From a phage: DNA of 44,179 bases. The notes beneath the pieces were generated by a model. It was given only the letters and a program-made list of their open reading frames with translations, was not told the origin of the DNA and did not search any database. Location of the stretch: NCBI GenBank assembly GCA_032279465.1, contig GCA_032279465.1_4357.1. The stretch is one strand, 5' to 3'. Made by a program: the position numbers and the translations under genes. Positions 1 through 44,179 of the stretch are shown here, one piece after another (the first letter of the stretch is position 1; each line of letters opens with the position of its first letter).

Positions 1-31
1 AAAAAAAATCCCGGCTGGGTCAGGGCCGGGA
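1..31 (-). terminator. Rho-independent terminator downstream of lysis genes
   Basis: Stem CCCGGC/GCCGGG (10-15/25-30) followed on the minus strand by a T8 run (complement of A8 at 1-8); just past the endolysin stop. Confidence 0.6.
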
Positions 32-96
32 TAAAACTGGAGAGCAGAGGGATGGAGCAGGAGGTGATTTAAGTATCGTCGGATTAGTCTTAGGTG

Positions 97-585
97 TCAA
101 CCTTTCACCGCGCGCCCGATAGCCTCAGCCTCCTGCCACGGCTTGCCGTCAAACAGTGCAAGACGCCCGGCAGTACGGCGGCGCAGACCAAGTAACGGTC
201 TGCCGTTCTGGTTGATGAACAGTGTCAGCTTAGCCCGCAGCGTCGCGATGTCACCAGAACGCAGTGCCTTACCTGTGCCAGTAGTAGCCGCAATCACACC
301 GGCACCAGCGTTATACACCAGGTCGCACACTGCGTCGAACTGTGCCTGTGTAAGCGAATGGTGTGCTGCCGCATCAACTGCGGCAACCGCCTTAGCCATA
401 TCACGATTTAGTAACAGGAGTCCTTGTCCCGGGGTGATGGTCTGCCCCGCCTTAACATGCGGGCCATAGCTTCCATACCCAATAGTCAGGTACTTCTCAT
501 TCGGTGTAGCGCGATACGCGGTTCCGCGGAATCCCTCGAACGCGGCAGTGAATTTGATGCCATTATCTGAAATATTTCGAGACAC
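97..585 (-). CDS. Endolysin, GH24 T4/P22-type lysozyme
   Basis: ORF track 97..636; motifs ISDNGI, FEGFRGTAY, TIGYG typical of phage lysozymes; likely start is GTG at 585 behind a GAGGG Shine-Dalgarno rather than TTG at 636. Confidence 0.85.
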   Translation of the reverse strand: MSRNISDNGIKFTAAFEGFRGTAYRATPNEKYLTIGYGSYGPHVKAGQTITPGQGLLLLNRDMAKAVAAVDAAAHHSLTQAQFDAVCDLVYNAGAGVIAATTGTGKALRSGDIATLRAKLTLFINQNGRPLLGLRRRTAGRLALFDGKPWQEAEAIGRAVKG

Positions 586-835
586 GCTTATGCCCTCTGT
601 ACGACAGCCACGCCTGACGAATCTGGCGCAGCGCAACTAAAGTGATTAATGTCTCAGGCAGCGTCGGTGACATGCTGCCCTGTAACAGGTGGATACATCC
701 GGCGGCGCAGACAATAGCAGTCAGAATATAAAGCACACGCACGAACAGCCCGTCGTCCACGTGTTCGTTATACACGTTGAACAGGGACGAAGCGCCCATT
801 GAAAGCATTACGACAAACCAGAATAGCTCAGCCAT
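563..835 (-). CDS. Small membrane protein of lysis cassette (antiholin or second holin candidate)
   Basis: ORF track 563..916; internal ATG at 835 abuts holin stop; hydrophobic segments LFWFVVMLSMGASSLF and ILTAIVCAAGCIHLL. Confidence 0.45.
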   Translation of the reverse strand: MAELFWFVVMLSMGASSLFNVYNEHVDDGLFVRVLYILTAIVCAAGCIHLLQGSMSPTLPETLITLVALRQIRQAWLSYRGHKRVSKYFR

Positions 836-1136
836 GTGGTCCTCCTGGGAGGGCAATATCGCCGCCCGATACGACGCCAGAAAGGCGGGAATAGATAGGC
901 ATCCAGAGAATGGCAATGATGAATCCGAGGCCAGCTATCTCGCGCTCGCCAGTAATACCAAACCATTGAGCGGCAAGAGGTGCGCCGAAAATGGCGCACG
1001 CGAAGCCGGTGAGAAGAAATACCAGTCCGTCAATCGGCCCTGATATAGAATTTTTATGTTGTCTTAGTCCGACCAATCCCCCGACCAGTGCGGCAGCGAG
1101 AAGCCACCCCGTCACTGTTTCAGTAAATTTATCCAA
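828..1136 (-). CDS. Holin (three predicted transmembrane helices)
   Basis: 102 aa with three hydrophobic helices; immediately upstream of endolysin. Confidence 0.6.
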   Translation of the reverse strand: MDKFTETVTGWLLAAALVGGLVGLRQHKNSISGPIDGLVFLLTGFACAIFGAPLAAQWFGITGEREIAGLGFIIAILWMPIYSRLSGVVSGGDIALPGGPHG

Positions 1137-1211
1137 GATGAATCCCCCAGGTGCGTATTAAGTATGCAGTAACTGGAGGATAGCACGGTTATGAATTATC
1201 TTAATAACGGT

Positions 1212-1505
1212 TTATTTATGACGCCAGATGTATTGTCGTCTCTGCGGTTTAGTCGGAATATCATCGTATCCGAGCGATTTCCAGTAATTAAATAACCGAT
1301 TAGCGATTGCCGCGCGTTCCTGTGTTTTAAACTCTCCTAGATTCACGGCCTTTCCGTTCTGGAATCCACAGGCGCGGATAGCTTTACGCCTGGCCTGAAT
1401 CTCGGGGTACAGCGCGTTACGGCGGCGCTTGTGTATACGTGTCTTCGCTCTCGGTGACAGCGGCGCAAGGCCGCTTCGTTTCAGGATGTCAGTTGCAAGA
1501 GACAT
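1212..1505 (-). CDS. Hypothetical basic protein
   Basis: ORF track 1212..1550; likely start at internal ATG 1505 overlapping the upstream stop; Arg/Lys-rich. Confidence 0.4.
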   Translation of the reverse strand: MSLATDILKRSGLAPLSPRAKTRIHKRRRNALYPEIQARRKAIRACGFQNGKAVNLGEFKTQERAAIANRLFNYWKSLGYDDIPTKPQRRQYIWRHK

Positions 1506-1693
1506 CACTCCACCCCCTCCACATGTGTAACTGACCCACAGTTCGCGCACTCGACGTAATCAGGGTGCTGGTCTTTGTATTTCTGTAACTCAGCTTCAAG
1601 TTTCGCGTAATCTTCGTAAAGCACTAACACGCCCTCAACATCAGGAGTAAACCCGAATATCTGGTCGTAGGTATATCTCTGCACCATAATCAC
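1505..1693 (-). CDS. Hypothetical protein with CxxC pair
   Basis: 62 aa ORF, contains CANCG; translationally coupled to neighbours. Confidence 0.35.
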   Translation of the reverse strand: MIMVQRYTYDQIFGFTPDVEGVLVLYEDYAKLEAELQKYKDQHPDYVECANCGSVTHVEGVE

Positions 1694-1893
1694 TTCTCCT
1701 GTTTACCAAGTCGCTTAGGTGAGCAGATAGCGCGTACCTCTGAATCGATGGGCTTGTCACCCTGAAACAGGAAGTGCGCGTTCTCTGCGGCGCGTGCCGC
1801 TGACTGGCACGCCCCCATCGAGTAAAACGTTTCCGATGCCGCGAGTTGCATCTGGCCTGCGGACAGTACCCAGATAAATAAGATGCTGGTCAT
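1690..1893 (-). CDS. Hypothetical protein
   Basis: 67 aa ORF, hydrophobic N-terminus, stop/start overlap with neighbours. Confidence 0.35.
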   Translation of the reverse strand: MTSILFIWVLSAGQMQLAASETFYSMGACQSAARAAENAHFLFQGDKPIDSEVRAICSPKRLGKQEK

Positions 1894-2333
1894 TCGGTTA
1901 TAGCTCCACCGCAGTTATCACAGACTACAGTGTTGCCGTAGTAAGTTCCGCAGTGAGCCGGAATGCACGAGCATACAGGTAGTTGAGCGTCTTCCTTTCG
2001 GCAACCGGATTGTTCTGGCGCATCCTTACATCCGAGTTCCTCAAGTGCTTTGCTAAGGTATTGGCGGCGCAAAGTGTCAGTCATTGCACTATTTGCCCGC
2101 CGGATGTACCCAATCGCGCCTTTAGGGTCCAGGTCAACGATTGAACGAAGACACATAACCTCGTTTTCAGCGCAATCCAGCGCACAGGTTAGTTCCTTAA
2201 TCTGCGCCGACGCGTCACGTAACTGATTCTTTAGTGACTGCACTTCATGCACCAGGTCTTCGCACTGGTTGCAGTTTACCTGCTGCCGTAGTTGGGCAAT
2301 CAGGTACTCGAATACTTCGTTTTTGTTACTCAT
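1890..2333 (-). CDS. Hypothetical coiled-coil protein with Cys-rich C-terminus
   Basis: 147 aa; predicted coiled coil then CSCIPAHCG...CDNCGG zinc-binding-like cluster; first gene behind promoter at 2365-2394. Confidence 0.45.
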   Translation of the reverse strand: MSNKNEVFEYLIAQLRQQVNCNQCEDLVHEVQSLKNQLRDASAQIKELTCALDCAENEVMCLRSIVDLDPKGAIGYIRRANSAMTDTLRRQYLSKALEELGCKDAPEQSGCRKEDAQLPVCSCIPAHCGTYYGNTVVCDNCGGAITE

Positions 2334-2364
2334 CTTCTGTCTCTCCTCTTGTTTGTGTAAATGA

Positions 2365-2394
2365 ATAGTAGCCTATTCTATCTTAGTGTGCAAG
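2365..2394 (-). promoter_or_regulatory. Sigma70-like promoter (type 1: TTGCAC-N18-TACTAT) with AATAG-N4-CTATT inverted repeat
   Basis: Minus-strand -35 TTGCAC (2389-2394), -10 TACTAT (2365-2370); inverted repeat 2364-2377; about 30 nt upstream of gene start 2333. Confidence 0.5.
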
Positions 2395-2551
2395 TAAATT
2401 TTATTGGTGTTTGTATTGTTGCATCTCCTGCAATAGTCGCTTCGATTGTTGCGTTTGATGGAAGTGTCGCCTTTTGACGACACTAAGTTAAAGTTGTACG
2501 CTGCCGTGTAGCAGCGTAAGTCACTCGGTAAAATCCCAAACTATTGACCTG

Positions 2552-2739
2552 TTACACCGGCGCCGGTGGTTCAGGTAAGGGCATCCAGTGCGTTATATCA
2601 CCGTGATATAAACTCTTTGCAGGCCCCAGTAGCCATCTGAATTAACACGCATAACCTCACAGCCAACAAAACAATCAGTTACAAGAACGTATTCATAAGG
2701 CTCCGGCATCCGCTCACTACACTTAATCCACTTGCTCAT
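2552..2739 (-). pseudogene. DUF551-like small protein, apparently frameshifted
   Basis: Frame from ATG 2739 gives MSKWIKCSERMPEPYEYVLV... then stops at 2593; the -1 frame continues ...HGDITHWMPLPEPPAPV to 2552, which is the hallmark DUF551 C-terminus recalled from memory. Confidence 0.4.
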
Positions 2740-2897
2740 AAATCGCCTCTCTTCTCAAATGCGCCAGCCATTACATTCGCACCAGCTTTCCACGCCCGCC
2801 ACGCGAGACGCGTCTTAACGTTCAGGTACTCTTTCTTCGAACCCTTATTAACCGGCAGACCCTCGACGATGGCCCACCGTTCGAATGCTTCTCTCAT
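2736..2897 (-). CDS. Hypothetical small protein (53 aa)
   Basis: ATG at 2897 overlaps upstream stop (ATGA); below ORF-track size cutoff. Confidence 0.3.
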   Translation of the reverse strand: MREAFERWAIVEGLPVNKGSKKEYLNVKTRLAWRAWKAGANVMAGAFEKRGDL

Positions 2898-3049
2898 ACC
2901 AGAACCTCGCATTCATCCCGATACACGAACAATAATGACCCTTTGTACTCAATCATAAAACCATAATGGTTGCTGCTGAACGCCAGAAAAACATCACCTA
3001 CCGAGATACCGAAATCTATAAGCCTGCGGTCAGTTATTCGAATTTTCAT
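2894..3049 (-). CDS. Hypothetical small protein (51 aa)
   Basis: ATG at 3049 overlaps upstream stop (TAATG); MKIRITDRRLIDFG... Confidence 0.3.
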   Translation of the reverse strand: MKIRITDRRLIDFGISVGDVFLAFSSNHYGFMIEYKGSLLFVYRDECEVLV

Positions 3050-3252
3050 TAACGGCAACCTCCCTCAGAGTCGTCGGCACGAGCATCATGATTCGATGCC
3101 GTTCGTATAGCCAGTAAGCTATTTAGCATTTGCTGGCTATCCATCGTAATAATTGTAATCCCGTCCGATAAATGCACCTCGTAGCGTTCAGCTACGAAAT
3201 ATATTTCCTCGAAATCATGATGTTTCAGTTCTTCAAATAATTCTTCCATCAC
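3049..3252 (-). CDS. Hypothetical acidic protein
   Basis: 67 aa ORF, coupled to flanking genes. Confidence 0.4.
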   Translation of the reverse strand: MMEELFEELKHHDFEEIYFVAERYEVHLSDGITIITMDSQQMLNSLLAIRTASNHDARADDSEGGCR

Positions 3253-3437
3253 TTCACCCTTTTAAATTTAAAATTGTTGCCGATGAGTTTTAACTCATTA
3301 GCTTCGTAATAAACCGAAGAAGTTAATCCGTCCTGCCTGATATAACGGATGATATAAGACCCTGGGTATACGACAGACTCTTTTCCGACAACACCAAAGC
3401 CATATGCTGTTTTCACCAACTGACCATTCTTAAACAT
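3249..3437 (-). CDS. Hypothetical protein
   Basis: ORF track 3249..3446; probable ATG at 3437 behind GGAGTGAGGG Shine-Dalgarno; first gene behind promoter 3472-3500. Confidence 0.4.
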   Translation of the reverse strand: MFKNGQLVKTAYGFGVVGKESVVYPGSYIIRYIRQDGLTSSVYYEANELKLIGNNFKFKRVK

Positions 3438-3471
3438 AACCCTCACTCCTCTGTCTCGTTTTGATAAGTGA

Positions 3472-3500
3472 ATAGTATCCTATTATGTTGGGGTGTGCAA
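3472..3500 (-). promoter_or_regulatory. Sigma70-like promoter (type 1: TTGCAC-N17-TACTAT) with AATAG-N4-CTATT inverted repeat
   Basis: Minus-strand -35 TTGCAC (3495-3500), 17-nt spacer, -10 TACTAT (3472-3477); inverted repeat 3471-3484. Confidence 0.55.
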
Positions 3501-3559
3501 GAGATTAGTTACGTTGCCGTTGTGATTCTTTCGTTTCTTAAAAGAGTACGCAACGCAGT

Positions 3560-3774
3560 GGGTGGGCGTTAGCCCACCCCAGCGGAGTGAAGTACTCTCT
3601 ATCTTGCTTACGGCAACTATAGAAACTTTTAATTATCAGTGACTTGGATATTTAGGCGGGATTAACAATAGACTTTGACCCTTCCGAAAGCGTCAGCGGA
3701 ACTACACTCAAGTGCCTAATGGCACGCGTTGCGTTCCCTGCCGCTCCGCGGTCGCTTGCGATATCTCACAAGCT
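3560..3774 (-). ncRNA. Structured leader RNA, copy A (putative antitermination/attenuator element)
   Basis: Non-coding; core 3665-3790 is a paralog of 35955-36078; predicted start near 3774 from promoter 3781-3809; 5' hairpin 3754-3773; covarying stem 3698-3702/3733-3737 enclosing hairpin 3712-3725; ends at GC hairpin 3560-3579. Confidence 0.45.
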
Positions 3775-3780
3775 CAGTGA

Positions 3781-3809
3781 AGCTTAGCATATTTTCAAGT
3801 AAAAGTCAA
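3781..3809 (-). promoter_or_regulatory. Promoter of leader RNA copy A (TTGACT-N17-TGcTAAGCT)
   Basis: Minus-strand -35 TTGACT (3804-3809), 17-nt spacer, extended -10 TGcTAAGCT (3781-3789); same architecture as 36069-36097. Confidence 0.5.
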
Positions 3810-3856
3810 TACCAGTAGCATCTTTTGTATTTTAGTAACTTTGCGTGGTGTTTTGG

Positions 3857-3885
3857 TTGCTTTTACATTCACGCTATCCTATACT
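3857..3885 (+). promoter_or_regulatory. Sigma70-like promoter for plus-strand early genes
   Basis: -35 TTGCTT (3857-3862), 17-nt spacer, -10 TATACT (3880-3885), about 30 nt upstream of ATG 3917. Confidence 0.45.
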
Positions 3886-3916
3886 CGTTTTCACCAAACA
3901 AACAGGAGATATAAAA

Positions 3917-4099
3917 ATGCAGCATTACATGACACAGAATGAAGTGGCTGAACGTATCGGGGTGACCCGTCAAACAATTAATAATTGGTTGCGCAGCGGT
4001 AAATTCCCTGATTGCTGTATTAAGGTTATGGGTCGCCGTTTACCAGGAACATTTGACCGTAATAAAGTTGAAGCATGGATTAAGGAGAACGTGAAATGA
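3917..4099 (+). CDS. Small HTH DNA-binding protein (AlpA/excisionase-like)
   Basis: ORF track 3845..4099; ATG 3917 behind AGGAG; helix-turn-helix segment NEVAERIGVTRQTINNWLRSGKFP. Confidence 0.6.
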   Translation: MQHYMTQNEVAERIGVTRQTINNWLRSGKFPDCCIKVMGRRLPGTFDRNKVEAWIKENVK

Positions 4100-4308
4100 T
4101 TGGGCGTATGGGTTGTTACTTTGAAAACTGTAAAGTTAAATACCGGTTTAAGTTTGCGCCGGAAATTACTGACAGCGGATTCTATGCGGAAATATGTAAG
4201 CCTAATCATTTGTTGGAACCGACACGCATTATTAAGATGCCAATCGAGGCTTTAAGTAAGTGTCGTTTCTACGCTTCGGAGCGTGCGTGGATTGCGGGCG
4301 TTAAGTAA
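4096..4308 (+). CDS. Hypothetical protein
   Basis: 70 aa ORF, ATGA overlap with upstream gene. Confidence 0.4.
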   Translation: MIGRMGCYFENCKVKYRFKFAPEITDSGFYAEICKPNHLLEPTRIIKMPIEALSKCRFYASERAWIAGVK

Positions 4309-4376
4309 AAGAAACCCCAACGCCAGAACGTCGGGGCTAAAGTACAAATCATCAAAGTAAGCATAAGGATTATACA

Positions 4377-4505
4377 ATGACAAAGTTAATAGTTCCACAG
4401 CTACGCCGCCAGAAACACGGCGCTGACTTCTTCGCACCGGTAAAGATGAACCGCGCAATGCGCCGTATGCAGGAAGCCTTAGAACGTGCGGAGAAAAAGA
4501 AATGA
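4377..4505 (+). CDS. Hypothetical small basic protein (42 aa)
   Basis: ATG 4377, stop overlaps primase start (ATGA); below ORF-track cutoff. Confidence 0.3.
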   Translation: MTKLIVPQLRRQKHGADFFAPVKMNRAMRRMQEALERAEKKK

Positions 4506-6754
4506 ATATTGTTTTTGCAACGCTGCGCAACACATTCGATAAAAACCCTGTAGCGCGTGAGATGCCTCTCGAGCAGTTTGTGGAGTATGTCTGCGATACA
4601 TCGAAGCGTTTATCCGTGGATCCGTCGTGGTCTAAGGAAGAGTACGACGCTGCCAAGATTAAGCAGAAAGCTATTGCGCCTGTTGGGGGTCGCCGTAAAA
4701 ACGCTATCCTGGAAGACAGTGTGGTTAAGTTCGATTTTGACCATCTCAACCGTACTCAGTACCGCGACCTTGCCCGCAAATTCAAGAACGCACCGTTCTT
4801 CAATATTCTGCATACAACGGCATCGCATCAGCATGTGTGTAAAAACGGTGATTACGCCTTCCGCGTTCTGGTTCCGGCTCGCACGCCGTTTAACTCTAAC
4901 GACGCGTGGATGGTCCAACGGGCTATTTGTGCAGAGTTAGAAATAGATGAAGCCTTGCGTGACCACTGCACGGAAGACGGCAACCGCCTTATCTATCTGC
5001 CACATAGAGAGTCAAAGATAACGGTTACAGAAGGGCGTGTTATCCGTGCCGAGCGGTACATCAAGAAAGCCGAAGAGATGGGGTTGAGTAAACGTGAAGT
5101 TAAGACACTTGCCGCCGATGAGTATGGGCTTAATGCTGATATAGCGCATTTCTGCGAAGCCGAGCTTGGCCTTGACGCTTTATCTTCCGGGCGCGGGTAC
5201 GAAGTCCCATGCCCTAACGAACATCTGCATACAGGCAAAGGCTCCACAAGCATCATGCTTGATGGTAAAGAAGTGCGCTTTGTGTGCCAGCATACAAACA
5301 ACGGCGCTTGCACCGAGCTTAACCGCCGACAGCATTTGGCCCTGCGTATGTGCGGCCTGCCAGACGAGCTTAACGTAGACAAGCAACCTATCAGTATTAA
5401 CAGCATTCGTGCGGCTCTGCCTGATTTACCGGATGAAGAGATTGAAGAACTGCACCGCACAGAGAACGAGGAGCCTGTAACTTGCACGCTGGAAGACCTT
5501 GAAGAAGAGGACGAGTTACCAGAACCGGTAAAGGCTGATTTCGTCGTTGAGGGGTACATGCCGTCGGATTGTATCTGGGATATTGTCGGGGAATCCGGCA
5601 CGTACAAATCATTCTATACGCTGGGGATGATGTACCTGAGCGCCGCCGGGTACCGGTTTGCGGGGGCTGACACCCAACGTTGCCACCATTTCTATATTGA
5701 CGGCGAGGGTGGTGCGACTACACGAACACGTATTGATGCACTCGCGGCTAAATATGGCGAGGAAGGTAAAGATTATGTACATGTCATCGATATGGGCGAA
5801 ATACTCGCTACGCATGGTGATAAAAAAATTCCAGCTCTAATCCGCAGGATGCGCGAAACCGCAGGGGATGAACCTATTGGCATGGTTGCCTTCGACACCC
5901 TTAACCAGACGCTGGCCCTGACGATTGATAAGTTCGACGAGAACAGTTCATCAACGGCAATCGGTATGGGTAAAGTTATCGCCATCCTGAAAGAAGTGCG
6001 CGATGCAACTAAAGCCGCTGTCGGTGTCGTTCACCATACTCCGAAGGGCGGAAAGAAAGCCCGCGGCAGTGGAGCATTGTATGCGGGTGTCGACGTGGAA
6101 CTTACAATCGAACGCGCTACCGGCCGTCAGATAAACGTATACCACTCTAAATTTAAGCACGGTCCGCAACAGAAGACGGTTGGCATGGTACTGGAGTCTG
6201 TACAGTTCCGTGAAGCACCGCCGCCGAAAGAGTACCGCGCGGTTGAGTTCCTCGGTAGCACAGAGGAATACGGCACAATAGTAAACCTCGACCTGCCTGA
6301 GCCGCACAAGGCGCTTGTATTGATGCCGTGGGGCTTCGAGCCATTCAAGACCGACGAGGAGAAAGAGAGGGAAGAAGGGTTAACTAACGAAGGTAAACAA
6401 AATGTACGTAAAACCATAGAGAACGCCGTCAACAGTTCCGAGGCCACGATACTCGCGGCGTTTGAACTGGCGGAGGGGACCTACAACGGCAACGAAGGCA
6501 TCACAGTCGCCGCGGCGAATAAGCTCGCACAGTCAGACCCCAACGCAAAGGCGTTTAACTCCAAAGAAGCCATAGAACGCGGGAAGATTAAGAAAATGGT
6601 TGAGGCTGGGTATCTTGTCCCGGGTACTGACGAAAACAATCAGATAATCCCAGGCCGTTACAGACTGAACACCATGATAACAGATAACAAGATTCCGAAG
6701 ACAATATACGAGCCGAATGAAATGCTGACAGTGACCGAGGAGGATTTGGAATGA
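4502..6754 (+). CDS. DNA primase/helicase (N-terminal primase-like and zinc-binding region, C-terminal RecA-like ATPase)
   Basis: 750 aa; Walker A GESGTYKS, ...VVHHTPKGGKKARGSGALYAGVDVELTIER typical of RepA/DnaB-like phage helicases; Cys/His cluster CPNEHLH...CQHTNNGAC. Confidence 0.65.
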   Translation: MNIVFATLRNTFDKNPVAREMPLEQFVEYVCDTSKRLSVDPSWSKEEYDAAKIKQKAIAPVGGRRKNAILEDSVVKFDFDHLNRTQYRDLARKFKNAPFFNILHTTASHQHVCKNGDYAFRVLVPARTPFNSNDAWMVQRAICAELEIDEALRDHCTEDGNRLIYLPHRESKITVTEGRVIRAERYIKKAEEMGLSKREVKTLAADEYGLNADIAHFCEAELGLDALSSGRGYEVPCPNEHLHTGKGSTSIMLDGKEVRFVCQHTNNGACTELNRRQHLALRMCGLPDELNVDKQPISINSIRAALPDLPDEEIEELHRTENEEPVTCTLEDLEEEDELPEPVKADFVVEGYMPSDCIWDIVGESGTYKSFYTLGMMYLSAAGYRFAGADTQRCHHFYIDGEGGATTRTRIDALAAKYGEEGKDYVHVIDMGEILATHGDKKIPALIRRMRETAGDEPIGMVAFDTLNQTLALTIDKFDENSSSTAIGMGKVIAILKEVRDATKAAVGVVHHTPKGGKKARGSGALYAGVDVELTIERATGRQINVYHSKFKHGPQQKTVGMVLESVQFREAPPPKEYRAVEFLGSTEEYGTIVNLDLPEPHKALVLMPWGFEPFKTDEEKEREEGLTNEGKQNVRKTIENAVNSSEATILAAFELAEGTYNGNEGITVAAANKLAQSDPNAKAFNSKEAIERGKIKKMVEAGYLVPGTDENNQIIPGRYRLNTMITDNKIPKTIYEPNEMLTVTEEDLE

Positions 6755-7065
6755 ATATTTACGATTTTATAGATAACCCGTTTAAAGCAGTGAAGGCAGG
6801 ATACCGCCCGTCATACCTGACATGTGTTTCCGCTGTAAGCAACAACTGGTGGACTTTTTGTGTGTATGCAGCGGGGATTTTTGCGGAGTTTAAAGACATT
6901 TTAGACATGACGCTGGCAGAGATTATAAAGTGCCTTTTCAAATTAATTATATCGATAACTATTGTTATAAGTTTTCCTGTAAGTGCGTGGTTTCTCGCCT
7001 GGATTCAGTACCTGAACGTGCAACACACTATTAAGAATTTGGAAGAACTCGATAAGTTGCTATAA
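6751..7065 (+). CDS. Hypothetical membrane protein (AT-rich, moron-like)
   Basis: 104 aa; hydrophobic helices; 3' half markedly AT-rich versus flanks; ATGA overlap with primase-helicase stop. Confidence 0.45.
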   Translation: MNIYDFIDNPFKAVKAGYRPSYLTCVSAVSNNWWTFCVYAAGIFAEFKDILDMTLAEIIKCLFKLIISITIVISFPVSAWFLAWIQYLNVQHTIKNLEELDKLL

Positions 7066-7089
7066 AAAGAAAGGGGCTTTAAGCCCCTT
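7061..7089 (-). terminator. Rho-independent terminator of XRE regulator gene
   Basis: Hairpin AAGGGGCTTT/AAGCCCCTT overlapping the stop codon, followed on minus strand by T-rich tract TCTTTTTTATA. Confidence 0.55.
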
Positions 7090-7294
7090 CACCTAACGCC
7101 AGCCACTTGGCGTCTACTTCCAGAACTTCCGCCAGTTTGAACAGCGTTGCCGGGCGGACGTCCTGAGTTACTCCAAGTGCCAGCTGGTTAATCGCGCCCT
7201 GGGAAACGCCGGTCAGGGCCGCCAAACGGCGCTGGGAGATGCCGAGTTCTTTACGGCGTTGTTCTACACGGGTGCCTAGTTCAGATGGTTGCAT
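7079..7294 (-). CDS. XRE-family (Cro/CI-like) HTH transcriptional regulator
   Basis: 71 aa; LGISQRRLAALTGVSQGAINQL helix-turn-helix; AAGGAG Shine-Dalgarno; lone minus-strand gene diverging from promoters carrying two inverted-repeat motifs. Confidence 0.7.
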   Translation of the reverse strand: MQPSELGTRVEQRRKELGISQRRLAALTGVSQGAINQLALGVTQDVRPATLFKLAEVLEVDAKWLALGEGA

Positions 7295-7314
7295 GTCAGT
7301 TACTCCTTAGTCAG

Positions 7315-7387
7315 TTGATATGTGAATAGTACCATATTAATTATTTTAGAAAAGCCCATTGACATGTGAATAGTTCGCTATTATAGT
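7315..7387 (+). promoter_or_regulatory. Tandem sigma70-like promoters (type 2) with two AATAG-N4-(C/A)TATT inverted repeats
   Basis: P1 TTGATA (7315-7320)-N17-TAATTA; P2 TTGACA (7359-7364)-N17-TATAGT (7382-7387); inverted repeats 7325-7338 and 7369-7382; divergent from XRE gene. Confidence 0.55.
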
Positions 7388-7415
7388 TAGCCCATACCAA
7401 ACGAGAGGGGCAGAT

Positions 7416-7643
7416 ATGAACACAATCACTGGGGCCATAGCTAAAGGTTTTCGAGCAATTTTCGGCGCTCCGCAAGAAGTGTGCACAAAACATAAATTTG
7501 TACTTTCTTGCGTAGTAGGGGATGAGTTTGATGGGTTCGATAAACTTGTTGTCTGTGACCATTGCGGGCAAGAAGCTATTCAACACTCAAACGGTAAATT
7601 TGAACTAATAGACGATAGCCTTACTGAAGGCGACGGTGAGTAA
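7416..7643 (+). CDS. Hypothetical protein with CxxC motif
   Basis: 75 aa; GAGAGGGG Shine-Dalgarno; VCDHCGQE. Confidence 0.4.
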   Translation: MNTITGAIAKGFRAIFGAPQEVCTKHKFVLSCVVGDEFDGFDKLVVCDHCGQEAIQHSNGKFELIDDSLTEGDGE

Positions 7644-7667
7644 CTTACACAAACAGGAGAGAAACAA

Positions 7668-8159
7668 ATGTTAGAGAAATTCTTAGTATTGCTGGAACGT
7701 TTCGTAGTTGCACATGAACTGATTGCCGCGAACAGTGCGAAACAAGTTGTTCAGGTTGCCGCGCCGCTGGAAGTAGAGACTGTATCGTACACCAAAGAAG
7801 CGGTAGCTGAGTGCGCTGAAGAAGCAACAAAAGAAATCCCGGTAGAAGGCGAAGACATCGTTGACACTAAACCGGCAGAAGAAGAGAAGCCGAAACGCAA
7901 GCCGCGTAAACCTAAAGTAGAGGAGTCTACGCCAGAACCGGAAGAAGAGGTCGATTACAAGTCTCTGCGTGACCAGATTCAGGCCATCGACGATGCAATT
8001 AATGAAGGTCCTAGCGATGCCGCGTGCGATGATTCTGATGAACTGCTGGAAGAGTTCACAGGTAAGAAAATGAAGATTGCAGCGATTAAAGACGAAGACC
8101 TGGCTGAATACCTGGAACGCTTGACAGCAATCAAGAACAAGTATTTCGAAGAAGAATAA
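7668..8159 (+). CDS. Highly acidic low-complexity early protein
   Basis: 163 aa; long Glu/Asp-rich tracts with a short basic patch KPKRKPRKPK; ACAGGAGAG Shine-Dalgarno. Confidence 0.5.
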   Translation: MLEKFLVLLERFVVAHELIAANSAKQVVQVAAPLEVETVSYTKEAVAECAEEATKEIPVEGEDIVDTKPAEEEKPKRKPRKPKVEESTPEPEEEVDYKSLRDQIQAIDDAINEGPSDAACDDSDELLEEFTGKKMKIAAIKDEDLAEYLERLTAIKNKYFEEE

Positions 8160-8202
8160 CTATCAGGCGGCCTTCGGGCCGCTTTAACGGAGGGGCGGAA
8201 AT

Positions 8203-8475
8203 ATGATTTACCAACTCTACCGCGCCGTAGACAGGCGGGATAACACAGAGGCGTTGTGGCTGTTGCGTGCGCCGTCCGGTGCGCACCAGATGGAAGAGAT
8301 GGCGTACTTAGGCAAAGTACCGCGTCCTAAAGATATAGGTCGTCACGTGTCGCGGATTAAACGCACGACATTCGCCAAGCCCGACTTTTATGTCTTCGAG
8401 TCGATGTATGGATGGGCCTTACATTGCGACCACAAGACACGGCATTTAATTGACCAGTGGGAGAACATAGCATGA
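8203..8475 (+). CDS. Hypothetical protein
   Basis: 90 aa ORF; stop overlaps next start (ATGA). Confidence 0.4.
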   Translation: MIYQLYRAVDRRDNTEALWLLRAPSGAHQMEEMAYLGKVPRPKDIGRHVSRIKRTTFAKPDFYVFESMYGWALHCDHKTRHLIDQWENIA

Positions 8476-9713
8476 TTCTAAAAGAACGCGGTGGCAATAA
8501 TGATGTGCACGCCCTGCTGTCGCCGTCGGGGGCTAAGAAATGGCTAAGTTGTGCAGCTTCGCTGGCCTGTGAGAAAGATATTCCTAACGCGTCTGGTAAA
8601 GCTGCGGTATTAGGCACAGCTATGCACACCATAGCGGAGATGCATCTAAACCAGTACATCAAAGGCACTGCGTTGCCATTAAAGCGTGAAGTCGGTGCTT
8701 ACGTACTGGATGAGGGTAAAGGCCAGATTAAGGCGCTAATCAGTCCGATGAAAGGCGCAGTACTGATTACGGCTGACATGATTGAGCAAGTGCGCAAGTA
8801 TACCGACTACTGCAAAGCGATTATCGATGTAGCGACTTACGCCAAGCTGGAAATGCGCGTCAATCTTACTGAGGTATTGCATCCGGGCTACGAAGGCGTT
8901 GAGACGTTCGGGACCGCCGACCTTGTTGCCGTTCAGGAACTGGCGAACACCGACGAGCATATGCTCGTAATCGGCGACCTGAAAACTGGGCGGCATCGCG
9001 TCGAAGCGAAAGAAAACAAGCAGCTTATGCTTTACGCTCTCGGTGTTTATCGTCGACTCAAGAGACGTTATAACATAACAACCGTTCGTCTGGTCATCTT
9101 CCAGCCTTACGCTGGGGGTGCGACAGAGTGGGACATCTCGGTTGAAGGACTGGAACTGTTCGCTAAGTTCGCACAGAAACGCGCGCTGTTAGCGCTTGAT
9201 GCGTATTTCCGTGGCAAGAAGAACCTGAAAGCGTCGGACTTCAAGCCATCGGTAGATGGTTGTCAGTGGTGCCGGTTCTCTGAACAATGCGCTGCGCGTA
9301 CAAAGACGGTTAATTCTGTACTGGCGGAAGAACTGGAAGACGACTTTGTGCTGGAACTGACACCAGAGCAACTCGTAGCTGAGTATGAGAAGTTGCCGTT
9401 GTTGCGCCAGCACATCGACAAGGTTGAAAAAGCTATGTCTGCCGCGTTGCATTCTGGTAAGAAAGTGCCTGGGTACAAGCTGGTTGAAGGCCGCGCGGGT
9501 AATCGTGCGTGGAAAGACACCGATGCGGTATTTGAGAAGTACGGTACTATGCTGCAAAAGGTAGTGCTCATGACGCCGACCGAAGCGGTTAAAGTCATAC
9601 CAGAAGAAGAACTGAAAGACTTCATTACCCGTAAGCCAGGCGCACCATGTGTTGCAACGGCAGACGACAAACGTCCTGAGTGGAATAGGGTAACAGAGGA
9701 GGATTTAGAATGA
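8472..9713 (+). CDS. PD-(D/E)xK exonuclease, Cas4/DUF2800-like
   Basis: ORF track 8457..9713, probable ATG 8472; N-terminal LLSPSGAKKWLSC, IGDLKTG...K core, C-terminal Cys cluster CQWCRFSEQCAA as in Cas4-like nucleases. Confidence 0.6.
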   Translation: MILKERGGNNDVHALLSPSGAKKWLSCAASLACEKDIPNASGKAAVLGTAMHTIAEMHLNQYIKGTALPLKREVGAYVLDEGKGQIKALISPMKGAVLITADMIEQVRKYTDYCKAIIDVATYAKLEMRVNLTEVLHPGYEGVETFGTADLVAVQELANTDEHMLVIGDLKTGRHRVEAKENKQLMLYALGVYRRLKRRYNITTVRLVIFQPYAGGATEWDISVEGLELFAKFAQKRALLALDAYFRGKKNLKASDFKPSVDGCQWCRFSEQCAARTKTVNSVLAEELEDDFVLELTPEQLVAEYEKLPLLRQHIDKVEKAMSAALHSGKKVPGYKLVEGRAGNRAWKDTDAVFEKYGTMLQKVVLMTPTEAVKVIPEEELKDFITRKPGAPCVATADDKRPEWNRVTEEDLE

Positions 9714-9913
9714 TTCAAGTAAATGAAATGCCCACAGATAAAGATTTTGTGATGATATGGCGCTGGGGCGGTTATATCCATTCGGAATCGTTTACGTTCC
9801 TGAACGGCACGATGGTGCGATACAACCATGTGGGGGATGAATTCGAACCCGTTGATATGAATGATTTCGAGAACATAGTCCGTATTGCGAAATTTTATTT
9901 GACACCTGAATAG
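9710..9913 (+). CDS. Hypothetical protein
   Basis: 67 aa ORF coupled to exonuclease. Confidence 0.35.
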   Translation: MIQVNEMPTDKDFVMIWRWGGYIHSESFTFLNGTMVRYNHVGDEFEPVDMNDFENIVRIAKFYLTPE

Positions 9914-9927
9914 TTAGCTATTATAGT
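9899..9927 (+). promoter_or_regulatory. Sigma70-like promoter (type 2: TTGACA-N17-TATAGT) with inverted repeat
   Basis: -35 TTGACA 9899-9904, -10 TATAGT 9922-9927, inverted repeat 9909-9922; followed by 5' UTR hairpin CCGGG/CCCGG near 9940-9955. Confidence 0.55.
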
Positions 9928-9995
9928 TCTAATCACTGGCCGGGCAGCTTCCCGGAGTAAACTTTGAAATATAAACTGAAAAGCGAGAAATCACG

Positions 9996-10622
9996 ATGGG
10001 TATTAAACTGAATCTGCGTAAAGTAAACACTGCATGGGTTAACGTATTTGAACGTGAAAAAGACCGTGAAAACGATGATGGCTCAATCACTAAAGGCCAG
10101 TACAGCGCGACTATCATCCTGCCGTCTGACCATGCTCAAATCGATGCACTCTACGACACCGTTTACGCTGTAGTTGAAGAAGCGTTAGGCGCAGCCGCGG
10201 CCGAGAAATGGATGAAGTCCAACTACGGTGAAGGTAAGCACATGGATAAATGCGCGATTAAAGACATTGCCGAGCGCGACAATCCGTTTGAAGACTTCCC
10301 GGAAGGCTTCTACTTCAAAGCGAAGGCACAGAAACAGCCGCTGATTGTAACCTCTAAAAAAGGTGAGACTCAGGTAGAGCAGGACTTCAACGTAGACGGC
10401 GAACAGATTGAAGGTGAACAGGTTTACAGCGGATGCTTAGCTAACGTAAGCGTTGAAATCTGGTTCAGCCAGAAATACAAAGTCCTCGGCGTTAACCTGC
10501 TGGCGATTAAATACGTTGGCGAAGGCAAAGCGTTCGGCAGTTCTAAAGTCGCTGCGAGCGTCAATGACCTGGAAGACGACGAAGAAGATGAAGCACCGCG
10601 CCGCGAACGTCGCCGCCGCTAA
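9996..10622 (+). CDS. Putative ssDNA-binding protein (T7 gp2.5/DUF2815-like)
   Basis: 208 aa; sits between Cas4-like nuclease and DNA polymerase as in DUF2800-DUF2815-PolA modules; acidic C-terminal tract DDEEDE. Confidence 0.45.
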   Translation: MGIKLNLRKVNTAWVNVFEREKDRENDDGSITKGQYSATIILPSDHAQIDALYDTVYAVVEEALGAAAAEKWMKSNYGEGKHMDKCAIKDIAERDNPFEDFPEGFYFKAKAQKQPLIVTSKKGETQVEQDFNVDGEQIEGEQVYSGCLANVSVEIWFSQKYKVLGVNLLAIKYVGEGKAFGSSKVAASVNDLEDDEEDEAPRRERRRR

Positions 10623-10642
10623 TATCTGAATCAATTTAACTA

Positions 10643-10667
10643 AGGCCCTTCATTGGGCCTTTTTACT
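10643..10667 (+). terminator. Rho-independent terminator
   Basis: Stem AGGCCC/GGGCCT with loop TTCATT followed by TTTTACT. Confidence 0.55.
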
Positions 10668-10681
10668 AAGGGTCGAAAATC

Positions 10682-10837
10682 ATGTTTTTCTGTAAGCACG
10701 TATACCGATATATGAAACCGCTTCCGTGGTACGCGGATGAGTACCGCGCCGGGTACAGGCATGTGTGGATTTGCCGTGATTGTATGAAAATAAGACTCAG
10801 CGAAACGAAGGCACTGGATTTAAGGAAAAAGAAATGA
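10682..10837 (+). CDS. Hypothetical small Cys-containing protein (51 aa)
   Basis: ATG 10682 behind AAGGG; stop overlaps DNA polymerase ATG (ATGA). Confidence 0.3.
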   Translation: MFFCKHVYRYMKPLPWYADEYRAGYRHVWICRDCMKIRLSETKALDLRKKK

Positions 10838-13014
10838 GCTACTTATACCTGGACTTTGAAACATTCTCCGAAGCCGATTTAAAGAAAGTCGGCTCCTACG
10901 CTTACGCCGAACACCCGACTACCGAAGTGCTTATCTGCACATATGCTTTTGACGACGAGCCTGTGCGGGTATGGGATTGCACCGATGGCAGCGACATGCC
11001 GGGTGATTTGCACCGCGCACTGCGCCGCCTGGTTAAGCCGAACAGTCGTATTAAGATGGTGTGGCACAACGGCTCAATGTTCGACAGGCTCATCATGAAA
11101 CACTGCTGGGACTTTGATATTCCGGTAAGTAACACCATTGATACTATGATTTGGGCGTTCCGTCACGCGCTGCCGGGTTCTCTTGATGCGCTGTGCGAAG
11201 TGCTGGGCGTGTCTGCAGACAACGCGAAAGATAAACGCGGCAAGGCTCTGATTAAGCGTTTCTCTAAACCGACGCCGAAGAACTACAAAATCCGCCGCTA
11301 CACCGCAGAAACTCACCCTGACGAGTGGGCGATGTTCATCAGGTACGCCGTGAGCGACATCACTGCGATGCGTGAAGTCTTCCATAAGCTGCCGCGTTGG
11401 GGTAACTCCGAGTTCGAAGACCGTGTACTGGAACTTGACCAGTTAATCAACGACCGCGGATTTAAGGTTGACGTCGCACTGGCGGAAGCCGCGATTGAAG
11501 CCGTAGAGAAGCACAAGGCACAGTTACAGGAAGAAGCTCAACGTAAATACGGCGGCTCGCTTACCGGTAAAGACTTCCTTCCGATTCTGCGTGAACTTGC
11601 GCCCGCGCACCGCATACACAATGCACAGAAGTCGACGCTTAACGACCTGTTGGCAGATGATGATTTACCGGACGACGCCCGGATGATTATCGAAATGCGC
11701 CTCGGGGCCGCGTCAACAGCGTCCACGAAATATAACCCGCTGCTGTTAGGCCGCTCGTCGGACGACCGACGCCGCGGTTGTATCCAGTACGGTGGGGCAA
11801 AGCGTACGTTACGGTTCGCGGGTAAAGGCTTCCAGCCACAGAACCTGGCGCGTGGGTACTATCACGATGATGAACTGGATAAAGGCATTTCAGCGTTACT
11901 TAAGGGCCGGGCGCACCGCCGATTTGACGTAGCCAAGCTGACGGCATCTACCGTTCGTAGCTGCATTATCCCGGAAGCCGGACATAAGTTTGTCATCGCC
12001 GATTACTCTAACGTCGAAGGCCGCGGTCTTGCGTGGCTGGCGGGCGAAGAAACCGCGCTAGATACGTTCCGCGCCGGACTGGATATTTACTGCGTAACAG
12101 CAGGTAAGATGTTCGGCATGGAGCCGGATTACATTAAGAAAGAACGTAAAGACTTACGCCAGATTGGTAAAGCCTGCGAATTGGGCCTCGGATACGCGGG
12201 CGGTGTCGGTGCTTTCGTTCAGTTCGCTAAAAACCTCGGCCTTGACCTGGTTGATATGGCTAAAACAATGGACGGTACTTTCCCTGACCACATCTGGGCC
12301 GCTACCGCGCGCGGGTACGAGTGGGCGCGTATTCAGGAAGCCAAGCGACCACCGCGTCCGGGTGAAAAGGATGACCGACCATCATATATTCTTGATAAGA
12401 AAGTCTGGCGTACATGCGACGCAATTAAGCGTATGTGGCGGGAGTCCCACCCGGAAACAGTAGCTTTCTGGCGTGATATTGAAGACGCAGCTATGGCAGC
12501 AATCCGTAATCCGGGGAAAGAGTTCACCGCTGGCCCTCGCGGGGTTAAGTTTTCTCGCAACGTAGAGACGGACAACAACGGCAACAAAGTCGCTGGTTGG
12601 TGGTTGCGCATGACGTTGCCGTCAGGTCGCGTTATGTCATACCCGGGCGTCGGGTTGAGCGTGTCAAAAGAGACAGACGAAGACGGAAAAGTTTCTACTA
12701 ACGTGCGCATCAAGTATCAGGGTGAAAATCAGTTAACCAGGCAGTGGGGCTTCCAGTACACCTACTCCGGTAAACTGGTGGAAAACTGCACTCAGGCACT
12801 GTGCCGTGACTTGCTGGCTAATGCGCTACTTAACGTTGAAGCAAACGGCTACCCGATTGTACTTCACGTACACGATGAGATTATCTGCGAGACACCAGAT
12901 TTACCAGAATACAATGTTGCAGAGCTTGAGCGATTGATGTGCGAATTACCAGAATGGGTGGAGGGGTTCCCTCTTGTAGCGGAAGGTCAGGAGTTAAAAC
13001 GCTATGCTAAGTAA
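10834..13014 (+). CDS. DNA polymerase, family A, with 3'-5' exonuclease domain
   Basis: ORF track 10780..13014, probable ATG 10834 behind AAGGAAA; exo motif LDFETFS; polymerase motifs DYSNVEGR, RQIGKACELGLGYAGG, HVHDEI. Confidence 0.85.
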   Translation: MSYLYLDFETFSEADLKKVGSYAYAEHPTTEVLICTYAFDDEPVRVWDCTDGSDMPGDLHRALRRLVKPNSRIKMVWHNGSMFDRLIMKHCWDFDIPVSNTIDTMIWAFRHALPGSLDALCEVLGVSADNAKDKRGKALIKRFSKPTPKNYKIRRYTAETHPDEWAMFIRYAVSDITAMREVFHKLPRWGNSEFEDRVLELDQLINDRGFKVDVALAEAAIEAVEKHKAQLQEEAQRKYGGSLTGKDFLPILRELAPAHRIHNAQKSTLNDLLADDDLPDDARMIIEMRLGAASTASTKYNPLLLGRSSDDRRRGCIQYGGAKRTLRFAGKGFQPQNLARGYYHDDELDKGISALLKGRAHRRFDVAKLTASTVRSCIIPEAGHKFVIADYSNVEGRGLAWLAGEETALDTFRAGLDIYCVTAGKMFGMEPDYIKKERKDLRQIGKACELGLGYAGGVGAFVQFAKNLGLDLVDMAKTMDGTFPDHIWAATARGYEWARIQEAKRPPRPGEKDDRPSYILDKKVWRTCDAIKRMWRESHPETVAFWRDIEDAAMAAIRNPGKEFTAGPRGVKFSRNVETDNNGNKVAGWWLRMTLPSGRVMSYPGVGLSVSKETDEDGKVSTNVRIKYQGENQLTRQWGFQYTYSGKLVENCTQALCRDLLANALLNVEANGYPIVLHVHDEIICETPDLPEYNVAELERLMCELPEWVEGFPLVAEGQELKRYAK

Positions 13015-13135
13015 ACTGATTATCGCGGTACTGGCGGGATTTGCCGCAGGTGTCTACTGTCACGAGGGTCAATACGGCATGATGGTTGCCATATTGGGCA
13101 TGTTCATCGCAATTTATCTGTGGGTGCTGGAATGA
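13004..13135 (+). CDS. Hypothetical small membrane protein (43 aa)
   Basis: ATG 13004 behind AGGAG, overlaps polymerase 3' end; hydrophobic. Confidence 0.3.
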   Translation: MLSKLIIAVLAGFAAGVYCHEGQYGMMVAILGMFIAIYLWVLE

Positions 13136-13217
13136 AAATTTACCGGTTCTACGAAGAAGACTGCCGAATCTGTCCGCGCTGCGGGATTGAGCATACGAAA
13201 CGTGAGGGGTGTGTATT

Positions 13218-13715
13218 ATGGCAGCACCAAGTGACGATATAAAAGATTTTCTGTCATACGACCCGGATACCGGGATATTTAAATGGGTCAAGCACAGATG
13301 CCAGACCGCGAAACCCGGAGATGTTGTTACATACAAGGACCGTAAAGGGTACATATTGTTAGGATGGAGTAGGGTGTATTACCGCGCACACAGGCTGGCG
13401 TGGTGGTGGGTGTACGGAGAGATGCCAACTAAGCAAATAGACCATATTAACGGCATACGGGACGATAACCGGATTTGTAACCTACGGCTTGCGGATGAAT
13501 TTCAACAGAACCATAACCGCAAGACCCCAGTTACGAACACCAGCGGCGTGAAAGGGATTAACTGGAGTAAGCCTCATAATGCTTGGTGTGCTCGAGTTGC
13601 TTTTAAAGGTACACGCTATCAGATTGGGTATTTCCAGAACCTAAATGAAGCAGAGGAATCCCTGAGAGAATTTAGGGCAAAACTGCACGGAGAGTTTTGC
13701 AACCATGGCGACTAA
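13218..13715 (+). CDS. HNH homing endonuclease with AP2 DNA-binding domain
   Basis: ORF track 13209..13715; IDHINGIRDDNRICNLRLA...QQNHN HNH motif followed by AP2-like GVKGINWSKPHNAWCARVAFKGTRYQIGYF. Confidence 0.65.
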   Translation: MAAPSDDIKDFLSYDPDTGIFKWVKHRCQTAKPGDVVTYKDRKGYILLGWSRVYYRAHRLAWWWVYGEMPTKQIDHINGIRDDNRICNLRLADEFQQNHNRKTPVTNTSGVKGINWSKPHNAWCARVAFKGTRYQIGYFQNLNEAEESLREFRAKLHGEFCNHGD

Positions 13716-13992
13716 AGAGGGCCGCGTACAGAAATACGCAAAAGAGCGATTCGAGGCCCTCGGGGGCCTCGTTCGTAAGTTGTCGTACGAAAATAGAGTG
13801 GGCGCTCCCGACCTGCTGGTAATTCTCCCCGGCGGCATCATCTGGTTCGTCGAGGTTAAGAAAGACGAAAACACGAAGCCAGACCCGCACCAGCTACGCG
13901 AGCACGAGCGGATGCGTAAACGCGGTGCAGATGTTTTTGTCGTCGGGTCGTTCAAACAGGTTGACGACCTAATAGCGAACTATTATAGTTAG
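13705..13992 (+). CDS. VRR-NUC domain nuclease
   Basis: 95 aa; PD-(D/E)xK signature GAPDLLVILPGGIIWFVEVKK. Confidence 0.7.
   Translation: MATKEGRVQKYAKERFEALGGLVRKLSYENRVGAPDLLVILPGGIIWFVEVKKDENTKPDPHQLREHERMRKRGADVFVVGSFKQVDDLIANYYS
13961..13989 (+). promoter_or_regulatory. Sigma70-like promoter (type 2: TTGACG-N17-TATAGT) with inverted repeat
   Basis: -35 13961-13966, -10 13984-13989, inverted repeat 13971-13984; lies inside 3' end of VRR-NUC gene. Confidence 0.5.
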
Positions 13993-14022
13993 CCCTACAC
14001 CAACAATATAAGGAATTGATAG

Positions 14023-14214
14023 ATGAAATACGAATATGACCGTAAACCAGCACGTGACATCGTACCTGGCGACATGATTTTCAACGTTAAGACCCGTCGT
14101 CCTGTTGCCGTTGATACGGTGTTCGTCGAGTCGAACGGTAAATTGGTTATTGAAGACGTAACTGGTAACGTTACTGCGTTCGGGCGTAAAGAGTTAGTTC
14201 TGGCGGCGAAATGA
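14023..14214 (+). CDS. Hypothetical protein
   Basis: 63 aa ORF; stop overlaps SNF2 helicase start. Confidence 0.4.
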   Translation: MKYEYDRKPARDIVPGDMIFNVKTRRPVAVDTVFVESNGKLVIEDVTGNVTAFGRKELVLAAK

Positions 14215-15635
14215 GTAAGTTTCAAAGGCGCGAATACCAGAAGCTCATGACTTCGTTCATGCTGCAGCATCCACGCTGTAATATCTGGTGCGGCATGGGA
14301 GGGGGTAAAACCTCCTCCACTATGTGGGTGCTAAACCGCCTGTTCCGCAACGGGCAGCTTACTGAAGATGACCGCGTGTTAATCCTCGCCCCCCTGCGTG
14401 TTGCGTCCGGCACATGGCCTGCTGAACAAACTAAGTGGGGTTTCCCGTGTCTGCGTGTCGTAGATGCTACCGGTTCAGAGAAGCGCCGCATCGCGGCGCT
14501 GGAGTCCGACGCTAACGTGGTGTGCACTAACTACGAAGTTATCGAGTGGCTAATTGACTACTACGGCAAAGACGACTGGCCTTTTACGGTTATCGTTGCC
14601 GATGAAAGCACGAAGCTTAAATCGTTCCGCAGCCGTTCGGGTGGTAGCAAGCGGGCAAAGGCGCTCAGCAAGGTTGCGTTCGGAAAGGTTAAGCGTTTCA
14701 TCAACCTGACAGGCACACCGTCACCAAACGGCCTCAAAGACTTGTGGGGTCAGAACTGGTTTATCGACGCTGGCGAGCGCCTCGGCTCTTCGTACACAGC
14801 ATTCACCGACCGCTGGTTTAACTCGGTACAGAAAGGTAAATCGGCTATGGCCCGCGAGTATCATGCACGACCGGGTGCGGATAATGAGATTCATCAGAAG
14901 ATGAAAGACATCAGCCTGACCATAGACCCTGCCGAGTGGTTTGGTTGTGAAGCGCCTGTTATCGTACCGGTGGAAATAGACCTGCCGAAGAAAGCGCGTC
15001 AGGCGTACATAGATATGGAGGAGAAGTTATTCGCAGAACTGGAGAGCGGGGAAGTTGAAGCGGCTAACGCTGCGGCGAAGACCTCAAAGTGCTTGCAGAT
15101 TGCATCTGGTGCCGTGTATGTGTCAGGGCCGGATGGTGAAGCGACCAAAGACTGGGGGAAAGTGCACGACACGAAACTGGATGCGCTCGAGTCGATTGTT
15201 GAGGAGTTGCAGGGTGCGCCGTTGCTGGTAGCCTATCAGTTTAAACACGAACTGGAGCGTATCCTTAAGCGATTCCCACAAGCACAGGCCTTTGCCAAAG
15301 GCGCCAGGGGTAATAAGCAGATGGAAGCATGGAACCGCGGGGAAATCGAAATCTTATGTGTCCACCCTGCGTCAGCCGGTCATGGTTTGAATTTACAGGA
15401 CGGCGGACATCATCTGGCATTCATCTCGCAAGGCTGGAACCTTGAGCACTATTTGCAGGTTGTCGAGCGCATAGGCCCAGTCCGCCAGAAACAGGCGGGT
15501 CACGAGCGCCCGGTGTTCCTTTATCACATCGTTGCTAAAGACACTCTGGACGAGGTTGTCGCCGCGCGTACCGACGAGAAGAAATCGGTACAGGAAGAGT
15601 TGCTTAATTACATGAAGAGACGAGGTAAGAAATGA
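14211..15635 (+). CDS. SNF2-family helicase
   Basis: 474 aa; Walker A GMGGGKT, DEST box, helicase C-terminal motifs. Confidence 0.75.
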   Translation: MSKFQRREYQKLMTSFMLQHPRCNIWCGMGGGKTSSTMWVLNRLFRNGQLTEDDRVLILAPLRVASGTWPAEQTKWGFPCLRVVDATGSEKRRIAALESDANVVCTNYEVIEWLIDYYGKDDWPFTVIVADESTKLKSFRSRSGGSKRAKALSKVAFGKVKRFINLTGTPSPNGLKDLWGQNWFIDAGERLGSSYTAFTDRWFNSVQKGKSAMAREYHARPGADNEIHQKMKDISLTIDPAEWFGCEAPVIVPVEIDLPKKARQAYIDMEEKLFAELESGEVEAANAAAKTSKCLQIASGAVYVSGPDGEATKDWGKVHDTKLDALESIVEELQGAPLLVAYQFKHELERILKRFPQAQAFAKGARGNKQMEAWNRGEIEILCVHPASAGHGLNLQDGGHHLAFISQGWNLEHYLQVVERIGPVRQKQAGHERPVFLYHIVAKDTLDEVVAARTDEKKSVQEELLNYMKRRGKK

Positions 15636-16075
15636 TGGATTTCGAAGAGTTTCTACTTAAAGCTCATCTGCTGGCGCGCGGGTTTGGCGCTGACCGTCTC
15701 CAGGTAGTCTTAGCCCCTGGAGTAGCTACGTTTTACCTGTGGAGGTTTGACGGTAGGCTTCGCGGATACCAGCATTACAAACCACATGCCGAAAAGAACT
15801 GTAAAAACCCTAAAGACGCGCGGTACTTTACCAGAACAACAAGGCCGTGTTTATGGGGGCTTGAGTATTTGCCGGAAAGCGGGGTGGTATTTGTTACCGA
15901 AAGCATATTCAAAGCCGTAGCCTTGATGAATTGCGGGTTCAATGCTGTAAGCGCACTGGGGTCAAATATATCAACAGACCTACGGCAGCAAATGTCACTT
16001 TTGCCGTATGACTGGGTGTGTGCTGGCGACAATGATAAAGCTGGATTAAAGTTCAGCAAAACATTCACCAGATGA
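15632..16075 (+). CDS. Toprim-domain protein (primase-like catalytic core)
   Basis: 147 aa; VFVTESIFKAVAL ... CAGDNDKAG Toprim Glu and DxD motifs; no zinc-binding domain. Confidence 0.55.
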   Translation: MMDFEEFLLKAHLLARGFGADRLQVVLAPGVATFYLWRFDGRLRGYQHYKPHAEKNCKNPKDARYFTRTTRPCLWGLEYLPESGVVFVTESIFKAVALMNCGFNAVSALGSNISTDLRQQMSLLPYDWVCAGDNDKAGLKFSKTFTR

Positions 16076-16283
16076 TTTGTATCTAACGACCTTGATGAAC
16101 TTTGTGAAGAAGAAATAACGTATCTTGCGAGGAAATTTACCAGACGAACATCATAGCCCCAATTCCGGCATTGCAAAAACGTATCAAGGAACTCGAAGAA
16201 GAGGTTCTGCGGCTACGTCAGCAAAGAGACTCTGCTAATGCGCAACTGGCGTTTGTACTGGAGAAGTTATCAGAAGAGTAGAG

Positions 16284-16314
16284 AAAAGGCCCCGTTTGGG
16301 GCCTTAGTTTATTT
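16284..16314. terminator. Bidirectional Rho-independent terminator between convergent modules
   Basis: Stem AAGGCCCC/GGGGCCTT with loop GTTT, A-tract upstream and T-tract downstream; between Toprim gene and tailspike gene. Confidence 0.65.
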
Positions 16315-18649
16315 AACTGTTTGTCAGGGTAGCCACTAATGTCTCAAGCGCTATAATCCTTTTCTCTAACTGAGCTGCTTTACGTCGCTGTAACGCAGCC
16401 TCTAATATCAATACCTCATCATAACGAATACCATACCGCTCCCCTGCCGCCGTAGCTTTTGTTAATACTCCCCCAGATTCCTCATCAATAATTTCCGGAG
16501 ACGCTTCCCACTTATCGTAGCACAGGAAACCGTACTTAGTCGCGTCCAACCCGTGCCGGGTAAACGCCTCAATTGCTCGTTGGGCTACTACTCCAAAGTG
16601 CCACCTAGCTGCATCCTCCCCCTTCTCTGCAACCCTATCCAGGTACTTATATTGAACTAAATTAACTTCAGCCCAAGCGTCTAACATAGCGTCAGTTAAT
16701 TCCAGGGGTAGTGTCTTGGTTCTCTCGTCAGACGTAACCGTAAACGCTGTTTGAGTGAATCCGCCGGACAAAGCGCGACTTGCCGACCCGATAGCGACGG
16801 TGTTTGCACTGGATGGTGTAATAGCCGTCGGGGCTATTTGAATATACGCCGATGCGTCAGAGGCTAAGCGTAAAGCACCCTTAACCAGAGAAATAGTTCG
16901 AGAAGTACCATCAGATGTGAGTAATTTTATCTGAGAGGTCGTACCTCCACCAATAGCCAAAGATGTAGCCCCATCGGAAATTAGTCTGAATTTATCAGCT
17001 GTACTAAAAGGCAATGCAGAAGTATTTATATACTTAGTGAACCACTCAAACCTACCGGACATGGACCCTATGTATTGTCCTATAGCGGGGGCGTGTACCA
17101 CGTTACTGGTGGGAGTACCATCAATGCTAGAGACTCCGGTTATAGTAGATAGTGAACTAAGAAGACTGTTCTTGGGTCCAGGGTGCTTTACTTCCACAAA
17201 GTTACGGGTAGTCCCTGTCTCTAGTGTAACAACCCCGGAAGCACTATACATAGGGAAAACCGATGCGTAGTTATTACTAGCTCCGTCTAAAAACCTAATA
17301 GAAGTCGCGGTTTGCGTTTGCCCTAAACTATTAGTTCCGCTGCACCCAACCATTAGAATATTATCAGCGGCATTATAGTTGCCTTGTAATGTAACGCCGT
17401 GTGCTTGCGTGGCCTCGGAGGAGGAGTAATCAGCTACAACATTTGTCACCAGATTACCTGAACCCTTGCCGGCGACCACAGCGGCATACTTAGCGTTATT
17501 AGCAACAACATTACTGATAATATTACTGCTAGGGGCATTGGTCGTCTTGGTGCCATTATAAACAACGTGCTGACAGCTTTGCCCAATGACGCCACTAACA
17601 ACATTACATTTAGCATCTGTTTTCAACTCAACCGCCCCGAATTGGGGGTAGTTTCGGGCGATAACATCGTTGATTATAGTATTACTTGCGGACTCAAACA
17701 GCACGCACCCCGCTGTTTTATTTGTAGCATACCCGGAGTAGTCGCCCCGTATGCCGCTTACAATGTATCCAGACGGACCCCCATCATTAGGGTATGCTAT
17801 TAAACTAAATCCAGTTCCCTTTGCATTTTTAAAATCAATACCTTTAATAGTAACGTCCTGCCCACCGGCGAAGGAAACCTGCTGACCCTGTGTGAGGTCC
17901 GTTGCCTTATTTCCTACAATACTCAGGGTGCTAAGTAGCCCTCCTGCAGGTTTATCAAAGATTAAGTGGTTTCCAGAATCGTTTGATTGTTTTAAAACCC
18001 CACCCCCTGTTCCAAATAGAGAGCATGTCGGGTGGGAGAGTAGCGACGTACTATACTCCCCTTGCGGTACAAGCACCCCGTTACTAGCTGTAAGCGCTCG
18101 GTTAAGGGCGTTTGTGTAATCAGGGTCAGTACCTAAATAGAAGTCCAGAACGGAAACTACTTCTCTATTTTTATCGTGTTGCGTCCTGCCGACAGCGTCG
18201 GTAAATGGTTGTCGGACGCCGACCATGGCATCACCTAATGTCGCATTGTCTGTGCTGGATAAATCATTCCGTAAATCAGGGTCTGTCTGCGGCTTCCAGT
18301 TAGCGTTACCGACTGGATTAAAACTCGCGGGAACAACAACCGGCAACGTACCCGCATATGAGTGCCACGTCTTGCTTACGGGGTCATACACCACTTTATC
18401 GCGGTCATTAACTGTTAACGTACCGCCGGTGGAAAAGTCCCACGATACGGGAGAAAAACCGGCATCACGCAACACAGCAGGAAGCGTCTTCTGGGTCTGC
18501 CCGGTAACAGGGTTGGTCGCGTAATCAATATCGGCGCCACCAGCAACCCCGCCGGATTTACCGGTGATAACCTCGGCTTCAAAAATTTGGTGTTTCTTGG
18601 CGGTTTGTAAATCCGCCAGGCTTAAAACGTCACCGCATCCGCTTGACAT
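16313..18649 (-). CDS. Tailspike/tail fibre with C-terminal intramolecular chaperone (peptidase S74-like)
   Basis: 778 aa; C-terminal SDERTKTLPLELTDAMLDAWAEVNLVQYKY...WHFGVVAQRAIEAF as in endosialidase-type autoproteolytic chaperone domains; long Gly/Ser/Thr/Asn-rich central region suggestive of beta-helix. Confidence 0.7.
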   Translation of the reverse strand: MSSGCGDVLSLADLQTAKKHQIFEAEVITGKSGGVAGGADIDYATNPVTGQTQKTLPAVLRDAGFSPVSWDFSTGGTLTVNDRDKVVYDPVSKTWHSYAGTLPVVVPASFNPVGNANWKPQTDPDLRNDLSSTDNATLGDAMVGVRQPFTDAVGRTQHDKNREVVSVLDFYLGTDPDYTNALNRALTASNGVLVPQGEYSTSLLSHPTCSLFGTGGGVLKQSNDSGNHLIFDKPAGGLLSTLSIVGNKATDLTQGQQVSFAGGQDVTIKGIDFKNAKGTGFSLIAYPNDGGPSGYIVSGIRGDYSGYATNKTAGCVLFESASNTIINDVIARNYPQFGAVELKTDAKCNVVSGVIGQSCQHVVYNGTKTTNAPSSNIISNVVANNAKYAAVVAGKGSGNLVTNVVADYSSSEATQAHGVTLQGNYNAADNILMVGCSGTNSLGQTQTATSIRFLDGASNNYASVFPMYSASGVVTLETGTTRNFVEVKHPGPKNSLLSSLSTITGVSSIDGTPTSNVVHAPAIGQYIGSMSGRFEWFTKYINTSALPFSTADKFRLISDGATSLAIGGGTTSQIKLLTSDGTSRTISLVKGALRLASDASAYIQIAPTAITPSSANTVAIGSASRALSGGFTQTAFTVTSDERTKTLPLELTDAMLDAWAEVNLVQYKYLDRVAEKGEDAARWHFGVVAQRAIEAFTRHGLDATKYGFLCYDKWEASPEIIDEESGGVLTKATAAGERYGIRYDEVLILEAALQRRKAAQLEKRIIALETLVATLTNS

Positions 18650-18661
18650 ACAGAGTCCTCT

Positions 18662-21229
18662 TTAATTAAAACCATTGCTGAATCCGTCGGAGAAACCGCT
18701 GCCGTATGGCGCGACGCCGTCGTATTTATAGAATCCGTCATCATAGTTGTAGCCCGTAATCTTGACCGTGCGGTCGTCGCCGGGGTCGATTGAAGAAACA
18801 ACTATCTTCTGAGCATTATGCCTTGCTTCGTTGCCGAATGAAAACTCAGTTTTTAGCGCACTATTCCCCGTGTAGATTGCCTCCTCCGGCGCGGAGAGCA
18901 TAATCACTTCGCGGTCGTGGCTTCCTTTGATAACGGAGATACTCTGTACAGAGCCATCGCGCTTCTTAAGAATGATGGAATGGTCATCACCAGGAGTAAA
19001 CGTAACAGGCTGAGACAGCGTCAGCGTAAGGCCATTGACGGCAACAACATAACCATCCTGCGGCGCGATACGCGAGCCTTTAACCACACTGATTACGCCG
19101 CCGGGAGTAGCGAGAGCGCCTTCTTCGGTAGCTTCGAACTCTACGACAACTTTACTTAACGTGTTGCGCTGGTAGCGACGCCACGCCAGCCAGTACGCTT
19201 GCTGATAGTTACGTACACCCTTCGATTCGTACTCCTCGGTGTTCGCGCCGAGTTCTTCCGGGATATAAATCGTCTCCTGTACGTTTGTATCCGGGTCAAT
19301 GTACGAGAACGACAGGCTATCGTAGGTTGTCGAATCGTTGAACGTGCGCGTCCATTTCTCCGTACCGGTCGTTTTGCTGCGGTGGGTGAAAACCATCTCA
19401 GGCCCCGCAACAGGACGGTCGAATCGCAGCATAATATCAGCACCTTTACGGTATGCCGTACAAAACACGGCTTCCGCGATGGTCTGAACGATGTCTTGCA
19501 TGGTTGTGTCGTAGTCGTCGAATGTGTAGCAGAACTGCCCGGCTAATTCACTGTCAAAATACGACTCAATTTCTTCCTGCACGGCAAGTAACTTGTCCAT
19601 ATTTGCCGTTGTCAGTTCCAGATTACCCACCACAGGGTCACGCGCCAGCCTGATTAGCGACTGCACGGCCTGAGTGTTCGGTGTCATTACCGTATCGAAT
19701 ACGCCGTTACCTAAGTATTTGTAGCACATCTCGGTTGCAATCATGCGCAGTTCCGGTTCGGACACCTCGGCTGCACGTGGGGTTTGTTTACGGGCGCAGT
19801 GTACGGTAGTACGGTTGCCGTAGTGGGGGGTTGTGTCCAGCGACTGCCCATACAGATTAGTGAAAGTAACCTCGTCGCTAACAGTACCTTCAAAATCTTT
19901 ATCGGTGTCCGAAACACGACGCATACGGGCGCGGAATCTGGAAGCAGTTGGTAAACTTCCGTAAAGAGTAATCCCTGTGTAATCCGTGTTCCGGCCTGTT
20001 ACGGTTCCTCGTACGGTAAATATGTCACCTACAGGCTGTTTCAATGCATCTACCATCTGGTATTGCAGTTCGACTGTCACTGAAGCGCGGTTATAGTCGC
20101 CGTTGTATTTGTACATGCCGTTGCTGGCAGCCACATTGGCTACAACACGGTCGACGGTTCCGCGGGTGATGTACGCCCATTCAGAGAGGGAAGCCGTGTA
20201 AGTATCCGCCGGGCCTATAAGATGGTTGCCCTCTTCACCTATAAACCATACAGATGTTCCTAGCTGGTTCCATATTGATTGATTTGTACTGACGTCCACA
20301 ATAAGGGTCGTTTCACTAACAGAAAGAACCGTGTACCTCCCGTCCAGGTTAACCTCATTACCCAAAGACCCTGGGGTTGCATCTGCATATACGTTATCGA
20401 AGTATGCCAGGTCCCCGACCGCCAAAAACTCATTGAAACCAGCGTCATCGCCTACTACAACGCCGGTTGTTCCCTGCCGCTGGACAGTGTAGTCCTGCAC
20501 GTCTATAGCGATATCATTAGGGGCGGGAAGAACAGCGCCATCGACATCGGCGTTTTTAAATGTAACGTACAATTTCTGGTCTATAGGGTCGCCGATATGC
20601 AATTGTGGTGTGCTGGTGTTATTCGGCGAAGTGTAAGGAGAATACACCGTCACCGACGAGCCAGTTATCTCGCTGATTCGGGTATCTGCCTCAGTTACAC
20701 CGTCTTCCTCAATATGCAGATACCCTCGACCGGCGTCATAGTACGCATATTCAATAAGCGCCCCCGTGGCGTTAAACACCTTATACGTCTGCATCAGGTC
20801 ATTGGGTATAGTCTGCACTGTCCCGCAGATGTCATAAGAACGTTCATAAGGACGTGGCTTGTTCGAGCGGTCAGTAAGACTGTTGTTAGGCGACGTAGCC
20901 TGATTGTTGGTAGCGGAATAATTAGCGTTAGCTGCTGTGTTTAGCCCGAACAATTTGGCAATTGGCTTAAGGATGAAACTGAATACACTACCGATAGCGT
21001 CGCCGATACCACCGCCTGCACCCTCGATAATGTGGTACACGGCGTCCTCGTCTTTGAGCGCATTGAAGTCGTCTGTTACATCTGTATCATCGCCAATCTC
21101 ACCGAGATAGACGCGCACAGGCACGCCGTAGGGAATACGGTTAACGACAAACTCCATCGGCATCCCGACGTGTTTTGTACGGTCGAAAGCGCCTTCAGCG
21201 TTTCGCGTGTAGTGCAGGATTATCGCCAA
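18662..21229 (-). CDS. Tail tip/central fibre protein (J-like)
   Basis: 855 aa, downstream of K/L/M-like genes and upstream of tailspike. Confidence 0.55.
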   Translation of the reverse strand: MAIILHYTRNAEGAFDRTKHVGMPMEFVVNRIPYGVPVRVYLGEIGDDTDVTDDFNALKDEDAVYHIIEGAGGGIGDAIGSVFSFILKPIAKLFGLNTAANANYSATNNQATSPNNSLTDRSNKPRPYERSYDICGTVQTIPNDLMQTYKVFNATGALIEYAYYDAGRGYLHIEEDGVTEADTRISEITGSSVTVYSPYTSPNNTSTPQLHIGDPIDQKLYVTFKNADVDGAVLPAPNDIAIDVQDYTVQRQGTTGVVVGDDAGFNEFLAVGDLAYFDNVYADATPGSLGNEVNLDGRYTVLSVSETTLIVDVSTNQSIWNQLGTSVWFIGEEGNHLIGPADTYTASLSEWAYITRGTVDRVVANVAASNGMYKYNGDYNRASVTVELQYQMVDALKQPVGDIFTVRGTVTGRNTDYTGITLYGSLPTASRFRARMRRVSDTDKDFEGTVSDEVTFTNLYGQSLDTTPHYGNRTTVHCARKQTPRAAEVSEPELRMIATEMCYKYLGNGVFDTVMTPNTQAVQSLIRLARDPVVGNLELTTANMDKLLAVQEEIESYFDSELAGQFCYTFDDYDTTMQDIVQTIAEAVFCTAYRKGADIMLRFDRPVAGPEMVFTHRSKTTGTEKWTRTFNDSTTYDSLSFSYIDPDTNVQETIYIPEELGANTEEYESKGVRNYQQAYWLAWRRYQRNTLSKVVVEFEATEEGALATPGGVISVVKGSRIAPQDGYVVAVNGLTLTLSQPVTFTPGDDHSIILKKRDGSVQSISVIKGSHDREVIMLSAPEEAIYTGNSALKTEFSFGNEARHNAQKIVVSSIDPGDDRTVKITGYNYDDGFYKYDGVAPYGSGFSDGFSNGFN

Positions 21230-21585
21230 AATTCAATCTCCGTGTACGTGTCTCCGAGGTCCACCAGCCTGTCAAGCCGTACCTGACGGGATGCAAGCTC
21301 GCAATGACTCACCATCCCGTCGAAGTAAACTCCAGCGTGCCACACGATACGACCCCCGCGGCGATAACCCATAAGCACCGCGCAGAAGTTTTCAGGCTTA
21401 TCAATTTTTGTAAGCCCCTTCGTGTCACGGTGGCCTTCGTCAAACGCTTCGTTAATCGCCGTTGGGCTTGTAACGTCGAACGCAGGGGTTTCTAACCCGG
21501 CATCCGCGCGGACAATGCGCACGTGATGCCAGCAATTGCGCTTGCGAAAGTCGTAAGGTATGCCCGTGTAGTCGTTAATATTCAT
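21220..21585 (-). CDS. Tail assembly protein with NlpC/P60-like fold (K-like)
   Basis: 121 aa; Cys in NCWHHVR, His in WHAGVY; position matches lambda K. Confidence 0.45.
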   Translation of the reverse strand: MNINDYTGIPYDFRKRNCWHHVRIVRADAGLETPAFDVTSPTAINEAFDEGHRDTKGLTKIDKPENFCAVLMGYRRGGRIVWHAGVYFDGMVSHCELASRQVRLDRLVDLGDTYTEIEFWR

Positions 21586-22112
21586 GTGGTCAACAGGCCG
21601 CGTAATAACGGTATCTCTTTAGGTGTCATCAGTATACCAGTGCTTCGCTGGTTCAGCATAGGTGTACCGACATCCGCGGAGAACTCGCCCTTCTCCTGGT
21701 TGATGGCCTGTAACTCGTACACGACAGGACCGTCAGCCGGATAAGACAGGTCTGTGCTGACATAACGACGGAAGACGAACTTAGGCAACTCAGTATTGCT
21801 CATCGGGATTTTATCCATCTCATCATCCAGTTGATTGAGGATATCCGGTAAAGTAAACGTCGTAGTCTGGTCCATATCACTGTTGTTAGCCGCTCCCGAC
21901 GCCTCCATCGGGGTTGGCTCGAATGTTATTGTTTCGCCTGTCTCCAGTGTTGCCGTAAGTTCCTGTAGCCCGCGCACAAGATAGTACGTCTTCGACAGCA
22001 ACGGGTGGCTGATTTGCAACGTGACGTAGTCCATCTCGCCGTCGGGATTTGAGGCCAGCTTACGGCGATAGGCGGCTTCTACTGATTCCTGACTCATTGC
22101 ATAGGGTCCCAA
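21582..22112 (-). CDS. Minor tail protein (L-like, by position)
   Basis: 176 aa between M-like and K-like genes. Confidence 0.4.
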   Translation of the reverse strand: MGPYAMSQESVEAAYRRKLASNPDGEMDYVTLQISHPLLSKTYYLVRGLQELTATLETGETITFEPTPMEASGAANNSDMDQTTTFTLPDILNQLDDEMDKIPMSNTELPKFVFRRYVSTDLSYPADGPVVYELQAINQEKGEFSADVGTPMLNQRSTGILMTPKEIPLLRGLLTT

Positions 22113-22594
22113 ATTCGTGGAAACGATGATTGTGCGGTCCCGTAGGCTTTAAGGAAACATCCCAGCCCGTCGCCATAACAACCATACAAATCAGGCAGAT
22201 TGTTAATCAGACACTGGTTCTCGAGGTCCTGGAACGGTGATTTCTCAGCGGTTGCCGTGAAAGTAATTGTCCAGTTAATCCCGTCTTCGGTGGACTCCGC
22301 GATGGTTGACGTGATAGTTACCTGATAATCCTCGATACCCATGCCGAAGTCATGCGCCATCCAGAAACTTGACGCACCGCCGTCTACTTTTTCGAGGAAC
22401 GACAGAAACGCCTGTCGCCCCATTGCGGATGTAATGAGGGTTACGCTCACCGGGAACACGTCATAATACGTGTCACGGCCCTGACGCACCCCGCCACCCG
22501 CTAAATCGACACTCCAGACGTTGTTACGTCTGGTCATTGAGTAGCCTTTTGATACCACCGGCTTAAGGCTACGTGGGAAATATAATTCGGTCAT
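22094..22594 (-). CDS. Minor tail protein (M-like, by position)
   Basis: 166 aa immediately after tape measure gene. Confidence 0.4.
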   Translation of the reverse strand: MTELYFPRSLKPVVSKGYSMTRRNNVWSVDLAGGGVRQGRDTYYDVFPVSVTLITSAMGRQAFLSFLEKVDGGASSFWMAHDFGMGIEDYQVTITSTIAESTEDGINWTITFTATAEKSPFQDLENQCLINNLPDLYGCYGDGLGCFLKAYGTAQSSFPRIWDPMQ

Positions 22595-24933
22595 TATTTA
22601 AACCCCGGCGCATTTCTTGTGGCCTTGCGGGCCTTGCTAATCTTACTGTTACTGTTCTGCAAAGAGGCAGCAACTTGCTCTTCTATGATGATACGCAAAC
22701 GGCCTTCATCATCCTGCTCTGTGGATACGTTGCCGATCTGAGAACTCGTGTTGTTTACGATAGTAACATTAGACGGTCCGGAAGAAGACCCGTTTTGCCC
22801 CATAATTTCTTTCATCTGCTGTGCGGTGCGTACACGTGACGCACCAGCGGGCATGATAACTTCTGGTTTACCGCGTTCGGCGATGGTTGAAGCCTGCCCC
22901 GCGGATAACTGTCCGCCCTGTTCACGTGCGGACCTGATAGCGGAAATCTGCGCCATACCCGCCCCAACGGCAGCAGCGGCAGCTACAGGAGCCAGGAACG
23001 GGCCAACTACAGGGATAGCCGCTGTTGACTTATACGCCTCAATAGCCGCGGTGTACGTGGCTATAGTGGCCTGCACGATAGCGAATGCCTTGTACGCACC
23101 AGAAGCCTCGCCCAGCGCAGACCCGATGTTTGAAGCCATGTTGCCAAAGGCGGTTGCCGTTGCGTCGGCACGCTTCGTGGCGTACTGCTCGTTGATGGCA
23201 TTAAGCGCAGCCTGATACTGCTTCTCACTAATCAAACCCTGCTCGCGGTACTTATCTGCTACCGACAGTTTCTGCTGTTCCTGAATGTTGAGAAGCTCAA
23301 GCTCAGCGGCGTTCTGACCCATAATCTGAGCCATGAAGTCTTCACCTTTCTGGTTCTTTTCCTGCCGTTCTTTCTCTCGTTTAGCGAGTTCCTCCTGGCG
23401 AGCAGTGTCCGCTTCCAGCATAATCTGCGTCTTGGCGTTTTCGTACTGCTGGTCGCTAAGAAGCTGATTGCCGTAAAACTCCTGTAGCTTGGTTAACTGC
23501 TGTTCCTGGTTGGCTTCTATTTTCTGGAATACGTCATCATTGAGATGAATTGACTGATAGTAGAAATCCTCCGCGGCTTTCTTCTGGCGCTCGAACGCAT
23601 CCGCTGCTTTCTTAGCGGCTTTTGCACCCGCGCTATCATCTTCAGATCCGCCGCCGGTACCAGTTACCTTAAATTTACTAAGCCCTTCTTCCTTAGCGGC
23701 TTCTTTGTCGATGTCATACGCTGCGCGTTTAAGCGCGACGATATTTTGCTGAGCCTCCACCTGTTCGCGGAAACTTTTACGTGTCAGGTCCGCAACGTCG
23801 CGCTGAGTATCCAGTGCCATCCCCAGCTGGAAGTTAATATTTTTTGCTACGTCTACGGATTCCCCTGGTGTGAAGGCGGCCTTAACCAGCCGACCGGCAT
23901 CCTGCGCCCCTTTAACCATATCCTCAAAGAAGCGCTCCATCGCGGTAAATTCTTCCGCGATGAAATCGAGCGCATCGGCGGCTGATTCCGCTATGGTTGT
24001 CGCCGTTTGTTCGCCGCTATCCGTGATACTTTTGCTACTAAAATCCCAAAGCTCATTTAGCCCGTTTATCGCATCACCCACGAAACCAAATGCCGCGTCG
24101 AATGACATCTCTATTGCGCTTCCTACTTCCGACGCGATGTCGCCCCACATACGCATCTCTGCGGCAAGTTCACCGGATGCAACCTGTGCGTTAAGTTCCT
24201 GGATTAAATCATCGATGTATCGGATAGGTTCGGCGAGCGCACCAACATCAAGACTGGTAGCCAGTGTCATTTTTAACTGCGACCATGAGTCGCTGGCACT
24301 GGCGATGGCCCCGTTAAGTGTGTTGGCCTGGTCCGCCATAGCCCCCGCGAAGTTTACGTTACCGATGTTGAGCAGGTATTGCTCGATGTCGGCAGCGCTC
24401 TTCTTAACTACCGTAGTAGTACCCTGGAATGTAAATTCAACATCGTTTTTGTTCTGTTTGGCCTTGATACCAAATTCTTTAAGGCGCTCAAATTCAAAAG
24501 TACTAGCGTCTGCAACCGCCTCAATCATCTGATTCAGGTCTTTACCCATAGCAGCGGCGGTGTTTCCGTAGGAACGCAACGCTTCTTCTGACGGTGTAAG
24601 ACCAAGCGCCACAAGTTTACGGAATCCCTCTACCGCCTGTTCAAGGCCATACGGAGTGTCGCGCGCGAAGTCTTGCAGGATGCTTAACGCCTGTCTTGCA
24701 CCCTGCGTGCTTCCGGTTAGTGTTTTCAGGCTGGCGGACATCTTGTCTAGTTGCCGTTGGGATTCTACCAGTTCCTGTGCGGCCTTGTAAGCGGTAGCGG
24801 CGACGATGGAAGCGAGGCCCGCTACCGCAGCTCCGGCTACCTTTGCAGACTTGGAAAGGTTATCAAGACGGTCTGATGTAGCTTTCGCGCCTTGCTCTGA
24901 TACTTTTACAACTAAACTAGCTACATCAGCCAT
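22594..24933 (-). CDS. Tail tape measure protein
   Basis: 779 aa, long coiled-coil/Ala-rich low-complexity protein following chaperone genes. Confidence 0.8.
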   Translation of the reverse strand: MADVASLVVKVSEQGAKATSDRLDNLSKSAKVAGAAVAGLASIVAATAYKAAQELVESQRQLDKMSASLKTLTGSTQGARQALSILQDFARDTPYGLEQAVEGFRKLVALGLTPSEEALRSYGNTAAAMGKDLNQMIEAVADASTFEFERLKEFGIKAKQNKNDVEFTFQGTTTVVKKSAADIEQYLLNIGNVNFAGAMADQANTLNGAIASASDSWSQLKMTLATSLDVGALAEPIRYIDDLIQELNAQVASGELAAEMRMWGDIASEVGSAIEMSFDAAFGFVGDAINGLNELWDFSSKSITDSGEQTATTIAESAADALDFIAEEFTAMERFFEDMVKGAQDAGRLVKAAFTPGESVDVAKNINFQLGMALDTQRDVADLTRKSFREQVEAQQNIVALKRAAYDIDKEAAKEEGLSKFKVTGTGGGSEDDSAGAKAAKKAADAFERQKKAAEDFYYQSIHLNDDVFQKIEANQEQQLTKLQEFYGNQLLSDQQYENAKTQIMLEADTARQEELAKREKERQEKNQKGEDFMAQIMGQNAAELELLNIQEQQKLSVADKYREQGLISEKQYQAALNAINEQYATKRADATATAFGNMASNIGSALGEASGAYKAFAIVQATIATYTAAIEAYKSTAAIPVVGPFLAPVAAAAAVGAGMAQISAIRSAREQGGQLSAGQASTIAERGKPEVIMPAGASRVRTAQQMKEIMGQNGSSSGPSNVTIVNNTSSQIGNVSTEQDDEGRLRIIIEEQVAASLQNSNSKISKARKATRNAPGFK

Positions 24934-25285
24934 CGTTTCTACCCTCGAAAATAGCGTCTAAGCTCATGATGATGTCAGATTCAAACATGCCTATATTCTG
25001 GCCTGAAACGGTGCTATATGCCACTAAATCCGACCATCTTAACTGTTCACGCGGATACATCTTGATGCCATCATCGTCCACTCGGCGGGTGAATTTGATT
25101 TCCCTGTACTTCTCGAAGGTGGTTAATAGCTCAGGGGGGCATTCTGGTCCGGTGTCCTGCGTTGCTTCCGGCGCGTCTTGCATAACCCCCATAGCAATTA
25201 GCGCGGCTTTATGCCCGTCGGAGATACTGTCAAACTCCCGCCGTTTGTGGCGAGTTATGAAGTTCCAACGGGCAAACTGGAGCAA
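24926..25285 (-). CDS. Tail assembly chaperone, T portion (expressed as G-T fusion by -1 frameshift)
   Basis: No ATG; -1 frame from GGAAAAG (25294-25300) at end of G ORF reads ...VDALLQFARWNF straight into this ORF. Confidence 0.5.
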   Translation of the reverse strand: MLQFARWNFITRHKRREFDSISDGHKAALIAMGVMQDAPEATQDTGPECPPELLTTFEKYREIKFTRRVDDDGIKMYPREQLRWSDLVAYSTVSGQNIGMFESDIIMSLDAIFEGRNDG

Positions 25286-25290
25286 CGCGT

Positions 25291-25707
25291 CTACTTTTCC
25301 TGCAATTGGTGAAGCTGTTCGTTGTGGAAAACAACAACGTGTTCAGCGAGGCGTTTATATTGTGAAAAAAGAGTATTCAGGTTCTCTTTATTAAATTCAT
25401 CGTCGAGACTCCAACCGTTAACCAGTTCAAGTGCTAACTGGCGGTTAAGGTCCGTCGCGGCGTCTTCCATCTTAATGTTATATTCCGAGAAATCTTTCAG
25501 TTCCTCGCATTTATCACGAAGCGGCTTCAGTTTACCTAACGACGCGCGGTACGCCAGGGTAAATGCACGCATGGCTTTAACCGCAACGTCCGCCTCCGGT
25601 GAAACAACGTTCAGCCACTCCCCTGAATCGGTGCCGTCTTTCAGTGGGATCGGCATACGGGAGCCTTTTTCTGCCTCAGCTTCGTAATAAAAATCAGAAA
25701 GTTTCAT
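25291..25707 (-). CDS. Tail assembly chaperone, G-like
   Basis: 138 aa, between major tail and tape measure genes; ends at slippery GGAAAAG followed by TAG. Confidence 0.55.
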   Translation of the reverse strand: MKLSDFYYEAEAEKGSRMPIPLKDGTDSGEWLNVVSPEADVAVKAMRAFTLAYRASLGKLKPLRDKCEELKDFSEYNIKMEDAATDLNRQLALELVNGWSLDDEFNKENLNTLFSQYKRLAEHVVVFHNEQLHQLQEK

Positions 25708-25814
25708 TCTTTAATCCTTTGGTTAAGAGGTTACGGGTTAAGGTTAATGCGCCAGACGGGAACCACCCGCTTTTCGTGTGCGACACTAGGCGCAAAATTA
25801 TTCTATCACATTAC

Positions 25815-25843
25815 TTGCACACCCCAATATAATAGTGTACTAT
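25815..25843 (+). promoter_or_regulatory. Sigma70-like promoter (type 1: TTGCAC-N17-TACTAT) of plus-strand accessory island
   Basis: -35 25815-25820, -10 25838-25843, inverted repeat 25831-25844; about 40 nt upstream of ATG 25885. Confidence 0.55.
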
Positions 25844-25884
25844 TCACTTACACCGACGATGTTATCCCAAACAGGAGCTACACC

Positions 25885-26076
25885 ATGACGGGTATTACTA
25901 TGTTCTTCTTAATCATTATCGTTTTAGTTTATTTTATTCCATTTCTCGTGGCGCATATGCGCGACCATAAAGCGAAATTAGCGATATTCATGGCTAATCT
26001 GTTTCTTGGATGGGTTCTGCTGCCGTGGGTATTTATTTTAATCTGGGCTTGCAACTCGAATGTCAAAGAGAAGTGA
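25885..26076 (+). CDS. Superinfection immunity-like small membrane protein
   Basis: 63 aa; IPFLVAHMRDHKAKLAIFMANLFLGWVLLPWVFILIWA resembles Imm-superinfection family proteins (recalled from memory); ACAGGAG Shine-Dalgarno; AT-rich. Confidence 0.5.
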   Translation: MTGITMFFLIIIVLVYFIPFLVAHMRDHKAKLAIFMANLFLGWVLLPWVFILIWACNSNVKEK

Positions 26077-26113
26077 GCTAGTATAGGACAAATCCTAAGC
26101 ACGAGGAATAAAC

Positions 26114-27244
26114 ATGGCCCGGAAGAAAATAACCGACGAACAGTTGCAGGAAGAATTGAACGCCGGTATGAAGAATGTAGATATCGCCCGTAAATACGGC
26201 ATCTCAGACCGCGTAATTCGTATCCGTAAAGCGAAGCTGGCTAAGAAAGGCGTGGGCCACGGGCGCGACGTTAGCCACCTTGTGCCAGACGGCTACAAGA
26301 TTAAAGGAACGTCGTCACTTGTGGACGAGTTCGGCAACACTAAGTTGCAATGGGTTAAGACTGATACCGACGCCGAACGTCAGGTTGAATTGATGGAAAC
26401 CGTAATAGAGGGCATGAAGTCAGAGATTACGCCCGTTGCGCCTGTTAAAGCGGCGCGCGCCAAACGTGACGACAAGCTACTCAATCTTTACACGGTATCT
26501 GATTTCCATCTCGGTATGCTGGCATGGGCCGATGAGAGCGGCGACGACTGGGGCATGAAGATTGCAGAAGACCTGTTCTCTCGGTGGTTCGACGCGGCGT
26601 TTCAGAAAGCACCGGATGCAGGAACAGGAGTTATTAACCTGCTTGGGGACTTCGCACACTTCGATAGTCTTGATGCCGTTACCCCCGAGTCACGCCATGT
26701 ATTAGATGCGGATACTCGCTATCAGAAACTGGTACGTTACATGATTCGTATGGTCCGCCGTGTTGTTGATATGGCGCTGGTTAAGCATCACACAGTAAAA
26801 CTTTTAATCGTTCAAGGTAACCACGACCCTGTTGGCTCCGTATGGCTTGCCGAAATGTTCACGGTTTTATACTCAAACGACAGCCGAGTGATTGTTGATA
26901 CGTCGCCGGATGTTTACAAGATGGTGCAACACGGCAAAACGACGCTGTTCTTCCATCACGGGCATAAAGCACGATTCGACGCTATCGAACCGGTTATGAT
27001 TGCCAAGTTCCGTAAAGCGTTCGGCGAGAGTGTTTACAGCTACGCCCACGTAGGCCATCTGCACCACCAGAAGATTGTAGAAAGCCGTAACATGATTGTT
27101 GGGCAACACCGCACCTTAGCGGCTAAAGACGCCTACGCCTCTCGCGGCGGATGGATGTCGGGCCGCAGTGCAAATGTAATTACTTATAGCGCCGAATATG
27201 GCGAGGTCGCACGTTTAACTATTTCACCGGAGATGCTGGGATGA
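26114..27244 (+). CDS. Calcineurin-like metallophosphoesterase with N-terminal HTH
   Basis: 376 aa; metallophosphatase motifs DFHLG, GDFAHFD, GNHD, HHGH, GHLHH; N-terminal DIARKYGISDRVIRIRK helix-turn-helix. Confidence 0.6.
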   Translation: MARKKITDEQLQEELNAGMKNVDIARKYGISDRVIRIRKAKLAKKGVGHGRDVSHLVPDGYKIKGTSSLVDEFGNTKLQWVKTDTDAERQVELMETVIEGMKSEITPVAPVKAARAKRDDKLLNLYTVSDFHLGMLAWADESGDDWGMKIAEDLFSRWFDAAFQKAPDAGTGVINLLGDFAHFDSLDAVTPESRHVLDADTRYQKLVRYMIRMVRRVVDMALVKHHTVKLLIVQGNHDPVGSVWLAEMFTVLYSNDSRVIVDTSPDVYKMVQHGKTTLFFHHGHKARFDAIEPVMIAKFRKAFGESVYSYAHVGHLHHQKIVESRNMIVGQHRTLAAKDAYASRGGWMSGRSANVITYSAEYGEVARLTISPEMLG

Positions 27245-27729
27245 AAGATATTGTAATTTTCGATTTAGACGGGACATTGGCTGACGGTACCCATCGCTTA
27301 CACCTGTTACCAAAAGATAACTACGGAGAAACGTGGGCGTGGAAGCCATTTAACATGGCCTGCAAAGATGACGCTCCGATATACGACAATATCCATTTGT
27401 GTAGCGTACTGTGGCATTCCGGACTTACTATAATTATCCTTACCGGGCGAAGTGATGACGCTGAGGAGGAGACTCGCGAATGGTTACGAGAGAATAACGT
27501 TAGGTTTGACACGCTAATCATGCGCGGCAAACACGACAACAGAAAAGACATCGTAATTAAAGAAGAGGTGTTGCGTGCTTTCGGACTGGAAAGAATCTTG
27601 TGTGCGTTCGACGACTCTCCAGCGGTAATAAAGCATTTCCGTGACCTCGGCATAACCGCACACGCAGTTACCGAATACGACTGTAACGGGAACTCTACAC
27701 ACTTAAAACCACACGGGAGCGATAAATAA
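27241..27729 (+). CDS. HAD-superfamily phosphatase/nucleotidase
   Basis: 162 aa; HAD motif I FDLDGTL. Confidence 0.6.
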   Translation: MKDIVIFDLDGTLADGTHRLHLLPKDNYGETWAWKPFNMACKDDAPIYDNIHLCSVLWHSGLTIIILTGRSDDAEEETREWLRENNVRFDTLIMRGKHDNRKDIVIKEEVLRAFGLERILCAFDDSPAVIKHFRDLGITAHAVTEYDCNGNSTHLKPHGSDK

Positions 27730-28283
27730 TGGCTAAGGTAATTATTCTTAATGGCCCTGCGGGTTGCGGGAAAGACACGCTTGCTATGGCGCTGGTAGAA
27801 ATGGGCTTTGCGAAAGGAACTACCAGTTTCAAGAATCCAATGTTCAATATTGCTTTGGCAGCGTTAGGCCAGGATGCTTACCACGAATTTCTCGACGGCT
27901 ACGACGACCGGGCGCGGAAAGAAAAACCCGAGGGTTTTCTTAATGGGTTGTCCCGCCGCCGGTTAATGATTGCCATTTCTGAGCAATTCATTAAACCGGT
28001 ATTCGGCGATGATTATTTCGGTAAGTATCTTGCTGAAAACTTGCCTGACGGCGACGAAGTTTTTGTAGTGTCCGATGGTGGATTCGCCAGTGAAGTTGCC
28101 CCTATCGTCGCCGCGGGGCATGACGTGCGAATCGTCCGCCTCCATCGTGACGGCTATACGTTCATCCGCGATAGCCGTGGCTATCTGTACGATGTTAGTG
28201 GTGTAAAAGATTACGACACCTACATCATACCGGGTGACGTTAAATCGAACGTTATAGACATTGCTTTAAAATTAGGTTTGTAA
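27729..28283 (+). CDS. Deoxynucleoside monophosphate kinase (T4 gp1-like)
   Basis: 184 aa; P-loop ILNGPAGCGKDT at N-terminus. Confidence 0.6.
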   Translation: MAKVIILNGPAGCGKDTLAMALVEMGFAKGTTSFKNPMFNIALAALGQDAYHEFLDGYDDRARKEKPEGFLNGLSRRRLMIAISEQFIKPVFGDDYFGKYLAENLPDGDEVFVVSDGGFASEVAPIVAAGHDVRIVRLHRDGYTFIRDSRGYLYDVSGVKDYDTYIIPGDVKSNVIDIALKLGL

Positions 28284-28287
28284 GAAA

Positions 28288-28315
28288 AAGGCCCCGAAAG
28301 GGGCCTTAGTTTTAT
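28288..28315. terminator. Bidirectional Rho-independent terminator
   Basis: Stem AAGGCCCC/GGGGCCTT with loop GAAA, then TAGTTTTAT; between dNMP kinase and convergent major tail gene. Confidence 0.65.
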
Positions 28316-29484
28316 GCGTAGGTGATACGTTGAATTACGATAGACGACTGGTACTGATTGCCGGTAGCCTGGCCTTCAATGGACTGAGTGATTGACTCAG
28401 GCCCACCAATCTCAGGTGTAACCGCCGTAAGCTCTGCACGTTTCAAACTGAAAGACATAGCCCCGTTTACCCCTGCCAGAATAGAGTTAATCTCTACCTG
28501 CTGCTCGTTGATAAACTTCTGAATCATCGCCATGTCGTACAGCTTACCGGAGATGGAGAAGGTGTTAGCTGCTCGGCTACGCTCCACAAACGCTACGTTA
28601 GTGTTGCCGAGTTCGAACTGTGCGGACGCGCTGTTGTCGTTGGTGATGGTCAGGCTATCGCAACGCAACGGCGTAGAACCGTCGAACACAGAAACATCGA
28701 CCGAGGAGAATGGCTCGTCACCAAAAGTAACAGATGAGAAGTTGGAACCGGTCGGCGGCGTAGTGAGAATCTCCTGACTGCGACCGATGAATGGGAAGCT
28801 GCCAGTTACCATCGCGTTAACAGCCTGTTCGATGGTAAAACCAGAAACTTCCACGCCTTTGGTTAACGTGTACGCGTCAGTACCGCCGCACTGGCCTTTG
28901 TACCAGGTAAGGATAGAGAACGTCTTACACGTGTTACCGGTTTCCAGCGTGTCGCCGGTTTTAGCCTTACTGGTTTTTGTCTCGGTGGTCAGGGTGTGTT
29001 GGATGCCCGCACCAGTAACAACGGTATCCGTTACTGCGGTAACAATAAATGGTTTTGCGTTATCGCCTGTTAAGTCGGTAAACGCAATCAGGTCGCCTAC
29101 CCCAACTCCGTCAGTGATAAAACTGCCGGTAGCGCGTGTGAACGTCTTGCCCGCGGGTGCGACGGTAATTGATAGCCCGGTCAGAGAACTACCGGCATGC
29201 CATGTAGAGCCTAAAGCGCCCGCCAGCCAGTCGTCCTGGCTTTTCGAGCTAAGCTCGATGGCGTATTCTCCACTAACCTGTTTGTTACCGGTGCGGATGG
29301 ACGTAGTTTCACGGCTGCCGTCCAGTTCGTTGGAGGTCAGCGTGTCGCGGGTAATGGCAGGAACGCCACCTGTGTTACGCAATGGTGACCAGACCGGGTT
29401 AGTCGGTGTTACGCCAGGGGTAGTTTCTGCCACATAGAATTGCGCGGTATTCGCGCCCTTAAAAGGAGTTGTAGCCATATTCAC
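28312..29484 (-). CDS. Major tail (tube) protein
   Basis: 390 aa, position after tail terminator-like gene and before chaperones. Confidence 0.55.
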   Translation of the reverse strand: MNMATTPFKGANTAQFYVAETTPGVTPTNPVWSPLRNTGGVPAITRDTLTSNELDGSRETTSIRTGNKQVSGEYAIELSSKSQDDWLAGALGSTWHAGSSLTGLSITVAPAGKTFTRATGSFITDGVGVGDLIAFTDLTGDNAKPFIVTAVTDTVVTGAGIQHTLTTETKTSKAKTGDTLETGNTCKTFSILTWYKGQCGGTDAYTLTKGVEVSGFTIEQAVNAMVTGSFPFIGRSQEILTTPPTGSNFSSVTFGDEPFSSVDVSVFDGSTPLRCDSLTITNDNSASAQFELGNTNVAFVERSRAANTFSISGKLYDMAMIQKFINEQQVEINSILAGVNGAMSFSLKRAELTAVTPEIGGPESITQSIEGQATGNQYQSSIVIQRITYA

Positions 29485-29897
29485 AGCCTCTTGGTGAATG
29501 CAATAAAGTTAATTGACAATGGTCGTTTGGCCCATCCGTTTTCTACAATCAGCGGCCCCAGGCTAACCGATTGAACCTCGGCGCAGATGTCGTTACGCGA
29601 AAATGCCTTACCTGATTTAAACGCCGTGTTAAGTAAGTCTGCCATTTTATTGATTGGCGCGCTACCTTTCACCGATGCGTAGTTAATGTCTATCTGATAG
29701 ACACCGGCGCGTTGTTCCGTGAAGAATAAGTCAGCCTGCTCGGTATCCGCCAGCAACATGTAACTTGCCAGATACGGCGTATCTGTTGACGTCGGCGCGT
29801 CGATGTTTTCAAGCGCTACCTTGATGCCGTTGGTGGTTCCGAAGGCTACCAGCGGCACATCAAACGCTTTTGTTAAGTCCTCAAAGTAGCCCATCAT
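29481..29897 (-). CDS. Tail terminator/completion protein (by position)
   Basis: 138 aa immediately upstream of major tail gene. Confidence 0.4.
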   Translation of the reverse strand: MMGYFEDLTKAFDVPLVAFGTTNGIKVALENIDAPTSTDTPYLASYMLLADTEQADLFFTEQRAGVYQIDINYASVKGSAPINKMADLLNTAFKSGKAFSRNDICAEVQSVSLGPLIVENGWAKRPLSINFIAFTKRL

Positions 29898-30289
29898 CTC
29901 ACCTTGCTAGCTTCTTCGTTAATGAGTTGCTGGAAGCGGGACACGTTAGTCCTGACGAATCCTTGCGGGGCCTGTTGCGACCAGCCATACTCCAGCCGTT
30001 GTGCATACGGCAGGTTATTTGTCAGCGTGAACTCATGCCAGTCGGTGGCTTTCAGCACGAAACTTGTAGCGTTTCCGGTTGCTGTGTTCCCTGATTTATC
30101 CGTAGCATCCGTAATCCCGGAAGCAGGAGTACCGCCAGATGCCATCCAGTTCATGCGAAACCGACCAGTATCTACCGGACTCGCCTTTATAATAGCGGAA
30201 AACAGCTTGATAGACACCTGACGCATCACCTTCTCAGGGTTCTTCTTCGCCTTTTCCACGAACTTAGAGACGTCCAGCGCGAAACTCAT
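29894..30289 (-). CDS. Head-tail connector protein, HK97 gp10-like
   Basis: 131 aa; SPVDTGRFRMNWM segment resembles HK97 gp10 family. Confidence 0.5.
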   Translation of the reverse strand: MSFALDVSKFVEKAKKNPEKVMRQVSIKLFSAIIKASPVDTGRFRMNWMASGGTPASGITDATDKSGNTATGNATSFVLKATDWHEFTLTNNLPYAQRLEYGWSQQAPQGFVRTNVSRFQQLINEEASKVR

Positions 30290-30645
30290 TTTCTCACCTG
30301 AATAAAGTAGGACACAACATCATCGTTAACCACCTTCTTCTCAATGGCTACGACGGACCATTGCTCGCCGCCGAATTGCACTTTGTCTTCCATCTTAGGA
30401 ACGACGCTGTAATCGGCTTTAACAATCATGTCGCCAGCCTGAATCGTCGTACCGTTCACCAGACCCGCATTAACAGGAACCGGAACGGCCTTCAACGGCA
30501 ACACTTCATCCGCAGACCAGACGTACTCACCGAGAACTTCGTCCCACACTTTCGAGCCAGCGCGAATCAGAGATACCGTGCTACCGAATTTGGTTAACAG
30601 GCGTGTACCTACGCCTTGCATACGTTTACTGAAAGCTGTGCTCAT
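30286..30645 (-). CDS. Head-tail joining protein (putative)
   Basis: ORF track 30286..30699; probable ATG 30645 behind GGAGG. Confidence 0.4.
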   Translation of the reverse strand: MSTAFSKRMQGVGTRLLTKFGSTVSLIRAGSKVWDEVLGEYVWSADEVLPLKAVPVPVNAGLVNGTTIQAGDMIVKADYSVVPKMEDKVQFGGEQWSVVAIEKKVVNDDVVSYFIQVRK

Positions 30646-31259
30646 CAGGCGGCCTCCAGTCTCGAGATAACCAGTAGCGCGGATGGTGCTGTACCCCATG
30701 AGGTTACGGTAGCCGCTTGCGGGTATACGCCGCCGAAGTTGCTTCCGGAGCTATCCCGCATAATCTGAACGGCAAAAGTCTGGCCTGCTGTTGGGTTAAT
30801 AACAACGCGAGATTCAATCGGGATTGTGGTGTCCGCGCTTACCAGTTTCGTGGCTGCTGGTGAGCCGTACTGAGCGCCGTTTACTAAAATACGTGATAGC
30901 AGGATTGACGTTCCGCTGGCACCTGTGCAGCCTGCCTGTAACTTGATGCGAACGGCGTAGTTACCCGCGGTGTTGAATGTAACAAGCCCCGCGGCATTAA
31001 TCATTACCGGGTCGGATGCACTACCCTGAGCTGCACCGAAAGTTAACTGCAATGCCGTATCTACCGCGGTAGGCGCTTGGGTTACCGTAGACGCGGCACG
31101 GAGAACTTCAACCTCTTTAACACCTGGAGTGGCGTAAATAGGTGAGTCAGCCATCTGTGTCATTACCTCGCGCAACGCTGCTGGGGTAATAAGCCCGGTA
31201 GTGTTATCGGGGAGGTTTGCGCCGATAAGAGTAAACATCTCTGATTTAGTCTTCGCCAT
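30645..31259 (-). CDS. Hypothetical structural protein
   Basis: 204 aa Ala/Thr/Gly-rich protein in connector region. Confidence 0.4.
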   Translation of the reverse strand: MAKTKSEMFTLIGANLPDNTTGLITPAALREVMTQMADSPIYATPGVKEVEVLRAASTVTQAPTAVDTALQLTFGAAQGSASDPVMINAAGLVTFNTAGNYAVRIKLQAGCTGASGTSILLSRILVNGAQYGSPAATKLVSADTTIPIESRVVINPTAGQTFAVQIMRDSSGSNFGGVYPQAATVTSWGTAPSALLVISRLEAA

Positions 31260-31261
31260 TT

Positions 31262-31774
31262 TTAACCCCGGTACACATTAAATGAGAAGCCGTTGTTAAG
31301 ACCACCACACAGTAACGGGCGTAAGGCGTCGTCAGCGGCGGTAATCGCGGTTGTGGCTCCGCTGTTGCCGTTGTTGAAGTAGGTAACTGTTACCGCACCC
31401 TCTACACGCTCGGTCTGCACGGAACGTCCATCGGAGTTAGCCCGAACATCAGTGCCCGCCCCATACGTAACAGCGGCGATTACCTGCGCCCGGATTAACT
31501 GCGGTGGGATAACATTATCAGCTACGGTGAAGCCGTTTAGTGTTGTTCCCGTACGTGGGTACGCCAGGGACTGCTCGGCGGATACGCGGTGGCCACACAT
31601 CTGAGGTTCTGCAAGCCCGACATAAGTAGCACCGTTGCGCAAGGCCACCTCTGCGGCGGTATCGTCTTCCGGTAGCTCAAGGCCATAATTAGCCGCTAAC
31701 GCGCGGGCGTCAGCCAGTGAGATGTACGAATCGGCCCCTTCTATAATTTGACCTGTTTCTACGGTTAAGGACAC
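31262..31774 (-). CDS. Head-tail adaptor-like protein (putative)
   Basis: 170 aa, position between capsid and tail genes. Confidence 0.4.
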   Translation of the reverse strand: MSLTVETGQIIEGADSYISLADARALAANYGLELPEDDTAAEVALRNGATYVGLAEPQMCGHRVSAEQSLAYPRTGTTLNGFTVADNVIPPQLIRAQVIAAVTYGAGTDVRANSDGRSVQTERVEGAVTVTYFNNGNSGATTAITAADDALRPLLCGGLNNGFSFNVYRG

Positions 31775-31777
31775 TTT

Positions 31778-32431
31778 TCACCCCTTCTTACAGTTATCAA
31801 AGTGCCACCTCTTTAGAAGAGATAGCGCCCCTTCGGTTCCGCAATGTGGGCATACCCCGCGCGGGCGTTTCATTCCAGTAAGTTTATCTGAAATTTTCTT
31901 GACAGTCTCGCCCTTTAACGTATGGCCCTTCTTAAAACTTCCGGAGTTAGGTTTTCTATTAACCTTGCCAACGATTCTATTTGGGTCCGCGAACTGGCAT
32001 TTCTTGCAGCAATATTTACGCGCTCGTGATTTAAAACGGTAGGGGATCGGCTGGTCGCATGTTACACATCGTTGTGGGTTTGCCATGTAATGCTCTATTC
32101 TGGCTTTTCTACTTGCAGTTTCCCAGGTAGCAATTCCTTTATTCCACGCCTTTTGCCCTAGATGTGCTTGTCTGAGATTTTCTATACGTTTATCAGAAAA
32201 TTTAACACCAGTATTCAACCTGGACATCTCTATAGCCCAAGCCTCTTTCGCCAACTTAAAGGAATGTGAGTTAACTTTTGACCTCTGATTGTTTTTAGGG
32301 TTAATACACATAACCCTCCAGGCGAAAGCTAGTTCTTTAGTCCCGTGTATCTTATAGAGAAGCCAATGCGCAATAAAATGCTGTCTAGCGCTCAAAGATA
32401 CAATATTGTCAAAAGTATCTCCACCACCCAT
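31778..32431 (-). CDS. HNH homing endonuclease with NUMOD3-like repeats and C-terminal zinc finger; canonical start lies inside the HNH motif
   Basis: 217 aa from ATG 32431; upstream in-frame codons read NAKINPFSGYTEKHHIVPKC before MGGGDTFDNIVSLSARQHFIAHW with no ATG/GTG/TTG back to stop at 32492; GHTLKGETVKKISDKLTG NUMOD3-like; CPHCG; AT-rich. Confidence 0.6.
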   Translation of the reverse strand: MGGGDTFDNIVSLSARQHFIAHWLLYKIHGTKELAFAWRVMCINPKNNQRSKVNSHSFKLAKEAWAIEMSRLNTGVKFSDKRIENLRQAHLGQKAWNKGIATWETASRKARIEHYMANPQRCVTCDQPIPYRFKSRARKYCCKKCQFADPNRIVGKVNRKPNSGSFKKGHTLKGETVKKISDKLTGMKRPRGVCPHCGTEGALSLLKRWHFDNCKKG

Positions 32432-32582
32432 GCATTTCGGGACTATGTGATGTTTTTCGGTATACCCACTAAACGGATTGATTTTTGCGTTCTATATTAA
32501 CTGTTCATAGATTTTGGCGTAGTTCATGATTCACCCTTTTCAATGGAGGATGGATTCATTATGCCAACTACGCCAGATATTA

Positions 32583-32762
32583 CTATTCCTCAGACTTACG
32601 GCGACGACGCTTAGTGCCGCCGCCGTTGTTGTGCGCTTCTTCGTTGTCCGGTTGTGTTGCAACCAGTTCTTCCGCTTCTACCGCACCGCGAACAGGCATC
32701 ACCTGACCGTTAACAACGTCAACGTGTGTGTACTTTTCGCGGATTACATAATTATCAGCCAT
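32583..32762 (-). CDS. Hypothetical small protein (59 aa)
   Basis: ATG 32762 overlaps stop of Ig-like gene; basic C-terminus GGGTKRRRRKSEE; below ORF-track cutoff. Confidence 0.3.
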   Translation of the reverse strand: MADNYVIREKYTHVDVVNGQVMPVRGAVEAEELVATQPDNEEAHNNGGGTKRRRRKSEE

Positions 32763-33141
32763 GACCTTTCCTTATTACGGCCCCTTCGGTGCCGTTGTAT
32801 TGCCTCACAGTTGCTACAGTGCTGCTGGAGATAATATTACCATATACATCGTGAACAACCACTTTATACGTACCGGAGTCGGCGGTAGTGGTCGACGCTT
32901 TAACATAGGTGGCTGCGGTAGCCCCCGCGATGGCGTTGTTGTTCTTGTACCACTGATAGGAATATGGCGCCAGACCGCCGGTTACGGTTACGGTCAGTGT
33001 CATAGTTTCACCTGCGGTTACTACGGTAGTGGCCGCCGGTGCGGGTGAGAAAGACGCAGGAGAAATAGTCCCCGTGTCAATCTTAGCGCCTACGGTATCC
33101 CCGGAGACGCCGGTAATGCGACGTTTGATTACATCAACCAT
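32755..33141 (-). CDS. Ig-like domain protein (possible capsid decoration)
   Basis: 128 aa; TVTVTGGLAPYSYQWYKNNNAIAGAT resembles Ig-like domains of phage decoration proteins. Confidence 0.5.
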   Translation of the reverse strand: MVDVIKRRITGVSGDTVGAKIDTGTISPASFSPAPAATTVVTAGETMTLTVTVTGGLAPYSYQWYKNNNAIAGATAATYVKASTTTADSGTYKVVVHDVYGNIISSSTVATVRQYNGTEGAVIRKGHG

Positions 33142-33153
33142 TTTTAAGCTCCT

Positions 33154-33453
33154 TTAGCTTACAGTTCCTGCGTTTTTAAGCGCAGTCAACAGATTTGCTA
33201 CGGTAGTGCGCAGCGCGGTAACATCGGTTCGGGGTTTGTTGTACTCCGCTACAAGGGCGTCGAACTCTTCCTTAGTCGGTGCCGCGGCGGACTGCACCCT
33301 GGCGGCGGCGGTAATGGCCGCAGGTGCAGCCACAGTAGCTGACTTTTTAACCCCACCAACTACGCTGGTAGTAGCAGGCGTGACTGGGATATCAAAGTCA
33401 CCGAAGTCGACATTCTGAAGGCTGCGCGGCAAGCCTTTTCCGGTCTTAGCCAT
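33154..33453 (-). CDS. Hypothetical head protein
   Basis: 99 aa directly downstream of major capsid gene. Confidence 0.4.
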   Translation of the reverse strand: MAKTGKGLPRSLQNVDFGDFDIPVTPATTSVVGGVKKSATVAAPAAITAAARVQSAAAPTKEEFDALVAEYNKPRTDVTALRTTVANLLTALKNAGTVS

Positions 33454-33512
33454 AATTTACCTCTTAGTAAATGAAAAGAGGGACCGAAGTCCCTCTCGAT
33501 TATAGCTTAACC

Positions 33513-34562
33513 TTAAGCACCGACGCCAGTTACCAGGAAGGCAATCGGCACATGCTTACGTTCAACAACACGGTTCCAGTTGGAGGCGTTCGCCAGGTCC
33601 TGCCAGGAAGCGGAGCGTGCGACAGTCTCTGTGCCGTTACCGGTGATTACTGCGCTGGTGAAGCTGTAGCCCAGTGGGTGCAGCAACCAGGTCTTACGGG
33701 TCCACAGGGTTTCGACGCCACCACCGTTGCCGCGAGACGCTTCGCGTTCGTATTCCAGCGGGTTGGACGGAGAACCTTCACCGTAACCGATAGCGCCGTT
33801 GCCGAAGATGACGGAGATGAACTTGCGGCTCGGGCCAGTGTCAACTACGGTCATGCTGTCGTCAACAATCACGCGGTAGCCCTGGTAGGTGGCGAACATG
33901 GTGTTGTTGTCCGCGTCACGGATGAAGTCGATAAGCTGCTGCTTACGTGCCTGCGCATAAACGAAGCTATGCATCGCGATAGCCCCCAGCACTTCACCGC
34001 CGTTGGCCATCAGAGCATCGCCCATAGTCTGGGTAGCGTCGATGAACGCGCCAGCATCGAAGCCCAGAGTATCAGACACGTCGATAACCATGTCGTTCTT
34101 CTCGTGGTAAGCATCGGTAGCAGCTACGTTGTCGTTGTACAGACCGAGCGCGGTAGCAATCAGACGGCGTTGTGCCTGGCGCTGCCAGAAGTTATCCAGA
34201 CGGGACGCTACGGATTGCAGCGGGTTCTGGCTGGTCAGTTCGACAGTCAAATCCGCCTGACCGAAACCTTCGTTCAGGTATGCAACGCGGGCCATCATCT
34301 CACCGGTCTGCACGTTACGCGGGGTGGCGATGTCCTGGTATACATCGTTCGAGTAGTTAGGCTCGATAGAGGTATCAATCGCTTTCCAGAACGGAATATT
34401 AGCGACGTTGGACGGGCCGCGGGCAATCTCGGCAGCGTACGGGGTCGGGGTCAGAATACCAGACTGGAAGAACGCGGTTTTTTCTACCGGGTCCTCGGTC
34501 ATATAAGACGCCAGGACCGGGATGTTGCCGGTTACGATATCGCCGATAGTGGTAATTGCCAT
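33513..34562 (-). CDS. Major capsid protein
   Basis: 349 aa, preceded by scaffold and followed by decoration-like genes. Confidence 0.7.
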   Translation of the reverse strand: MAITTIGDIVTGNIPVLASYMTEDPVEKTAFFQSGILTPTPYAAEIARGPSNVANIPFWKAIDTSIEPNYSNDVYQDIATPRNVQTGEMMARVAYLNEGFGQADLTVELTSQNPLQSVASRLDNFWQRQAQRRLIATALGLYNDNVAATDAYHEKNDMVIDVSDTLGFDAGAFIDATQTMGDALMANGGEVLGAIAMHSFVYAQARKQQLIDFIRDADNNTMFATYQGYRVIVDDSMTVVDTGPSRKFISVIFGNGAIGYGEGSPSNPLEYEREASRGNGGGVETLWTRKTWLLHPLGYSFTSAVITGNGTETVARSASWQDLANASNWNRVVERKHVPIAFLVTGVGA

Positions 34563-34564
34563 TA

Positions 34565-35266
34565 TTATTTCCTCAGGGCTTTAAGTTGCCGTTCAAATTC
34601 GGCAGGGTTCGATTTATACAGGGCTAAACGCTCTGCTTCACTCATGTCTTTAAACGCTGGTGCGGCCCCGCCGCCTTTGCTACCGGAAGCCCCGCCGCCG
34701 GAAGCTGCATTTGCTTTGATCAAATGCGAAAACGCCTTGTGTTCGCGCAGGTATTTGCGGAACTGTTCCGGGTCAGTCGTGATTACGTTACCGTCTGCGC
34801 CAACAAACTTAGTAACCACATCATCGCCTTCGAACTCAGTCTTAACGAACGGCGCAAGAATGTCCACTGCTTCTGGGGTAATAAAGTCACCCGCGAAAGA
34901 GCCTAGCACCGCTTTACGTTCGCTGCCGAGGATACGCTCTGCCATTCTGGAGATGCGACCGTCTTTCTCGGCTAACACCGGGTCATACTGGCTACGAATC
35001 GTCTTTTCGAACTCATCCATCTTACCAGCGGCTTTTAACGCCTCCTGGTGCGCGCGCTGCCGTTCTTCTTCGGCCTCTTTTGCTTTGCGAGCGGCTTCTT
35101 TCTTCTCCGCCAACAATGCTTCCTGATTAGCCTTAAGCCCGGCAACTTCTTTCTCAATCAGCGCCTGAACTTCTTCAGCGGTGAACATTTTCGGCGCGTC
35201 ACCGCCACCAGCTTTATCTTCTGCCCCAGCTTCTTCCTGGAACGGATAACGTAAAAAACGATTCAT
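34565..35266 (-). CDS. Scaffolding protein
   Basis: ORF track 34565..35320, probable ATG 35266; Ala/Glu/Lys-rich coiled coil immediately upstream of capsid gene. Confidence 0.6.
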   Translation of the reverse strand: MNRFLRYPFQEEAGAEDKAGGGDAPKMFTAEEVQALIEKEVAGLKANQEALLAEKKEAARKAKEAEEERQRAHQEALKAAGKMDEFEKTIRSQYDPVLAEKDGRISRMAERILGSERKAVLGSFAGDFITPEAVDILAPFVKTEFEGDDVVTKFVGADGNVITTDPEQFRKYLREHKAFSHLIKANAASGGGASGSKGGGAAPAFKDMSEAERLALYKSNPAEFERQLKALRK

Positions 35267-35348
35267 AGTCAGTATGTCCCCTGGACGTTGGAATCCGGGC
35301 CTCCCGGATTTACATGTCAAGAATAAATTATTCCAACATGCAAGGCAA

Positions 35349-35612
35349 CTATTCCAGAATATTCCTCACGTAATCCTGCAACATGAACACTTTCAGCCTC
35401 AGTTGCCGTACACATTCGGCGTTCTGAACGTCGATAGCCAAATCCTCATCGGCGTCGCTACTTGGCAGCGCCAGCTTGCACGGCGGCTGCATCATCGTCG
35501 TATCCGGGGATGGAATTGGCGTTGGCGACGGCGCGGGACTTGAACTGCACGCGCTCAGGGTCAAAAGTGCACACGCTGCGACCAGGCGTTCTAATGTACT
35601 TAACGACTTCAC
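35349..35612 (-). CDS. o-spanin (Rz1-like outer-membrane lipoprotein)
   Basis: Signal peptide with lipobox LSAC then Pro-rich SSSPAPSPTPIPSPD; starts inside Rz in another frame and extends past its stop. Confidence 0.55.
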   Translation of the reverse strand: MKSLSTLERLVAACALLTLSACSSSPAPSPTPIPSPDTTMMQPPCKLALPSSDADEDLAIDVQNAECVRQLRLKVFMLQDYVRNILE

Positions 35613-35844
35613 GGGTAATCACCTCTGATTTCGTCTTGCCTTCGTTGTCAGCGGCGGCTGCCTTCGATTCGTCCTGCTGCTGCCGTTGTGTTTTCTTAGC
35701 TAACTCAGCCTGTGCTTTTTGCTGTTGCTGCGAAACGAGATTAGCGCGGCCTTCGTGCCAGCCGCTGCGGTACTGATAAATGCCGTGTGTGTAAGCCTGG
35801 ATGATGAAACATGCTCCTGCTACGACGGTTGCTTTAAGATTCAT
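35458..35844 (-). CDS. i-spanin (Rz-like)
   Basis: 128 aa; N-terminal TM helix, Gln/Ala-rich coiled coil; overlapping Rz1-like ORF. Confidence 0.6.
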   Translation of the reverse strand: MNLKATVVAGACFIIQAYTHGIYQYRSGWHEGRANLVSQQQQKAQAELAKKTQRQQQDESKAAAADNEGKTKSEVITREVVKYIRTPGRSVCTFDPERVQFKSRAVANANSIPGYDDDAAAVQAGAAK

Positions 35845-35861
35845 GTTTCTCCTTTCTCGAT

Positions 35862-36062
35862 AAGTAAAGCCCCGCCTTAAAGCGGGGCGCTAGTCCTTAT
35901 CATTTAAACATAGAAACGGCGTAATCTAAGTAAACCTGTTACTTTTTACACAAGCAATAGAGTATGGCCCTTCCGAACGCGTCAGCGTAACTACACTCAG
36001 GACTTACGTCCCGCTCCGTTACCTGCCCGCGCCGCGGTCGCTTGTTCATACTTCACAAGCTC
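35862..36062 (-). ncRNA. Structured leader RNA, copy B (putative antitermination/attenuator element) ending in intrinsic terminator
   Basis: Paralog of 3665-3790; predicted start near 36062; 5' hairpin 36040-36060; covarying stem 35987-35991/36018-36022 enclosing hairpin 36000-36011; terminator stem 35869-35875/35882-35888 plus U-tract, about 25 nt upstream of Rz start. Confidence 0.45.
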
Positions 36063-36068
36063 AGGTGG

Positions 36069-36097
36069 AGCTTAGCACATTTTTAGTGAAAAGTCAA
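36069..36097 (-). promoter_or_regulatory. Promoter of leader RNA copy B (TTGACT-N17-TGcTAAGCT)
   Basis: Minus-strand -35 36092-36097, 17-nt spacer, extended -10 36069-36077; identical elements to copy A. Confidence 0.5.
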
Positions 36098-36111
36098 CTA
36101 TTCGAATAGTT
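36096..36111. promoter_or_regulatory. Perfect 16-bp palindrome AACTATTCGAATAGTT overlapping -35 of leader-RNA promoter
   Basis: Same GAATAG/CTATTC half-sites as the promoter inverted repeat, here with zero spacer; adjacent inverted repeat TATTCCA...TGGAATA. Confidence 0.4.
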
Positions 36112-36163
36112 TATTCCAACATTTACAATTCGGTGGAATAACTGGAATACGTAAATAAATAGT

Positions 36164-36192
36164 TTGCACACCCCAATATAATAGGGTACTAT
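36164..36192 (+). promoter_or_regulatory. Sigma70-like promoter (type 1: TTGCAC-N17-TACTAT) of 67-aa moron
   Basis: -35 36164-36169, -10 36187-36192, inverted repeat 36180-36193; AGGAGG Shine-Dalgarno then ATG 36220. Confidence 0.55.
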
Positions 36193-36219
36193 TCAGTTAA
36201 CTTAAACAGGAGGTGAAAA

Positions 36220-36423
36220 ATGTATGCAATTTGCGAAGTAGTTCAAGAGTTCGATGAAGAGTTCGACGGTGACTTGTGCCGGGTTAAAAAGGTTCTGCAG
36301 GTTTTCCCTGACGCAATGTCTGCTTACAAGGCATTAGATATATTTGAACCTGGAAGATACGGGGATTATGACACTGTTCTGAGGGTTGTCCATGAGCAGG
36401 ATTTAAACACAAGATTCCGTTGA
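36220..36423 (+). CDS. Hypothetical acidic protein (moron)
   Basis: 67 aa; own promoter and terminator; opposite orientation to surrounding late genes. Confidence 0.5.
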   Translation: MYAICEVVQEFDEEFDGDLCRVKKVLQVFPDAMSAYKALDIFEPGRYGDYDTVLRVVHEQDLNTRFR

Positions 36424-36429
36424 AAACTA

Positions 36430-36455
36430 AAGCCCCGTAAGGGGCCTTTTATCAT
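36430..36455. terminator. Rho-independent terminator
   Basis: Stem GCCCC/GGGGC with loop GTAA, followed by CTTTTATC. Confidence 0.55.
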
Positions 36456-36913
36456 TCTGGCTTAGTTACCTTCGCCGCTTTACTAACAGCCTCTACCCCA
36501 TCGGCATCAGTAACTTTAACGAAGTATTCACCTACCGCATTAACCATCAGAGACAAAGCCTCTTCCGGGGCGTTTACCACTTCCTTACCGTCTTTGTACC
36601 AGGTCAGAGCATACGGTGCTTTACCCGCCTTAACTTCGACAGTGATAGTTGCGCTGCCATCTGTAAGTTCAGTGTCTTTCGGTTGCACAGAGAAATACAC
36701 GTCACCAGCGTCCGCCAGATACGGAATTTCATAAAGCATACCAGCGGCAGAGAGTGCGATACCTGTCTTGTCTGCGTACGGCATCTCGTCTACAGGTATA
36801 CCTAGTACACTTTCATCCTCAACGTAGGTTACGTTCTCACCGGAGCCAGACACCCGAGCGTACTGGACTACGCGACGTGACGGCACATCAGTTACTTTGA
36901 AAAAACCCATCAT
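36452..36913 (-). CDS. Ig-like domain protein (structural)
   Basis: 153 aa; ATITVEVKAGKAPYALTWYKDGKEV Ig-like segment. Confidence 0.45.
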   Translation of the reverse strand: MMGFFKVTDVPSRRVVQYARVSGSGENVTYVEDESVLGIPVDEMPYADKTGIALSAAGMLYEIPYLADAGDVYFSVQPKDTELTDGSATITVEVKAGKAPYALTWYKDGKEVVNAPEEALSLMVNAVGEYFVKVTDADGVEAVSKAAKVTKPE

Positions 36914-37956
36914 TAATCCCCTTTCAGATAATCAGCAACACGTTTATCGAGTTCCGCCATCTGCTTAAGCGTAAGCGGATTCCCGAAACCATCTACAGAT
37001 TTTACGCGAAACTCTTCCGGCGATATACCGCTGTTACGGAAAATCTTACCACGAACAGGACCGAGCGCCTGGTCCTGAAACCATGCTGGTTGTTGTTTCA
37101 GGAACTCGTAATAGGTGGTGTCTGCGCTTACCTGAGTACCGCCGTCCGCACCCTTAGCCGCACGTTTTGCGCCTTTATCAAGGAAGTCGAACTCTGAACT
37201 GATTACCGGTGCAGTGGTACTTCGGCAATTAGGATGGGCTGGTGGCATCGGACCTTTACCGATTTCCCACGTCATTCCGTCTCTGGCCCTGCAAATCGTG
37301 CTGGTACGGCTGTCCAGCGTCGACATCCACTCGTATTTCTCGATGATGTCGTCGTTCTGGCGGTACGTCTCGTTACGTGCTTCGTTGGACACGTGGGACA
37401 GCGCAGTACGGATTACTGTAGCCGCGTATTTCTCCGATACGTCAGCCAGCCCGCCTTTACCGACTACTTCCGTAACAATCTGCCGTGTTGTCTTACCCTG
37501 AACAAAGCCCATCTTAACGCCGGTTACAAGACGTGCTACTTCCGTTTCACCCCAGCCCGACATCAGCTTGGTGAAATCAACGGGCTTGTCGCTCAATGAT
37601 AATGGTTGAAACTCGGCAGCGGCCCATACCTGTTCTGCGGTAGGCGTAACAAATTCCGCGTCTACGTTGGCGGTCAGTGTCTTTACGTTCCACTCAGCCT
37701 CATACGCCGCCAGTTCCTTAAGGTCTTCTGTCAGCTTTGTCTGCCAGTCGCCCGTAAGCCCCACCAGTGCTTCTTCAAGGTCGCGTAACAATTTATTCAG
37801 TCGGGCAGTGCTTCGCCCGTCGTCACCGAATAACAGCACCTGCCGTTTTATTTCGTCCCGCATCTCCTGAATGAACGGTGCTAGGTCTTTCACTTCACCA
37901 GATGCGGTGCGTTGCAGCCAAATCTGGTGGCTGATTAGTGATGTCAGTAAGCTCAT
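36913..37956 (-). CDS. Head morphogenesis protein (SPP1 gp7 / Mu F-like)
   Basis: 347 aa; HPNCRS motif typical of the family; follows portal gene. Confidence 0.65.
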   Translation of the reverse strand: MSLLTSLISHQIWLQRTASGEVKDLAPFIQEMRDEIKRQVLLFGDDGRSTARLNKLLRDLEEALVGLTGDWQTKLTEDLKELAAYEAEWNVKTLTANVDAEFVTPTAEQVWAAAEFQPLSLSDKPVDFTKLMSGWGETEVARLVTGVKMGFVQGKTTRQIVTEVVGKGGLADVSEKYAATVIRTALSHVSNEARNETYRQNDDIIEKYEWMSTLDSRTSTICRARDGMTWEIGKGPMPPAHPNCRSTTAPVISSEFDFLDKGAKRAAKGADGGTQVSADTTYYEFLKQQPAWFQDQALGPVRGKIFRNSGISPEEFRVKSVDGFGNPLTLKQMAELDKRVADYLKGD

Positions 37957-38037
37957 ATACCCTCCTGTTTCGATATGACAATCATATCAGTCGGTAACGT
38001 ATTGGCATAATCATACGCATTTAAGGTTAAAAAGAGC

Positions 38038-38068
38038 TTGATTAAATTCTACATTCAAATGTAGAATT
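38038..38068 (+). promoter_or_regulatory. Promoter of KilA-N gene overlapped by 24-bp perfect palindrome (operator candidate)
   Basis: -35 TTGATT 38038-38043, -10 TAGAAT 38062-38067; palindrome AATTCTACATT-CA-AATGTAGAATT at 38045-38068. Confidence 0.5.
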
Positions 38069-38098
38069 TAAACGTACACTTAAACAGGAGAAATACAC

Positions 38099-38752
38099 AT
38101 GAAACTGCAAACATTAGAGTTCCCTTATGGAGAAATCACTTTTGACCGTGAAAACTTTATTAACGTAAACGAGCTGGTTGACCAGATGAACCGTTGGCGT
38201 TTAGACAACGGCATGGGGGCCAGAGAGCTTCGCCAGGTCATGGCAACGGATGGCTTCAAGATTTTCAAGGAGGAATGCGAAAAACAACTCGGAATCGAGA
38301 ATGCCATAAGGGCGACGAAAGGCCGAAACGGTCGCACCTTTGCATGTCTCCATCTGGCAGTATATATTGCGGAGCAATACAGCGCCTATTTCCATTTCCT
38401 CGTTATCGACCGCTTTATCACACAACGGCAGGTAGAACTACGAAACATTGGCGCGGTGAGCTTTGTCGAGCTTAACGCTGCCGTTAGTCGAATGATCGAG
38501 CGCACGGAGGGAAGAATTGGCCACAGTGGACACTTCATACAGGTGGCTAAAGCGGTAAAGGAATCCGTAGATATCCGCGACGTAACGGGTTTCGATACAT
38601 GGGACTCTCAGGATGCGAAGACCAATCAGTTGCGAAGTGACATCCAGAAAGCTCTGGTGACGCTTCTTGACATGGAGGCCGTTAATACATGGGGTGAACT
38701 GAAAGAGGCGATACCTCGGGTTGTGCGTAAATGTGCGGCTAATATACGTTAA
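38099..38752 (+). CDS. KilA-N domain protein (moron)
   Basis: 217 aa; GRNGRTFACLHLAVYIAEQYSAYFHFLVIDRF resembles KilA-N core; own promoter and terminator; opposite orientation to late genes. Confidence 0.5.
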   Translation: MKLQTLEFPYGEITFDRENFINVNELVDQMNRWRLDNGMGARELRQVMATDGFKIFKEECEKQLGIENAIRATKGRNGRTFACLHLAVYIAEQYSAYFHFLVIDRFITQRQVELRNIGAVSFVELNAAVSRMIERTEGRIGHSGHFIQVAKAVKESVDIRDVTGFDTWDSQDAKTNQLRSDIQKALVTLLDMEAVNTWGELKEAIPRVVRKCAANIR

Positions 38753-38756
38753 AACT

Positions 38757-38783
38757 AAGGCCCCTAGCGGGGCCTTTCTATTT
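38757..38783. terminator. Bidirectional Rho-independent terminator
   Basis: Stem AGGCCCC/GGGGCCT with loop TAGC, then TTCTATTT; between KilA-N and convergent portal gene. Confidence 0.6.
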
Positions 38784-40251
38784 ACTCCTGTTGTTGCGCG
38801 GACTGCGGAATTTCTCCTGCTACCTGAGCAACCGCACCCAACGGCAGCGGTGCGTCCCCAATAGCGTTCTGAATGTCCCCATCGGTCCAGTCGGTTACGC
38901 CAGCCTTACGCAACGCGGCGTAGTAAGCAGTAGCTGGTAGCAGGCCTGCGTTAATGTCCGCCATCCACTGAGCGCGGTCCTGAGCTGTCATAGGTTGCAG
39001 GAAGAATTCCATATTCAGCTTGAACTCAATCTCAGTATCTTCACTAAGCCCAAGCATACCCGCTACCCAGCGCAATGCATCGGTATACGCCATACTTACG
39101 TTACGTGCGATTGTCGCCATAACAGACGTATCCGCGCCACGTTGCAGGCGGGCGGATTCGGCGGTGATTTGCTGCGTCGGGGTGATAAGCTGCGCACCAA
39201 TCTGAATGGCCTGATTCTCTTTATCCAGCATATTCTGTTTGGCGAGGTTGTTCTCTCCTGCCTGAACAAGAAATGCATTGCCGCCGTAACCGATGTTATG
39301 GCCCGAACGCGACCCCATGCGCACGCCGTGAGGGTTGGCTTCTTTCCACTGTTCCATGCTCATGTTCTCGCCAGGGGCGATGAACAGAGTAGGCTGGCCT
39401 ACAACGAAGCTGGATTCCTCGTTGTCCGCGCTGTTGCGGAAATGCCCGATATTAAGCTCAGCTAACGGTAGCAAAGGTGCATCATCAATGGTCGCATCGT
39501 TGTTGCTTGCCCCAATGAACGTGAACGGGATTTTGCCCCGTAACTGTTCGCCAAGTTCCGGGAATATTTCGATTACATCATCCTGAGCGCCACCTTCGGC
39601 ATCGAAGCGATAGATTCGCTGGCGGTAGCGCCCGTCAATCAAATCGAGAACGCGGTATTGTTCACCGAACTTTGTTTCGAACTCTGCACTTGGTTCTGAG
39701 TATTCCCACACCTCACGTAACACGACCATCGTCACACGGTTCACTGAGCCGATGCGGGTCAGTCGCCAGTTGATGATGTTCTCAGCAGTGTAGAATGCAA
39801 TGACCGGGTTTAGTAACCCCGCGTTCTGTTCGGCTGCCGTTGCCGCGGCTGTCTCCGGGGCGTCCACCAGCAACCCGCCACGACCCACCGAATCAATCTC
39901 CATTAGCGTATCCTGTGCGTGCTGCCACAGCCCGACACCAGAACCGTCCGCGTTACGTAACAGGTACTCCAGTTCAGGCGGTATAATCTGCTCGGGGTCT
40001 TTGCGCATGACACTGCCGACCATCCCCGCCAGCGTTCTCTTGGTGAAGTTGTAACAGATAGCGCCGTTCTCGTATTCTTCCTGGCGCTGTGCCGCGTAGG
40101 TCGGGTCCGGCTCATTCTTCCCAACGTTGCGCAGATAGCGGATAAGGTCGCCTTCCAGCGCGTGGCGCACCTTCTGCCATTTATCGAAGTGGTGCAGCCA
40201 TTCCCGGTGTTTTGTCTTAACACCCTGATTCTGACCGTTCATAGTTAACAT
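38782..40251 (-). CDS. Portal protein
   Basis: 489 aa directly downstream of large terminase. Confidence 0.7.
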   Translation of the reverse strand: MLTMNGQNQGVKTKHREWLHHFDKWQKVRHALEGDLIRYLRNVGKNEPDPTYAAQRQEEYENGAICYNFTKRTLAGMVGSVMRKDPEQIIPPELEYLLRNADGSGVGLWQHAQDTLMEIDSVGRGGLLVDAPETAAATAAEQNAGLLNPVIAFYTAENIINWRLTRIGSVNRVTMVVLREVWEYSEPSAEFETKFGEQYRVLDLIDGRYRQRIYRFDAEGGAQDDVIEIFPELGEQLRGKIPFTFIGASNNDATIDDAPLLPLAELNIGHFRNSADNEESSFVVGQPTLFIAPGENMSMEQWKEANPHGVRMGSRSGHNIGYGGNAFLVQAGENNLAKQNMLDKENQAIQIGAQLITPTQQITAESARLQRGADTSVMATIARNVSMAYTDALRWVAGMLGLSEDTEIEFKLNMEFFLQPMTAQDRAQWMADINAGLLPATAYYAALRKAGVTDWTDGDIQNAIGDAPLPLGAVAQVAGEIPQSAQQQE

Positions 40252-40263
40252 TGAATAATCCTC

Positions 40264-41535
40264 TTAAAGTGCGAAAGTCACCGGGACATTAATAACTGGT
40301 TTGCGAATCGGCATTTCATACGCGATAGGATATGTGGTCCCGTCGTTCTGGTGGTCCACACCACCCGATTTATCCGGTTCGCCGTTCTTGTCGTAAGCCT
40401 GTTGCTCCAGGCATCGCGCGGTAACCGGGCAAGCCTGCTCATTAATCATGACCATACCAGATTCAAGCGCCTTATTCATCGCCGCTACGCGGTCTTTAAC
40501 CGGTGGGTTTGTCGATTTAGCGCGCACTTCGAAGCCGGCCTGCTGTAACTGGGCAATATCAGATGTGCTGGCGTTGTTACTTTTACGGTTTTTACCGCTT
40601 GCGTCGGGGTACATAACGATATAGTGGCCCTTACTTTTCCAGCGCTCTGTTACGGCTCTCACCACATCGGGCGTATCGAACATATCCACCAACTCGGCGA
40701 CTGCATGCCAGACTTTGCCACGTTGCACGTAAACTGTACTAGCCATGTGGCCTACGTTAAAGTCCTGCCCGATATACAGAGTCTCGCCTGGTTTTATTGT
40801 TTCGCGGCTGCTGTTTTTCCTGCGGTCATAGGCGTAATAGACAGTCCCCGCCGTCAGGTTGACGAACTCGCCGTTGATGTAGGCGTCAATCAACTGACCT
40901 GGGTATGTGTCGCGTAACGACTGCACATAATCTTCTGGCAGGAACGGGTTAGACAGGGTGGACGCCTGAATCATCTCGTAGCCTGGATTCTTTTTGACTA
41001 CCCAGCGGTCATGTACGAAACGGAATCCTTCCGGGGTAGTGAACACGGAAACGGTATTAGCAGGTTTCGGTGTAATAGGTTTATATGTCCGCGGCAACTG
41101 GCGGTTACGGGCGATGACTTTGTTCCACGCGTGCTCGGCGTGCTCCATGTTAAGGGTGTCCAACTCGTCGATTTTCGCACGAAACGATTCGTAGCCAACG
41201 ATTCGTGCTGGATTATCAAGTGTACGCAGAACAAAATCCCCAAATTGTCCGGAAGACGTATAGATTATGTTGTCAGACTTGTTGTATTTGTACCGGATAC
41301 CCCAGTCGGTGAGCTTTTCTTCCATACGCGGTGCAAGGATGAGGCGCACCAGGTCATAGGTCGGCTCATACATGGCGATGATAGAATCGCTACCACCTTC
41401 CATGCTGTCGAGTAGTGCAGAGTTGCACATAACTTCGGATTTACCCGTACCGAAGCCAGCTACGAATGCCGGAAACTTGCAATGCATACCGAGAAACGCG
41501 CCTTGCGGCTCCGTTGCCGTGATATTAACGTTCAC
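40264..41535 (-). CDS. Terminase large subunit
   Basis: 423 aa; Walker A AGFGTGKS near N-terminus; upstream of portal. Confidence 0.8.
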   Translation of the reverse strand: MNVNITATEPQGAFLGMHCKFPAFVAGFGTGKSEVMCNSALLDSMEGGSDSIIAMYEPTYDLVRLILAPRMEEKLTDWGIRYKYNKSDNIIYTSSGQFGDFVLRTLDNPARIVGYESFRAKIDELDTLNMEHAEHAWNKVIARNRQLPRTYKPITPKPANTVSVFTTPEGFRFVHDRWVVKKNPGYEMIQASTLSNPFLPEDYVQSLRDTYPGQLIDAYINGEFVNLTAGTVYYAYDRRKNSSRETIKPGETLYIGQDFNVGHMASTVYVQRGKVWHAVAELVDMFDTPDVVRAVTERWKSKGHYIVMYPDASGKNRKSNNASTSDIAQLQQAGFEVRAKSTNPPVKDRVAAMNKALESGMVMINEQACPVTARCLEQQAYDKNGEPDKSGGVDHQNDGTTYPIAYEMPIRKPVINVPVTFAL

Positions 41536-42034
41536 CGGACACCACCTTAATTGTTACTTCGCTGATTGGCTCGTCGCGTACTTCTTCGGCGGCAACAGTT
41601 TTATTCAGGCCCAGTTTCGCGGCAGCAAACGTAGCAGAGATGCCCGCGGCCCCCGTTTCAGTGAAGTATGCCTCTTCCAGCGCCTGTGCCGTTTCATAGG
41701 CTTCTGCAAATGCGGGAATCTCGCGCAGCCACAGCTTAATAATCGGGATAGTGACACCGATGTGTAAGGCGAAGCGAGCCAGTGATGGCGGTTTATCCTG
41801 AATCCGCGGGCGTTCATCACCCTTTGACGTAGGTACAAGCTCCCACGACGTGCGGTCAAAGAACTCGATTAACGCGTCGCAATAGTCCGGGTCCCACAGT
41901 GCGGCGGAGTTACGTGATGATTGATAAAGGCTCTGTTTACCACGCGGTCGTCTACGGCGACGGTTTGCGCTAACAGCTTCTTCATGTGCAGCTTGTACCA
42001 CCTCTGGCGATGGCTGCTTAAGTTTCAGCTTCAT
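41525..42034 (-). CDS. Terminase small subunit (putative)
   Basis: ORF track 41525..42073; probable ATG 42034 behind AAGGGG; basic N-terminal region RRRRRPRGK; overlaps large terminase start. Confidence 0.5.
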   Translation of the reverse strand: MKLKLKQPSPEVVQAAHEEAVSANRRRRRPRGKQSLYQSSRNSAALWDPDYCDALIEFFDRTSWELVPTSKGDERPRIQDKPPSLARFALHIGVTIPIIKLWLREIPAFAEAYETAQALEEAYFTETGAAGISATFAAAKLGLNKTVAAEEVRDEPISEVTIKVVSGER

Positions 42035-42126
42035 AGAATCCCCTTGCATATGCGTCTGACCATCAGAGCGCACCAGACGCGCCCTACGCGTCTAAAGGGA
42101 TTATATAAGGGGATTGGGCGGGATGT

Positions 42127-42151
42127 ACAGAAAAGCCCTCCGTAGAGGGCT
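42127..42151 (-). terminator. Rho-independent terminator upstream of terminase genes
   Basis: Stem AGCCCTC/GAGGGCT with loop CGTA, followed on minus strand by TTTTCTG. Confidence 0.5.
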
Positions 42152-42210
42152 TGTATCAGTTATATAGGCCGTGGCGTGGCGCTCGTTTACCGTCGCCGCC
42201 GTAATGGTCG

Positions 42211-42450
42211 TTAGCTACAGCGATAGCCCAGGCATTCGGAAAGACTAAAAGTTGCATTAAATTCCTCAAGGTCTATTTTACGAATACATGGTGAAAGGCA
42301 ATCAGCGAAAACCAACTCACCAGAATCAATAACGACGAATCGCCAGCCTTTGAATATGTTCTCGGAAATACCCTCCGCAACTTCGCGTACATTAGGCATG
42401 TGTTCTGGGAAATCGTGGAAGTTTCTGGACAAAAAATTCAAGTGCCTCAC
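42211..42450 (-). CDS. Hypothetical protein
   Basis: 79 aa ORF. Confidence 0.35.
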   Translation of the reverse strand: MRHLNFLSRNFHDFPEHMPNVREVAEGISENIFKGWRFVVIDSGELVFADCLSPCIRKIDLEEFNATFSLSECLGYRCS

Positions 42451-42480
42451 ACCGGTTTATGTGGTAGTTATCATATTCAA

Positions 42481-42717
42481 TCATTCCCCGCTCTCCTCTC
42501 GTGCAATGCGTTGCTCTGTTTTAGTGATACCACGGCGCGTGAATAACACCGGGCTTGTCTTAACGTGCGTCATCAGACGGTTGTTATAAATTACATGGCG
42601 TTCGCAATCAACGTCTTTGCTGTACTTGGCAATCGTCATCTCATTGATGCCGGTTTGACGGCATGTCTCCGCCATCGTGCCAAATTCTTTAATAAGGTTA
42701 GGAATGCTGGTAATCAA
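42481..42717 (-). CDS. Putative HTH DNA-binding protein
   Basis: 78 aa; AETCRQTGINEMTIAKY helix-turn-helix-like segment. Confidence 0.35.
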   Translation of the reverse strand: MITSIPNLIKEFGTMAETCRQTGINEMTIAKYSKDVDCERHVIYNNRLMTHVKTSPVLFTRRGITKTEQRIAREESGE

Positions 42718-43010
42718 TTAATCTCTCCCTTAGTAACCGTTATGTCTTTCTTATCCAGGTCTACGAACACCGTATGGCTGCCGTTAGTAAGAACGAGGCA
42801 CCGAGGAACCAACCCCTCTGTAGACCATATAAACTCTTGCGGTCGACAAGCGCGCACCCTGCGTGTTTCGAACATGCCATTGACCGAGATAACACCGTAA
42901 TTCTGTGTTTCACTGGCGTTTGCATATTTACGATAGACGGCCTCTTCTATCGCAGATTCAATATCAGTGAATCTCGATGCAACAGTACGCGCCATTATTT
43001 TCGACCCCAC
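42714..43010 (-). CDS. Hypothetical protein
   Basis: 98 aa ORF coupled to neighbour. Confidence 0.35.
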   Translation of the reverse strand: MGSKIMARTVASRFTDIESAIEEAVYRKYANASETQNYGVISVNGMFETRRVRACRPQEFIWSTEGLVPRCLVLTNGSHTVFVDLDKKDITVTKGEIN

Positions 43011-43082
43011 ACAAAACCAACCAATACGCCGATAAAATAGCTTGCCACTACAAGACCAATAACCACTTCAAGGATCATACTC

Positions 43083-43283
43083 TTACCCCACTATCTCATC
43101 ACCGAGCCACGCCGTTTCTCGTATATCGTCTACCACACAAGCGGCGTGCTCCCGGCTAATTGCAAAAATGTAGAAGCTGAACTTCTTCCCGTCGGCGTCG
43201 ATGTGGTTAACCGAGTAAGGTTTCCACAGGACGCCATCGATAACTACCGGTTTAGGCGCTTTCATCTTCTGGTCCGACAACAT
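43083..43283 (-). CDS. Hypothetical protein
   Basis: 66 aa ORF. Confidence 0.3.
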   Translation of the reverse strand: MLSDQKMKAPKPVVIDGVLWKPYSVNHIDADGKKFSFYIFAISREHAACVVDDIRETAWLGDEIVG

Positions 43284-43551
43284 TGTCGTACAGCGGGATT
43301 ATCACATCAGCCCCATCCTTTGAAGCTGCGGTTGCCGTGTTGTAATAAGCCAGCGAAGAACTGTCTTCACCGACGAACAACCCCGCGTACACGTTCGGTT
43401 CTTGCGTCTTAATAGCCAGTAGCTCTTTAAACGCCTCCAGCTGAAACTCACCGTTAATCGACAGTTGCCCACCTAACGTCTGTTTCTCCGACTCAAGCAC
43501 CAGAATACGGTGTTCGAGAGATGCGATTGTGATTTTAGGCATTGGTGTCAC
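43252..43551 (-). CDS. Hypothetical protein
   Basis: 99 aa ORF. Confidence 0.35.
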   Translation of the reverse strand: MTPMPKITIASLEHRILVLESEKQTLGGQLSINGEFQLEAFKELLAIKTQEPNVYAGLFVGEDSSSLAYYNTATAASKDGADVIIPLYDNVVGPEDESA

Positions 43552-43720
43552 CTTTGTTCAGGTTGAAGCGGTTAATCAGTTCACGGCGCGTCTCGTAAAG
43601 CGACTCGACCATTTGCTCGGCTACCGAGATTTTAGTATTCAGGACGCGCATCACGTGTCCGATGTCTACGCCGCCTTTAACGGCCTCAACCATCATCTTT
43701 TCGTATTCACGGTCAGTCAT
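43535..43720 (-). CDS. Hypothetical protein
   Basis: 61 aa ORF; further unlisted minus-strand ORFs below 60 aa follow at 43720-44110. Confidence 0.3.
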   Translation of the reverse strand: MTDREYEKMMVEAVKGGVDIGHVMRVLNTKISVAEQMVESLYETRRELINRFNLNKGDTNA

Positions 43721-44179
43721 TCTTTACGCTCTCCCCACATGCGATTGAGATACTTGTTCTTGTCCGGCCCAGGGAAACTGTTACGTTTCATCAGTTCCTC
43801 GCGTGTCGGGAACGGGGTGTGGCTGACTTTACGGCCTACCCGTAGTGGTTGGCTTACTTGACCTTGTTCGCTCATTTCTTCTCTCCTGCATAAGCTGCTT
43901 TCAGTGCCTGCATTGCCGCGGCCCAGAACGCGTCAGCCTGGATATTGCTGCTCAGGTTATTGACGGCGATGCGCGCCATCAGTTGTGCGTCTTTGAATGC
44001 TTCGGTATCTGTGATTTTCATTTCCCAAAAACCCCTTTAGTTTTCAGTTTATTGCGATAGAACTGCATCACATGTTCATTATGGAAGTTACTCATCTTCT
44101 CTACTCCGTTCTCGTTGTCGATGAAGTAAATATAATAGGGTCGAGGATAATAGTCAACTAGTCATCACAGAAAATAGAT

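Follow-up and report, generated by a model that had tools for sequence, protein, structure and literature searches.

The stretch of DNA that we analysed, hereafter the window, is 44,179 nt of phage DNA (contig GCA_032279465.1_4357.1 of assembly GCA_032279465.1). Near 36 kb, on the minus strand, a promoter (P_B), a structured RNA and a terminator-like hairpin (T_B) lie between a head-decoration gene and the spanin genes Rz and Rz1. We call this position slot B and the RNA there copy B. In the order of transcription, its features are:

36104-36149, minus strand: cluster of GGAATA/TATTCC hexamers (TATTCC-AGT-TATTCC ... GGAATA-AAC-TATTC) upstream of P_B
36096-36111, no strand: perfect 16-bp palindrome AACTATTCGAATAGTT, which reaches into the first two bases of the -35 (direct reading)
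36097-36069, minus strand: promoter P_B, with -35 TTGACT at 36097-36092, a 17-nt spacer and a TG-extended -10 TAAGCT at 36074-36069 (direct reading)
36040-36060, minus strand: hairpin P1, GCUUGU-GAAGUAUGA-ACAAGC, at the 5' end of the transcript (RNAalifold)
35973-36037, minus strand: long irregular hairpin P2 (RNAalifold and covariation)
35955-35972, minus strand: conserved single-stranded tail AAGGGCCAUACUCUAUUG (alignments)
35889-35954, minus strand: AU-rich linker (CUUAGAUUACGCCGU, AUGUUUA), in part conserved between genera (alignment)
35934-35907, minus strand: weak promoter-like site in the linker, TTTACT-16-TATGTT (annotated as 'Host promoter2' in OM272052)
35888-35869, minus strand: stem-loop of hairpin T_B, GCCCCGCU-UUAA-GGCGGGGC, a putative leaky intrinsic terminator (35860-35888 with its tail)
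35856-35865, minus strand: 3' strand of a proposed long-range helix, ACUU-AU-CGAG, just 5' of the Rz Shine-Dalgarno
35349-35844, minus strand: spanin genes Rz (35458-35844) and overlapping Rz1 (35349-35612) (open reading frames and relatives' annotation)

The initial annotation had described a promoter followed by a structured leader and then a terminator-like hairpin before Rz. This arrangement is borne out: all of its coordinates for slot B were verified by direct reading of the sequence, and the fold covaries.

Transcription from P_B is predicted to start at G36062. A scan for consensus promoters with a cutoff of 9/12 missed P_B because its -10 has only 3 of 6 matches. The promoter sequence is kept in copy B and in the second copy of the element (copy A, below), the same site is independently annotated as a promoter in the relative OM272052, and phage Jersey has a counterpart (TTGACT-17-TACGCT). 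Just 3' of the -10 comes a second, -10-like hexamer (TAAGCT..TGAGCT in the Kagunavirus type, TACGCT..TACGCT in Jersey). The repeat hexamers, TGAGCT and TACGCT, double as the 5' arm of P1, and TGAGCT has no A at position 2.

The palindrome had been taken as a hint of protein control. There are conserved DNA elements upstream of the -35, but the palindrome itself is confined to the Kagunavirus type: it is kept in nearly all slot-B copies of that type and is missing in Jersey. One perfect 16-bp palindrome per 44 kb is near chance level (about 0.7 expected, by our arithmetic), and its weight comes solely from its conservation in Kagunavirus-type phages. The element shared across genera is instead the cluster of GGAATA/TATTCC hexamers, which is kept in phage Jersey and in all Kagunavirus-type copies. 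At least three such hexamers within 70 bp occur at only two places in the window, the P_B region and 35329-35365, which is the scaffold promoter (below). The cluster is a candidate binding site for a DNA-binding regulator, and the capsid promoter and P_B are apparently co-regulated through these sites. Candidates for such a regulator are an HTH protein (3917-4099) and a basic protein of 97 aa (1212-1505), for which the AATAG-N4-CTATT sites (below) are further possible targets.

The RNA core is about 110 nt long (36060-35955, minus strand) and forms two hairpins. In every class of the element, it begins at about +3 of the predicted transcript. P1 takes different sequences in copy A (GCUUGUG-AGAUAU-CGCAAGC) and in Jersey (UACGCU-UUC-AGCGUA), and as helix 1 of the covariation test it is backed less strongly than P2. 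The conserved base of P2 is formed by CCG-C-GG-N-GCG pairing with CGC-N'-UU-CGG; this pairing leaves a C bulged and includes two G-U pairs. Above it, the helix is interrupted by two internal loops (GG/A and GGAG/AGUGUA), and the apical stem (36013-35998) is capped and variable. Double changes are found in nine pairs of P2 and the apical stem. For instance, the N/N' pair is C-G in 19 homologues, U-A in 17 and A-U in 4, and the apical stem is fully compensatory between classes. In the single-stranded tail, the motifs GGAAGG and UAUUG are near-invariant in Kagunavirus-type and Jersey-type copies. (Some variants disrupt a supposed start codon or mini-ORF at this UAUUG, and we rejected that reading.)

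Several pieces of evidence establish this structure. Among 42 distinct homologues, 96.8% of the cells at paired positions are paired, versus 30-44% if the partners are slid. Changes on both sides are seen in 12 of the 25 pairs, and the observed values were reached by none of 500 shuffles. Fold z-scores were -2.2, -3.1 and -2.8. The covariance model matches exactly two places in the window, copy B (146.9 bits) and copy A (102 bits), so the second copy that had been claimed does exist. The likeness of the two copies is more than chance, and the conserved structured RNA is real.

We then asked whether the RNA was already known. Rfam 15 gave no match at the gathering threshold in the window, in Bas73 or in Jersey; at permissive thresholds there were just chance-level matches (E>1) in the region, and none in the HK022 immunity region. 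E. coli genomes gave no match to the RNA, so we see no sign of a host homologue, of mimicry or of a prophage copy. Literature searches found no description of it, and a search for antisense targets in the phage's transcripts gave only chance-level 11-13-mers. This conserved folded RNA in front of spanin genes is previously undescribed.

Could the conserved sequence encode a small protein instead? Several GenBank records annotate a 'hypothetical protein' here (36-38 aa in the Kagunavirus type, 63 aa in Jersey), and copy B does contain an ATG-initiated ORF of 36 codons, from 36049. That ATG lies in the P1 loop at +14, with no Shine-Dalgarno; copy A has no ATG; classes differ by indels of 1, 2 and 4 nt; and the Jersey ORF starts upstream of the -35. 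Also, the substitutions compensate within pairs and are not patterned by codon. We consider a coding function extremely unlikely.

The base of P2 (with its bulged C, tandem G-U pairs and invariant G-C pairs) and the purine-rich internal loop look like a protein-binding platform. Possibly, the P1/P2 core represents a new class of phage RNAs that bind proteins and have no structural relation to put. It might bind its own RNA polymerase and alter how the enzyme responds to T_B and to terminators beyond it, as a second kind of self-acting antiterminator RNA, or it might be an abundant decoy that neutralises a defence protein, an RNA-decay protein or some other host factor. We offer this idea with considerable doubt. 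On the decoy reading, an arms race would lie behind the optional second copy and its fast diversification. Separately, resemblances to boxA, ops, a K-turn, a T-loop and a CsrA site were judged by eye, and none was convincing. A replication origin at 36 kb was also rejected: the cumulative GC skew turns only at the strand switches near 3.8 and 16.3 kb.

Downstream of the core, we discounted the promoter-like site in the linker, which is not conserved in Jersey and is upstream of T_B. T_B is the top terminator-like site in a consensus scan. In the Kagunavirus type, it has an 8-bp stem with 7 G-C pairs (-15.8 kcal/mol), the loop UUAA and the tail UUUACUUAU; in the window, UUUACUUAUC follows the stem end at 35869. 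Stem variants are compensatory (GCCCUGC/GCAGGGC, and GCCCGGC/GCCGGGC in Jersey). In the Kagunavirus type, 5 of the first 8 tail bases are U, which is imperfect, but the Jersey tail (UUAGCGUAU) is a poor U tract with 3 of 8. For some copies 'terminator' may be the wrong word, and the short RNA may not be a discrete species. A GC hairpin is nevertheless found 70-101 nt 3' of the core in every class and in both slots, and the promoter is always attached.

The ATG of Rz (35844) lies 24 nt past the T_B stem, and T_B adjoins the Rz Shine-Dalgarno. Reading the sequence confirmed that the gap from the hairpin to Rz is too short for a promoter, and none is found there in Kagunavirus-type or in Jersey-type phages. 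Between T_B and the next promoter, there are no genes other than Rz and Rz1.

The segment between the T_B stem and the Rz Shine-Dalgarno is proposed to pair with nt +4 to +13 of the transcript (CUUG at 36059-36056 and AAGU at 36053-36050), in a long-range helix that excludes P1. Its positions are paired in 99.2% of cases, versus 34-60% when slid, and the changes between Kagunavirus and Jersey types comprise two double and three single compatible ones. The helix is present in the minimum free energy fold of the window's leader; in Jersey, half of it is in the minimum free energy fold and the other half is in the centroid. Within each of the two lineages, both strands are near-invariant. As it rests on a comparison of two lineages, we regard this helix as a lead.

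A transcript with a structured 5' domain and a hairpin next to a ribosome-binding site might be a riboswitch-type attenuator, in which the core senses a ligand or protein and T_B is the expression platform for Rz/Rz1. The order is classical (sensor, linker, terminator, and then a Shine-Dalgarno and AUG within 24 nt), and the nucleotides of the junction and internal loops are conserved. But RNAalifold on full slot-B leaders found no alternative pairing that joins the core to T_B and no antiterminator helix, so we have no mechanism at the sequence level by which the core would influence termination. (By hand, complementarity between the core and T_B is partial, G+C-rich and found in some classes only.) The one long-range helix that it found would form once the terminator has been passed. 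Furthermore, 66-100 nt of poorly conserved linker separate the core from the hairpin, the slot-A copies lack a proper terminator, and Rfam has no match. We think that a riboswitch is very unlikely.

Alternatively, the element might act in mRNA processing or stability. P2 (an interrupted helix of about 24 bp) could be a site for RNase III, or the 5' domain could shield the mRNA against decay that depends on the 5' end. In favour are the strict placement of the RNA at the transcript's 5' end, the suitable shape of P2, the burial of that 5' end in the proposed long-range helix, and the conserved hairpin with which the scaffold leader of the same phage also begins. This would leave the invariant helix sequence, the conserved bases of the internal loops and the size of the element unexplained, and RNase III sites need no link to a promoter. 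We consider this explanation quite improbable.

The initial annotation also held that the head and tail operon is reached only by reading through T_B. Two more features bear on this:

35292-35348, minus strand: promoter of the scaffold/capsid operon including its hairpin, with -35 TTGCCT at 35348-35343, a 17-nt spacer containing GGAATAATT and -10 TATTCT at 35325-35320
35310-35292, minus strand: 5' hairpin of the scaffold leader, AAUCCGGG-AGG-CCCGGAUU, which covaries

In the gap between Rz1 and the scaffold gene, the scaffold promoter is of the sigma70 type and is retained in lineages with scaffold identities as low as 56%, including lineages that lack the RNA. In two lineages it is preceded by a gene on the opposite strand and a bidirectional terminator, so there it must fire alone. 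From this conservation and context, we predict that the capsid/tail operon has an independent promoter (35348-35320). The terminase, portal and head-morphogenesis genes are upstream of the RNA element. The claim about the head and tail operon thus does not hold: T_B gates at most Rz/Rz1, and antitermination or attenuation at T_B is possible for these two genes only. (Conserved 5' hairpins on both the scaffold leader and the P_B leader are seemingly a general habit of this group of phages.)

These results bear on the model that the initial annotation proposed, in which a put-like or Q/N-dependent processive antiterminator makes polymerase from P_B and P_A (the promoter of copy A) resistant to terminators through the late and lysis operons. 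The order of promoter, leader of about 200 nt, terminator and genes resembles lambda PR'-tR' and HK022 PL-putL. As in putL, the RNA is at the start of transcription and has two stem-loops with internal loops, and the repeat of the -10 recalls sigma-dependent pausing at putL and PR'. There are also strong intrinsic terminators further along the same strand, at 33497-33476 and 28307-28288. Yet the capsid/tail operon has its own conserved promoter, the covariance model is silent in the put region of HK022, and the similarity to putL is weak (see below). There is no upstream transcription toward copy A that would need discrimination. Copy A is absent from about 70% of Kagunavirus-type genomes and from all Jersey-type genomes, and sister lineages lack the RNA. 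With no homology to put and an optional second copy, the put-like two-copy system was not upheld.

Nor did we find an antiterminator protein. The initial annotation had advised searching the small early proteins for a Q-like antiterminator; no Q, N or other antiterminator family was found when 30 small or unknown proteins were compared with PHROGs and seven (two entered as sequence) with Pfam, and none is annotated in Bas73 or Jersey. A caveat is that divergent or novel proteins could escape. We also tried and rejected an N/nut system: CUCUAUUG fits boxA at about half of its positions (by eye), and the loop of P1 varies between copies and types. The only arginine-rich small protein (1212-1505, 97 aa) was set aside as an N-like candidate: it carries a weak signature of AP2-like DNA binding, and Jersey has not kept its basic stretch. 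Overall, we consider processive antitermination through the late and lysis operons to be improbable.

The second copy of the element lies near the other end of the window:

3666-3809, minus strand: copy A, with promoter TTGACT at 3809-3804, a 17-nt spacer and TAAGCT at 3786-3781, and the RNA core at 3784-3666
3560-3580, minus strand: hairpin after copy A, GGGUGGGC-UAAC-GCCCACCC, without a U tract

Copies A and B have the promoter and the core in common. Slot-A hairpins in general lack a U tract. Two promoter-like sites, each with AATAG-N4-CTATT, precede the run of small genes that ends in the holin: one around 3500-3465, where a separate promoter (TTGCAC-17-TACTAT, 3500-3472) follows the hairpin of copy A, and one around 2397-2355. 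Copy A is found in about 54 of the 181 Kagunavirus-type records (about 30%) and in none of the Jersey-type records. The proposal that copy A gates the lysis operon therefore fails: its hairpin has no U tract, two further promoter-like sites come before the holin run, and the copy is often absent. Phages without copy A have a different non-coding unit of about 300 nt in that slot. The optional second copy diversifies fast (classes A, C, C', D and D'), and locus L042 has a class-D core in slot B, which implies that the cassette has been exchanged between slots.

Altogether, the element is present in 181 Kagunavirus-type and 269 Jersey-type phage records (about 450; for comparison, about 460 records have a capsid that is at least 80% identical). 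Sister lineages with the same gene order lack the RNA, as judged by the covariance model at their scaffold-region loci, and no contigs of these lineages were among the matches of two pattern scans of the whole collection. At one such locus (L238), Rz begins about 80 nt after the upstream gene. A metagenome scan with a degenerate pattern for the core gave mostly chance matches in G+C-rich soil contigs and no new classes; the true matches were few and all Kagunavirus-like. Because sister lineages with the same genome plan do without the RNA, the cassette is accessory and is not a core late switch.

This distribution raises the possibility of a stand-alone RNA that acts in trans, sequestering a host or phage protein as a decoy or sponge, and perhaps working against a defence system. 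The RNA of about 200 nt would be the sole functional product, and read-through into Rz would be incidental. Such an 'RNA moron' would explain why an autonomous promoter-gene-hairpin unit is found in two slots (with slot-A downstream genes that have their own promoter), why phages without copy A have another non-coding unit there, why the sequence of the core is conserved while the apical stem and loops vary freely, and why the second copy is optional and diversifies fast and the cassette is exchanged between slots (as in L042). It would also fit with the element being dispensable in sister lineages. On the other hand, the hairpins of slot A and of Jersey lack U tracts, Rz in slot B has no other promoter, and the 5' end covaries with a segment by the Rz ribosome-binding site, which implies selection on the read-through RNA. 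Antisense action or mimicry is unsupported, as we found no complementarity to phage transcripts above chance and no similarity to E. coli. We think that the trans-acting explanation is possible, if somewhat unlikely. (An autonomous RNA gene would not need covariation with the Rz leader.)

Our preferred explanation, to which we give a probability of roughly 40%, is an accessory cassette of promoter, RNA and leaky terminator whose read-through transcript forms the leader of the spanin genes. The cassette consists of a strong sigma70 promoter, the RNA core of about 110 nt, the AU-rich linker and the GC hairpin, which would act as a leaky intrinsic terminator, and its product is RNA and not protein. 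In slot B, it was inserted between the head-decoration gene and the spanin genes. We infer that most transcripts from P_B would end at T_B, or be trimmed to it, yielding a species of about 200 nt. Those that read through would carry Rz/Rz1 with the cassette as their 5' leader, and in this longer RNA the 5' end could pair with the ten bases beside the Rz ribosome-binding site. T_B would thus attenuate spanin expression, while capsid and tail transcription would start from its own predicted promoter 0.5 kb downstream. Our working guess is that the P2 platform would set the share of P_B transcription that passes T_B, by acting on its own RNA polymerase.

What speaks for a role as spanin leader is that T_B adjoins the Rz Shine-Dalgarno with no promoter between them and that the 5' end covaries with the segment after the hairpin. 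A simple 5' hairpin would be enough to protect an mRNA. No one reading accounts for every feature.

Kagunavirus and Jerseyvirus are among the most often isolated phages of E. coli and Salmonella, and they are widely proposed for therapy and for biocontrol in food. Nearly every one of these phages has this RNA, which is often mis-annotated as a tiny 'hypothetical protein'. It is a new, cleanly covarying RNA family at a regulatory position. An effect on RNA polymerase would make it just the second type of self-acting antiterminator RNA known from phages, and an action in trans would make it an accessory moron without a protein. With the predicted promoter of the capsid operon, the transcription map of these phages is also corrected. 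For the Kagunavirus vB_Eco_K1B4, an RNA-seq time course is public (BioProject PRJNA939978 / PRJCA028359), and the paper that describes it is gene-centric (PMC12645636).

How does the cassette compare with known systems? We located putL in HK022 from the residue numbering in PMC9378689. The immunity region of HK022, putL included, has no match to the covariance model at E<=1. (Rfam has no put model, so its silence is uninformative about put.) Local similarity to putL is weak (p = 0.09 for copy B, 0.005 for copy A and 0.13 for Jersey), and the aligned segments are not structurally equivalent: here the segment is the 5' strand of P2, and in putL it is stem II and the apical hairpin. The likeness is one of architecture only. 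Both have two stem-loops, with bulges and non-canonical pairs, right after a sigma70 promoter and near the start of transcription; both can occur in two copies; and terminators, putative ones here, follow. The put RNAs (putL and putR) act in cis to make RNA polymerase resistant to terminators; they need no phage protein for this, and mutations in the beta' zinc-binding domain block them. Unlike put, the core here is about 110 nt (versus about 70 nt), it has a downstream run of 0.5 kb before an independent promoter, its second copy is optional, and the phage is virulent and not lambdoid.

Lambda PR'-qut-tR' (6S RNA) has a strong promoter, a leader of about 200 nt, an intrinsic terminator and then lysis-related genes; the cassette is similar, with a putative terminator and perhaps a counterpart of lambda's -10-like hexamer in the initial transcribed region. 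At most the spanin genes depend on the leader here: those for holin, endolysin, terminase and capsid are placed elsewhere or served by promoters of their own. As far as we know, lambda's leader does not form a conserved, covarying RNA structure, unlike the leader here. Attenuators and riboswitch leaders likewise have a structured 5' domain followed by a terminator hairpin and a ribosome-binding site, but no mutually exclusive antiterminator pairing was detected here, and Rfam does not match.

Three other phage systems are worth comparing. First, the CI RNA of P4 and the C4 RNA of P1/P7 are small structured RNAs made from the 5' part of the operon that they precede. Unlike those RNAs, the element here has no complementarity to downstream targets beyond chance. 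(C4, which we take to have an Rfam model, did not match.) Second, RNase III hairpins of the T7 type are long, split by an asymmetric internal loop, and present as several related copies per genome. P2 is also a long hairpin with an asymmetric internal loop and has related copies, but every copy of the element is fused to a promoter and stands at the transcript's 5' end. Third, phage morons are independent promoter-gene-terminator units that are inserted between phage genes. The cassette resembles them in its autonomous promoter and hairpin, its position between conserved genes, its absence from sister lineages and its two alternative slots. It differs from them in that its payload is a structured RNA and not a protein, and in that the read-through RNA has seemingly been co-opted as a leader for the spanin genes.

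Every coordinate that the initial annotation gave for the region before Rz proved correct when read directly from the sequence. Existing annotations also mark the promoter of copy B (P_B) as a promoter and the hairpin before Rz (T_B) as a terminator. The features are:

36111-36096: perfect palindrome, 16 bp
36097-36092, minus strand: -35 element of P_B (TTGACT), followed by a 17-nt spacer
36074-36069, minus strand: -10 element of P_B (TAAGCT, TG-extended), with a predicted start at G36062
35888-35869, minus strand: T_B hairpin, GCCCCGCU-UUAA-GGCGGGGC, with tail UUUACUUAUC
35844, minus strand: ATG of Rz

P_B falls under the threshold of a consensus scan because its -10 element has only 3/6 matches. 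It is conserved in copy A and in phage Jersey.

The promoter and some 115 nt of transcript are common to copy A (3784-3666) and copy B. Sequences from the phage and IMG/VR collections form five Kagunavirus-type classes (B, A, C, D, and subtypes), from which the Jersey type diverges. RNAalifold predicts a small hairpin at the 5' end (P1) and a long one of irregular shape (P2). Across 42 distinct sequences, 96.8% of the pair cells hold standard pairs (versus 30-44% with slid partners), and 12 of the 25 pairs show changes on both sides; no shuffle reached these values. One position at the base of P2 varies as C-G, U-A, or A-U, and the apical stem is wholly different between classes, yet paired in each. 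All classes keep the tail GGAAGGG...UAUUG, an asymmetric internal loop rich in purines, and the P2 base, CCG-C-GG-N-GCG / CGC-N'-UU-CGG, in which one C is bulged and two pairs are G-U. A covariance model of this structure has just two matches in the window (146.9 and 102 bits) and one in Jersey, upstream of Rz (36.5 bits). The original observation of a structured leader in two copies is confirmed, and it extends to a new and well-supported RNA family. Such a core before a terminator-like hairpin could be read as a riboswitch-type attenuator, which we consider very improbable; Rfam has no match to the RNA.

A coding role was rejected for the 36-codon ORF of copy B, which several records list as a hypothetical protein. 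The ORF is not conserved: copy A has no ATG, and indels between classes shift the frame. The short "hypothetical proteins" over the RNA in GenBank are probably mis-annotations. (These are at 35940-36049 in the window, 7265-7456 in Jersey, 5304-5414 in Bas73, and 1556-1672 in another locus, L001.) Their frames vary between classes, and the one in Jersey begins upstream of the -35 element.

In every class and in both slots, a promoter is attached to the RNA, and a G+C-rich hairpin with compensatory stem variants lies 70-101 nt past the core. The U tract after this hairpin differs: 5 U in 8 in the Kagunavirus-type slot B (tail UUUACUUAU), 3 in 8 in Jersey (tail UUAGCGUAU), and none in slot A. T_B is the top terminator-like site in a consensus scan. 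In slot B of both genera, the Rz Shine-Dalgarno sequence comes within 10-14 nt after the hairpin.

A separate promoter (TTGCAC-17-TACTAT) comes after the slot-A hairpin; it belongs to a family with an AATAG-N4-CTATT palindrome. The window has seven exact sites (2364, 3471, 7369, 9909, 13971, 25831, and 36180; 0.01 expected), all within promoter-like sites, in the spacer or the -10 region. They may be an operator set for one phage regulator. The promoters of the non-coding stretches all combine a perfect or near-perfect -35 element with an unusual -10 element (TAAGNT or TACGCT), which differs from the TATAGT/TACTAT of the operator-bearing promoters. (The unusual -10 sites are at 36069-36074 and 3781-3786 in the window, 7298-7303 and ~38884-38889 in Jersey, and ~37063-37068 in Bas73.)

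How much could T_B control? The window is a nearly complete Kagunavirus genome (subfamily Guernseyvirinae), and around the RNA element it shares 97% identity with the BASEL phages Bas70-76, NTEC3, and relatives. Judging from the annotated relatives Bas73 and Jersey, the minus strand is one long transcription direction: small early genes, holins and endolysin, and nin-like genes come first; then terminase, portal, head morphogenesis, and a Hoc-like gene; then the RNA element; and then Rz/Rz1, scaffold, capsid, connector, and tail genes. Replication genes are transcribed in the opposite direction, from a divergent control region at ~3.85 kb. Within the late region, a plus-strand insert (26114-28283) encodes a polynucleotide kinase and a dNMP kinase, for which the assignment comes from PHROG matches, and a DNA repair exonuclease, which was assigned from its position in line with the Bas73 and Jersey annotations. 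There is also a family of near-identical bidirectional terminators, AAGGCCCC-N4-GGGGCCTT, at 10642-10661, 16286-16305, 28288-28307, 36429-36448, and 38757-38776. The three in the late region (28288, 36429, and 38757) each lie where late minus-strand genes meet an opposite-strand gene; these partners are a 217-aa gene with a match to the amidase of Jersey, a gene of 67 aa, and the exonuclease/kinase block.

A sigma70-type promoter separates Rz1 from the scaffold gene: TTGCCT (35348-35343), a 17-nt spacer, and TATTCT (35325-35320), followed by a 5' hairpin and then the scaffold ribosome-binding site. The promoter and the hairpin, the second with compensatory changes, are also present in Jersey and in IMG/VR relatives whose scaffold proteins are 56-81% identical:

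35292-35348, minus strand: scaffold promoter and covarying 5' hairpin in the window
7990-8060: the same in Jersey (L058)
2110-2180 and ~2110-2190: the same in two divergent lineages (L238 and L249)

The consensus, TTGC[C/A]T, 17 nt, TAT[T/A][C/T]T, holds in each lineage examined, even at 56% scaffold identity. This conservation makes the site very likely the real capsid-operon promoter. In two lineages, an opposite-strand gene and a bidirectional terminator precede it, so there the predicted promoter must work independently. With this promoter, transcription can enter the scaffold, capsid, and tail genes independently, and Rz/Rz1 (about 0.5 kb) are the only genes from T_B to this promoter. The terminase-to-Hoc genes are upstream of the RNA element and have their own promoter-like sites. 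The initial annotation's proposal of a two-copy switch that gates the late and lysis operons is only partly supported; the late gating fails, because the capsid and tail genes have an independent promoter.

The distribution of the RNA bears on its role. The Kagunavirus-type leader is found in 181 phage records (95-99% identity) and the Jersey type in 269, versus ~460 records with a capsid protein at least 80% identical, so the RNA is nearly universal in Kagunavirus and Jerseyvirus. A metagenome scan found Kagunavirus-like copies only, and there was no match among 5,426 E. coli genomes. Our literature searches gave no account of the RNA; the one RNA-seq paper on a Kagunavirus is gene-centric. 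Copy A is not universal: there are only ~54 extra places in the 181 Kagunavirus-type records, in several divergent classes, and Jersey-type phages have a single copy. Phages without copy A have in slot A an unrelated non-coding stretch of ~300 nt, which has a promoter of its own (TTGACA-17-TAAGGT or TAAGTT) and ends in a hairpin. It is conserved between Bas73 (37030-37340) and Jersey (38860-39150) and has no Rfam match, nor, in Jersey, a match to our covariance model. In one IMG/VR contig, a class-D core (elsewhere seen in slot A) is in slot B (L042, 2210-2441) and a class-A core is in slot A (L043, 9587-9705), which implies that cores are swapped between slots by recombination.

In the divergent lineages, whose contigs are missing from both whole-collection pattern scans, the covariance model has no match near Rz or scaffold. 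One of them has Rz ~80 nt after the preceding gene, without the cassette. This argues that the cassette is an addition specific to Kagunavirus and Jerseyvirus and is not part of the basic late switch. (In an RNA-free lineage, the region upstream of Rz (L246, 820-1180) has TTGCGAG repeats and a tandem duplication of 39 bp, within which the Rz ORF begins.) Our preferred reading, with a probability of about 40%, is an accessory cassette of promoter, RNA, and leaky terminator. Transcription from P_B would yield a ~200-nt RNA, and read-through past the terminator would provide the leader of the spanin mRNA.

Folding of full slot-B leaders from both genera predicts a helix that bears on this reading. 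It joins transcript positions +4 to +13 (36050-36059, minus strand) to the ten bases just 3' of the hairpin (35856-35865), directly upstream of the Rz Shine-Dalgarno sequence. The helix and P1 are mutually exclusive, and only read-through RNA can form the helix. It is in the minimum free energy fold of the window leader; in Jersey, one half is in that fold and the other half is in the centroid. The strands are 99.2% paired (versus 34-60% with slid partners) and covary between the Kagunavirus and Jersey types, with two double and three single compatible changes, which represent two lineages only, as both strands are almost invariant within each. We regard the predicted helix as a lead. If it is real, the read-through transcript is under selection, which would make the cassette a genuine leader of the spanin mRNA. 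Chief among the rivals is an RNA that acts purely in trans, which would fit a conserved core with its own promoter and would leave a helix of read-through RNA without a role; we consider it possible but doubtful. A processing or stability element is a further reading, which we think quite unlikely.

Proteins may also control P_B. The 16-bp palindrome is conserved in the Kagunavirus type only, and a cluster of GGAATA/TATTCC hexamers upstream of P_B is common to both genera. The window has one other such cluster, on the scaffold promoter:

36104-36149: three hexamers, upstream of P_B, conserved in Jersey
35329-35365: three hexamers, overlapping the scaffold promoter, conserved in Jersey

The promoter of copy A has no such cluster. 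The shared hexamers suggest that one DNA-binding regulator could act on both P_B and the scaffold promoter. Two proteins are recognisable as DNA-binding candidates: an HTH protein (3917-4099) and a basic one of 97 aa whose AP2-like signature is weak (1212-1505). The latter (MSLATDILK...; minus strand, just upstream of the holin genes) is conserved at 97-98 aa, as in Jersey gp60 (L058, 40681-40977). It has a very basic middle stretch, its AP2-like signature is C-terminal, and its PHROG is of unknown function; it is a candidate DNA-binding regulator.

The initial annotation had suggested searching the small early proteins for a Q-like antiterminator; none of the 30 small proteins scanned matches an antiterminator family (Q, N, or other). 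We located putL in HK022 through the residue numbering of PMC9378689. Local alignment of putL to the three RNA types gave p = 0.09, 0.005, and 0.13, and the aligned parts of putL differ in structural role from those of the cassette RNA. As the covariance model has no match in the HK022 put region and the local alignments fall in structurally non-equivalent parts, we rejected membership in the put family. A put-like mode of action would lose its main rationale, because the long downstream operon has its own promoter, and we consider processive antitermination of the put or Q kind unlikely. The likeness to these systems is one of architecture alone: a pair of stem-loops that begins at a sigma70 start, and early in the transcribed region a hexamer that resembles a -10 element.

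Follow-up and report, generated by a model that had tools for sequence, protein, structure and literature searches.

An accessory KilA-N gene of a Jersey-like phage and the palindrome over its promoter: a candidate negatively autoregulated cassette

The cassette between the portal and head-morphogenesis genes

The window, that is, the whole stretch of 44,179 nucleotides analysed here, is from a Jersey-like siphovirus of the Guernseyvirinae. Its portal and head-morphogenesis genes are separated by an 825-bp stretch, hereafter the cassette, and across positions 37900-38850 the closest match is Escherichia phage EcoPhCCP1 with 97.8% identity. The first-pass annotation described the cassette gene as antiparallel to its two neighbours, which was borne out (Table 1).

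Table 1. Features of the cassette and its flanks
Feature	Position	Strand	Details
Head-morphogenesis gene	36913-37956	-	one flank of the cassette
Divergent promoter-like site	37981-38008	-	consensus scan; extended -10 (TG-n-TATGAT), 5' of the head-morphogenesis gene
Predicted sigma-70-type promoter	38038-38067	+	consensus scan; -35 TTGATT (38038-38043), 18-nt spacer, -10 TAGAAT (38062-38067)
Perfect inverted repeat, proposed type A operator	38042-38071		14-nt arms and 2-nt centre, TTAAATTCTACATT CA AATGTAGAATTTAA
Ribosome-binding site	38086-38090	+	AGGAG, 8 nt 5' of the ATG; kept in relatives
Cassette coding sequence	38099-38752	+	217 aa, ATG start; KilA-N/APSES N-terminal domain and helical C-terminal domain
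Codons 38-83	38210-38347	+	hypervariable segment (alignment); predicted to span the wing and helices A and B of the winged helix
Codons 96-217	38384-38749	+	linker helices and four-helix bundle; near-invariant in all variants
G+C-rich hairpin	38757-38776		AAGGCCCC-TAGC-GGGGCCTT, 3' of the stop codon; common to the convergent cassette and portal genes
Portal gene	38782-40251	-	other flank of the cassette

The earlier proposal that the cassette has a promoter of its own agrees with the sigma-70 consensus match upstream of the gene. This predicted promoter is preceded by an A-tract (38029-38033), and a promoter is annotated at the equivalent place in phage Jersey. The CTGATATGATTGT core of the predicted divergent promoter is likewise conserved in Jersey.

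A 24-bp palindrome, AATTCTACATT-CA-AATGTAGAATT (38045-38068), had been reported over the spacer and the -10 and was confirmed there, and its symmetry proved to extend further, to 30 bp in all. The full dyad covers the last two bases of the -35, the spacer and the -10, the position in which a repressor would act. It occurs once in the window even when 3 mismatches are allowed, with 0 matches in 100 shuffles, and the best palindrome arm in 2000 shuffles of the upstream region reached at most 10 nt against the 14 nt observed.

At the other end of the cassette, the hairpin was earlier called a bidirectional terminator, of which half is supported. On the + strand it is followed by a TCTATTT tail and resembles an intrinsic terminator, whereas the - strand tail, AGTTTTAA, holds only 4 T and was not flagged by the terminator scan.

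The cassette gene is present in 342 phage records, and all those examined have it between the portal and head-morphogenesis genes; a portal at least 60% identical to that of the window is found in 493 records. In 91 of these 493 the portal is 95-99% identical, the sampled ones being E. coli Kagunaviruses, yet the cassette gene is carried by only 3 Escherichia phage records. The Kagunavirus vB_VIPECOTH07, whose portal is 98% identical, lacks the cassette and has in its place a gap of 69 nt with a small hairpin only, and in Klebsiella phage VLCpiS11a, also without the cassette, the portal and head-morphogenesis genes overlap. A scan of metagenomes added only 3 close loci. The gene is distributed among Jersey-type Salmonella phages and a few E. 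coli phages and is absent from most of the closest relatives of the window phage. The idea that it is a core gene of the subfamily, and hence no moron, was dropped after the portal search revealed close relatives without it. Since such relatives exist, with the flanking genes adjacent, and since consensus matches give the cassette a promoter and terminator of its own, it is a dispensable accessory unit defined by presence and absence, and the earlier label of moron, a term reportedly used in this sense by Juhala and Hendrix, is upheld.

A KilA-N protein with a helical C-terminal domain

The Pfam family PF04383 comprises KilA-N/APSES proteins such as phage P1 KilA, poxvirus N1R/p28 and fungal Mbp1, Swi4 and Bqt4. 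The window protein alone matched it with E = 4.6e-4 and 20.4 bits, below the gathering cut-off of 23.8, over profile positions 10-100 of 107. A family profile made from 15 close relatives and run against 1.84 billion representative proteins returned 139 clusters, most of them full-length proteins of about 200-230 aa, and the names of the distant members were uninformative. PF04383 was matched by 36 of the 48 aligned full-length family members (E <= 0.01; best E = 7e-18), and the member P0042, found with E = 7.5e-23 to the query profile, carries it as well.

An AlphaFold2 model from a deeper alignment reached a pLDDT of 90 and replaced an earlier model from a shallow alignment (pLDDT 71). The predicted chain starts with a beta-hairpin and a three-helix winged helix, an arrangement of hairpin, three helices and wing that is of APSES type in the model, continues through helix 4 and linker helices, and ends in a bundle of four helices, among which lies a short helix of low confidence. 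A Foldseek search of viral models (BFVD) returned KilA-N and poxvirus N1R/p28 proteins. The KilA-N domain named in the first-pass annotation is confirmed at the level of family and fold, through the profile matches of its relatives, the confident fold and the KilA-N proteins found by Foldseek. The gene product is a two-domain protein that would bind DNA, and its C-terminal half, the predicted bundle without a Pfam family, is probably a DdrC-like dimerisation and effector domain.

This last comparison comes from the whole predicted chain, whose best structural match is Deinococcus radiodurans DdrC (PDB 7qvb / 7udi), and the model reproduces the two-domain topology of that protein. In the search of the family profile against PDB sequences, run to a maximum E-value of 10, DdrC was not listed. 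DdrC, a chromosomal protein induced by damage, compacts DNA and binds to its nicks and breaks; the bundle of DdrC holds the homodimer together, and its wHTH is acidic and not the main DNA-binding surface (PMC9303277). For this reason the analogy with DdrC is in itself no sign of sequence-specific binding. Two papers on DdrC, one of them PMC9303277, state no homologues and mention neither KilA-N nor phages. Through the structural match, a DNA-repair protein considered to be confined to Deinococcus would gain its first candidate relative.

Databases present the gene as 'amidase', a label of PHROG 6095 that has been copied into many RefSeq records, or as 'hypothetical protein'. That it encodes a peptidoglycan amidase for lysis, as RefSeq and PHROGs annotate, is hardly credible. 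The match to PHROG 6095 is strong (E = 9e-121) and the label is repeated in many records, but no amidase, CHAP or lysozyme family was found in Pfam at E <= 1 and NCBIfam gave no match. Moreover, the predicted fold, a winged helix with a helical bundle, is non-enzymatic and finds its best structural matches among DNA-binding proteins, and the original GenBank record of Jersey calls the gene a hypothetical protein. An amidase function was therefore rejected. The 'amidase / lysis' label stands on hundreds of Salmonella and E. coli phage genomes, therapeutic candidates included, and, being without support, should be replaced by 'KilA-N domain DNA-binding protein'.

Operator types and the recognition segment

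In the alignment of the family within the Guernseyvirinae, residues 84-217 are almost invariant and residues 38-83 are hypervariable. Codon comparison gave dN values of 0.15-0.6 in codons 38-83 against 0.03-0.06 in the C-terminal half, with synonymous sites often saturated. Low dN together with saturated synonymous sites indicates that strong purifying selection acts on the C-terminal half, whose uniformity is more than the result of recent exchange. By alignment with Mbp1, the variable positions map to helix A, helix B and the wing. In the complex of the APSES protein PCG2 with DNA, these are the DNA-contact elements (PMC4333399), and by homology the hypervariable residues would occupy the same elements here.

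The sequence over the promoter varies along with this segment. Type A has the dyad AAATTCTACATT-N2-AATGTAGAATTT and the recognition motif G[AT]RE[LI]RQVMAT; type B, AAATGGTATAT-N4-ATATACCATTT and GFKHLRQLMTT; type C, GAATACTA-N10/11-TAGTATTC and G[VE]KNLSQLLST; and type D, AAATTAGGAATATAATTT and LQPRNLAQILKT. The symmetry of type C is marginal (p = 0.05). In type D, which is the commonest type and accounts for more records than any other, there is no more than a 6+6+6 dyad, and this falls short of significance (p = 0.37). The centre of the palindrome varies as well, being CA in the window and ER10, TG in EcoPhCCP1 and SE479, and TA in L037.

Operator type and the type of residues 38-83 pair one-to-one at about 33 loci, with the AG11 clade as the sole exception. 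A comparison of the window (type A) with FSL SP-101 (type B) in 30-column windows gives 86-100% identity over the 5'UTR and codons 1-37; the operator and codons 38-90, on either side of this similar block, have diverged. In phages with two cassettes, namely TUMS_E15 (C+B) and S120 (C+D), each gene stands behind its own operator type; each copy has its own promoter and an equivalent hairpin/terminator, and a remnant of the portal 3' end separates the copies. Pairwise distances in three segments, the promoter/operator, the UTR together with codons 1-37, and codons 38-83, are correlated at 0.76-0.86, and the value for operator and codons 38-83 (0.79) is no higher than that for the operator and the intervening segment (0.86). 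The C-terminal half is uncoupled from this operator/N-terminal block (0.09-0.19). Because operator, UTR and N-terminal codons form one linked block, linkage or co-inheritance alone could produce the pairing.

The exception comprises 39 records (AG11/SB3/ER/SE479) in which a B-type gene lies behind a distal B promoter-operator and, in addition, a perfect proximal A palindrome. The proximal promoter has a weakened -35, TCGGTT or TTGGTT. A and B operators in front of one B-type protein are not predicted by a strict cognate model.

Beyond the close family there are distant homologues with 22-31% identity, most of which stand as solo genes on metagenomic contigs. Among ten of their upstream regions, five hold a palindrome at p <= 0.05 by shuffling; these are unrelated in sequence and lie in or beside their own promoter regions. 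Palindromes cover the spacer and the -10 in L051 gene 1 (TTGACT-17-TATAAT), L055 (15+1+15) and L056 (TTTACT-17-TATAAT; 12+5+12), so that a dyad over the core promoter of its own gene is met in these three as in the window. In L051 gene 2 (21+4+21) and L059 the palindrome adjoins the promoter. Three distant homologues are without a palindrome, and in the Vibrio phage homologue L038 none was significant.

The site also appears to be exclusive to the cassette. In IMG/VR, the exact A and B dyads occur at the cassette promoter only, once per genome, and no orphan operators were found in other viral contigs. Operator half-sites are not enriched beyond chance in the window outside the promoter, and 5,426 E. 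coli genomes contain no copy of the operator.

Under one rival explanation, the palindrome is the operator of another phage or host regulator, so that the KilA-N gene is merely a repressed target and the match with its N-terminal part reflects linkage. The co-inheritance of operator and N-terminal codons as a block favours this explanation, as does the pairing of a B-type protein with an A palindrome in the AG11 clade. However, a regulator with a site unique in the genome would control one accessory gene only; the dyad always changes with the recognition segment, between phages with about 80-98% identity otherwise; and unrelated genomes that hold distant homologues show palindromes of their own at this position. 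Double cassettes, furthermore, retain cognate pairs. Control by another regulator is considered unlikely; it does not sit well with a site that occurs once, with palindromes that recur in unrelated genomes or with the double cassettes.

Alternatively, the palindrome might act as a structure, a DNA cruciform or RNA hairpin at which, for instance, leftward late transcripts crossing the cassette would be held up or processed. As single-stranded DNA it forms a stable hairpin (-9.8 kcal/mol, z = -6.6), its symmetry is kept while the sequence differs between types, and its centre flips repeatedly between CA and TG, as pairing of the arms within a single strand would lead one to expect. Nevertheless, the stem is A+T-rich without an adjacent T-run and is not terminator-like on either strand, type D lacks a hairpin in the same gene order, and palindromes lie over the -10 again in distant homologues outside late operons. 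The Rfam scan over the palindrome and the terminator gave no match that reached, or came near, the gathering threshold. A structural role of this kind is regarded as very unlikely.

Proposed autoregulation and comparison with known systems

Negative autoregulation is the simplest reading, because the only recognisable site of this putative DNA-binding protein lies over its own -10. Host RNA polymerase would start at the sigma-70 promoter of the cassette, and the KilA-N protein, as it accumulates, would bind the 30-bp dyad as a dimer over the spacer and the -10. The bound dimer would block further initiation and thereby hold the protein at a low, fixed dose. Recognition would be variant-specific, residues 38-83 and the dyad changing together in at least four types, and the near-invariant C-terminal half presumably carries the effector function. 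With moderate confidence, the cassette can be described as a self-contained unit of promoter, operator, gene and terminator whose KilA-N protein negatively regulates its own synthesis. The earlier suggestion of an autoregulated accessory gene gains support from comparative evidence, that is, co-variation, double cassettes and distant homologues. Binding, repression, dimerisation, early expression and dose sensitivity of the cassette protein are inferences. The first-pass annotation had cautiously suggested toxicity to the host or a part in host takeover or exclusion. Tight autorepression, together with the precedent of P1 KilA, would suggest that the protein is dose-sensitive and possibly harmful.

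The most interesting alternative is a conflict system akin to BstA and aba. BstA, of about 307 aa, is encoded by prophages and works through abortive infection (Owen et al. 2021, PMC8585504), and its aba element carries direct terminal repeats and extends over the beginning of the BstA coding sequence (PMC8585504). By analogy, the cassette protein would interfere with DNA from relatives that co-infect the cell, and its cognate palindrome would be a cis element for self-immunity; we hold this to be improbable. In the same scheme, and with no better prospects, the diversification of types and the stacking of cassettes or operators would reflect competition of phage against phage. BstA is itself a KilA-N protein with a variant-specific aba at the start of its own gene (PMC8585504). 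The four specificity types, the fast change of the recognition segment against an invariant effector half, the phages with two cassettes of different types and the clade with both A and B palindromes would all suit such a system. On the other hand, PADLOC with its HMMs found no BstA match among the 48 members, returning only PDC-S22 (16 of 48) and one AbiEi, so that membership of BstA was rejected. The host phage is virulent and no prophage, the palindrome lies exactly over the spacer and the -10, as simple autorepression explains, and IMG/VR holds no orphan palindromes in other phages.

In its fullest form, to which we assign a low probability, this alternative makes the cassette a competition module of virulent Jersey-type phages, in which the C-terminal domain acts against incoming or co-replicating DNA and the KilA-N segment with its palindrome confers immunity, with the corollary that DdrC is a domesticated member of the family. 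Phages would then gain by stacking cassettes (C+B, C+D) or operators (B+A), and the 'orphan' DdrC of Deinococcus would descend from a phage family that combines KilA-N with a four-helix bundle. The specificity types and stacked copies hint at a role in competition between related phages.

Under the preferred reading of negative autoregulation, the cassette appears to be nothing unusual in kind, namely an accessory gene for a DNA-binding protein that regulates itself. What is noteworthy is the widespread misannotation, the natural types of operator and recognition segment, and the predicted resemblance to DdrC over the whole chain. Phages and large DNA viruses abound in KilA-N proteins, of which, to our knowledge, almost none has a known DNA target. 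The literature search found no KilA-N protein with a palindromic operator over its own promoter, and nothing on KilA-N in Jerseyvirus or on autoregulated KilA-N proteins. Four natural candidate pairs of protein and operator, together with the unrelated distant pairs, offer a system for how phage KilA-N reads DNA.

As with other morons, the cassette is an autonomous transcription unit, opposite to the late operon and placed between genes that are adjacent in close relatives; unlike them, it is fixed in phages of the Jerseyvirus type, with the gene in 342 records and a portal of 60% identity or more in 493, and is sometimes present as a tandem pair. Compared with other KilA-N/APSES proteins, the window protein stays under the Pfam gathering score and has as its C-terminal part a four-helix bundle outside any Pfam family. 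With DdrC it shares the predicted topology of hairpin and wHTH, linker and four-helix bundle, and differs in that its family has no detectable sequence similarity. The likeness to BstA and aba lies in a KilA-N(-like) N-terminal domain joined to a second domain and in a short variant-specific cognate element at the 5' end of the locus that encodes the protein, whereas the element in the window is an inverted repeat over the promoter and its gene resides in a virulent phage. Finally, the cassette departs from the lambdoid CI/Cro modules in having a KilA-N fold instead of a lambda-type HTH, a single operator and no lysogeny module, and in belonging to a virulent phage. It resembles the CI/Cro repressors, which are classical and negatively autoregulated, in that the proposed dyad site lies over the spacer and -10 of the promoter from which the regulator itself is expressed, and their modules in the apparent joint diversification of recognition segment and operator, while the rest of the protein recombines independently.

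Variation within and between promoter palindromes

The two nucleotides at the centre of the palindrome are CA in the window and in ER10, TG in EcoPhCCP1 and SE479, and TA in one further locus (L037; compared loci L002, L003, L037, L049 and L050). The CA and TG centres are each other's reverse complement, and the switch between them occurs among phages that are nearly identical elsewhere. Judged from these sequences, it looks as though the hairpin loop has been inverted repeatedly, via intra-strand pairing or template switching.

In 39 phage records, the gene carrying the B-type recognition segment is preceded by a promoter module, some 60 bp long, that stands twice in tandem. The distal module combines the B dyad with TTGACA, and the proximal module carries a perfect A dyad with a weakened -35 (TCGGTT or TTGGTT). 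Some Jerseyviruses possess two complete cassettes in tandem with differing specificity types, either C+B or C+D. Between the tandem cassettes of TUMS_E15 and S120 lies a short ORF, roughly 49 aa in length, similar to the C-terminus of the portal protein. The arrangement looks like the remnant of an unequal recombination event between phages.

Coordinates of the cassette variants and neighbouring features
Feature	Location	Strand	Remark
Palindrome centre	window 38056-38057		2 nt
Tandem promoter modules	L004 (AG11) 2340-2500		also at L039, L049, L050
Double cassette	L064 (TUMS_E15) 1824-3512		
Double cassette	L065 (S120) 1847-3535		
Promoter-like site, extended -10 (TG-n-TATGAT)	window 37981-38008	-	directed toward head-morphogenesis gene
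G+C-rich hairpin	L062 (vB_VIPECOTH07) 2756-2824		AGCCCCGAAAGGGGCT then TTCTT
HNH homing-endonuclease gene	L001 (Jersey) 5508-6887		between portal and large-terminase genes
Portal/large-terminase junction	window 40251-40264		compared region
Rz/Rz1-type spanin pair	window 35349-35844	-	lipoprotein ORF embedded; annotated likewise in Jersey
551-aa mechanical ORF	window 33471-35126	+	antisense to capsid and scaffold genes; probably not a gene
Distant paralogues	L051 4001-4651, 5703-6356		about 1 kb apart

Surroundings of the cassette

The extended -10 site points toward the head-morphogenesis gene, and Jersey keeps its core; late genes lying downstream of the cassette may therefore be served by a promoter of their own, independent of read-through. 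The Kagunavirus vB_VIPECOTH07 has a hairpin between its portal and head-morphogenesis genes despite the absence of the cassette. The portal and large-terminase genes, separated in Jersey by the HNH gene, are 12 nt apart in the window. The spanin pair lies within the head-gene cluster, with the decoration gene on one side and the scaffold gene on the other.

Product naming and distant homologues

Hundreds of phage records, RefSeq NC_021777 gp05 among them, carry the lysis-category product name "amidase", which is also the label of PHROG 6095; the protein so named folds like a DNA-binding protein and lacks an amidase domain. Among distant homologues, a single metagenomic contig (L051) encodes two paralogues of the family, each preceded by a long palindrome that differs between the two. 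In another (L058), paired short dyads take the place of the single long palindrome: a 6+8+6 dyad (TTTGTA-N8-TACAAA-like) is present in two direct copies about 110 nt upstream of position 588, and these may represent two operators.
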